Assembly (NCBI GenBank): GCA_964016885.1
Contig: OZ024742.1
Coordinates: 34,534,001-34,598,000, forward strand
From: Eledone cirrhosa
Taxonomy: Eukaryota
DNA length: 64,000 bases
Direction: 5' to 3'
Each line of letters begins with the position of its first letter. The first letter of the stretch is position 1. Both the position numbers and the translations under genes were made by a program. Below the pieces are notes generated by a model. The model saw only the letters and a program-made list of their open reading frames with translations. It ran no database searches and was not told the DNA's origin. Below are positions 1-64,000 of this stretch, one piece after another.

Positions 1-49
<49 letters not shown>

Positions 50-70
50 GTATATATATTTGTATATATA

Positions 71-126
<56 letters not shown>

Positions 127-943
127 TTCATTTTCCAATAGTAAAGGAAAAAGAAAGACGATTTAGTTTGCTTTCAACCAGATCTCTTGGTAACGTTGAG
201 ACGTTCTCTTAAATATTCATCTGCTGAAAGTAATATTCTATCTAAGTATATTTGTTAACAGCCGCCAACTAACGAAATGAAGGTTGTAGACGGTGGAAGA
301 AATATAGAAACCTGAATCAATGTTTCATGCGGCCATATCATAAGAACACAACTGATACAATACCATACCACTACAACCATCAACAGTGTTACAAATAGTG
401 AGGTACCACTATCACCACCACCAACGCCATCACCGGCACAACCAATATCACCACCTCCACCGCTACAGCCTTCATAAAAGCTGATGAGCTGTTATGATCT
501 GAGATCAATATTAAACTTGCTCAAAGAAGTTTTCCAATAGTGTAATAGTGCATTGAATGTAACATGAATAAATGAAGAAGAGTTTTGTCCGAATTAGAGA
601 AATATCACTATATGTATCAGAATATACATGTGTGTGTGAGGGTATGTGTGTGTGAGAGTGTGTGTGTGAGTGTACGTGTGTGAGTGAATTGGTGTGTAAA
701 AGTGAATGGGTGTGTAAAAGTGAATGGGTGTGTAAAGTGAATGGGTGTGTACGTGGTCGAGCACTTGTGTGTGCGCGATTCTGTGTGCGCGCGCATTAAA
801 CAGTAACACATGAATATATGAATATTGTTTAGAGCTGTCGAGATAAAATTATCCAAACACTCCTCCATGTATATATATATGTGTGAGTGTGTGTATATAT
901 GTATGTCTATGTATATTCATACATATATGCATATATATGTAAA

Positions 944-999
<56 letters not shown>

Positions 1000-1100
1000 T
1001 ATATACATATATATACATAAATATATATATATAATTATATATATATATATATATAGTGACGAAACATAAGTCAATTGCATGAAATCATAATCCTTTATTT

Positions 1101-1156
1101 ACTGCTATATATAGTTCGATGATAGCCATTGAATGGCTATGACCTCATCAGATAGT
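1101..1156 (-). ncRNA. Degenerate hammerhead, family of 55922-55974
   Basis: Minus strand CTGATGA-ggtcatagcca-ttcaa-tggctatcatc-GAAC-tatata-UA-gcag; GAAA is mutated to GAAC. Confidence 0.5.
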
Positions 1157-1343
1157 TAGTCAGTTCTTAGATATACCAGCTCTGTGTTTATAGTGTTGAT
1201 GGTATCAGAGCTTTGGGATAGATATATATATATACATAAATATATATATATAATTATATATATATATATATATATAACGAAGGAAATGTGGTAAGGAATC
1301 AGGTGGACCATAACGCACCAAAGTACTCAATACGTAAGGTAGT

Positions 1344-1461
1344 AGAGTGGGTAATAGGAACGAGTAGGACCCCGACAGCTGAGCTCAATGCGTTTCGACG
1401 GCTAATTCCCAGAATTAGCCGTCGAAACGGCTTGAGCTCAGCCGTCGGTGTCCTACTCGTT

Positions 1462-1467
<6 letters not shown>
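1344..1467. repeat. Hairpin / fold-back relic
   Basis: ataggaacgagtaggac...gacggctaatt / aattagccgtc...gtcctactcgttcctat; arms about 55 bp; ends in (TA)n. Confidence 0.8.
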
Positions 1468-1553
<86 letters not shown>

Positions 1554-1745
1554 TATTAAAATAACAGATTAAAGTTTAAGCAAAGAATCGCTGCTTTCAC
1601 CCTTAACGGGATCTTCTGAAACTAACAAAGTCAATCTGTAAACGCAGAAGTGGATATTTGCACCGTTTCCTCTCACCTCCTTTTTGCTATATGTCTCTCC
1701 ACCACTCCCCGACACACCCTTTGAACTCTCTTCCCACACACTTTT

Positions 1746-1779
1746 TACCTGAAGAAGGGCTTATGCCCGAAACGTCGTT
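1746..1779 (+). ncRNA. Minimal hammerhead motif in PLE 3' relic
   Basis: CTGAAGA-a-gggc-ttat-gccc-GAAACGUC; stem I is only about 2 bp. Confidence 0.6.
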
Positions 1780-1864
1780 CCCCACCACCACCCCACTCTC
1801 AAGAGCGTGAAATTAATAAACATTTGTTGTACTGCCTCTCTGTTTTGTTCCCGTTCAATTTTTC

Positions 1865-1973
<109 letters not shown>

Positions 1974-2457
1974 TGTTGAATATAAAGGAGGTACAAAGAG
2001 AGACCCGTCAAATGTGATGGCCATTATTATCAAGCCATCAGCTGGACGTGCTAAAGATGACCTAATTTTGAACCCAATCGATGACATACACTCTACTGAA
2101 TATCCTGCTTCTCAAAGATAAGTGTATCATTGATATATATCTAACTACACACACGCACACACACACACACACAAAATACACACAATACATATAAAAACAC
2201 AATACATATAAAAACAAGGATATATGTATATACAATATATATATATTTTTTCACATGTGAATATATGTATATATATATACATATATATATGTATATATAT
2301 ATATATATATATACATACATATATTCACATGTGAAAATATATATATATATTGTATATACATATATCCTTGTTTTTATATGTATTTTACGCGATATACATA
2401 CGAATAAAGAATAGTTGTATTTCCCTATCTCTCTTTAACTCTCTCTCTCTCTTTCTC

Positions 2458-2527
<70 letters not shown>

Positions 2528-2614
2528 CTATACAGAGAGTTAGAGAAATATATAATCATGCATTGATACATAAATCCCTTATATTTGTATACTATGAAAT
2601 ACACACACACTCAC

Positions 2615-2655
<41 letters not shown>

Positions 2656-2714
2656 TTAGAACCCTGTAACCATTAAGCTCTAAGTATAAAGTACAAATAA
2701 ATACTGAGCCGATT

Positions 2715-3045
2715 AACAATATATAGTAAGAAACACAGTAAACCGTGTGTCTAAAATTACAAGGGATGAAAAACCACATATGCTTGAAATATTTAACCAA
2801 GGCATTTAATCGCAATCTCTCGCTGATGAAGCCCAGGATTATCTGTTACAAACACACTCAGGGCGAAACACAATAGGGATAATCTGTCCGAGAGATATAA
2901 TGGTTATTGAGGCGGTTTGTATTATTTGATAAGATATTTTTATTTTCATTTCGTCATTCTTGGTTAAATATTTCAAGCATATGTGGTCTTTCAACCCTTG
3001 TAATTTTAGACACACGGTTTACTGTGTTTCTTACTATATATTGTT
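2715..3045. repeat. Fold-back pLTR relic enclosing a hammerhead (sibling at about 21660-22017)
   Basis: Inverted arms about 2715-2802 / 2958-3045. Confidence 0.8.
2815..2896 (+). ncRNA. Canonical type I hammerhead ribozyme
   Basis: Stem I atctctcg/cgagagat (8 bp), CUGAUGA, helix II gccc/gggc, GAAACA...UGUC; predicted cleavage after 2888. Confidence 0.85.
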
Positions 3046-3046
3046 A

Positions 3047-3094
<48 letters not shown>

Positions 3095-3209
3095 CGTCTT
3101 ATGGTAGCTAAGATGCGTCCATAGGCGGTATGCCGGTTGAGCACTCTGTGCGCCTACGCGATAAAATGGAAAACGATGAATCAGTGATGCATCGGAACTC
3201 AAATTATTA

Positions 3210-3300
3210 CGTGTTACAATTGTTTCCCCGGCGGACAGCGCGATGTTCGATCAGTATGTGGATCTAACTTGACTCTGGATTCGCAGGTTCCTCAGACACG
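3210..3300 (-). ncRNA. Type I hammerhead ribozyme with long helix II (CUGAGGA core)
   Basis: Minus strand cgtgt-CTGAGGA-a-cctgc...gccggg-GAAAC-aatt-GUA-acacg; perfect 5-bp stem I. Confidence 0.75.
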
Positions 3301-3371
3301 TCTAGTGGTTTCGGATCAATATATATATACATGCAAACACACACACACACACACACACTCACACACACACT

Positions 3372-3444
<73 letters not shown>

Positions 3445-3502
3445 TTCGTTTCTGAATTGGGTTTAGCATGATTATTTATCTGAAAACGTGTGTTGAAACC
3501 TA

Positions 3503-3987
3503 TATTGTTATGCTTTGGGAGGGTCATGTTGCCAATAAGAAACACACGCACCAGTTGCTTTCACCCCAATTTATTATAAATTAAAAGTTTTTTCAAAAGA
3601 TTTTTCAAAAATTTATAAATTTCCGGTTGGTTGGTTGGTAAATAAATAAACAAATAAAAACACACCCAGACACCCGGATGTAACACATGCACAAACTAAG
3701 CACACAACACACACAAAAACAAGATGGCGTAGGACAAAACAAAGGAGAGGCACAAAACAAAGAAAAGAATCCCCAGTCACTGAAGAGGTTACAGAATCTG
3801 TAACGAAAGAACTTTGACAATATATGAACAACCGTCCAGTTGTGGAACCAACCAACCAACCAACAAAATTATGAATTTTTAAAAAAAACTTTTTGAAAAC
3901 TTTTTTTAATTTATAATAAATTGGAGTGAAACAACTGGTCCGTGTGTTTCTTATTAGCAACATGACCCTCCCAAAGTATAACAATAT
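3503..3987. repeat. Fold-back relic (sibling at 56422-56700)
   Basis: Inverted arms tattgttat...gggagggtcatgttg / caacatgaccctcccaaagtataacaata. Confidence 0.78.
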
Positions 3988-4360
3988 ATATATAGAGAGA
4001 GTGATATATTAAAAAAAAATAGAGGTCTGACACACGAATTGTGATATATTAGCAAAAAGGAAAAGAAAATGCTGACAAATTTTTCACAGTGAAAAGTAGT
4101 TTAATTAGGAATAAGTATAAATTAGTAATAAGTATTAGTTAGTATTCAGTTTTACTGTTTTAGTTTTAAGTTTTTACCGGTGGCGCATTTCTGATGCTTT
4201 TCAAAAATAAATTTGAGATAGACTGCTCGTGATTTTTGCTCAAAAATCACGAGCACTCTATCTCAAAATTATTTTTGAAAAGCAATATATATATATGTAG
4301 GAGGTGAGTTTTATTGTAGCACAATAAAGCAATGCAAATAAGGTTCATATCATGTCGCCC

Positions 4361-4431
4361 TATTTTATCTGATGAGAACGCAAATATCATCCCATGATGA
4401 TATTTGTTTTTGAAATGCGCATAATAAAATA
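4361..4431 (+). ncRNA. Type I hammerhead ribozyme with palindromic helix III
   Basis: tattttat-CTGATGA-...gcaaatatcatc-ccat-gatgatatttgt...-GAAA-tgcgca-UA-ataaaata; 8-bp stem I and atgcgcat palindrome. Confidence 0.82.
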
Positions 4432-4991
4432 CATGGAACTCTTTTAACCATCTTTTGATGGTCCAAGCCATGCTTAATGACCTCGTTGAGGGCAACATGG
4501 TCGTCAAGAGGTTCATCATGGGTGACATGCCCACCAAGAGCCCGGTGATGAGGCCAAACAAGATCAGCGATGCGAAGCAGAGATCCCTACAGACTTGTTT
4601 GTTGGATAACGTCTCCAGATAGTGTAGGCCGAACGTAGAATTATCCTGTATATACCATAGAGTCACTTGCGACGAACAGCATTCAAGGTCCACGACTCAG
4701 AAACGTACACAAGGATCGTTTCTATACATATTATTTTAAATACATATTATACACACTCGTGTTGGCAAAATTAGAATTATATATCTGAGTGTACACACAC
4801 ATGCGGTTGTGTGTAATCTCATATTATTGTGTGTAGCCTCAATTATATGTAGTCATATTTAAATGATATACCCCATATATTCATGTATGTGTGTATGAAC
4901 TTTGCTTTTCCCTGCTTACTCAATATTCTAATATACCAATCATATGCTTTTATATCTATCTATCTTTAATAAAGAAAGATATCTAGCTGTT

Positions 4992-5089
<98 letters not shown>

Positions 5090-5274
5090 GTAATTCCGTC
5101 GGAAAGGTACAGGAAAAAAGAGTGCTCTATGTAGGTTACATGTAATAAACAACATAAGATAATCACCACGTTTTATTCATTCAGACGACTGAAAACAGAT
5201 ATATCTGCTTTCAAGAAACCACTGGTAAATGAAATAATTATCTTATGTTGTTTATTACATAAATAAATAAATAA

Positions 5275-5328
<54 letters not shown>

Positions 5329-5331
<3 letters not shown>

Positions 5332-6251
5332 AAATTCCTTCCTTGCTCACATTTCAACCAGGTTTGATGGTCTTTATTCTCTCTCGTTCACGATTTCACC
5401 GAACTTATATTCATAGAAATTTTTGGACTTGACTCCTTCTTCCTCACTTTTCGTTGCTTCACCCTCTTTGTTTGTTTACAATCTCGCTGTTCCCTTTATT
5501 TACATGTCCCAACGACTTCCTTTAGCCGTTGCTCGCACCAACCGGAGGTATATGGTCTTTAAAGCGAAGAAATACCGATGATGGTTGGAAGATCACTGAT
5601 GAAGGACCACTTTATTCATATGTAACCCATTTGCAACTCCGCAGCACGTTTATTCTCATATTTACGCATATTTTTCCCCTGCTGTGACCCGTCTATTTCG
5701 TTCTTACTGCTTCCTCTTTCTCTGTGTCTTTACCCTCTCTAACAGTCACTCTCTCTGTTAGCCTCTTCCTCACCCTTCACTCACTCACTCTCTGTTACTA
5801 CCTCTCCTCCTCCTCCTTCTTCCCGTTTGACCTGTGCGTAATTCTTTTCTTTCGCACGCTTGGCCAGGCCGGTCGGCATTTTTTCTCTCTCTGGTCTACG
5901 ATATCACAGAACTTATGTTTACCGAATTCACAGACTAGACCCCTTCTTCCTCCCGTTAGACCTGTGCGAAATTCCTTCCTTGCTCACATTTCAACCAGGT
6001 TTGATGGTCTATATTCTCTCTCGTTAACGATTTCACCGAACTTATATTCATAGAAATTTTTGGACTTGACTCCTTCTTCCTCACTTTTCGTTGCTTCACC
6101 ATCTTTGTTTGTTTACACTCTCGCTGTTCCCTTTATTTACATGTCCCAACGACTTTCTTTAGCCGTTGCTCGCACCAACCGGAGGTATATGGTCTTTAAA
6201 GCGAAGAAATAGCGATGATGGTTGGAAGATCACTGATGAAGGACCAGTTTA

Positions 6252-6258
<7 letters not shown>
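5329..6258 (+). mobile_element. ORF-less partial-tandem element (truncated copy + about 638-bp unit) in (TA)n
   Basis: 5329-5620 is repeated at about 5967-6258; both outer ends abut (TA)n. Confidence 0.65.
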
Positions 6259-6336
<78 letters not shown>

Positions 6337-6341
<5 letters not shown>

Positions 6342-6562
6342 GAAAATAGAATAGCTTTCACCGTACTTTTCAACTAAAGAAATTTTAGTCTGATAATGGG
6401 GTTTAGAACCCTCAGATAAATGGAAAAAGATGCGTATTGACGTACATGTACATGTACGTCAATACTCATCTTTTTCCATTTATCTGAGGGTTCTAAACCC
6501 CATTATCAGACTAAAATTTCTTTAGTTGAAAAGTACGGTGAAATCTATTCTATTTTCTAATT
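6337..6562. repeat. Near-perfect spacerless palindrome, about 226 bp
   Basis: Centered on cgtacatgtacatgtacg; only a few mismatches between the arms; left end in (TA)n. Confidence 0.9.
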
Positions 6563-6691
6563 TCAAACCTGCTCATTGTTTCAAAACATACTTACTTGTC
6601 ATATATATATAGAGGCTGGAGATAAAATGTGTAGCAACAAGGGCGGTGCCCCAGCATGGCCTCAGCCGAATGGCTGAAACAGGTAAAAGAG

Positions 6692-6723
<32 letters not shown>

Positions 6724-6920
6724 ATATATATACATATATATGGGTGTGTGTGCATGGTTCCGTAACTCCTGATAAATTTGTAAAGGCGCCATATTAACAT
6801 ATGGCGTTTCTTGGTCATTTTAAGCCTGGCGGAGCCCATCCATCTGAGTACAGAAGATTTCTTCCAGAGAAAGATAGAAAGTGGGAAAGAGAGGAAATAG
6901 TAAAAAGATATAGTGGAAGG

Positions 6921-7165
6921 ATCGACCCCAGTACTAGACTAGAGTTTTTTATCGAACCCAGTACTAGACTAGTACTTTTTTATCGACCCCAGTACTAGAC
7001 TAGAACTTTTTTATCGACCCCAGTACTAGACTAGTACTTTTTTATCGACCCCAGTACTAGACTAGAACTTTTTTATCGACATCGGCGGGATTTGAACTCA
7101 TAGAGTAGAGAGCCGGAAGGAATACCATAAGGCATTCTATCCGACGTTCTAACGACTCTGCCAAT
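6921..7165 (-). mobile_element. SINE relic with internal 30-31 bp minisatellite (about 5 copies)
   Basis: (atcgaccccagtactagactagtactttttt)n followed by ggcgggatttgaactc. Confidence 0.7.
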
Positions 7166-7206
7166 ATATCACATTTTTCTCTCTCTTTCTGTGTGTTCTG
7201 TTCGTC

Positions 7207-7280
<74 letters not shown>

Positions 7281-7759
7281 TCTCTCTCTCTCTCTCTCTT
7301 TATATATATATATATGTATATATACTATATATATACTGAGAGAGGAGAGAGAGAGAGAGAAAAGAACCTTACTTCCTTTTTCTAATATATATATATATAT
7401 AATATATATATATGTATGTATGTATATTATATATATATATATATGTGTGTATGTGTGTGTGTGCGTGCGTGTGTGTATGTGTTACATACTGTGTCTTAGT
7501 GTGTGTTTATGTTCGAGTCAGCATCTACTATATCTAGCTCATTGTTTTATGGTTTAACAATTAAAAGCTATTTCTATTCAATAGACTACATGCGGCTACT
7601 TATAACTATTACAATTCACATACTATGTCCCTTTATAATCTATTTACAAACCATGGTTATTACGGATAATAGAGACAACAATCGAATAAACTGAGGTAGA
7701 ATTATGTAACCTAAGTTACATTATACCTCAATTCCATCGAGACATCTATTGTATTAATT

Positions 7760-7940
7760 GTTTCTACATTTGGCACAAGGCCAGCAATTATCCCAGTGTA
7801 TTACTGGTACTTTATTTTATCGACCTCGTAAGGATGAAAGGCAAAGTTAACCTCGGCGGGATTTGAACTCAGACCATAAAGGGACGTAACTCTTTGCTGC
7901 AAAGCATGGCGTCAGACCTTCTACCAATACTGCCAATCTA
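7760..7940 (-). mobile_element. tRNA-derived SINE (same family)
   Basis: Full head, central domain and tail. Confidence 0.8.
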
Positions 7941-8256
7941 CTGGTGGTTCTGTGGTGTAAAATGTCTTTCACAGAGTGTGTGCTTGTGGCTGTGGTGGTG
8001 GTGGTGATTTACACGTCTTTATGTGGGAACGTTACTGTGTGTGCATGTGTGTGAGAGAGTGAGTGGTAGAGAGGGGGTGGGGCTAAAGAGAGAGAGAGTG
8101 AGAGAGAGGGGGAGAGAAAGAGAAAGAAAGAGAAAGTGAGAGCGAGGAAACTAAAATAGGAATTGCAGTATTTTAAAACCTTCTATAAGCTGTGAAAATG
8201 GGAGAGTAAGTCTGTGTGTGTGCGTAAGTGTGTGTGTGAGAGCGAGAGGGGAGGGA

Positions 8257-8323
8257 GCATCAGTGGTGTGTGTGTGTGTGAGAGAGAGAGGGAGAGAGAC
8301 AGCATCAGTGGTGTGTGTGTGTG

Positions 8324-8358
<35 letters not shown>

Positions 8359-8425
8359 ATCAGTGGTGTGTGTGTGTGCGAGAGATAGAGAGAGAGAGAG
8401 ACAGCATCAGTGGTGTGTGTGTGTG

Positions 8426-8471
<46 letters not shown>

Positions 8472-8492
8472 CATCAGTGGTGTGTGTGTGTA

Positions 8493-8532
<40 letters not shown>

Positions 8533-8655
8533 CATCAGTGGTGTGTGTGTGTATGTGAGGGAGAGAGAGAGAGAGAGAGAGACAGCATCAGTGGTGTGTG
8601 TGTGTATGTGAGGGAGAGAGAGAGAGAGAGAGAGACAGCATCAGTGGTGTGTGTT

Positions 8656-8713
<58 letters not shown>

Positions 8714-8722
8714 CATCAGTGG
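8257..8722. repeat. Compound minisatellite: agcatcagtg-(GT)n-(GA)n, about 9 units
   Basis: Fixed core separated by variable GT and GA tracts. Confidence 0.85.
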
Positions 8723-9176
8723 TAGTAGGGGTAGGAGTGCCGTAATCCCTCGCAGTAATAAGAGGGTGTTAAGAGTAGGTCAGAAAGAGTAACTTTACAG
8801 AAAATATTGTTTATCATCAAATCATAAACGAGTAAATATTTGACTAATTCTGTCATTCTGTTCTATTTAATGTGCTGCGTACATCTAACCAAATACTTTA
8901 CTGTTTCCGTCTATTACATTTCACTCACCAGGCATATATATGTGTGCGAATGCGCGCACATATGCTTGTTTGTGAGTATGCGTGTGTGTATATGTGTGTG
9001 TGTGTGTGTATATCTGTGTGTGTGTGTCTGTGTTTGTGTGTGTTTACGTATGTGTATGTTTGATACATTCGCCAGTTCAGACATCTAGTGTTCCAGTTGT
9101 TCAAACAAGAGATCTGCCGACCGGTGGATTACATTTCACAATTTAATTAGAAACAATCACCAATATTAAATATGAA

Positions 9177-9460
9177 GGGCGGTGTATTGGCAGTATCGGT
9201 AGACGTCAGACACCACGCTTTGCAGCATAGAGTTATGCCCATTTACGTCTTCAGTTCAAATCCCTCCGCAGTATCGGTAGAGCGTCAGACACCACGCTTT
9301 GCAGCATAGAGTTATGCCCATTTACGTCTTCAGTTCAAATCCCTCCGCAGTATCGGTAGAGCGTCAGACACCACGCTTTGCAGCATAGAGTTATGGCCAT
9401 TTAAGTGTTGATGCGCTGAAACAATTGTTGGCCTTGTGCCAAAAGTAGAAACAATTATTA
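9177..9460 (+). mobile_element. SINE with triplicated tRNA head
   Basis: About 79-bp unit gcagtatcggtaga...agttcaaatccctcc at about 9190, 9268 and 9347, followed by the family tail. Confidence 0.75.
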
Positions 9461-9749
9461 TTATTGTGCTGGAATGAAAACAGATTTTGTTTTTCAAAAC
9501 AAAGAAGAAACAAGGAAAACAACATGAAATCCTGTTCATCAGCTGTCCCCGCCGCTGATTATTACACATTCGCACCCTCCTGGACAAGACTGTGTGTGAT
9601 GACAATGAACTAAGCATAGCTAACTTTAATACTACTCAGGATATAGACGAAAGAACATATAATATTAACAGAAACAAGCAGACTATAAATAAAACATCGG
9701 AGTCGTCAGAACATGGGCAAAACACAAATGTCATATTCATATTTAATAC

Positions 9750-10395
9750 TTGTTTCTACTTCTGGCACAAGGCCAGCAATTACCCCAGTGCATTTCTGGT
9801 ACATTATTTTATCGACCCCGTAAGGATGAAAGGCAAAGTTAACCTCGGTAGGATTTGAACTCAAATTGTAAAGGGCCATAGCTCTACGCTGCAAAGCATG
9901 GCTTCCAACCGTCTACCGATACGGCCAAAGTACAATAATAATAATAATTCTTTCTACTTTTGGCACAAGGCCAGCAATTTGAAGGGAAGGGGAAAGTCGA
10001 TTAAATCAACCCAGTGCGTGACTGGTACTTTATTTTATCGACCCCGTAAGGATGAAAGGCAAAGTTAACCTTGGCGGGATTTGAACTCAGATCATAAAGG
10101 GACGCAAGTCTATGCTGGAAAGCATGGCGTCCGACCTTCTACCGATACTGCCAATCCACAATATTTTAATAATTGTTTCTACTTTTGCCACAAGGCCAGC
10201 AATTATCCCAGTCTATTACTGGTACTTTATTTTATCGACCCCGTAAGGATGAAAGGCAAAGTTAACCTCGGCGGGATTTGAACTCAGTCCGTAAAGGGAC
10301 GTAACTCTGCTTCAAATTATAATAATATTTGTTTCTGCTTTAGGCACAAGGCCTGCAATTACTCAGTTCATTACTGGTACTTTATTTTATCGACA
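9750..10395 (-). mobile_element. Cluster of four tRNA-derived SINE copies (Meta-domain-like)
   Basis: Minus strand A box tggcagtatcggt, B box gagttcaaatcc, central gcctttcatccttacggggtcgataaaataaagtacc, tail tggccttgtgccaaaagtagaaac. Confidence 0.8.
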
Positions 10396-10609
10396 TTAAT
10401 ATTCGGTTTGTTTGCAAACAAACTGCCTCATAACATCATGTGTGTTTTCTAGATGACGTCATCCTTTTGTTCCAGCGGTAGCAGAGAGAAAATAGTCGAC
10501 AATTGATTGGAAGTTATTCCCCTTTATCAAGACAGGATGGCGTTAGTTATCTAGAAAACACACATGACGTTGTGAGGCCGTTTGCTTGCTAACGAACCAA
10601 ATATTAATA
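10396..10609. mobile_element. MITE-like inverted-repeat element interrupting a SINE
   Basis: Arms ttaatattcggtttgtttgcaaacaaac...tgtgtgttttctagat / atctagaaaacaca...aacgaaccaaatattaa. Confidence 0.6.
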
Positions 10610-11367
10610 ATATTATTATTCCCTCACGAATACATTCGATGTTTCTGTTTTCTGTTTGTTTATTGCCTCCTTGCCCAACTTTATTTGTCGCATTTTGAAT
10701 TCTAATCTAATAATAGGGTCACGTAGCATCTTCCATATTTTTTTTTATTCAAAAGTTTCCGCCCAGCCACGACTTTCACCTCGCTTTCTTTTACTTCTGT
10801 CATTTTCCCTTCCATTTTATTGTTTTCTTCTTCCTCGATTTCTGCCTCAGGTCACACACATATGACCATCTTATTTTTCTTTCCACTAATGTCTCTTTAA
10901 CCAGTCAGACGTACAGTACTGTCTATCTGCCAAAATAATTTCCATCACGGCATTGTGTATTCTACACATATTTCAGTTGACTATAGCTTAACGACTAACA
11001 TAAATATGCAGATATCCACCATGTGTTTGTATATGTCAGTTTGTGATGTTTCAGTGTTTTGACGAATCTGGTATGGTAATACAATATCTGTTTCGTTTAT
11101 GGTTTTGCTTTTATTGATGTTTGGGAGTTCAATCCACGGCATGCTGTTTCCTTCACGTTACTTCAGTACACTGAGGTTGAAAAAATGAGTTGTACCAGCC
11201 TCAGACACATACTATCTGAGTAATTCGTTAAGAGTTCACGTGTCTGTAGAATGCTCAACCACATGCACATCAATTTCATGCGCAGGAACAGTAGTCGATG
11301 GAAACTGAAGGTAAATACAAACAGGCGCACAGGAAATTTGATTGACGAAAAATATGTGGAGATCCAC

Positions 11368-11401
<34 letters not shown>

Positions 11402-13176
11402 ATATATATATATATAAAACCCTAACCCTCCCGTCCCTTCAATCTATCTTATTTCTCATTCATGTATAACGACAATGGAAAAAAAACTACGGACAGTACC
11501 ATCTCCTCAGTCAACCTCTGGAAATCACTACGGTTTCAGTATATATAGGTTAATACCGTTTATTCCAGTGCATATTGGGACTAAACAAAACAGATAGACA
11601 TTTGTGTAATTGTAATTCGCCTAACGGCATAAATGCCGTTAGGCGAATTACACAAATGTAGAAGAAAAAACAGTTCACGTACGTCAACTGAGAAAGAAGG
11701 GAGAGGCCGAGTTGTAGAAAGGAAGTAGGAAAAGGATATAAAGGAATAATCAACTATATTAATGAACTGCTACAGTTTTCATCGACTTCGAATTGATGAA
11801 AGGCAAATTCGTCCTCGGTGGTATCTCAGTGTGCAGAGAGCCGGAACGAACACTACAAAACATTCTAGCCGACAGTCTAACGACGCCTGATATACTATAT
11901 CAACATAATACAATCTCTATATATCACAATATAACAGAACTGATATCGAATTTTAATGTTTTTGTAAAGAATATGAATCCTAAAAACACTATTTTCCTAT
12001 CGTTTTCATCTTTCATCGTCAAAACAACTGGAGAGCTTCCGTGTAATTTTTCTGAAATTTAATTCCTTAAATCCATCTATGTTATCCACTCCACCCCATT
12101 GATATATAGTTTTTTTACTATTTAGTCTCGGACAGAAAGTTGGTGCGCATGACCCTCTTCGTGGTACACGAGACAGGCGTGAGGGTGGGAGGGAAGTATT
12201 CTCAAAGCGAAGGTCTTGTCCGATCCTTCCAGCGGAGTGGACCTCTCTAAAAGCACCTAAGTGAATGGTGGAGGTATTAAACTAAACGACAGATTAAATT
12301 TACCACCCAAATAATCTAAAGTCTAATAATCAAGGGTCTGAAGTGTGACTAAACCTCGAAGGCTCATTAGGCCACTGCTTATCCCGGTTTACTTGTCGTT
12401 AAGTAAGAGTACAAGACACCACACTGGACGCCAAGTCTACCACAGGATTAAACACACAGCTATTGTCGGTACTCATCTTCAGCTGAGTATACTAGAGCAA
12501 AAAACAGCACGCAAGCCGGTTCAAGAGTCGAACCCACGACCTCATGATCGTAACCTTCAAACCCTAAACATTCGGCTGCGTACCTTCACCATCAAAATAG
12601 GCCGCTGTCGGATTTGAATTCAGAAAGCAAGAACCCAACAGGTACTTCTTGGCAAATAGTCTGATGGTCTAAATATTTCACTAATCCACCGTTCTGGACC
12701 TCAAATGGACGAAAGACACAATTGACAGTAGCAGAATTTGAATTCATATGAAAGAGACCAGGAGTGAGGATCGCAATGCGTTTTTTTTTTTTAGCAAGCT
12801 CTAACGGCTGTGCTAATTTGCCACTGTGGTGAAAGCATACATATCATTTTCTTCGCATTTCAATCCGCTAAAAGTCTAACTATAATTAAGATAGTTTCAT
12901 AACATCAAATTATCTTCCTCAAGCAAAGCTGCCTCGGTTATGAATAGTATTATGGCAACATATCAACCAATCTGCTAAAACCAGATCTATTTCTGTCAAA
13001 GATCGTTGTGTGGGTCGGGGTTGATATGGCTGTCGAAATGACTCCACCTCATATCCGCACCTACAGAAAGATATTACCTTCTCGTAGATGTATGTGTGTG
13101 AGGAGAAAGAGAATTAGATAGGTATTTACATACAAGTCCATACATATACATACTCTCACAAACATATGTTCATGTA

Positions 13177-13318
<142 letters not shown>

Positions 13319-13603
13319 TATATATATAGAGAGAAAGAGATAGATAGATAGAGAGATAGAGTGAGAGAGAGAATAGCCTATAATTTGTACATATGTGAAT
13401 GTGTATGTATATATGCATATAGTATGTGCATATGTGTATATATATACATTATGTGTGTACTTGATTGAGACAGACTGTCAAGACAACTGCTTCATTCATT
13501 ATTTAATATATTAAGACTTACATAACAATATCCATCAGTTGAAGTTGCCTGGCTGCATAACGGTGGTTTGCTGTCACTTACACACGCACACACACACACA
13601 CTC

Positions 13604-13652
<49 letters not shown>

Positions 13653-13757
13653 CACATACGTAAGTGCATACATACTTACATACATACATACATGCATACA
13701 CACACATACGTAATTGCATACATACATGCATGCACACACACACAAACTCACATACTT

Positions 13758-13819
<62 letters not shown>

Positions 13820-14819
13820 TCATGCGTAAGTGCATACACACTTAAGTACACGCACACACATACACACATATATTATATTTAACGTATTGTCTAGCTTTAT
13901 TCTATTAGGTAATCGGTGGCTTTTGTTCATTAATTGATTTTTCTTCTATTCTTAGTCTTCCGATGCTTGTCAAGCGATAGCTATTGAGAAATAAATCAGC
14001 AAGGAACAGATACACACAGATTCACAAAACACACACGTTCTTAAGAAAGTTGATGCCATCCGTATAATATCCCTGTTCTTATTTCATTCTAGATAGCGGT
14101 GAGCGCTGTAGATGAAATGAAAGGAAATCTTACGTGAAACTAAATATCACAATCGTGTTTAACTCCTCATTTGGAATATTTTCACTTCATTTACGTTGCT
14201 AATATCCATGGAGAGAGTTGTGGCCGTTAATTATGTTGTAGGTGTGACGGCTTACATCTGCATAGAGTTTTCTGGCCTCATATGATGCTGCATTACATAG
14301 AAAATTTCTTTGTATGGCTATTGTTGTTATTGCGTTGTTTTTTTTTGCTGTTTTTTTGTGTGATGGCCTACACCTGCAGAGATTTAGCTTCCGGTAGGAG
14401 ATTTTTTGCCTGTAGCTATTGCTTTTGTTTTGACGAACCACAAGCAGAGAGCACCAACAATTACCAGAAATGCATTTAATCCGACGTCCTTACTACTCAT
14501 TTTTCTGTCAGATTCCCATTCACTATCCTTTAAAAATTTGTGCAGATTTACTAAAGTAAAATGAAATCTATATCTATTTTTAAATAGTGCAACTTCAAGT
14601 GTCATGCTGCCAGTCCTTGGGCGCAAGATAAACAAAAACGAGAAATTCCATGTAGCGTCTCAAGTAAAAGCGTTGAGTGCTCTTTTCGTTTAATGTCAGT
14701 TCACATGAATTTAAGCGACTAAGTAATTACATACACACCCATATAGATGTATTTATGTATACATGCATTTATATATCGATGTAAGTATACATGAATGGAT
14801 GCATATATATATATATATA

Positions 14820-15155
14820 TATCAAACGAGGAAAGAGAAAAAAGTTATTGGTCACAATATACTGGACATCTCACTGGAACGATAGCTAAACATAATTAAA
14901 ATCAGAGACGCGTATAAACATAGTTTAATATAATCAATATTGTTTCTTAATTCCATAAACTACAGTTAGGGTTAAGATGGCAGTAAAACTCTCTTCTATT
15001 ATTTAGTTTTACTTGTATTTTACTCTACGGAGGTTTTGGCATAAGTTAAACTAAGTTTATATGCGTCTCTGATTTAGATATGTTTAGCTATGGTTTCACT
15101 GGGGTATCCTGTATATTAGTGACAAATAACTTTTTTCATTTTCTCTGTTTGATAT
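14820..15155. repeat. Old degenerate fold-back
   Basis: aaaaagttatt..gtcac..atagctaaacata..aatcagagacgc versus its reverse complement at about 15050-15155. Confidence 0.6.
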
Positions 15156-15346
15156 TTACTACTCCTTTATTGCTGTAGACATGTTTCATGGCTGCTATTT
15201 CTAATTCATTACGAATCTGTCATTGATATAGAAATATTCATGAAATGGTTGAACTACGCACGCGTGTAACGAGATGCCCCATGCTGGTTTGATAAGGATA
15301 TAATCCGTACATTAACAAATAAATACTATTTTCTACTTCAAAAGAA

Positions 15347-15440
15347 CCCTCTGATGAAGGAAATTTGTTCCAATGCTGGTTGCCTTAATTTATTAAGATA
15401 ATTAACATTGTTCCTTAATTCCAGAAACTCTAGTTAACGA
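15347..15440 (+). ncRNA. Degenerate hammerhead motif
   Basis: CTGATGA-a-ggaa...ttcc-a-GAAAC-tcta-GTTA; stem I does not pair. Confidence 0.35.
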
Positions 15441-15543
15441 TATGATGCGAGTGAAACCTTTTCGTATTAGATTTGCACGTATTCTACCCGATGGAGACTT
15501 TAGCATGAGATAAACTATGTTTGTTTATATATATATATATCTT

Positions 15544-15578
<35 letters not shown>

Positions 15579-15597
15579 TTGTGTGTGTGTGTTTGTG

Positions 15598-15682
<85 letters not shown>

Positions 15683-15700
15683 GTGTGTGTGTGCGTGCGT

Positions 15701-15815
<115 letters not shown>

Positions 15816-18588
15816 AACGCGGATGACCATAATGATACTTGAAAATATTGGTGCGTTAGGATGTGCACAATTCAAATATCAAATTTTCTCAATTCATTTT
15901 AAATCAACAGCTTTGTTTTCACAGAGAGCGAGAGAAAGAGAGGGGGAGAGAGGGGAGGGAACATGCAAGCGAGATCGGTCATTAGATATATATGAGATAT
16001 GTGTATATGCATTTGCGTTGAATGAAAATGCCCCAGTGGCTAGGAGTGAGATAAAACTAGATATGTTTTGACATCATAAGAATGTAGGTCTTTTGTCATT
16101 TAGATGTTTTCTATCTAATTATGTTCATTTATTCTATATCATGTAGTCCCTTAGGCATTAGAAATGGCTGCCACATTTTCTGGAGAACATAACTATGAAC
16201 TATGGACTGGATTCTTCGACATAATGTGATATGTCAACTTGAGTCTGCTTGTTTATCCACCATATATTCTAAGTAACGATTTTATTAAATATATATTTGC
16301 CTTGTGGAAACATTTATAGAATTTTCATCAATTGAGTTATGTCTATTATAATAAAATGAGATTTATTATTAACATAATTTGCAATCATATGCCTGATATA
16401 ATGTCACTATAAGAAAGTTACTAACACGTACAATTGTAGCTTTGTATAAGGAGCCGTCGACATTTTGTTTTTGTTGTTATTGTTTTAACTGATAGAAAGA
16501 ATATCCTTTAGATTTTATCGAACATTTAAGCAGTGAATTGGTAAAGTTGTTAGCATGTCGTTATGTCTCGGTAGTCTTTCCAGTTCTCTGAGATTTGAGT
16601 TCAAATCTCGCTAAGTTCAACTTTACCTTTTATCCTTATGAATTTAATGAATGAAATACCAATCTACGGCTGGGTTATTGGCGGAAGGGTTAAAGACTCC
16701 GGCTTTGTACGTTCTTAGTTCAAATCCCTTATTCATCTACTAGGATTTGCGACCGACAGAGAGGATCAACAATCGAAAGATCAATGGAAGTAAAATTACC
16801 TTGATCCGCTCATTTTATTTTTATTTTAAACATATTCATTTGTCGCTATTTTATATCAGTTTTATACATATGGAGAAAGAAAACAAAGGTGAGTATCTAA
16901 ATGTAATCTATATAACTAATTACTTTATTATATGTTATGTTTGTTTCATTTTATAATATTTCTATAGTCCACTTCTGTCCCTCAATCCTCGCATTATCTC
17001 CCCCATTATGAAGACAACTGAAGAAAGGGTTGAAAATTGTTTGATGCACCAGAGTGGTACTGAATTAACATTGGATAAAGGCAACGTGGTGATGGAAAGA
17101 ATACATTGGGAGATTTCTTAACAAGTTTCGGGCATAATAAACGTCCTTGTCAAACAATAGTCATCCATGTATCTGTCAATTGATCGTAGTTACTAAAGCA
17201 GCCAAAAAAACCATTTAGATAAACTAACATCCTCAACATTTAAGATATATTCGAAAAGCGTTTGTCCCATATATATCCGGAGAAAACTGTACCAAAAATT
17301 AGAACTTTAAAAAATATATTTCCAAACAATATTGAGTTCAATATTTACACCGTAGAATATCAACTTCAGTTAACGATTGTAAGGGTACTGTTTCATTCAG
17401 TTTACCATTTATTTTTAAGATTCCAGAGGTGCGACAAAACTTTTGACACCTCTAGAAATAAATAAAAAGTTAATATAATTGTTTGCGTTCTTAAAGTGGT
17501 TAAAATCGTTATTGTATGATTTAATTGCTTCCATTTCAACATACAGTCTCAGATCAAGTCACTAAACAAGTAAAATTCCGGATTATTAAGTTCGTCAACG
17601 TTATTTCGCTGTTACATTGAACTTCCCCTGTTGTATATATATTTCTTTCTGGTTAAGATCACCATCAATATCAGGTGCTGTCTATTCTCAGCATCTCGCT
17701 CTTTCTTGTTCTGTCCTTATTCACTCACTGCACTTTAAGCCAGTCTGTCCTATTCTTGATATTATCCATTCACGTAAATCTTGATTTTCCTCCCCTACAT
17801 CCTCTCATTAATTTTGCTTTCTATCGATTATCTCTGTGAACGATTTGTTTCTAATTAAATGTCCGAAATATTTTAGTTTTCTTTCGTTGATGGTATCTAA
17901 TAAACTTTTCTTCGTTTTTTGCCATGAAGCACAGGGAAGATCCATCGTCGGTTTCGACAATGAATGTTGAAGTGTTTCAGTTGTTTAAACAATGGAACAG
18001 CCTGCTCGTGAATTAACGTGTTAGTGGCTGAGCATTTCATAAACACGTGTATCCTTAACAGAATTATTAACTATTTGACCATGTTGTTTCCACTATAGAA
18101 TAAAATAAAGGTCACCTTTCAACAATCCGAATTAGTGATGCAGTATCAATTTCATGGTCGACGTTGATTCATCTTATTTGCATTACTAATGATAAAAACG
18201 TGACTACAATTAATTTAGTGGCTGAAATTTTATTTTTTATTCATAAATATATTGTTTTCTTCATACTACTTTCTCGGCTCTAGACATAGATTTTTCCTCC
18301 ATTCTTCTATTGATTTACTTGCTTCAGTAAATAGACTGTGGCTATGCTGGGACATAGACTTGATTTAATGAATCATATTGACCCTAGTACTTTTCAAGTC
18401 TGTTACCTATTTTATCAATGCTTGTTCTACCTAACCGCTAAGTAACGAGACTTCATTAGAGACACAGACGTAAACATGGACAAAGACGCACGTATAAACA
18501 AACATACACGCCCTATTCACCCATCCTGATAAATCTGGAGTATTTTGTTCAACTTTCCAATGTCTTCTTTCTCCTAAATTTAATTTTT

Positions 18589-18664
<76 letters not shown>

Positions 18665-19014
18665 GGACACCCCTTCCCCGTCAATTTCGACGTATGATGA
18701 TCCGATCAACATATTCAGTTCATTCAATTTTGATATCTAAGTCGGGCATGAAATTTTAGATCTGCCAAGGATTTGCAAGCAAATGTGAGGTTTACTGGAT
18801 AATGTTTCTGCTATGTTTTATAATGTTTTTCCCTTCCTTCACCCTTCTTGTAACCTATTGATACAATCGGACTGGAAGTTTCCGATTCCATTATAACTTA
18901 CAGATCTCCAGTTCTTCCGCTTCAAAGCAAGTTGCTCAAATGTCTCATAAGGTATATTAGTTGCTGAAAGATTACACTTATATCACACACACACGCACGC
19001 ACGCACACACACAC

Positions 19015-19119
<105 letters not shown>

Positions 19120-19307
19120 CTTACGCACATGCACAAGTATAGCTCTTTTTACCAAAAGAAATCATACACAATAAATAATACACAAAACACCACCACCAAC
19201 AGTTTTGCAAGAGATGTCAACATGAATGGACCTGTTATTTTTAACTAAAGACATTTTTTCCAATTCCATCCCGCCCGTCTCCTCAATCTATCTTATTTCT
19301 CATTCTT

Positions 19308-19344
19308 TCTTCTGATGAAGGACTAGCGTCCGAAACGTTAAAAC
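19308..19344 (+). ncRNA. Minimal hammerhead motif
   Basis: CTGATGA-a-ggac-tagc-gtcc-GAAACGTTA with aacgtt palindrome. Confidence 0.62.
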
Positions 19345-19492
19345 CCTCTTCCTGCTATATCAAGCGTTAACCTAATATATCCCTTCCATATACTGTACCG
19401 ATTGTGTTGTTATTTCTGTTTATCTTTTACATACATACATATATATATATATATATAATATAAGATCAAAAGATGGTTAAAGGAGTTCCATG

Positions 19493-19563
19493 TATTTTAT
19501 TATGCGCATTTCAAAAACAAACATCATCATGCAATAATATTTGTGTTTTCATCAGATAAAACA
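19493..19563 (-). ncRNA. Type I hammerhead ribozyme, family of 4361-4431
   Basis: Minus strand tgttttat-CTGATGA...GAAA-tgcgca-UA-ataaaata. Confidence 0.78.
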
Positions 19564-19694
19564 GGAGAACATGATATGAAGGCTAAAAAACACTTGTGGA
19601 TAGTGCAGTTTTAAATCAACATATCAAACTGTAGAGTGCTTCTTATCCGATATCTGCATTGCTTTATTGTACTACAATAAAACTCACCTCCTAC

Positions 19695-19763
<69 letters not shown>

Positions 19764-20346
19764 GGGCTTCTGCCGTTTATCCACTCACAAGACATTGATG
19801 AAACGGAACCTATATTGGAAAACACTTTCTCTAGGTGACACTCCTCATCGTGACTGAATCAGAGTCACGTGTTAAGTGAATTGCTTCAGAACACAGTCAT
19901 GATTGGGTCTATATTTTATCATGCCTTTGTATTAATATATTTCTTTTGTTGTTGTTGTTGTTTTTTTTTGTTTTTTAAGAGGCAAATTTTTAAACTTGTT
20001 AGATCGTCGGATAACATGATTTGATATATGTGTTCGCACTCTCTTTGCCTCGAGTCACAGGTGATGTTTCTGACAGGTGATGCGACCGACACAGATTATT
20101 AGAAAGGGAAAACCCAACAGAAACATTGTTTCTTTGGTAAGATCTAGAATTCTTGCCCTTTCCATTCCATTATTCATTCTTCTACAATCTGTACATCTTT
20201 TTAAAGGTTAGTATGAATAGTATATGCGCAATACTTCAAATACTTTATTTTTCAATATTATTCGAGAACTGAAGAAATGTAATTAGAACCTCTCAGTGTA
20301 AATCATTTACCATCTTTGCCTCATCACAATTCTCTTATTTTAATAA

Positions 20347-20525
20347 TTGTTTCTACTTTTGGCACAAGGCCAGCAATTATCCCAGTGCATTACTGGTACT
20401 TTATTTTATCGACCCCATAAGGATGAAAGGCAAAGTTAACTCCAGCGGGATTTGAACTCAGAACGTGAAGGGCCATAACTCCTATGCTGCAAAGCATGGC
20501 GTCAGACCCTCTACTAATACTGCTA
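20347..20525 (-). mobile_element. tRNA-derived SINE (same family)
   Basis: Matches 7760-7940. Confidence 0.8.
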
Positions 20526-20737
20526 GTACATATCTTTCAAATTATTTCGTATATAAATATATGAAAAGTGTATCAGTTTTGTGCATTTTCAAATAGTTAA
20601 GTTAACTTTTCTATGGTGTCACTGATAAAATTTCATCAGAGGATCTCCGATCAAGTTACTTGCCAAACAAGTAAATCCCTTCTTTTTGCTTTTGTTTTAA
20701 ATTCAACACCTATATACATATATATATCTATATATCT

Positions 20738-20859
<122 letters not shown>

Positions 20860-20895
20860 GTAATAATAATAAGGATAAATATATATCAAATATAT

Positions 20896-21321
20896 AAGTT
20901 TAAGCAAAGAATCGCTGCTTTCACCCTTAACGGGTTCTTCTGAAACTAACAAAGTCAATCTGTAAACGCAGAAGTGGATATTTAAAAAAAAACGTTGCAA
21001 CCGGAAGAAGACAGGAAGACGATAGTTTGGTCCTTGGAAACGTTCCCTGGCAAAGAACGGGAAAAAATGAATATATATAAGCGGTGAAAAACAATTACGC
21101 GCAAAGACAGAACCACGTTTATGGTATAAAAGAAGTTTTTTTCCCGTTCTTTGCCAGGGAACGTTTCCACGAACCAAAGTATCGTCTTCCTGTCTTCCTC
21201 CGGTTGCAACGTTTTTTGAAATATCCACTTCTGCGTTTACAGATTGACTTTGTTAGTTGCAGAAGATCCCGTTAAGGGTGAAAGCAGCAATTCTTTGCTT
21301 AAACTTTAATCTGTTATTTTA

Positions 21322-21325
<4 letters not shown>
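20896..21325. repeat. Fold-back relic (arms about 170 bp; sibling fragment at 1552-1660)
   Basis: 20896-21067 is inverted relative to about 21135-21306; flanked by (TA)n. Confidence 0.85.
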
Positions 21326-21362
<37 letters not shown>

Positions 21363-21783
21363 TGTTGAATTTAAAACAAAATTAAAAAGAAGAGATTTAC
21401 TTGTTTGGCAAGTAACTTGATCGGAGATCCTCTGATGAAATTTTATCAGAAATGTTATCACAGAAACGTTAACTTAACTATTTACATAGAACTCATAAGA
21501 TTAAGTTCATATGTAGATATGTCAATATCTGTAAACCAAATATTGTATTTTATCTGACAATAGCGTACCAAAATACTGGTATCATTGAAATAATAAAATA
21601 AATATGGTTTTATAAAGATAGTTTCCATTTATTAATATTATTGATATATATATATATATATATAATAATATATGTAGAAATAAACACAGTAAATTGTGTG
21701 TCTAAAATTACGAGGGTAGAAATACAAGATGAGATATTCATTCGTGTGGCTTTTAGTTGTATGTGCTTGTTCCATATAATCTT

Positions 21784-21873
21784 GTCTCTCGCTGAGGATA
21801 GCCTACGGATTATCTGTTACAACACACAATTTTCAGGGTGAAACAGATTAAATCTCTAATCTGTCCAAGAGAT
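21784..21873 (+). ncRNA. Type I hammerhead ribozyme, family of 2815-2896
   Basis: gtctctcg-CTGAGGA...GAA-acagatta-aatctc-taatctgt-C-caagagat; 8-bp helix III. Confidence 0.7.
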
Positions 21874-22074
21874 GAAATAGTTACTGAGACGGTCTGTATA
21901 TATATTCTATATCTTCCGTTTGCTTCAGGTTAAATTTATCAAACCAATGTGGTACTTCTACCCTCGTAATTTTAGACACACAATTTACTGTGTTTATTTC
22001 TACATATATTATTATATACTTTGAGCTTGTTAATTATAGGGTATCAATATGAGTTAGTTACTCTGTGTTTTATT

Positions 22075-22113
<39 letters not shown>

Positions 22114-22159
22114 CAGGAAAGAAGGTTGACATGGTTTGCTATACAAAAAAGGTTTTTAA

Positions 22160-22280
22160 TCTCATAGCTGACAATTGTTTCTCTGAACTGGTAGGTCTAG
22201 AGATCGCTATTCGCTTGTTTTCACGTTACTCGATCGCCAATACAAAATTATAACCAGTCAGTTCTTCGGAGCGTGCGAGA
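22160..22280 (-). ncRNA. Hammerhead variant (CCGAAGA), related Naiad pLTR relic
   Basis: Minus strand gct-CCGAAGA-a-ctgactggt...accagttcag-a-GAAAC-aatt-GUC-agc, with palindromic acaattgt helix III. Confidence 0.7.
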
Positions 22281-22715
22281 ATGAAGAGAATATACAGGCA
22301 TGAAAAGAATATACAGGCTACTATATGAAGTAGTAATGGCATTCAGTTAGAACAATAACAACAATTACAACAATGCTATGAATAAATTATTTGAGGAGAC
22401 CCTGACATTACTTAGGTGTGTGTGGGGGGGGGGGGGGGGTATAGTGTATCTAAGATTTCGGCATGTAAAACTAGCTGACATGAAGCAGAAGTAAAAGTTT
22501 GGCATGTACAGAGTATCGTAGTGTGTATGAATTTTAAATGTTAAAGATAAGCTGGTGTTTACAGTCTTTCATAGGAATTACAGCACATCCGCAGCATCAC
22601 TATGAAAACGCCTTGTTGAGTCAAACCAAGCCAAGCGTTGATATCATCCACTACCTGGAATACCATAACTGGACTATACCTAAGTGGACTGCATCTAACT
22701 ATTATTTGTTACCCC

Positions 22716-22789
<74 letters not shown>

Positions 22790-22793
<4 letters not shown>

Positions 22794-23642
22794 TTAAAAT
22801 ATATGATAAACACGAAATGTGTTTACATTGCAACAGACAAAGTTAGCTATTAATGAAATAAACTAATTAAAGTGAATACAATTTGTCTGTCTCGATATAA
22901 GTCAATAAAGACAAGCTTATATTGGCAACGGCCATGATTCCTGGACAGATTTAAATTCAAACCTGTTCTGTAGACGAATTTGAACCTCGAAACCTAAATA
23001 AGTTTCGCAACGGTGGAATGTGAATTGAAAAATAAAGAGATTCGAAATGGAATAGAAATAAAAGAGTGAAATATCCAAATCTTCTGTGCTTATCAACAGG
23101 AATCCAGTAAAATTAGTATATCTCACATCAAAAATTATGCAGGTCTGACTACACGTGTGAAGGCAGGCCAAAACTAGCTATCCAGCATTCACGGTGCTAG
23201 AAATAACAGCCGCTTATGCAGGATTAAGGATCAGCTCTACAATAAAGGAGCTATACATTATATTATATTTTGAGAATAAACTCTCAGTCGTTTACAATAA
23301 TTAAGCTCCAGGAAGGGGCTCTTCCGAGCAGTTAAATACATTTAAAATATATGATAAACACGAAATGTGTTTACATTGCAACAGACAAAGTTAGCTATTA
23401 ATGAAATAAACTAATTAAAGTGAATACAATTTGTCTGTCTCGATATAAGTCAATAAATTAAATGTATTTAACTGCTCGGAAGAGCCCCTTCCTGGAGCTT
23501 AATTATTGTAAACGACTGAGAGTTTATTCTCAAAATATAATATAATGTATAGCTCCTTTATTGTAGAGCTGATCCTTAATCCTGCATAAGCGGCTGTTAT
23601 TTCTAGCACCGTGAATGCTGGATAGCTAGTTTTGGCCTGCCT
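22790..23642 (-). mobile_element. ORF-less partial-tandem + inverted element (about 547-bp unit)
   Basis: Direct repeat 22790-22908 / 23337-23456; inverted repeat about 23162-23345 / 23458-23642; left end in (TA)n. Confidence 0.68.
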
Positions 23643-24552
23643 AGAGTGCTCAACCGGCATATATATATATATTTCTATATAATTAATACAATAACAGAGA
23701 TAGTTTAAAGCTAATCTCTGACTGGTAACCATCTCACTCAACAAACATTAGGTTATATTTTAATATAAACCCAATTTAAGTGTTTGGGGTGCTAACAATA
23801 TGTATTATGTGGAAAAGCCAGTTGTATTATTTTACGAGATATAATTAAAGTTAAAATATATCTCTCTTTCCAAACAATTGTTTCATTATAAGTTTTCTAC
23901 AAATTCGGAGAATATTTCCAGTTTATGTAGAAGCCTAATATACATTCATGTAAGAATATATTTAGGTGGGCGTTTATAAATCATCAGTGGAAGCCCATTA
24001 AACTTTGATATAAGAAAACCATTTCTTACCAGAGTTAAAAATCGTGTCTGTTAAGTTGCTCCTTCCCGCATCGAATGACCGGCAAATTTGAAATTCCAGC
24101 AGTTTTTGACTGAGGAAGTATCATAGCGTCACTAAGCGGGAAGGGGAGACAACTACGATCCACGAAAGGAGGAAAAATAATAATATACACGCGGGTTAAT
24201 CAGTTTTTTCGAAAACATTATCAATCCAACGTGTTAAGAACTCAATTGAAATTAAAAAAATAAATATATGCGTGTATAAATTACATACGCATATAGATAT
24301 TTTCTTAGGCTAAAATCAGAGGTTGTACCTGAATAAGAAACCGCATCTCGTAACCGTAGTAAATACGGAAAGTTATGCTTTAAAAGGCAAATGGGAATGT
24401 AAATCTCCGGCCGAATTGAGAGTAAAATATAAAACACACGCTGGTTAATTAGTTATTTCAAAACTAATATCAATTCCTCGTGTAAAGAACTCAATTAATT
24501 TAAAAAAATAAATGTATGCATGTAATTATATACATAGGCATATATATATTTT

Positions 24553-24615
<63 letters not shown>

Positions 24616-24872
24616 GTTATTCCGGGTTGAATCGGAGGTAACCACAGTAAGTAAGGTACTCAATACATTGCAGAGTATAAAAGTTTTATATATGTATGTA
24701 TGTATATATATATATGTATGTATGGTGTATGTGTGTATATATATGTGTGTGTATGTGTGTATATATGTATATATGTGTATATGTGTGTGTGTGTATATAT
24801 ATGTGTGTGTGTGTGTGTGTATATATATGTGTGTGTGTATGTATGTGTGTGTATGTATATATATATATATAT

Positions 24873-25494
24873 ATAATGGAAAAATTTGAACAGGGACAAA
24901 ACAGAGATGCAGTACAACGAATGTTTATTAATTTCACGCTCTGGAGAGTGAGGTGTTGGTGGGGGACAACGTTTCGGGCATAAGCCCTTCCTCAGGTGAG
25001 AAGTGTGTGGGAACAGAGTTCAAAGGGTGTGTAGGGGAGTGGTGGAGAGACATATAGCGAAAGGAAACGGTGCGAATGAAAAAAATAAAAAAATAAAAAA
25101 ATAAAAAAATAAAAAAATAAAAAAATAAAAAAATAAAAAAATAAAAAAATAAAAATAAAATTAAAAATAAAGCATGATCAAAATACAAGGAATGAAATAA
25201 ATTTAAATATAAAAGCATGAGGCAAAGAATCATATACGGAAATAAACAAGTACAGTAACAAAATCAAACACAGGTAATGCGTGGAAGGAAAGACCAAGTG
25301 AGGGAAGGTGTGTAAAGTTCGGAGAAAGGTCACGGCGGATTAGATCGGGGTTGAGCCGGTAGTTAAGTTATGTTCCAAGGAATGGAAGCCGTGTGAGCGT
25401 GTATTATATATAATGGAAAAATTTGAACAGGGACAAAACAGAGAGGCAGTACAACGAATGTTTATTAATTTCACGCTCTGGAGAGTGGGGTGTT
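24873..25494 (-). mobile_element. ORF-less partial-tandem mini-PLE (about 535-bp unit) with hammerhead
   Basis: Direct repeat about 24873-24957 / 25408-25494; HHR at 24965-24998; same family as 1660-1866 (+). Confidence 0.72.
24965..24998 (-). ncRNA. Minimal hammerhead motif, family of 1746-1779
   Basis: Minus strand CTGAGGA-a-gggc-ttat-gccc-GAAACGTT-GUC. Confidence 0.58.
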
Positions 25495-26068
25495 ATATAT
25501 ATGTATATGTGTATGTGTGTGTGTTTATGGGTGCGCGGGAGTGTGTGAGTGAGTGTGTTTGTGAATGTGTCTGTTGATTTTTGGCATATAGTTGAATAGT
25601 TTAAGAGAAATTAGAAGATATTTGTATGATATGCACTCAATATTTTGAATTTGTCTACAGAATTTTCTAAACCTTTGTCACTTAGTAGAACCTTAAAGAA
25701 TTTAGCTTTTAAAGAATCTCCCTTTCCTTTAAATCTATCAACCATGACTGACCCCCACTGATCTTATAGACACCTGTTAGCTTAAGAGAAACTTAATAAT
25801 AAGGAGTGGCACCCCATCCTGAACCTGTTTATAGAATTCTTTCTGCCTTTGTTACTCTAAAAATAAAAATAAACTATAGCTTTGTAGAATTAGCTTTTAA
25901 TGAATTCCCTTTTCTTTCAACCAATGACCTACACCCATCCGACTCCCCACCCTCCTACCACTTGAAGAGACCTATAAATACCATACTTATTTTTTGATAC
26001 CCAGATTCCTGATGATTTCTAAAGAATGAAACAGTTCTAGTCCTGTAGAAGCTCATCTATATAAAAAC

Positions 26069-26155
<87 letters not shown>

Positions 26156-26278
26156 AATGGTAGCTATGGTGCTTCCATAGGCGGTATGCCAGTTGAGCAC
26201 TCTATGTTCTTACAGAACAGAGTGTGATATAATATTAAAAAAACGAAAAATCAGTGATGCATCTAGACTCAGTTTATT

Positions 26279-26377
26279 GCGTGTTACAATTGTTTCGCCG
26301 GCAGATAGCTCGGCTCGAGACATGATCATTGTATGGATCTGCCTGATTCTATAACTGCGGGTTCTTCGGACACATGC
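26279..26377 (-). ncRNA. Hammerhead variant (CCGAAGA), same repeat family as 3210-3300
   Basis: Minus strand gcatgtgt-CCGAAGA-a-cccgcagttatag...ctatctgccggc-GAAAC-aatt-GUA-acacgc. Confidence 0.68.
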
Positions 26378-26654
26378 AATGCTTTCGGAGCAAATTTTCT
26401 AACTGGGATGTTAGCTTAAAAAACACCTTTAAAAACCCTCTTCCACTCTTGTCTTGCCATTGGCTGTTGTTTGTCTACGTCATCATAAATTCTGGTCAAT
26501 ATTTGCTGCCACACTGGTCATCAGCTACTCTCCGTCCGACACACTTCAATGAACTCATGGTGGGTTAGGTATCTCACAAGTCCGCTCACACTCACAAATA
26601 TATACCCACACATACACACACACATATAAATACACATACACATACACACACGCA

Positions 26655-26772
<118 letters not shown>

Positions 26773-26857
26773 TACATATACATAACACACATATACATAT
26801 ACACACACACATACCCATAACATACATACACATATATATATACACACACATATCTAT

Positions 26858-26890
<33 letters not shown>

Positions 26891-26973
26891 TATATACATA
26901 TGCATAACACATATATACATATACACACACACACACATACCCATAACATACATACACATACATATATACACAC

Positions 26974-27010
<37 letters not shown>

Positions 27011-27285
27011 CGCACATACACATCTGTACACGCGCACACATACACACCCACATATAAATGTACATACACACATAGATACACATCTATAAAAAAAACCTAC
27101 AATATACTAAATATGCATTTAACATCATAGCTTAAAAGAACTTGTATTACACATGTATATGATTATAATGTTTATATCCGTGCATGTGTAATACAAGTTA
27201 CTTCTTTTAAGGTATGTATGGATGTGTGTGTGTACGTTTATATGTGGGTGTTTTTATGTGTACGTATGTACATATATGTATGTAC

Positions 27286-27351
<66 letters not shown>

Positions 27352-27496
27352 TAAAGAGTTAAACAAGATTCAGTGTTTACATCAAAGAATGAGTTTTACA
27401 GTAGATTGGAAGCACTCTACCGAAAAAGAATATTTCCCAGAGTTATTAATATTAATTCAAATATTAACAAAATAGATATTCTTGTGATCAATTAAA

Positions 27497-27560
27497 TTTT
27501 ATTATACATATTTCAGAGGTACTTGAATCAGGTTCCACAGTACGTCCTCATCAGATAAAA
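27497..27560 (-). ncRNA. Type I hammerhead ribozyme
   Basis: Minus strand ttttat-CTGATGA-ggacgtact...agtacctct-GAAA-tatgta-UA-ataaaa. Confidence 0.72.
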
Positions 27561-29191
27561 TAAAATGATACATGACATACCCTGACATGTTAGATGGTTA
27601 AGATTTAATCAAGGTAGTGATTAACTTATGACAAAAACTCAATATTTATACCCTAATATTGAGAACATGCGAAAACGTAATAGAATCAATAGAGAGGGTG
27701 TGAGTAAGAAAAACATCGCCTTAATGCAACAGTTAGAGAGTTTTTAAAGCCTGAAATACTACTATAGGACTATAGAGGAAGACGTATTTGGAGTTATAAT
27801 TTATTTAGTCTTTAGCTTGAGAATGCAACTGTTAGATAATTAAAGAGGGGGAGAGATAAAGGGGAGTAATTTATGCTCGAATTTTCATCGGACACATATA
27901 AACATATATAGCCGTCGCGGTTAAATTTCAAAATATTTAATTTATGTTATTTTAGGGTAAAAATCAAAATTTTAGGTTTTAAAAGTTGATGGTTATTTGT
28001 ATTACTTTTATAAATTTTATAAATTTTATAAATGTGTTGAATTTCTAAAATTCAAAGTTTTATGAAAACGAATTTAAAGGATTTACTAAGCCCGCAAACG
28101 AAATATATATACTGTTCAATATTCTCACAAAGGTAATCTTTAACAAAATTACTTGTAACTGTGACAGCATTTTCCGTATGTATAGTTATGCTTCGCATAA
28201 GTTCAGGAAAAGCAGTAAGCAACCAAGCCTGGTTCTTAGACGTACATCATCAGCTGTTGAAAATATAAATTTAATTGCTTATAAAACTTTAATAATGCTT
28301 TATCTTCTAATCATTTATAATGGAAATAATGTTTGACTGAATAACATTTGTTTAATAACATGTTGGCAAGTTGATATACATAATCTATAGCTTTTGGGAT
28401 ATTCTTAACTTTGATTAAGACCTTTATTTTTCTATCTCTGATTTAAATATAGTTTAGATATCTAACTTGTAAATTTTACTGACCTTAATTTGAACTGTGG
28501 ATCATTCATGCGTTTACATTTTTTATATATATGTATTTTATATATATGTGTGTATTTTACTCATTTGCGGATGGGTTTTGAAGACTTAGAAAATTGGCTT
28601 TGTTTTTTATCTATTTTTTTTATGTATTTTACGTATTTTTAGTAAACAAAGTTGGCAGTCAAATATTGGTTTATATCTCCACTAAACTGGAAGTTAGACA
28701 GCTAACAGTGTTTTTAATCAATATGTTTTATTGGATATATGCTGTCTTATTTATTTCTAGTATATCAATGTATGGTTTGTGCAAATACCTTTACCTAGTC
28801 TAATAACATAAGCGTAGTTATGCATGTATGAAACTACTATCAAAGACCTTAATCGTTATTCTTTACTAAATGTATACCGTCTCATTAATACTTAGTATAT
28901 CTCTCTATATATTGTTTGTGCAAATATGTTTATATTATATAATGAAATAATCATGATTATACTTCGGTATATCTCTGTATATAGTTTTGTGCAAATATGT
29001 TTACAATGTATAATTAAATAAATCATAATTATAGTTCGGTATAACTCTATATATAGTTTGTGCAAATATATTTATATAGTATAATAACATAATCGTAATT
29101 AGAGTTCGGTCTTCCCTAGAAGGTAGAACTAAGGTAGTGATTTAATATAATATATGAACAAATAATTAAAAAAATAATAATTTATAGCCCT

Positions 29192-29260
<69 letters not shown>

Positions 29261-29264
<4 letters not shown>

Positions 29265-29798
29265 TTAAGTCGTTTGGAAGCCTCGACAATGCAAATGGGT
29301 AAATCTCCGGGTAACAAGGTCCGGTGGTGGAGAGAGAGATGTAAGTGGGTGTACGTTGAGATGCGTGGTGTGTATAAGATGTGTGAGATGTGTAGAATGA
29401 AGGGAAGAGTATAACGGATAAAATAAAAATAACAACACAAGAGAGAGTTACCTTGGGAGAGATTTAATAGTCCCTATATATTTCGGATTCACATCCATCA
29501 ACTGGAGTTTTTTCCGGGGTGGGGGAAAATATATAGGGACTATTAAATCTCTCCCAAGGTAACTCTCTCTTGTGTTGTTATTTCTATTTTATCCTTTATA
29601 CTCTTCCCTTCATTCTACACATCTCACACATCTTATACACACCACGCATCTCAACGTACACCCACTTACATCTCTCTCTCCACCACCGGACCTTGTTACC
29701 CGGAGATTTACCCAGTTGCATTGTCGAGGCTTCCAAACGACTTAAAGATATTTACTTATTGTTCCACAATGCTTCAAGCAAACTTCAATACTCTCTTA
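29261..29798. mobile_element. Fold-back solo pLTR of the 50351-54575 PLE family
   Basis: Inverted arms about 29261-29482 and 29528-29750 match the pLTR; (TA)n on both sides. Confidence 0.88.
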
Positions 29799-30113
29799 TA
29801 TATATATATATATATACACTTTTTTTCTATTTTTCTATTTGCTTACTTATTTATTTATATGTGTGTATGTATGCTTGCATGTATGTGTATGGACATACGT
29901 GTATGGTTACATTGTTTATATTTGTGCATGTATAACAGGATGCATCCTTCCATGGATGACCCTGTATGACCTTTTGTGCAGATTTATATGACTGTGAGTA
30001 TATCACATTGGGGTACGGACATAGATATATACATGCGTGCGCATATCTTCTTTGTGGATGTACGTAGACACGGAGGTAATTGGGCGCGTATTTGTTGAAT
30101 TGCACATGAGCCA

Positions 30114-30146
<33 letters not shown>

Positions 30147-30859
30147 CACCTATATAGAGCAGGGTTTGTTTGTATGTTTATGTGCGTGTACATATACATA
30201 TGTGTAGATATATATACATGTATGTATGTATCTTTGTGTCTTTGGAAGTGTGTCTGTCCTTGTGCCTATCAATAAGGACAGGCGAGTATGTGTGCGTGTG
30301 TGTGTATATGTATATGTCTGTGCGTGTTTGTGTATATGTGGAGATATACGCGAACGCTTATATGTGTCCTTGTGCGTGTGCGTGTGTGTCCTTGTGCGTG
30401 TGTGCGTGTGAAACCGGATGTATGGGGGTATATAGGCAGGTGCCAGTGGACGTATGTGTTGGTGTGTATATGGTTGTGTGTGTGTGTGGATGTGTGTAAG
30501 AGAGGGAGTGTGTGTGTATATGTATATGGGTGTGTATGTCGACACATGTGTGCGTGCATATGTGTATGCATATATATGTATGTGTCTGTGTGTATGTGTA
30601 TGTGTATTTATATGTGTGTGTGTATGCGTGGGTATATATTTGTGAATATGAGCGGACGTGTGAGATACCAAACCCAGCATGACTCCATTTAAGTGTGTCG
30701 GACGGAGAGTAGCTGATGACCAGTGTGGCAGAAAATATTGACCATAATTTATGATGACGTAGAAAAACAACAGCCAATGGCAAGACAAGAGTGGAAGATG
30801 TTTTTTGAAGGGTTTTTTTAAGCTAACACCCCAGTGAGAAAATTTGCTCCGAAAGCATT

Positions 30860-30953
30860 GCATGTGTTCGAGCAACCCGCAGTTATAGAATCAGGCAGAT
30901 CCATACAATGATCATGTCTCGAGCTATCTGCCGGCGAAACAATTGTAACACGC
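30860..30953 (+). ncRNA. Degenerate hammerhead (core mutated to TCGAGCA), family of 26279-26377
   Basis: Same stems and GAAAC-aatt-GUA-acacgc, but the core is decayed. Confidence 0.45.
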
Positions 30954-33649
30954 AATAAACTGACATAGATACCCCTTGTGTGAAGGTTACATGAAGGAAC
31001 CGGGCCCTGCAAGAATTATGAGCCAAAGCATTCTCCAGTCATTCTCTATCTTTTGGTATATGACTGGGCAAGCATGATAATGTTGTTCTATGTATTCCTT
31101 AAACTTATTCATACTAACCCAGCTGAAATCCCCCAGAGACTATGGTTTAAAGAGCGTTTTGAAAAGTTCATACTATTGCAATACTTCATTATAATTTTTT
31201 CAAAGAATCTTTCCTTTGCAGCCAAACAACAGCTTAATGACAAGAAATTTAGTTATTTTACTAAATTGCTCGAATTTTTTTATTATTTTCAAAATTAAGT
31301 GAAAATCAAAAATATTGCAAAAACAAAAGGTTAGACAGTGGGGATATTGACAGCTGGTATGTTATTGATCATGGATTTAGTCGATCAGGATTGGTAAGTA
31401 AGGTAAAAGGCCTTTAGCTTCTGTTTAAATCGTAAGTGCACTTTCCAGACACATATGTCTTGGGCATTTTAAATCCGACAAAGCCCACCTCTCTTCAAGT
31501 CAGAATAAAACCGATTTATCTCTGAGAAAGAAACAGGACAGAATCTACGCAATACAGGAATTGTACTTTAATTATCGACCTCGAAGGAATGAAAGGCAAC
31601 GGGATTTTAAGTCAGATTGTAGATAGCCAGAAAACATACGGAACTATTTTTTATCCAACGCCCTAACGGCCAATTCATCGCCTCCAACTCAGGATTGGCC
31701 TGGGATTAACCAGTAATATCATCGGCAATGATTTCCGTAAAACAACACTGAAGTATCTTATCTATTTAAAGAGAGATTCATCTCTGTTATTTTCAACTGT
31801 TAACGAAATAAGGAAGAAATATCCCTGCATTGTGTCTATGGTAACGGTATTAAAATATACCAACATCAGAGTCTGTTTAACTCTACTTAATTCATGTAGA
31901 GTATCATGTTGATGATGATGGAACCTCCATGTTTGATTAACTGAATATCCGACTCATTAAATTAACTTGTAAGTTGCTGAGTATTGAACAAGCAATTGTA
32001 TCCTTTTATATTATATATTATATTGCTAATCAACTAACTAAAAATGGCGCCGTTTAAAACATTGAGTGTGTAATGAAGTATTAAGAAATATTTGCAACAA
32101 GAACACTTTTTAATAAGATAATGAGCGTTTCAATTCGTTTGTATATCAACTTTGTTTTCATTTTATTTGGCATTTAGTTTTCTTTATATTATATTATATC
32201 ATCTTATATCACATCACATTATATTACATTATTCTCGGAGTTATGCAGGTGTCATGGAATATTTTTGACCGAGAAAACCTGACGGCTACTGTTGAAATAA
32301 GATGAGAAAAAGAGGTAATAAAGTAAAAAGAAAGAAAGAAACAATGAATGAAATAGAATAGAAGGAAGAAGGAATGAGGAGATGAAGTAATTTTTTAATG
32401 GTATAAAACGAAACAGCGAAACTGTGAGGGAGAGAGGGAAAGAGAGAGGGGGAATCAGGTAGAGAGACGGAGAGATATATAGAGAGATGTATGAGAGAAA
32501 GATATTGGGATAGAGAGGGGGATGAAGATACAGAGAGGGAGACGGAGGCGCTGACAGAAATGGTGAAAGAAAGAAAAATGTGAATAGAACTAAGGAAATA
32601 AAGAGGAAATGATATGTTGTTATTATTGATGGTGGTAATAGTGATGATGGTGGTGGTGATGGTGGTGGTGGTGGCGGTAGTGGTAGTGGTGGTGATGGCG
32701 ATGATGATGATTGTGGTGGTGATGGTGAAGGTAGGTGGTGGTCGTGGTGGTGGTGCTGCTGCTGATGGTAGTAATGGTGATGGTGGTGGTGATAGTGGCG
32801 GGGATATGCAGTAGTAGTAGTCGTAGTAGTATGGTATTTTGTATTTGGATACCCCATTGTAACTATTTCACTCGAAGAACAACACACATTCTTTAAGTCT
32901 TATGATTAGTGAAGGGAGAAATTCATCATCGGTTGAGACTAATTGCCTTGTGATGTTTAAATACTTAAGAGATCAATTTCAACATAATGAAGTACTAGTC
33001 AAACACTGAGTGAAAGCGTGAAGCCTAGTGGTAAGAATGTTGAACCCACGATCATAAGGTCAAACATTCGATTCCTTTAGTGAAAAGCAACACTGTGTTA
33101 TTGAACAAGACGCTTTATTTCACGTTGTGGAATTGTGTCTAAATTAATAGACATTATTATTTTTTATGTTAACTTTGCCTTTCATCCTTACGGGGTCGAT
33201 AAAATAAAGTACCAGTAATGCACTGAGTAATTGCTAGCCTTGTGCCAAAAGTAGAAACAATTATGTTTTATGTTACTACTCATCATGTGATTAATCTCGC
33301 CTTTTGTCCCCCGGGAGCCGTTAAAATAAAACAGCAGTCAATTATGAGAGGCCACTTAATAGATTGACATCACTCCACAAAGTTCTAACAAGCCTATATT
33401 TGAAATAATAATAATAATATAATGTGGATTCCTTTTATTAGCCACACGGGGTTCACATTAAGAAAACATTAAAAACGGCAAAGGACGATACGGTATGGGT
33501 GTTTGTAAATTAAGATTTATAACAGAGACTAAGAAAATAAACATTTAAGAAATTCCTCAAAATGAAATATGACATGTCAGTATGGAATACAAATCTATCA
33601 GTGTCACACTCATTGAACTATGAACTCCAGCAGCATAGGCATTAACTGT

Positions 33650-34720
33650 GGTATATTTCAAAATGATTCGTTTTCTCCTCTGAATGTTTGCATTGCACTC
33701 ATACCAGTGTCTCTAACACTCAACAAAACAAAATATGGCTATAAAATATACAGTGACTCTATAAATCACCTGTTTGGCTTGAAACTGTATCCCCTAAATG
33801 ATAGCTGTTGAAGACAGTTAAAGTATTCAGCGATGCTGTAGGGGTGGAGTTTTTATTGAAATATGTGCAACAGTAACAGTAAAAAAAAGTCAGATTAACA
33901 AGCACAAAGCCAATGAAAATAGATGTGAATCCAATAAGTAAGGAATTAGAAGAGCAACACATATACAGGTATCTAGGGTTGAATGATTGTAAAGGTAATC
34001 ACCACGCTAGCATGAAAGGCAGAATTAGCAAGGAATGCTACCGGAGAGTACGTACTGTCACAAGAACTGAGCTCAACTCCAAAATAAAATATCTGCCTTA
34101 AATGCGCTTTCAATCACAGTTGCCACCTACAGTTTCAGTATCATAAACTGGAGCGTTAGGGATAGAGTTACAAAATGGACATCAGAATCATGAAACTCCT
34201 GATATTTAATAAACTACAACACTCAAAGAAGATGCGGGTCGTTTCTATCGCCCTAGACAAAACGGAGGTAGAGGAATGATCCAGCTTAAGCTGTCATGCA
34301 AAATATCAACCATTGGACTTGAACAATACCTTAAAACTACAGATGACAGGATGAAAATGATTGCAGATCCTGAAAGGGAAACGAGGTTACATTCAATCAC
34401 AAAGGTAAGTAGGAAGTTTGCGGAAGAAAACGGAATACATTTTTTAAATGATGGCGGTTCTGTAACTAAAGTTCGAAATGTTGGTAAAATATGGTCAACG
34501 GAAACTGTTCATAAATGGGAGCAAATATCAATGTATGTGCAGTATCTTTTCCGTAGCAAAGATCCTGATGTAGGTCGAACTCTTACTCATCAGGCCCTAT
34601 GGATTTATTGGCTAAAGCCCGAGAGTAAGGGCTTCAATTTGGTTGCACAAGACAAGTGTCTTTCAATGTGAAACTTTCAAGCCAATGTGATACGAAATGG
34701 AATTGACCCTAAGTATCGAT
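33650..34720 (+). pseudogene. Decayed R4/Dong-like LINE RT fragment
   Basis: LNKTKYGY..INHLF, YRYLG, CYRRVR..TELNSK, GGRGM, LKPESKGF..AQD, broken by stops and frameshifts. Confidence 0.72.
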
Positions 34721-36291
34721 GAGCATGCTTAGACCATTGATACCGCTAAAGGCACAACGGTTAAACCAGGTAACAGTTGAAATCCGCCAGCTAAGGAGGC
34801 TACATAAAGTATGCAAAGAGACAGAAAAAAATAACACATATTCTATTTGACGCTCTAACGATTTTACCAGTCTACCACTGTAAAGAAATATTTATTTATT
34901 AACCCGGAAGGAATGAACGATGAGGTTGGCTTTGGCGGGGTTTAAACTCAAAACGCAAGGAGGCGGAATAAATACACGACGGTGCACACAAACACATACA
35001 CACCCAAACATATACACACCCAAACACATACACAACCAAACACATACACACTCAAACACATAGACACAATCGACAGGTTTTTGTCCAGTTCACGTCAACC
35101 AAATTTCACTCACAATATATTGGTCAGTACGAGTTTATGGTAGAATACACATGCCTGAAGCAAAGTGCCACGTAGTGGGATCGAACAGTGAAACGCGTAG
35201 TTTCGACATGAACTTCTCAACCACACTGGTATTTTCTGTGGATGTATGCACATTTTCCGCTCAGTGATTATCCAGTAAGTTTACCTGCCTTGCAGGATAC
35301 TTGAACGATACTTGATCGACATGTAAAATCTCTCTAAGACACTCAAAATTTCTCAAATAACATTTAAGTCGTAAACGACGACTCATTGTCTGTTTAAGGA
35401 TTATACATTATCTGAACGGGTTATATTGAATAAAGATCGGACAGACACTAAGTCAATGATGTTTTATTATATTCATCGTGCATTTATATTTTTATTGGAT
35501 TTATCTGAATGAAGAGGTTATATCTATAGCTGTTATAGGCCCTCCGAGACTGACAGGATTGACGTGGAGAATCTTTATCTTTGTTACAACACTCAATTTT
35601 GTTCAATTACACACCAATGAATATGGTTTAGTATTCCACAGTTCCTAACAAAAAATCGGTGCTAATTTTTATATATATAGAATTTTGTCGAGCTTTTTAC
35701 ATGCCGAGTAAATCTGGCTGCTATTTCTAGTAACCTACGTTTTACAACACACGCTAGCCACTGAATGCCATGTGCGTTTTTTTCTCTCTTAAAACACGCG
35801 CTTCATTTAGTCTTCTAAGAAATTTAGAGGTGAAGGGTTTACTAATCTGTACGTCCACTAAAGAGCAATCGGATTTGTAACTCTCTCCACTTTGTTGTGA
35901 AACAGTTCTACCTAAGGCTGTCTGGATGTGTTGACAGTCCGTGGCGGCCTGGCCAGGTTGCCTGGTTGCCCAATGTCAGCTGGGCCACAGAGGGCCCACG
36001 GTGGCATTGCAAGAGCCCACAGTAGCATTGCAGGGCCCACTGTAGTATTTTAGGGGCCAATGCTTTGCTTTCAAAAATTACCTGAAATCTAAGAGAAACA
36101 ATAAAAATTGTTTAAATAAATCAAACAATTAAGCAAAGCATTTGGTCAACCAATTGACCAGGGAATTACTAGAAACCAAAATATACGGTAGTGCAAATAG
36201 CTGGGATCAGTGGTTGTACATTCTACTAAATCTAAAGCTTTGTGTATTCATCCATGCATGCAAACATATATATATAGACACAGACACACAA

Positions 36292-36324
<33 letters not shown>

Positions 36325-37065
36325 TATGTTTCTTTTATTTGCCACCAGGGCATCAAAAGTGGGACAAGTACAATGGGGGGAGTTTACAAAACAAGGCGTC
36401 CTCAATAAGGAGGAGGCAATAACAAAATATAAAAATAAAATAAAATATAACAATAAAATTTATAACAAAATCCTCAATAGAGAGGAGGCGCCTTGGGGGG
36501 TCGCACACACCCCCGAAAAAAAGTGTGCAACCCTTTTCCTCAGGAGCACAGAGAAGGGGTGCTCCCTTGGTCTTTCATCTTCCTCACCTATAGTCTGATG
36601 TAGAGTGAAGGCCCATTCACACGGGCCATTCTCGCCACTTTCACCCATCTTTCATAAAAACGGCTGGGGTGCAGCACCTCTCTCTCCATCCTGATCCTTC
36701 TTCCGAAATGATATCGGAAGAAACGGACCAGCTGTTGGCCAGAGAGAAAGGTGTCTGACCTCAGTCCTTTCAGACGCGTCCACCATACAACCTCTTTCGC
36801 CATGGCTATTACGCACAGAAACACCGCCTCTCCTTCGTTTTTGAAGAGGGGAGGCGGCTTGATCGTTACAATAGACTCGGTGGTCAACCGGATCGGTCCC
36901 ACCCTTGACAGCAGTTGTTCGACATAGCCCCACAGATCGGCAATGCCCGAGCAGTGTACCAATGCGTGTGCAACGGTTTCCTCGTCGCACACGCATCTGG
37001 GACAGATCTTTTTCGAGGGGTCCCTACCCGGGCGCCCGTGTCTGTAGAGCCTTTCTCGATACAAC
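36325..37065 (-). mobile_element. 3' fragment of a Tx1/L1-like LINE (CCHC zinc-finger tail) in a microsatellite
   Basis: CPRC...EETVAHALVHC...LW motif in ORF 36588-37079; 3' UTR ends aataaaagaa next to (TA)n. Confidence 0.72.
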
Positions 37066-37361
37066 ACACACACACACATATATATATATATGTGTGTGTG
37101 TTAGGTCACTCTTGAGTGCTACTGGTAACATGTAAACCAGTACAACCTGTCGCATGGTCAGGTCGGGTCGTCGGCGACTAAACTGGAAACCATACCAAGT
37201 TTACTTGGTGAGAATGGTGATTTTGGACACCATGCAGGACAAAAAACAAAACCTGACAAAGGGCGGAAGAACTCATAAAAGTCAACGGCCATCCTAGAAT
37301 GTGTAATAATGTATATACACATATACATATGTATGTGTATGTATATGCGTGTGTATATGAC

Positions 37362-38060
37362 TGGGGTGTTAAGGAGGGGCATGTACCTCTGTAGAGAGGG
37401 CTAGCCATGCCCTTTTCGTCCTGCATTGGGTCCCACCTGACACTCAGCTCTCACCTGTGGCCCCAAGAAGCTGTAACATGCGACAGCAGCCACACCACGG
37501 TAAACCGCCTTGGCTGGCGGGTCGAACCAGGTTGTGTGTAGCCGGACGGGTCTGACCCTCCCCCCCGGTGAGTTAGATAGGGGATGCCTGCCCCTGCATT
37601 CGACGACTGGACCCAGCAGAGTGAGTGGAGGAGGACAACATCGTCCCAATGGTCACAGAGACGGCGACAGAAAGCGGTGTGGAGTGCTAGGGCACGACAA
37701 GGCACTACAGACGTCGTGGCCATCCACAGCATCCAAGGAAGTACCTGGTCGTGACGGTCCTCCGTACCACCGGATTCTGGCTTCTGCAGCCCAGTGAGTT
37801 GTACCGTCACTGTGCACTGGCCCTCCCACTATAAACCTTTCCTGCACAGGTTTCTTCTTTAGCGAGCACTCCCAAAGCCCTGCGGCGATGGGCGAGAGGT
37901 GGAGGTAACAGGTGAGGGTAACCTCTGGGAGTTGCCAGTCTGACTCCGGTCTCTTCCCCTGCCCCCACTGTCCCCGGACTTGCAAGTCAAGGATCGGCCT
38001 CCACAGTCACCTTCGTGCCCACGGTAGACGGGAACAACAATAAAGAAGATGTCATCATCG
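37362..38060 (+). mobile_element. RTE-like non-autonomous element (GC-rich 5' UTR-like region joined to a short tail)
   Basis: GC-rich island containing ctcagctctcacctgtggc...catgcgacagc.gccacacc and cctgcggcga.gggcgag, which I recall from RTE 5' UTRs. No RT ORF. Confidence 0.45.
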
Positions 38061-38334
38061 TTTACAATGGACAACCAAGATATATATATATTGAGTGAGT
38101 GTGAAAGACCAAAGGTCATTATTGAAATTCTCTGGATTTCGCAAAAAAAAAAAATTTTATGGAGAAGGTAAGATATTTTTCCGCAATAAGTTGATTGCAC
38201 TGTTTTGTTACCACTTATGTTTTTATTGAACATTTTGTTTATTCATTATAAAAATCAAATGATAGCATTCTATATGTAGGTGGGCCCCTTTCATCTGGCA
38301 ACCAATATTTTTGGACCTAGTCCACCACTGTATA

Positions 38335-39260
38335 TCTATATATATAAAACTGTGGTTGTCTGTCTGTCTATCGATTTTTGGCACACATCTCCTCTTAGAA
38401 TCTCTCACGGAATTGCACCGAAATTGCTATACTTGTACATTGAGCCCTAGCGAAGACATCGGAAAAAAAAAATTTCAAATTGACCCGCCCTATGTGACGA
38501 AATCGAATATAATGTATCGATTTTTGAGCGTAAGTTATCAGTTATTTCCCTTTGTTCTGTTTACATTGAGCGTCTTACGTAAAAAATTACGCTGGCTTTC
38601 TCAGCGTTTAAAATGACATTTGCAAAATTCATCAGTTCGAACACTAAGCTTCCGTTTTGCTTCATTTCCATTTAAAAGCATTTTAAAACAATATTTTTAC
38701 TTGAAAACAAGTCTATTTAAAGACTACGTAAAACAAGCAAATATTTCGTCGTTAGGCGTGCAGACAGACAGTCGTGCAGAGAGGTGATATACGCGTGCAG
38801 ACAGATAGTCGTGCAGAGAGGTGATATAGGCGTGCAGACAGACAGTCGTGCAGAGAGGTGATATAGGCGTGCAGACAGACAGTCGTGCAGAGAGGTGATA
38901 TAGGCGTGCAGACAGACAGTCGTGCAGAGAGGTGATATAGGCGTGCAGACAGACATAACTGATAATTTGGTTACGCTAATGTTTTTCTCTGCGTTGCAGT
39001 GTTTACATTTTCGATCTTTGTTAATAAATAACCAGTGCAGTTTCTATCCCCAGCATCCTCTTTTGTTATAACATTCGGGTTATCGTTATGTTTTCTTAAC
39101 TTCATAAGGCATATTGTTGGTTGAGGGAATATTAATCAAAAACACCACATGCAAGTCTGCACAGTAGACACTACAGTTTTTAAGCCAAGAAAGAAACTTA
39201 ACATTGTAACTTTAACACAGCTACTGAGCGACCCCGAGCAACGCCGGGCTTTACTGCTAG
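38335..39260 (+). mobile_element. Non-autonomous Helitron
   Basis: 5' TCTATATATATAAA; 3' GC-rich hairpin cccgagcaacgccggg followed by CTAG; inserted between A and T. Confidence 0.78.
38753..38955. repeat. 37-bp minisatellite (about 5.5 copies) inside the Helitron
   Basis: Unit taggcgtgcagacagacagtcgtgcagagaggtgata. Confidence 0.9.
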
Positions 39261-39264
39261 TATA

Positions 39265-40138
39265 TCTATATATATAAAGTTGTAGTTCCTGTCTGTTTGT
39301 TTGTTTGTTCACGAACTCCTCCTATGGTTTTGGAATAGACCCCCATAACCACATATATTCTGAAACTACATTGCCAGGGTACTTGGATAAGTATATTTCA
39401 TTTTACCCAAACGGTTCCCCGGGGCACAAACCCCCGCTGAAAATGTTTTCCCTTCGATTTATATGAAATTTAAACCATGGGTAACTGACAAGATATGATG
39501 CCTATTCACAAAAGTTTTGAATTGATATTTTGAAAAAAGTTTTTTACAAGAAACAAAATAAGAATAAGATTTAATAATGTAATTTTGATTTGATATATTA
39601 CAAAAAATAATTGTTTCTACTTTTGGCACAAGGCCAGATATATTACAAAAAATAATTGTTTCTACGTTAGGCACAAGGCTAGCAATTACCCAGTGCATTA
39701 CTGGTACTTTATTTTATCGACCGTAAGGATGAAAGGCAAAGTTAGCCTTGGCGGGATTTGAACTCAGAATGGCAAGGGCCGTAACTGTCCGACCCTGTAC
39801 CAATACTGCCAATCCACCGATTTATATGAAATTTAAACCATAGCTAAATGATAAGATATGATGCCTATTCACAAAAATTTTGAATTGATATTTCGAAAAA
39901 AAAAATGATTTACAAGAAACAAAATAAGAATAAGATTTAATAATGTAATTTTGATTTGATATATTACCAAAAATAATGTTTTCCAATTTTTCATGCATTA
40001 CATTTTACATTGAGTAATATTGAAATGCAGAGTTTTTCTCCATAAATTATATCACTGATTTAAAATCAATCATCATTTTCTTACAAAAAAAAAAAAAAAA
40101 ATGTGTGGAACGTAGCAAGGCGCGGGTAATTCGGCTAG
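39265..40138 (+). mobile_element. Second non-autonomous Helitron, head-to-tail with the first
   Basis: 5' TCTATATATATAAA; 3' cgtagcaaggcgcggg...CTAG. Confidence 0.65.
39610..39818 (-). mobile_element. tRNA-derived SINE (same family) inside a Helitron
   Basis: Matches 7760-7940. Confidence 0.78.
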
Positions 40139-41321
40139 AATATATATAATGCCAATCATTGTAAGTTTGAATCTAACTGACATGCAAAAGTATATATATA
40201 GGAATAAGGTAAGCCCAAATCATAGTAGATTCAAATATCCCCAAGGGAAAGTGAGAGAGAAGGGGGGGGGATGAGGTGCAACAGAAATGAAACATGGATT
40301 ACAGGTTAAAATATAGTCTAGATAGATGTGAAGCAAAACGAAAATATAGTTTATGGAACACCCAAATGATTTAGAAGTCGACCTTAAGTAGGAACAATAA
40401 CATTAAGAAAGACATGAATGACACAACAACACTTTGTTTTGAAAATTTTGAAAGTAAGTTCATAAGTACGAATTTTTTAAAGACATTCGTAGTTGTCGCT
40501 GTGGCCTAGCGGTTGGTACTAGAGACGGTAAAAATCCTGTCCTTGGGTTCAATCCTGGTCAAGAAGTACATATAATCTTTTTCAGTTTTTATTTTACAAC
40601 CCATAGAAAAAAAAACTGAAAAGGTTCACTGGAAACCCTACTCGCGATCAGGATCGAACTTCAGACCAAGATCACCACCGCCTATGAAACCACCAATTCG
40701 GCCACCGAGACAGCTACGAAAGTATAATGAAAATTGATAATTATAAACCTACTTTCAAAATCAAAGTTAAAAAGATGAGGTGTCGTTCATGGCTTTCCAT
40801 GAGCTATTAGTAATATTTAGGGTCGACTTCTGGTCGTTATTGAAAGTCTCTGGATTTCGCAAAACATAATATTTTTATTAGAGATGGTAAGATATTTTTC
40901 CGCAAAAACATGATTGCACTGTTTTGTTTCCACTTATGTATTTTTAGAAAATGTTATTTATTCATTATAAAAATTAAATGATAGCGTTCTATATGTAGCC
41001 CCCCCCCCCCCCCACACACACACACCTTCATCTCTTGGCAACCAATATTTTTAGACCCAGTCGGCCTCTGTTGATAGTTATCATGATTCGGTTTGTATTA
41101 TTTCTTAATTTATTCTTTTAATTTTTGTTCATAGGTAGTATCTTATAGGTAGTATTTTTGTTCATAGGTAGTATCTTATTCACCTTAGAGATTTAGGTCC
41201 CTTATGATTTGAACGCATATATGTATATATCTGTTTGCAGGTATGTATATTTTTGTACGAGTGTATATTAGTGTGTATGTATGTGTCTATGTACACATAT
41301 ATGTGTATGTGTATTTATATT

Positions 41322-41396
<75 letters not shown>

Positions 41397-41750
41397 AGAT
41401 ATATGCGTATATTAATTCGTTAACCTCTGTATTAACTCTACAACTATTGAGCTTTGACAGTGGTCCCACTCATGTATACGGTTGAAGATGAAGAGAAAGA
41501 CTGTAAAAACTAGCTTATCTTTATAATTTAAAATTGATACACACTACGATACTTTTTGCCTTATGACAGCTGGTTTTCACGCTGTAACATTAGATACATT
41601 ATATACCCCCCACCTAAGTAATGTCAGGGTCTCCTTAAATAGTTTATTGATAGCATTGTTGTAATAATTGTTGTTGTTTATTGTTCTAATTGAATGCCAT
41701 AACTACTCCATATTTTCTTTTATTTTCTTGCCTGTGTATTTTCTTCATTC

Positions 41751-41869
41751 TCGCATGCTCCGAAGATCTGACTGGTTATAATTCTGTATTGGCGATCGAG
41801 TGACGCAAAATTAGGCGGATAGCGATCTCTAGACATACCAGTTCAGTGAAACAAATGTAAGCTATGTGA
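41751..41869 (+). ncRNA. Type I hammerhead ribozyme variant (CCGAAGA core, long helix II) in the 5' pLTR
   Basis: Stem I tcgcat-gct / agc-t-atgtga; core CCGAAGA; helix II ctga-ctggt...accag-t-tcag; GAAAC-aaat-GUA with predicted cleavage after 41859. Confidence 0.72.
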
Positions 41870-42139
41870 TTAAAAACTTTTTTGTATAGCAAACCATGTA
41901 AACCTTCTTTCCTGATTTATTATTACTCCAAGTGTTTACAACATAGGAATTACAGCATACCCGCAGCATCACTATGAAAACGCCTTGTTGAGTCAAACCA
42001 AGCCAAGCGTTAATATCATCCACTACCTGGAATACCATAACTGGACTTCACCTAAGTGGACTGCATTTAACTATTATTTGTTAATCCGTATATTTAGCTC
42101 CCACCTGGTCGAGCAACACCATTAACGCACGGCAACAAC

Positions 42140-44524
42140 ATGGAGAAGCACTGTATAGGTATGTCACTAAAAAACATACCTGTACCTACAAAAAAGGACT
42201 ATACACTGGGCATGATACGACGGACTAATGATTTCATCCGCAGGGTCCGATGGAAAGCTTACCATTTCGATAAGGGACCGAATACCAACAGAAGGGAATT
42301 TTCCAAGGAGAATTACGGGTTTAAATCCTGCAAAAACCCGCCAAACAACCCCGCACTCGATGCCTTCGAGCTGGATCTTATGAACATGATAAGTGAAACT
42401 AAATTTAAAAAAAGAACAAATCACAACAAATTGCAAAATGACTTAAACACATTACTTAAAAAACTAAAAGACACTAACGGTATCATAGTAAAAGCAGACA
42501 AAACATCAAACGTATACTCTATGGACATTAACACATACAATAACTTTATTCAGCGTGAACTACATAAAAAATATAAAAAAACAAATGAATCTACACTCAC
42601 CAGCATAAACATGGAGGGCCTCAAGATAGTTAATAAACTCGGAATTTCAGATAGGACCGAACCGCTTACCCCGTGCAACCCTACATTTAACCTGAAAGAT
42701 CACAAAAATAACTTTGAAACTAATCCTACCATTAGATTAATATGCCCATCCAAGTCAGACATAGGTAAAATTAGCAAAAACATTCTAGATAGGGTAATCG
42801 CACAAATAAAGGGTAAACTAGAAATCAATCTATGGGGCAACACTAACGAGGCAATTAAATGGTTCAATAAAATACAAAATAGGGATACGTGTAACTTCAT
42901 ACAATTTGATATAGACGACTATTATGCATCCATATCCCCAGCTACCCTAGATAAGGCGCTTATATTTGCCCAAAATAACTCTGATCTTACCCATGATGAA
43001 ATTGAAATAATAATAGCGGCTAGAAGGACTATCGTAAAATTTGAAAATAACTACTGGGTAAGAAAGGATAGAATAAATAGCTTCGATATTACAATGGGTT
43101 CAAATGATTCTGCGCAAATTACAGATATCGTGGGGCTATTCATAGCACACAACCTACATAAGGAATTCAGTAACCTCCAAGGAGGAATTTATAGGGACGA
43201 CACGTTACTTATAGCTAGGAACCTAAACAACCAGAGCATGGAAAGACTAAGGAAAAATATTAGAATATTCTTCAAAAAACTAGGCCTAAGTATTACCTAC
43301 GAACTCAACCATAAGAAGGTAAATTTTCTAGATGTAACTCTAAATCTAAATACTGGATTAATAGAACCTTTCCACAAAAATAATGAAAATCTTGCCTACA
43401 TTAGTTACAACTCAAATCACCCCAAATCCATAATTAAATCCATAGCACGTAGTATATCTCTCCGAATATCCCGCCTATCCTCAAACCTAGAAATCTTTAA
43501 CGAGCATGCTGACTATTATAATGCAGCATTAAGTAGGGCCGGTCATAAAGATAAACTACAGTATATAGTGAATAAGGACAACATAAACAATCCTAGTAAT
43601 TTCTACTCCAACCGCTCACATAATAATAGGAATAGCTTGACTAGACATAGGGTTAGACATGTAACACCTAGAATAAACGGCCAAAACACTAATAACGTAA
43701 ACCCTAGAAACAATAGAAGAAACAGACAAAGGAAATACCTATGGTTCAACCCAATATTCAACTCCTCTATAAAAACTAGACTGCCCTCTATATTCTTTAA
43801 ACTAATAGATAAACACTTCCCTATCTCGCATAGATATCACAAACTACTCAATAGATCTACTATAAAACTCTCTTTTTCAACAGCAGCTAACATAGAATCA
43901 CACATACGCAAGATCAACCGCAGAAATATCTCAAGTAAATCAATTGCACCTATACATAAGCACAAACTCATCACAACATCACAACCACAAGCGCATACAA
44001 ACGCGCAGCAGCAAAACCCCATTGGGCATATATCACAACCCACTTATAACAGGGTACTAAATAGGAATGTAAAAGCTGCACATAATAGCGCCTCAAACTG
44101 CAACTGTCACCTCCCAGATAGGTACCCATTGGCGAATAGATGTCTCGATTCGAGCCTGGTGTACATGTGCACTGTCATCTCGGGTAACTCCACTTGGAAT
44201 TACATAGGATCCACCGCGGGTTCTTTTAAGAAAAGATGGTATGTGCATAGGCACTCGATGAAAAACCGAGCTCTTATGGGTTCCACCACTCTCGCCAGAA
44301 AAATATGGGAATTGAAGGACAGCAACGCTAGCTACACTATCAACTGGTCGAAGTTGTCGGCTGCTAAAACCTATAGTACAGGTATGTCTTATTGCGGGCT
44401 GTGTGATCTTGAGCTATTGTATATCCTTAGAAATGTTAAAAGACTACTTAATAATAAGTTAGAAAGATCTATCTTCTGCAGGCATAGAATAGCCACTAAA
44501 TTCATAAGATTCAAACCTCCGTGA
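42140..44524 (+). CDS. Penelope-like retroelement (Naiad-type) reverse transcriptase + C-terminal GIY-YIG endonuclease, 794 aa, uninterrupted
   Basis: PLE N-terminal motifs (RRVRWKAYHF, KADKT). RT motifs FDIDDYY, MGSNDSAQ, IYRDD, FLDVTL. Cys linker CNCxxxxxYPLxxxC. GIY-YIG LVY...YIG...FKKRW..H, then CGLCDLE and terminal CRH. YRDD plus this endonuclease layout matches Naiad-clade PLEs (clade by recognition, not by search). Confidence 0.93.
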   Translation: MEKHCIGMSLKNIPVPTKKDYTLGMIRRTNDFIRRVRWKAYHFDKGPNTNRREFSKENYGFKSCKNPPNNPALDAFELDLMNMISETKFKKRTNHNKLQNDLNTLLKKLKDTNGIIVKADKTSNVYSMDINTYNNFIQRELHKKYKKTNESTLTSINMEGLKIVNKLGISDRTEPLTPCNPTFNLKDHKNNFETNPTIRLICPSKSDIGKISKNILDRVIAQIKGKLEINLWGNTNEAIKWFNKIQNRDTCNFIQFDIDDYYASISPATLDKALIFAQNNSDLTHDEIEIIIAARRTIVKFENNYWVRKDRINSFDITMGSNDSAQITDIVGLFIAHNLHKEFSNLQGGIYRDDTLLIARNLNNQSMERLRKNIRIFFKKLGLSITYELNHKKVNFLDVTLNLNTGLIEPFHKNNENLAYISYNSNHPKSIIKSIARSISLRISRLSSNLEIFNEHADYYNAALSRAGHKDKLQYIVNKDNINNPSNFYSNRSHNNRNSLTRHRVRHVTPRINGQNTNNVNPRNNRRNRQRKYLWFNPIFNSSIKTRLPSIFFKLIDKHFPISHRYHKLLNRSTIKLSFSTAANIESHIRKINRRNISSKSIAPIHKHKLITTSQPQAHTNAQQQNPIGHISQPTYNRVLNRNVKAAHNSASNCNCHLPDRYPLANRCLDSSLVYMCTVISGNSTWNYIGSTAGSFKKRWYVHRHSMKNRALMGSTTLARKIWELKDSNASYTINWSKLSAAKTYSTGMSYCGLCDLELLYILRNVKRLLNNKLERSIFCRHRIATKFIRFKPP

Positions 44525-44857
44525 ATCGAACCAACATAACATAGCTTTAAATTAGGATACCTACTACCCACAGAAATATATTCATTAAGTATACTATTTC
44601 CTTCACAAGTCTATACCACACAATAGTCTGTAAATACCTCTTCTACCAACACTCTTACTCCTTCTCAGCTGCTGCAATCATTTGATCCTAGATCCTAGTT
44701 TTTCTCATTTCACTACTACAATGTTACTTTACCTTCTTTTTGCCATATTACAATTAGCACGCTTTTCTCTTTGCATGTATGTATATTTTTGTACGAGTGT
44801 ATATTAGTGTGTATGTATGTGTCTATGTACACATATATGTGTATGTGTATTTATATT

Positions 44858-44934
<77 letters not shown>

Positions 44935-45288
44935 AGATATATGCGTATATTAATTCGTTAACCTCTGTATTAACTCTACAACTATTGAGCTTTGACAGTG
45001 GTCCCACTCATGTATACGGTTGAAGATGAAGAGAAAGACTGTAAAAACTAGCTTATCTTTATAATTTAAAATTGATACACACTACGATACTTTTTGCCTT
45101 ATGACAGCTGGTTTTCACGCTGTAACATTAGATACATTATATACCCCCCACCTAAGTAATGTCAGGGTCTCCTTAAATAGTTTATTGATAGCATTGTTGT
45201 AATAATTGTTGTTGTTTATTGTTCTAATTGAATGCCATAACTACTCCATATTTTCTTTTATTTTCTTGCCTGTGTATTTTCTTCATTC

Positions 45289-45407
45289 TCGCATGCTCCG
45301 AAGATCTGACTGGTTATAATTCTGTATTGGCGATCGAGTGACGCAAAATTAGGCGGATAGCGATCTCTAGACATACCAGTTCAGTGAAACAAATGTAAGC
45401 TATGTGA
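45289..45407 (+). ncRNA. Type I hammerhead ribozyme variant (CCGAAGA core) in the 3' pLTR
   Basis: Identical copy of 41751-41869. Confidence 0.72.
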
Positions 45408-45625
45408 TTAAAAACTTTTTTGTATAGCAAACCATGTAAACCTTCTTTCCTGATTTATTATTACTCCAAGTGTTTACAACATAGGAATTACAGCATACCC
45501 GCAGCATCACTATGAAAACGCCTTGTTGAGTCAAACCAAGCCAAGCGTTAATATCATCCACTACCTGGAATACCATAACTGGACTTCACCTAAGTGGACT
45601 GCATTTAACTATTATTTGTTAATCC

Positions 45626-45725
<100 letters not shown>

Positions 45726-45788
45726 ATATATATATATATAATTCAAGAAAAAAGAGTGACATGGTTCGCTATACAATAAGGGCTTTAT

Positions 45789-45909
45789 TCACATTGCTGA
45801 CAATTGTTTCTTCGATCTGGTAGGTCTAGAGTTCGATACTCGCCTGATTTTGCATCAATCAATCTCCAATACTTTGTTTATGACCAGTCGTTTTCATCGG
45901 AGCACGCGA
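45789..45909 (-). ncRNA. Hammerhead variant (CCGAUGA), divergent Naiad pLTR relic
   Basis: Minus strand tgct-CCGATGA-aaa-cgactggt...accagatcg-aa-GAAAC-aatt-GUC-agca. Helix II base differs from the 41751 copy but still pairs. Confidence 0.68.
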
Positions 45910-46475
45910 TATACGGAGTACTCTAACTGGACTACATCTAAGTGGACTGCCTATAAAGATAACCTGTTATCCTGTATATATATATATATATTTATATATC
46001 TTAAGGTTACTTGCATAATTAGAAGATCGAACGAGTGGAAAAACAATCGGAGATTTTCCCTTCCTATCGGATGACTACGTCTCTGTATATATATATATAT
46101 ATATATATTTATTTATTTATTTAAAAATTACTTATCCCTTATAAATTATTTTAAAAAAAATTTTCTCAAATTTTTCAATATTTTTTCAATACTTTATCAA
46201 TATTTTTTAAATATTTTTCAATAGATTTATAACCACTAACTGATTCTGTCTAAATGCATCTTTCAACATCTATACTTATTTTGACTAAATAGTCTCACAC
46301 TAACGAATAAATAAATTAAACCGGAGTTTTTTCCGTATCTTCCCATTTTAAATCATATAAATATATTAACTGAGTTAATTTAATTTAATTTAACTTAATA
46401 TTTATTTACATTAAATACAAAACCAATATCCCTCATAACTCATTAGAACAATTATCTATAAAATGATATACCCAT

Positions 46476-46506
<31 letters not shown>

Positions 46507-46904
46507 TGTATTTATTTATTTATTTATCTGCTTATAACAGAAGAAAAATATTATATTATAAACAAATTTTGAACAACTAATAATCGTAAATATATGTACT
46601 ATTAAAATATATTACTTAGAATATATTTCCCTCAAATTAATGTTATATGAGTTTTTATACATCTTCTCTTGTTTCTTTCTTCTCTATCTCTCTCTCTCGC
46701 ACTATTTTATCCTTCTACTCTTATCTCTTCTCTCTCTCTCCATAGTCGTTTAAATAAACGGTTGTTTTTCAATTATTTACATATTCATTTGAATATTCAC
46801 ACATAAGTTTGAAAAATCCCTGATATATTTCCACTATCCAGTGAATATCCAGCCGATAAGGTATGATTTTCATGGGTATGTCTCTATTTATAAAAAAAAC
46901 TTTG

Positions 46905-46967
46905 TATTTTATCTGATGAAAGCGTACCAATATGTCTTGGTACCCTTGAAATATATATAATAAAATA
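46905..46967 (+). ncRNA. Type I hammerhead ribozyme
   Basis: tattttat-CTGATGA-aagcgtaccaa-tatgtc-ttggtaccctt-GAAA-tatata-UA-ataaaata. A decayed sibling lies at about 21546-21600. Confidence 0.78.
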
Positions 46968-47116
46968 AATATGGTTTTATAAATATAGTGTCCATTCATT
47001 TAATATCATTGTATATTATATATATATATATTAAACTAGTATCCTTAAGATAGCAACACAAATGAAAACAGAGGGCACACACTATGTTAATTTCGAGTGA
47101 GTAGAGAATTAGATTG

Positions 47117-47181
<65 letters not shown>

Positions 47182-47924
47182 CATAGATATTATGAGAAAG
47201 TCTGATGCATCATCACCAAAATTTTGGCTATAGAAAAACAGTCAAAATAATACGAAATATAAGCCCCATGAAAGCAAAAATATCAGCACCTGCTGTACGA
47301 TTATTCGAGACCCAAGAGTATATATATATATATAGAAGCAGATAGATAGATAAAATGATACAACATAAAACGAGGGAGAAAGAGGAAGAGAAAGATATAA
47401 AGATATATATATAGATATATTATCAACATGAAATTCTAAATAGAAAACATTTCAACAATATACATTGTTGATGTCTAGTTTTGTAGAGTGGACAAAGGAA
47501 GCTGGTTTATGTGGCTAGAGTTCAGTTACATATTTAACTACGCTATAGATAGATTATTTTTGTGGACATGAATGGGTTAATTAGGAGATGATTGGCAAGG
47601 TGTATTTCAACGAAATTTTGCCCAATCTGCTGAAAATGGAAAGAACGGTGTACAAAAACTCAATTCTATTAGAACATTTTTATGACATTGATGGCGTAAT
47701 TGGAACTGAGTTTGATATATTTTACTACGATATCTACCTACGTATTTAATTTTGTTTTTGCGTGCGTGTATATATGAATGTGTCGTATGTATGTATGTAT
47801 GTATGTATGTATGTATGTATGTATGTATGTATGTATGTATGTATGTATGTATGTATGTATGTATGTGTGTAACCTAGTATAATTGCGTAAAGATTGCCTC
47901 TGCTATTTTGCTTGTTTCATTTAT

Positions 47925-48101
<177 letters not shown>

Positions 48102-48190
48102 GGGAATATAGATAGATAGACAGACAGATAGAAAGATAGATAGATAGACAGACAGACAGATAGCTAGCTAGATAGATAGAGAGAGAGAGG

Positions 48191-48254
<64 letters not shown>

Positions 48255-49141
48255 CAGATCTTCACCGCGATTGAATCTTTATATAGACCTAGTACTTGTG
48301 TATGTGAAGAATAATAGGAGAATACAATTTATAAAGTGATTCAAGTACTTTCGAAGACCGTAGTTCATTATCTATTATTGAAAATATTTCAGTATCCTTT
48401 ATGTTATATATCCTAGATAACCTACGATAAATACTATATGACACAGTAGATCTGTTATCCAGCGCTGCTGTATCTATTCCGGATCCGAACCGTTTGAGTT
48501 CAAATCCCTCCAAAAGCGTTTTTTTTTTTTTTAAAGAAAATGAATAAAATTCAAATAAAGGGTGGTGGATTTCAGGAATTTGTTCGGAAATTATGATTTC
48601 TGATTTGAAATCCCACCGTGCCCTACATGAGTGGTAGACATATTCCGTCGCGCACTTTAACACCCCCACTTCCACACCCCCTACCAATCTCTGGCATTGA
48701 AAAGGTTCATGGACATTGCCATTCTACTTTACTAAATTATAAAATAAAGTTGATAAAAGGCTGAAAGATAGCATCTACGGCGTTTGGAGCTCGTCCGATA
48801 CTGGGAAAATTGCTGCGAGTTAGAGTCAGTAGAATAGGGTCTACAAACAAAATATGATGAACAATCTGATGAAACGTTTGTGTATAGTGTTTATATATGA
48901 GGGTTCATGAAGCCTAACAGGACAGACACGCCACACACCAGATAGAAAGCAATGTGCAAAAGATATGAGGTTGTTGGATTAACGCCATTAAGAACGACAA
49001 GAGGAACAACGCCCCCTGTCAATTGCAGTTTGAATCGTTTTGATGAGTGAATCCTTGTGGTTCGGTCACGCTGGCGCACCGCCCTTGGGATATATATATA
49101 TTTATATATAGTTATACTTGAGGAGGGTCATACTGCAAAAC

Positions 49142-49208
<67 letters not shown>

Positions 49209-50107
49209 TTACGTTTACTAGCAGAAGAACCACACTTCTGGTGGTTTTCTGCTGGCATGTGCAGTGTATATATTGATATTGACACAAGTATATATGCATG
49301 TAGATATGATACATCAAATAACATCGTAATTGACAATATACACAGAAATTGAACGAAGTCTGTGTTACACTGTCTTATGTAATCAGTAACGTATTCCATG
49401 GAACATTAAAAAAAGACGATATTATATATAAACTGCATTAGGAGAAAATTAGTGACGGAAATATATGAATGTTTATTTAAGCGATCGCTAACCGGAAGTG
49501 TTGACATTTGAAAATTTTAAAGAAGTGAATCTTTAAATAAGCGATAAAATATATTTAATCAACAGCTACGAAATTTAGTAGATAAATTGTGTAATATTCA
49601 TTCATTATTTATTCAAAGTAATCCAACTTATTTTACTAAGTTCTTTAACAGAAATAAACCGTACGCAGTGCCGCTCTCCTTACTTTTTAAAGTTTAGATT
49701 CAGGGGGTGGACCTACAGTAACTTGACGTTACAATCCCTAAATTATATATATGTGTGTTTGCACGCGCGCGAGTGTGAGTGTCTGTGTGTGTGAGGGGGT
49801 CCCTGGGCCTCTATGTGTGCATTATATTAGAGTAAATACATGTATACACGTTTTAGTCAGTATGTAGCAATGAAATACATCCATATGCGCTGATATACAT
49901 TGCTCTGTATTATAAAAAATAGAATCTTTAATCTCTACATGCTCCAATGCTCATCAATTCCTTGCAACAATTTATTTTCATCTCAGTCTTTATATTTGAA
50001 ATGTTTTCACTCACATATTTATTCATAAGTCTATTAACCCAGAAATATATACATGCATATATATATATGTGTGTGTACGTGTGTGTGTGTTTACGTGTAT
50101 GTGTATA

Positions 50108-50138
<31 letters not shown>

Positions 50139-50267
50139 GTGCGTATCATGAATTCATTTAAACAAATGATAGAACTTCGATCATTTTCTCAATTCAATAT
50201 TCAATATATATCTGCGGTGTTAAGAACAAACATATATATATATATATGTATACATATATATATATAT

Positions 50268-50352
<85 letters not shown>

Positions 50353-51038
50353 AGAGAGTATTGAAGTTTGCTTGAAGCATTGTGGAATAATAAGTAAATA
50401 TCTTTAAGTCGTTTGGAAGCCTCGACAATGCAAATGGGTAAATCTCCGGGTAACAAGATCTGGTGGTGGAGAGAGAGATGTAAGTGGGTGTACGTTGAGA
50501 TGCGTGGTGTGTATAAGATGTGTAGAAGAATGAAGGGAAGAGTATAAAGGATAAAGTAAAAATAACAACACAGGAGAGAGTTACCTTGGGAGAGATTTAA
50601 TAGTCCCTATATATTTCGGATTCACACCCATCAACTGGGGTTTTTTTCCGGGGTGGGGGAAATGTTGTCTCTCGGACAGGTGCGAAACGCGTCCTCCGCT
50701 GTTTGTTGTTTTGAATATCTGAGATATTCGGCAGAGCGCGCGTGCGCGTGAAATGGGGTCGGTCGGGCAGAGGTCAGCGGCCGAATGAGGGAGTGGGGTG
50801 GCGCTAGCTGTCAGTCCATTCTCTGCCTGTTTGTTAAATGTTACTGTGTGTGTGTGTGCGTGTGTTGTTGTCTCGCTTGAGTGTGTGTGTGTGTGCGTGT
50901 GTTATTGCCTTGTTCCTGTGTATTGGCAGTGTAGTATGTTCGTATGGTGGAATGCTACTGTGTGTGTGTGTGTGTGTAGTTATCTCGTTTGTGTGTGTGT
51001 GTGTGCGTGTATTGTGTGTTGCTGCATCGTTTGTTAAC

Positions 51039-53580
51039 TTAAACCAGCCATCTCATTTCGCTTCTCTCTGATCGGTTGTTTATTTGCGGTTGCAGGCGTT
51101 TGATAAAAAGCGCTTCCTTGATACGTAACGTGCCGACGTTTCTCTCAGTCGCTAGAATTGTGACAATGGGCCTTCGGTCTTTGTTTCCGCATTTGTCTAT
51201 GTGTTTCCGGAAGGACGAGGCCCTGGTTTTAGTGTGTTCCTTGATCCGGATGTGCAAAGGTCGGATTGTGCTACCTAAGTAGTATTGGTTGCACCTGTCA
51301 CATTCTATCTTATACACGACGTTGTGCGTAGGCAACAGTTCGCATGGCGTATCGGGCAGTCTCTGAGGGAGCATGCGTCAGTAGATTTCCCGGATTTCCT
51401 GGAGAGGCATCTTCGCAGGGAGGGGCCCGAGTGGGCAAGGTGGATGTCGAGGCCCTCTCTCCGGTGGATGTCGAGGCCTTGCGGATAACGTTAGTGGTAT
51501 TCTCGCCCAGGTGTGGCATTTTAAGGAAGCACTTGCCTTGGGTGCCTCTCTGTCTCTTGTGTCTGCTATTCTGTCTGTGATCGAGGTAGGGTACCCGTTC
51601 GTCTCCAGCACCTCGAGGAATCGCTTGGTATGAGTGACACCACTCGCGGGATCGCTGCATCTGTTTTGGATTCGCGCGATCTCGTTCGTGATGTATCCTC
51701 TTTTGGCACTGTTAGGGAGGGCGGACTTGTAGTGAACGAACAGGTCCCTGCGGGCTGCCTTTCGGTAGAAGTTGCAGTGGGTCCTTCCCTGTTCCGTGAT
51801 GTTGATTCGGAAGTCGAGGAGGGCAAGTGACCCGTCTTCGTTGGGGTGTTCAACACTGAAGTCAATGTTCTCGTCTGTGTTGTTGAACGTTTCATAGATT
51901 CTGTTCGCCGTGTCTTGGGAAGATGTGAGGATGAGGATATCGTCCACGTACCTTGAGAAAAAGGCTACGGCGTTGGGGTGGCAGGCGTTGAGTGCCTTGC
52001 GTTCGAGGTTGTCCATGTAAGAGATCGCTAGCACACCTGATAGGCTTGATCCCATGGGCAATCCCGAAGTTTGTGGTATGTTTGGTCAAGGAATCCGAAT
52101 TAGGTGTTGTCGACGACGATGGATAGGAGTTGGTGGATGTCAGTGGTGGTGAGCCCGAACAGTGTAGGTCGGTGGATTGGACGCGTTCCATCAGTATATT
52201 GACGGCCGCGAGTGCCGGGACTGAGGTGTAGAGAGCGACTACATCAAGGCTGAAGGCATATCTGTTATTCCTTCTGGTGTCGGGATCCATTTGATGCAGG
52301 CGCTTCAACACCTCCTCGGAGCTGTTAACGTGTCCCGGAAAGGTGTCTAAGATGGGTTTGAGTATTCGATACGTTGGGCCTGATCTTCAGGTCGGGTCCC
52401 TGTTTGTGTGTTTTCACGAGTTGGTAGAAGGCGTGTAGTCAGCTGTTCCTCGTGAGGAGGTTGTATCTCAGCTTCTTCGGGAGCTTCCGCCGGTCGCAGA
52501 TGTTGGTCCAGGCGGCATTGATGTGCTCTTCTATCTGCGCCGGAGTGATTCCCGTGACCTTGGTGTAGAGGTTGTCATCGTCAAGGTGTTGGAGGGCCAG
52601 GGTGTTGTAGGCCTCTCTGCTGATGACGCAGAATTCTTTTCCCTTATCGGAGGGGAGATAGATGAGGTTCTTCGATTTTAGGTTGGAGAGAGTGGTGAGT
52701 TGAGATTTGGTGAGGTTATGTGTTGTGCGTGTGTGTGTGTGTCTGTGAAGTATATCCGAGATGGAGTGTTTTAGCCTGATGAGTTTAGTGTCGAGTTCGT
52801 GGTTGGTGGGTGGGGGTGGAGTGGGTTGTCGGGGTGGTAAGTGGGGAACTTGGGGTGGGTTGCGTGGGCGCTGTTATTTTCTGTGGCGCTGTTGATGGCG
52901 GTCACCCATTTAAGTTGGTAAGCGGCTCGACAAAAGTTGGCCTCGATGTTGAGTTTGAGTCTGTCGCCGAGACGTTGTGAGACGATGAACTTGGGTCCGA
53001 GGTGTAGGAGTTTCAGCTCGTCGCTCGTGAGAGTGCCGGTTAGGTCGGTGACCAGGTGCGTCGCATCGTTGAGGTATGGCTCGGTGTTGGTGGATGTGGC
53101 GGTGGCGGTTGTTGAGTTGTTGTTTCCCACGTGGTTCTGGTCCGTCTGTTCGTTAGTGTCGATATTCTCGTTGTGGCGTTTCGACAAGATCCACTCATAT
53201 TTTCGCTTGAGCCGTTTTTTCTGGTATTGGACTCTGGAGTGGTAGCACTGGTCGATTGCTTTAGTGATTTTCAGGAGCAAGTTCCCGGGTGCTATTGGCA
53301 ATCGATGTGTCCGCTCTGAGAGTGTCCGCTTATGGACGTGTAATTGGCGGTTGAGATGTCTCAGGATCTGTTTAATACACGTGCGATGTATGCGGTTAGT
53401 GGTGTTTTGGAAAGCTGGTGTACTAGGCTTACTGGTAAGCGGATGTTCCTGATGGTGTTGGGGATGACATCGTTTTTTAGGCAGCGTTTCAGGAAAATAA
53501 TTTGACAGCCAGCGTTGGCCCATTTCTCCGACAGTCTAAACAGTTCCCTTACGGATGCAAACAATTCCCGGCTCAGGTGT
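51039..53580 (-). pseudogene. Frameshifted PLE RT + GIY-YIG ORF (YVDD type; clade not resolved)
   Basis: Pieces in different frames carry LHLGPKF, SDKG, SLDVVALYTSVP, PMGSSLS, RYVDD, LLDF, FYRK and NVVYKIECDRCNQYYLGSTIRPLHIRIKEH...EALFI...PQIN. Confidence 0.9.
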
Positions 53581-54340
53581 AAGGATAAGAGAGTATTGAA
53601 GTTTGCTTGAAGCATTGTGGAATAATAAGTAAATATCTTTAAGTCGTTTGGAAGCCTCGACAATGCACATACGTCGTGTATAAGATAGAATGTGACAGGT
53701 ACAACCAATACTACATAGGTAGCACAATCCGACCTTTGCACATTCGGATCAAGGAACACACTAAAACCAGGGCCTCGTCCTTCCGGAAACACATAGACAA
53801 ATGCGGAAACAAAGACGGAAGGCCCATTGTCACAATTCTAGCGACTGAAAGAAACGTCGGCACGTTATGTATCAAGGAAGCGCTTTTTATCAAACGCCTG
53901 CAACCGCAAATAAACAACCGATCAGAGAGAAACGAAATGAGATGGCTGGTTTAAGTTAACAAACGATGCAGCAACACACAACACACGTCCACACACAAGC
54001 GAGACAACTACACACACACACACACAGTAGCATTCCACCATACGAACATACTACACTGCCAATACAGAGGAACAAGGCAATAACACACGCGCACACACAC
54101 TCAAGCGAGACAACAACACACGCACACACACACAGAGTAACATTTAACAAACAGGCAGAGAATGGACTGACAGCTAGCGCCACCCCACTCCCTCATTCGG
54201 CCGCTGACCTCTGCCCGACCGACCCCATTTCACGCGCACGCGCGCTCTGCCGAATAGCTTAGATATTCAAAACAACAAACAGCGGAGGACGCGTTTCGCA
54301 CCTGTCCGACAGACAACATTCCCCCCACCCCGGAAAAAAA

Positions 54341-54376
54341 CCCCAGTTGATGGATGTGAATCCGAAATATATAGGA
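54341..54376 (+). ncRNA. Hammerhead-like motif with CAGUUGA core (also 50605-50640 and 29472-29507 on the minus strand)
   Basis: ccc-CAGTTGA-t-ggat-gtga-atcc-GAAA-tata-UA-gg(g/a); sense to the element ORF and located in the pLTR. Confidence 0.5.
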
Positions 54377-54572
54377 ACTATTAAATCTCTCCCAAGGTAA
54401 CTCTCTCTTGTGTTGTTATTTTTATTTTATCCTTTATACTCTTCCCTTCATTCTTCTACACATCTTATACACACCACGCATCTCAACGTACACCCACTTA
54501 CAACTCTCTCTCTCCGCCACCGGATCTTGTTACCCGGAGATTTACCCATTTGCATTGTCGAGGCTTCCAAAC

Positions 54573-54620
<48 letters not shown>

Positions 54621-54718
54621 TATTTCGATCCAGAAATACTGATTCCAAAATAATATAATACAAGCTAACAGCTATCAAGTAATTTCCTTCAAATATGTAT
54701 ATATATATAACTATTTAA

Positions 54719-54832
<114 letters not shown>

Positions 54833-54908
54833 GTAAGTATGTATGTATACATTTAAGTAAGTGCCGTACTAAGAGTGAGAAATGAAATTTCGTTTCAATC
54901 TATTCCAA

Positions 54909-54977
<69 letters not shown>

Positions 54978-55376
54978 TATTATAAATCCCAAAAAGAATT
55001 TCATGTTTTGCTCTCGATATGTAGCTTGTGATTGTAAAAGCGGAAAGGCGGATCTGTTTGAAAACAAATCATATTCTCTATATGCAGATAGATGTAGAAA
55101 TATTTGAAGGAAATTACTTGATAGCTGTTAGCTTGGATTATATTATTTTCGAATCAGTATTTCTGGATATCTAGGTCGAAATATTTATCTTCACACTTGG
55201 CAGCTTTCCATCGCTCTAAGAATTGAGGAGCTATTTGCCTGTGTATGTTGGTGTGTGACTGTGTGTAGGTCTGTGTTCGTGATTGTGATTGTTTTGCTAA
55301 TGCCTTATTTTTACATGAACTGCTTATTTGTGTACTCATGTATGTATATAAATATATATATATATATGTATGTATA

Positions 55377-55454
<78 letters not shown>

Positions 55455-55727
55455 TGTGTGTGTGCGTGTATGTATATATGTTTGTATATGTGTGTGTCTA
55501 TGTATATATACGTGAGTGGGTTTTAGCGAGTGTGTGCCTCTAAGGACGGCAGGATTTGCAGTCGTTGGGACGTCAAATCAAAAATGCATTGGTACAAGTT
55601 CCGGCTCAATGCGTTTTGCGTTCCAATCTCACCGAGAAAAGCTTTGTTTCCATATTCTCGAAGTCGATAAATAAAGTACTTGTCCGATGCTGGGATTCTC
55701 TCTCTCCCTCGCGATGTCTCTATTTAT

Positions 55728-55794
<67 letters not shown>

Positions 55795-55921
55795 AATTCT
55801 GAGCTGATTCCAGTTCCTTTGAGGACTAACACCACACCCAGGAGCTGGACATGTCGATGAATTAACTTGGTAGAACACATTACAACACCATATTTTCCTG
55901 TTTATTCTACCTTAATTCTTT

Positions 55922-55974
55922 CTGCCTGATGAGGTCACAGCCAGTAATGGCTGTCACTGAAATATATATAGCTG
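55922..55974 (+). ncRNA. Type I hammerhead ribozyme (weak stem I)
   Basis: ctgc-CTGATGA-ggtcacagcca-gtaa-tggctgtcact-GAAA-tatata-UA-gctg. Confidence 0.6.
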
Positions 55975-56300
55975 CTAATTAGAATAAACGAAGCCAACTT
56001 TAACATGTTTGACTTACACATATTATTATATATATATATATATATATATTAACTTGCATACAAGTTGTCGAAGAAGAGTCGGCCTTCGATCGCCTTGATC
56101 ACACCCGATCTGATCGATATTGAAACAATTGTGAAATGAAAATAAACTTTCTACACAACCTGTAAATCTGACTTTTCATTATACCTGCACTATGAAACAT
56201 ACAGCCGCCTTAAACCTGGAACCCAACCCAACGAGGCATGGACCCCGTATCAGTGTCGATTGCCTCGAGCACCCCGCAAGTAACCGGAATTTATTCAGTT

Positions 56301-56339
<39 letters not shown>

Positions 56340-56359
56340 ACACACACACACATATACAG

Positions 56360-56427
<68 letters not shown>

Positions 56428-56959
56428 ATATTTTGGGAGGGTCATGTTGCCAATAAGAAACACACGCACCAGTTGCTTTCACTTCAATTTATTATAATAA
56501 ATTTATAAATTTAGGAACTTATAAATTTCCGGTTGGTTATATTTGACAATATATGAACAATCATCTGATTGTGGAACCAACCAACCAACCGGAAATTTAT
56601 AAATTCCTAAATTTATAAATTTATTATAATAAATTGAAGTGAAAGCAGCTGGTGCGTGTGTTTCTTATTGGCAACATGACCCTCCCAAAGTATAACAATA
56701 TCGGTTTCAACACACGTTTTCAGATAAAGAATCTTGCTAAACAAATTCAGAAACTAAATATATATATATATATATATAAATGGAAGAGAATGAAACGAAA
56801 TTTCATTTCTCATTTCTCACACTTATTACGGCTGATACCTAAATATAAGTATGTATACGTACATATATATATGTGTACAGACGTACAGTAGTATGTATAT
56901 ATATATACATACATGCACACACATATATATATATATATGTACATATGGGTTTTCCGAAC

Positions 56960-58200
56960 ATTTATTATAATGTTCGGTTTGTTTACATTAATTACGAAAT
57001 CTCTTGGCGTAAACTTTGCAACGCTTCACCTTACTCCATTTCTTTTATATCTATGGTCTGTAATTTATGTCTAGCTGAAAAATATACCATTATCTCGAAT
57101 TTCAACACTTTAATAAATAGACGTACGGACTTATTTTTGTCTCTGCATTCATAAATCTTTTAAGACATTTCACAAAGTATACAGCTAATGTCCTATTACT
57201 TATTCTACGAATAACGGTTAATTTTTTTACACATATTTATTTTTACACATATATCTTTTCACACATTTTTTCTCATATTTCATTATATTCTACAATGTAT
57301 TAATTCCCTTTTCTCTGCATGATTAAGCCTCTCGCCTCCTTTCTGTATTGACGTAAATTTTTTTTCCCGTTCAAACCTTCGAAGATTTTGTAAACAATCT
57401 ATGACGTCATATGTCTTTCTACATTTATAAACCTTTCTAGCAATTTCCTTTATTTACTTGTTGATATAAAATAATAATCAAATACTATACCCCACATATA
57501 TAAATTTTTAATAGTAATTTTTAATTTTGACATAGATAGACTATTCTTATTTTTATTTTTTATTCTAGCCTATCTTATTTTATTTTATTTTTTTATTTTA
57601 TTTTTCATTTTATTTTTAAAAAACTCTCTTTTTTATAAATATTATAATTATTTTTAATTTAATTTTAATTTTTATTTTATTAATACATTTTTACACTTCT
57701 TAATCCAATTTTTAGTATTCAAACTCAATATTAAATAATATACCCAGTTTCTTTATTCTAGACATCTAATATTTGTATATTAGCACATTTACCTCATCAA
57801 TTTATTTATTTATTTATTTATTTATTTATTCTTATTATTATATTTTTTAGCCGTTATTCACAGCTGTTTTTTCATTTTTGACAGTGTTCCCGATCAAAAG
57901 TATCTATCTCTCTCTTTCTCTTTCTCTCTCCTCCTTCTTTCTTTCTTTTTTCTTCTCTTCTATTTCTTTTTTCTTTTTTCCTTCTTCTTTCCTTTTCTTC
58001 ATTTTTCCTATTTTTTTCTCTTCTCTTATATTTTTGTCATATGTTGACTGTCATATGTTCACAAGTGGTTTTAGGCCTCATATCATGTTACCTTATTTTA
58101 TCTGATGAGAACACGATTTTTGTCCCAGGATGATGTTTCGAAATGCGCATAATAAAATATATGGAACTTTTTTAACCATCTTTTAATTTCGTCTTTATAT
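56960..58200 (+). mobile_element. 5'-truncated, decayed Naiad-type PLE
   Basis: YEISWRKL...PY...CNLCLAEK..I....LINRR resembles the C-terminus of the 42140 ORF, followed by an AT-rich UTR, the HHR at 58094 and (TA)n. Confidence 0.7.
58094..58159 (+). ncRNA. Type I hammerhead ribozyme, family of 4361-4431
   Basis: tattttat-CTGATGA-gaaca...tgtttc-GAAA-tgcgca-UA-ataaaata, about 40 nt before a (TA)n tract. Confidence 0.75.
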
Positions 58201-58203
58201 CTA

Positions 58204-58243
<40 letters not shown>

Positions 58244-58299
58244 AGTATATATATATATATTAATATATATATATACATATATACATATATATATATATG

Positions 58300-58369
<70 letters not shown>

Positions 58370-58415
58370 TATATTAATATATATATATAGATATAGATAT
58401 AGATATACTTATATT

Positions 58416-58469
<54 letters not shown>

Positions 58470-58598
58470 TATATATATACATATATTATATATATGTATT
58501 ATATATATATATATATATATACATATATATATGTATATATATACATACATTCATATAAATATATTACATACACACAGACACACACACACACACACACG

Positions 58599-58654
<56 letters not shown>

Positions 58655-59167
58655 ACAAAGGCGTTTTTGCTTACAAATTTATAACAAAATACCTCCTCAT
58701 TTACGTATATCATTTGCGTATATTATTTACTTATTTTTTCTATACATATATTTCTTTGTGATTTCAAGTCATTTATAGAAAACTTGTTTTTTTCTCTATA
58801 AGAATGTAAGGTCAAAAAGGAATGAAAGGTAAAAAACAACATGTAATTTTATATGCAGATATATTTCCGTAAGGAGAATTGAAAATTTTGGTAGATGAAA
58901 GTCTTTTGTACAAAGTATAATCTTCGTTTCTGATATTTTTCAACGATAGATCTTTAGATCTTTCACAAGAATTATGTAGGAATCATGGAACACTTTTTTT
59001 TCCCTATCTAACGTTAAAACATAACAATATAAACAGAGAAAATAAACCATAACGAATATGAATAACATTGATGGTATGATATTACTTATTCTATCAATCT
59101 CTTTATCTCCAACCGCTAAGTTCGCCGACAGAAACTCTTTTATTCCAGATGTTTTGTTTCCCGATAT

Positions 59168-59227
<60 letters not shown>

Positions 59228-59228
59228 A

Positions 59229-59308
<80 letters not shown>

Positions 59309-59643
59309 ATCTCCCTCTCTCTCTGTGTTTCTGTGTGTCTGTGTGATTGTGCATCTATGTACGCACATAATTGTGTCTGTGTGTGTGTCTGTGTATGTTT
59401 CTGTGTGTCTGTGTGTGTGTGTGTGTGTGTGTCTGGTTGTGCGTCTATGTACGTGCGTAATTGTGTCTGTGTGTGTCTGTGTTTGTGTTTCTCGGTGTGT
59501 GTGTGTGTTTCTGTGTTTCTCTGTGTGTGTGTGTGTGTCTGTCTCTGTGTGTGTCTGTCTGATTGTGCGTCTATGTACGTGCGTAATTGTGTCTATGTGT
59601 GTCTGTGTTTATGTTTCTCGGTGTGTGTGTGTGTGTTTCTGTG

Positions 59644-59679
<36 letters not shown>

Positions 59680-59952
59680 TGTCTGGTTGTGCCTCTATGT
59701 ACGTCCGTAATTGTGTCTGTGTTTATGTTTCCCGGTGTGTGCGTGTGTTTCTGTATGTGTGTGTATGTGTTTATGTGTGTGTCTGTGTGTGTGTGTCTGT
59801 CTAATTGTGCGTCTATGTACGCACGTAATTGTGTCTGTGTGTGTGTGCAATACTACATAATATTTTGTATACGAGTATATATATGCGAATATGATAATAT
59901 CCATAAATTTACACGTGGTCCCTGCTATCAATAATGAAAGAAATACCGTTGA

Positions 59953-62900
59953 ATGTACAACATGTTATACTCCACTGTTGGTATACTGTATATACCAGTA
60001 TCACCTGATACATGTACAGTTATACTCCACTGTTGGTATACTGTATATACCAGTATCACCTGATACATGTACAGTTATACTCCACTGTTTATATGCTGTA
60101 TATACCAGTATCACCTGATACATGTACAGTTATACTCCACTGTCGGTATGCCGTATATACCAGTATCACCTGATACATGTACAGTTATACTCCACTGTTG
60201 GTATACTGTATATACCAGTATCACTTGATACATGTACAGTTATACTCCACTGTTGGTATACCGTATATACCAGTATCACCTGATACATGTACAGTTATAC
60301 TCCACTGTTGGTATACTGTATTTACCAGTATCACTTGATACATGTACAGTTATACTCCACTGTTGGTATACCGAATATACCAGTATCACCTGATACATGT
60401 ACAGTTATACTCCACTGTTGGTATACTGTATATAGCAGTATCACTTGATACATGTACAGTTATAGTCAACTGTTGGTATACTGTATATACCAGTATCACC
60501 TGATACATGTACAGTTATACTCCACTGTTACTATGCCGTATATACCAGTATCACCTGATACATGTACAGTTATACTCCACTGTTGGTATACTGTATATAC
60601 CAGTATCACCTGATACATGTACAGTTATACTCCACTGTTGATATACTGTATATACCAGTATCACCTGATACATGTACACTTATACTACACTGTTACTATG
60701 CCGTATATACCAGTATCACCTGATACATGTACAGTTATACTCCACTGTTGGTATGCCGTATATACCAGTATCACCTGATACATGTACAGTTATAATCCAC
60801 TGTTGGTATGCTGTATATACCAGTATCACCTGATACATGTACAGTTATACTCCACTGTTGGCATACTGTATATACCAGTATCACCTGATACATGTACAGT
60901 TACACTCCACTGTTGGTATACTGTATATACCAGTATCACCTGATACATGTACAGTTATACTCCACTGTTGATATACTGTATATACCAGTATCACATGATA
61001 CATGTACAGTTATACTCCACTGTTGGTATACCGTATATACCAGTATCAACTGATACATGTACAGTTATACTCCACTGTTGGTATACCGTATATACCAGTA
61101 TCAACTGATACATGTACAGTTATACTCCACTGTTGATATACCGTATATACCAGTATCACCTGATACACGTACAGATATACTCCACTGTTGATATACTGTA
61201 TATACCAGTATCACCTGATACATGTACAGTTATAATCCACTGTTGGTATGCTGTATATACCAGTATCACCTGATACATGTACAGTTATACTCCACTGTTG
61301 GCATACTGTATATACCAGTATCACCTGATACATGTACAGTTACACTCCACTGTTGGTATACTGTATATACCAGTATCACCTGATACATGTACAGTTATAC
61401 TCCACTGTTGATATACTGTATATACCAGTATCACATGATACATGTACAGTTATACTCCACTGTTGGTATACCGTATATACCAGTATCAACTGATACATGT
61501 ACAGTTATACTCCACTGTTGGTATACCGTATATACCAGTATCAACTGATACATGTACAGTTATACTCCACTGTTGATATACCGTATATACCAGTATCACC
61601 TGATACACGTACAGATATACTCCACTGTTGATATACTGTATATACCAGTATCACCTGATACATGTACAGTTATAATCCAGTGTTGGTATACTGTATATAC
61701 CAGTATCACTTGATACATGTACAGTTATACTCCACTGTTGGTATGCCGTATATACCAGTATCACCTGATACATGTACAGTTATACTCCATTGTTGGTATA
61801 CCGTATATACCAGTATCACCTGATACATGTACAGTTATACTCCAGTGTTGGTATACTGTATATACCAGAATCAGCTGATATATGTAAAGTTTTACTCCAC
61901 TGTTGGTATACCGTATATACCAGTATCACCTGATACATGTACAGTTATACTCCACTTTTGCTATGCCGTATATACCAGTATCACCTGTACATGTACAGTT
62001 ATACTCCACTGTTGGTATACCGTATATACCAGTATCACCTGATACATGTACAGTTATACTTCACTGTTGGTATGTCGTATATAGCAGTATCAGCTGATAC
62101 ATGTACATTTATACTCCACTGTTGGTATACCGTATATACCAGTATCACCTGATACATGTACAGTTATACTCCACTGTTGGTATGCCGTATATACCAGTAT
62201 CACCTGATACATGTACAGTTATACTCCACTGTTACTATGCCGTATATACCAGTATCACCTGATACATGTACAGTTATACTCCACTGTTGGTATGCTGTAT
62301 ATACCAGTATCACCTGATACATGTACAGTTATACTCCACTGTTGGTATACCGTATATACAAGTATCACCTGATACATGTACAGTTATACTCCACTGTTGG
62401 TATACCGTATATACCAGTATCACCTGATACATGTACAGTTATAGTCCACTGTTGGTATACCGTATATACCAGTATCACCTGATACATGTACAGTTATACT
62501 CCACTGTTGGCATACTGTATATACCAGTATCACCTGATACATGTACAGTTACACTCCACTGTTGGTATACTGTATATACCAGTATCACCTGATACATGTA
62601 CAGTTATACTCCACTGTTGATATACTGTATATACCAGTATCACATGATACATGTACAGATATACTCCACTGTTGGTATACCGTATATACCAGTATCACCT
62701 GATACATGTACAGTTATACTCCACTGTTGGTATACCGTATATACCACTATCACCTGATACATGTACAGTTATACTCCACTGTTGGCATACTGTATATACC
62801 AGTATCACCTGATACATGTACAGTTACACTCCACTGTTGGTATACTGTATATACCAGTATCACCTGATACATGTACAGTTATACTCCACTGTTGATATAC

Positions 62901-64000
62901 TGTATATACCAGTATCACATGATACATGTACAGTTATACTCCACTGTTGGTATACCGTATATACCAGTATCACCTGATACATGTACAGTTATAATCCACT
63001 GTTGGTATGCTGTATATACCAGTATCACCTGATACATGTACAGTTATACTCCACTGTTGGCATACTGTATATACCAGTATCACCTGATACATGTACAGTT
63101 ACACTCCACTGTTGGTATACTGTATATACCAGTATCACCTGATACATGTACAGTTATACTCCACTGTTGATATACTGTATATACCAGTATCACATGATAC
63201 ATGTACAGTTATACTCCACTGTTGGTATACCGTATATACCAGTATCAACTTATACATGTACAGTTATACTCCACTGTTGGTATACCGTATATACCAGTAT
63301 CAACTGATACATGTACAGTTATACTCCACTGTTTATATACCGTATATACCAGTATCACCTGATACACGTACATATATACTCCACTGTTGATATACTGTAT
63401 ATACCAGTATCACCTGATACATGTACAGTTATAATCTAGTGTTGGTATACTGTATATACCAGTATCACTTGATACATGTACAGTTATACTCCACTGTTGG
63501 TATGCCGTATATACCAGTATCACCTGATACATGTACAGTTATACTCCAGTGTTGGTATACTGTATATACCAGTATCAGCTGATATATGTAAAGTTTTACT
63601 CCACTGTTTGTATACCGTATATACCAGTATCACCTGATACATGTACAGTTATACTCCACTTTTGCTATGCCGTATATACCAGTATCACCTGTACATGTAC
63701 AGTTATACTCCACTGTTGGTATACCTTATATACCAGTATCACCTGATACATGTACAGTTATACTCCACTGTTACTATGCCGTATATACCAGTATCACCTG
63801 ATACATGTACAGTTATACTCCACTGTTGATATACTCTATATACCAGTATCACCTGATAAATGTAAAGTTATACTCCACTGTAGGTATACCGTATATACCA
63901 GTAACACCTGATACATGTACAGTTATACTCCACTGTTGGTATGCCGTATATACCAGTATCACCTGATACATGTACAGTTATAATCCACTGTTGGTATGTC
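59953..64000. repeat. 55-bp tandem satellite (about 73 units, continues past the window end)
   Basis: Unit catgtacagttatactccactgttggtatactgtatataccagtatcacctgata. Confidence 0.97.

Follow-up and report, generated by a model that had tools for sequence, protein, structure and literature searches.

The motif at 41751 of the window (the whole 64,000-nt stretch of Eledone cirrhosa DNA analysed here) has the layout of a hammerhead ribozyme, with a C where the CUGA turn has U4. This raises the question of whether the motif represents a selected new class of ribozyme or an attenuated ribozyme in which this position has been relaxed. Its parts are as follows:

41751..41869, + strand: type I hammerhead, predicted cut after 41859; stem I is 41751-41759 with 41860-41869
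41760..41766, + strand: core CCGAAGA, U4 replaced by C; C4 is the consensus of the subfamily
41767..41847, + strand: helix II, 81 nt between A9 and G12, an irregular rod with U.U at 10.1/11.1, a 5' bulge, conserved GUAWU/UAGAC, and an AG/G purine loop
41848..41859, + strand: G12 to A15.1, a 2-bp helix III with an imperfect palindrome, and the GUA triplet (from sequence and duplex energies)

Stem I consists of 3 bp, a bulged U, and 6 bp (9 bp with one bulge). Three helices meet at a junction with stem I open, and the order is core, helix II, GAAA, helix III, and NUH, as in a type I hammerhead. The GAAA lies at 41848-41851 and is followed by the 2-bp helix III with its 4-nt loop and by the GUA ending at 41859. 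C3, G5, A6, G8, A9, G12, A13, A14, A15.1-U16.1, and H17 are all present in the window copy; the U4 of the CUGA turn is absent, with C4 in its stead. The initial annotation had described a complete type I topology inside a pseudo-LTR (pLTR), and both the sequence and its recurrence in the second pLTR confirm this. The motif was also said to escape CUGANGA and short-loop descriptors, which the C4 core and the 81-nt arm bear out. The folding z-score of the window copy is -2.32 for the arm and -0.68, not significant, for the whole motif. Rfam models gave no hammerhead among the 150 listed of 156 matches, and the same models miss the canonical short hammerheads of Penelope-like elements (PLEs) in loci L120 and L289. 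The matches obtained for the window were only repeat-driven miRNA matches.

The motif sits in one of two direct repeats that flank a long open frame:

41230..42096, + strand: 5' pseudo-LTR, a direct repeat of 44766-45634 (blastn, 696 bp at 99.86% plus 235 bp at 98.3%)
42098..44524, + strand: 808-codon open frame, Met at 42140; reverse transcriptase (RT) with RWK, DKT, and YRDD, plus a C-terminal GIY-YIG without CCHH; Hydra clade
44766..45634, + strand: 3' pseudo-LTR, ending in (TA)n, with an identical hammerhead inside at 45289-45407 (core 45298)

RWK, DKT, CxCX5C, together with a C-terminal GIY-YIG lacking CCHH, are listed as features of Hydra-clade PLEs in section 11 of Craig et al. (2021; PMC8557442). 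In the translated frame RWK is found as VRWKAY and DKT as ADKTS. The RT precedes the C-terminal GIY-YIG, CCHH is lacking, and CxxC and CxH are present. Eleven sister loci of the young family keep an intact CxCX5C linker; in the window copy its third C is changed to Y (CNC...Y). Insertion at (TA)n, a further trait of the Hydra clade, is also seen. Pfam searches with the 808-codon frame returned no match; its 79 protein relatives are 31-46% identical. The label Naiad-type given in the initial annotation is wrong, because the GIY-YIG endonuclease is C-terminal and the frame carries Hydra motifs, among them DKT; Naiads are described as having an N-terminal endonuclease, a CxC domain, and a DKA motif, without a canonical hammerhead (PMC8557442). 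Read from domain order and motifs, the element is a young Hydra-clade Penelope-like retrotransposon. A 251-bp segment is identical in 37 of the 40 matches scored from 1,539 candidates, the window's own two copies included, and the unit length of the element is 3,538 nt. Elsewhere in the window, an RT element that is broken and spread over several frames lies at 51378-53837 on the minus strand (Pfam RVT_1, E 1.7e-9) and is probably a PLE from a different clade. A fragment at 36588-37100, also on the minus strand, matches zf-RVT weakly and is probably what remains of a LINE.

Five further long-armed copies lie in the window, the last of which was absent from the initial annotation:

22108..22570, - strand: relic of a sister subfamily, C4, 81-nt helix II, core at 22269
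45738..45982, - strand: relic, C4, 83-nt helix II, of a cluster that is mostly U4, core at 45900
26279..26385, - strand: relic of the 61-nt-arm lineage, C4, core at 26369
3200..3310, - strand: relic of the 61-nt-arm lineage, the sibling with canonical U4, core at 3295
23858..24002, - strand: distant long-armed hammerhead, U4, 96-nt helix II, core at 23987

We thus located every copy that had been named earlier, namely the C4 core in both pLTRs and in three relics, and the U4 sibling; relics and sibling are on the minus strand. The arm is long as described, but the stated range of 60-80 nt is not exact, as the copies named span 62-83 nt. The cluster of the relic at 45900 has U4 in 8 of 9 sampled copies. 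A second hammerhead class occurs at 4369, 46913, and 58102 on the plus strand and at 27554 and 19555 on the minus strand of the window. It has an arm of 28-36 nt, a palindromic helix III, an 8-bp A/U stem I, and 40,138 genome matches. A relic-like motif with A at position 4 (window 5182) was noted with another young Hydra family of the genome.

The genome was searched with a pattern comprising a 60-90 nt spacer and the same helix III as the window motif, and with the reversed pattern as control. C4 returned 4,619 matches (control 7), which excludes a chance origin of the motif, and U4 returned 4,752 (control 21). A purine at position 4 gave 483 matches (control 88), and the 100 of these that were listed look like scattered copies or background. 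A at position 5 (G5A) gave 633 (control 55). When the window lineage was searched without the core, 88 of the first 100 of 1,313 matches had C4 and 12 had U4, as counted by eye. C3, G5, A6, G8, and A9 were kept in 98-100 of the same 100, which come from several subfamilies and in which young copies dominate. The search patterns fix the 3' part of the core, and samples were picked by core pattern, so that other core variants are mostly missed and conservation is partly built in. Position 17 is A, C, or U in both C4 and U4 copies, G being excluded by the pattern. A sister group of the 61-nt-arm lineage (loci L203, L204, and L295-L306) carries one more base after A6, which makes its core 8 nt long, and gave 1,281 matches (control 0); among the first 100, 77 have U4, 22 have C4, and one has A4.

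These counts divide the claim that C4 is the consensus. C4 is fixed in several subfamilies, including that of the window, but it is not the consensus of the class. The initial annotation had itself named a lack of genome-wide C4 consensus as evidence against its reading, and this lack is partly borne out, U4 copies being as many. We rejected CpG decay as the source of the U4 copies. Decay of CCGA should yield about as many CCAA as CTGA, and it therefore explains only a few hundred U4 copies.

For comparison we looked at hammerheads with short arms. Among 78 metagenome Hydra loci, 39 hold 43 distinct hammerheads with arms of 10-30 nt, and 42 of the 43 have U4. The exception (L112:2659) is a short-armed C4 hammerhead upstream of a Hydra ORF, with a different and canonical hammerhead downstream; C4 thus does not strictly need a long arm. 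Another young Hydra family of this genome (L307-L336; 35-41% protein identity to the window's element) has a 27-nt arm, and this family, found by protein, has U4 in all 18 cores recovered from 30 loci. The unrelated class with 40,138 copies has U4 in 100 of 100 listed matches. All 26 Hydra rows of File S2 of Craig et al. (PMC8557442) have U4 and short loops. Of 24 long-armed clusters, nine are C-majority, 13 are U-majority, and two are tied, against one C4 in 43 short-armed motifs; the Fisher p of 1.2e-4 is inflated, as half of the cluster sample came from the C4 search and half from the U4 search. A pattern scan of viral contigs gave chance matches, with one of 80 listed loci passing a weak structure filter and its stems unconvincing.

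The history of position 4 was followed in 181 distinct copies from the C4 and U4 searches, a non-random sample taken mostly from the start of contig C1. The tree of these copies, inferred with the core left out, rests on about 170 columns, and its bootstraps were not settled and its deep branches are unsure; on it position 4 has 20 changes and the free position 7 has 27. In a reduced set of 50 rows, from which singletons and lone minority copies were dropped, there are nine changes, compared with a shuffled mean of 15.8 and minimum of 10. A single C4 clade is rejected by the AU test on the 50 rows (p-AU 4e-79). C4 clades are found in the 81-nt, 82-nt, 79-nt, and 61-nt lineages with U4 groups in between, and this interleaving implies changes in both directions. 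As reconstructed from these copies, position 4 has switched repeatedly between U and C in the long-armed lineage. Its rate, near that of a free position, and the two directions of change speak against the earlier description of C4 as a selected variant. Base 4 showed no covariation with N7, H17, 10.1/11.1, or 2.1/1.1 in the 181 copies.

The sequence past the predicted cut carries a further element:

41869..41874, + strand: AUUAAA, a polyadenylation-signal-like hexamer 10 nt past the predicted cut, identified by AWUAAA enrichment

AWUAAA occurs within 22 nt past the cut in 163 of 181 copies, compared with 2-15 of about 180 in six background windows. A polyadenylation-like hexamer past the cut site is also present in 13 of the 43 metagenome Hydra motifs. 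Downstream of the cut site, inserted copies stop after about 60 or 230 nt. Of the 162 copies (of 181) that have a (TA)4 run, 86 have the first such run at +50-69 nt, 31 have it at +220-239 nt, and none has it at less than 30 nt. The sample was picked for an intact motif and could not include copies that start or end at the cut. The two ends match the two internal reverse-transcription starts of an anole PLE, in which the hammerhead is assisted by protein and insertion in vitro can proceed without it (PMC11167929). Pile-ups of starts or ends were not found in four contig sets of unspecified kind, with at most two samples of one study.

Helix III differs among the subfamilies. It is a perfect 8-bp palindrome in 169 of the 181 copies (-6.4 kcal/mol) and imperfect in the 12 of the window's subfamily, the search patterns having admitted only these two forms. 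With a duplex of only -0.7 kcal/mol, the window copy does not support the dimer action that had been suggested for it.

The arm is conserved as a structure. In the 78-83-nt lineages (27 cluster representatives), 86.6% of cells pair (78.3% in shuffles), and the covariation score is 0.351 (0.196 shuffled, at most 0.119 slid), the hand-written consensus structure, drawn from the same sequences, being favoured over the controls. Nineteen of 29 pairs change on both sides in these lineages, 17 of 24 in helix II. The 57-63-nt group (12 representatives, consensus written in the same way) has 89.5% pairing, 14 of 29 such pairs, and a covariation score of 0.312 compared with 0.187. Stem I covaries in 2 of 3 and 4 of 6 pairs. 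The double-sided changes in both arm-length groups uphold the earlier description of helix II as structured and co-varying. The arm also bears invariant, non-covarying positions, the conserved AG/G loop, and the GUAWU/UAGAC segment. Pairing of the arm bulge with the 3' tail as a pseudoknot was rejected, as by eye it fits only the window's subfamily.

From these observations we consider it likely that the motif is an attenuated ribozyme relaxed at U4, a reading we favour over that of a selected new class. More specifically, we give a probability of roughly one half to the reading that the pLTR hammerhead is a ribozyme that cuts slowly, probably with help from protein, and is under relaxed selection for fast cutting. 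According to Perreault et al. (2011; PMC3088659), U4 contacts the A6-N7 phosphate, and an insertion after A6 (A6a) lowers activity. The same paper states that U4C causes a strong drop in activity in vitro yet supports viroid infectivity. C4 and the extra nucleotide after A6 would both weaken the contact of U4 with the A6-N7 phosphate and would slow cleavage. That two independent changes affect this one contact, chiefly in the long-armed lineage and with the other core positions retained, suggests that selection on the cleavage rate has relaxed. The template for insertion would be uncut (or re-ligated) RNA, copied from starts about 60 and 230 nt past the cut, and a cut would part the message from the polyadenylation signal just behind it. 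Slow cutting might be tolerated for both reasons. Residual cleavage may process a minority of tandem transcripts into unit-length RNA. What preserves the long arm would be its structure, which most likely serves the element's own protein as a module for binding or folding.

It is rather unlikely that the long helix II instead provides a tertiary contact or a protein dock which restores full activity and makes U4 dispensable. The concentration of C4 and the 8-nt core in the long-armed lineage would fit such a role, as would the invariant, non-covarying arm positions and the conserved AG/G loop, and peripheral contacts have been proposed to offset core variants (PMC3088659). On the other hand, we did not find by eye a complement to the 5' bulge of the arm near stem I that is conserved across lineages, none of the positions tested covaries with base 4, and the association of C4 with long arms is inflated by sampling. 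With a similar degree of doubt, the 60-95 nt helix II module, alone or RT-bound, might replace the U-turn contact of U4, in which case C4 and 8-nt cores would cleave canonically and be protein-switched.

Less probable again is that the motif has lost cleavage and persists as a scaffold for protein binding, the start of reverse transcription, or the polyadenylation signal. Defects do pile up in the youngest subfamily (C4, the broken helix III palindrome, and U.U at the base of the arm), and core mutants leave insertion unimpaired in another PLE (PMC11167929). A scaffold would not be expected to keep C3, G5, A6, G8, and A9 as closely as the core-free sample does, with its dominance of young copies, nor to keep them in lineages that share only about 40-60% identity with the window's element in their endonuclease regions. 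Position 17 likewise includes A, C, and U in C4 and U4 copies alike, within a pattern that excludes G.

We consider it quite improbable that C4 has been positively selected to tune cleavage down, re-arising in successful master elements. There are several separate C4 clades, including the youngest lineage, and the change from T to C makes a mutable CpG; a CpG of this kind on an AT-rich background, recurring in young subfamilies, is also what mild positive selection would produce. Against this, reversions to U4 are implied on the same subfamily ladder, overall copy numbers are equal, and position 4 changes at a rate close to that of position 7.

At 47 nt, the distance between GUAWU and YAG in the distal arm is below the usual minimum for animal introns, which counts against the arm being a mini-intron. 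That the distal arm is a retained GU-AG mini-intron, removal of which would leave an ordinary short-armed hammerhead, is the least credible explanation. In its favour, 112 of the 122 copies examined from the 78-83-nt lineages have GUAWU and 114 have YAG, the two being separated by 47 nt in 92 of 104, and pLTR introns are known in PLEs (PMC4209133). Against it, precise deletion was seen in none of 16 shortened copies of one lineage, no skipping joint was found in the four contig sets (at most two samples of one study), the 61-nt arm is too short to house such an intron, and the interval behaves as a paired, covarying helix.

For the function of PLE hammerheads, the matched U4, C4, and 8-nt-core subfamilies with one arm form a natural test series, and one of its members is a C4 element that is amplifying at present. 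Spread of C4 elements in spite of slow cutting would mean that retrotransposition in vivo can do without fast cleavage; normal cutting would make the arm a new module that restores activity. At least 10,000 motifs of the Eledone cirrhosa genome escape CUGANGA descriptors with short loops. A literature search for the CCGANGA core found no paper. U4C itself is already known as a natural viroid variant. Repeated U/C switching appears to be unreported in the literature searched; key hammerhead papers stand outside that search, e.g., the work of Lunse et al. from 2017, reportedly a survey of variants among PLE hammerheads, in which U4C or long arms might already be recorded.

The PAc Poseidon hammerhead (PMC11167929) shares with the Eledone motif two internal reverse-transcription starts mirrored by genomic ends, with the hammerhead upstream. 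It has a canonical core, belongs to another clade, and was tested in vitro; the Eledone motif has a tail of about 170 nt in the window's lineage. The minimal PLE hammerheads (Cervera and de la Pena, 2014, PMC4209133) share the dimer-type helix III, a low expected activity, and family-wide core variants (U3-A8), but U4C and arms of this size are absent from the portion of that paper's main text compared here. Closest are the Hydra-clade PLE hammerheads (Craig et al., 2021, PMC8557442; e.g., Hydra-1_Obim), with a type I fold in the pLTR, a short palindromic helix III, and (TA)n. They share the protein motifs RWK, DKT, and CxCX5C without CCHH, and have U.U at 10.1/11.1 in 14 of 26 rows, so this feature is not new here. 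All 26 published rows have U4 and a loop II of 3-10 nt, in contrast to the Eledone arm of 57-97 nt, with U or C at position 4 and one 8-nt-core group. Taken as a sequence motif, the Eledone hammerhead is a long-armed Hydra-clade hammerhead in which position 4 is relaxed to a pyrimidine; it is not a Naiad motif, and C4 does not define its class. The same substitutions, with reduced but non-zero activity, are known as the natural variants U4C and A6a (PMC3088659, citing Ambros and Flores, 1998). Those described there are rare isolates, whereas in Eledone they are the consensus of subfamilies, with thousands of genomic copies and repeated origin.
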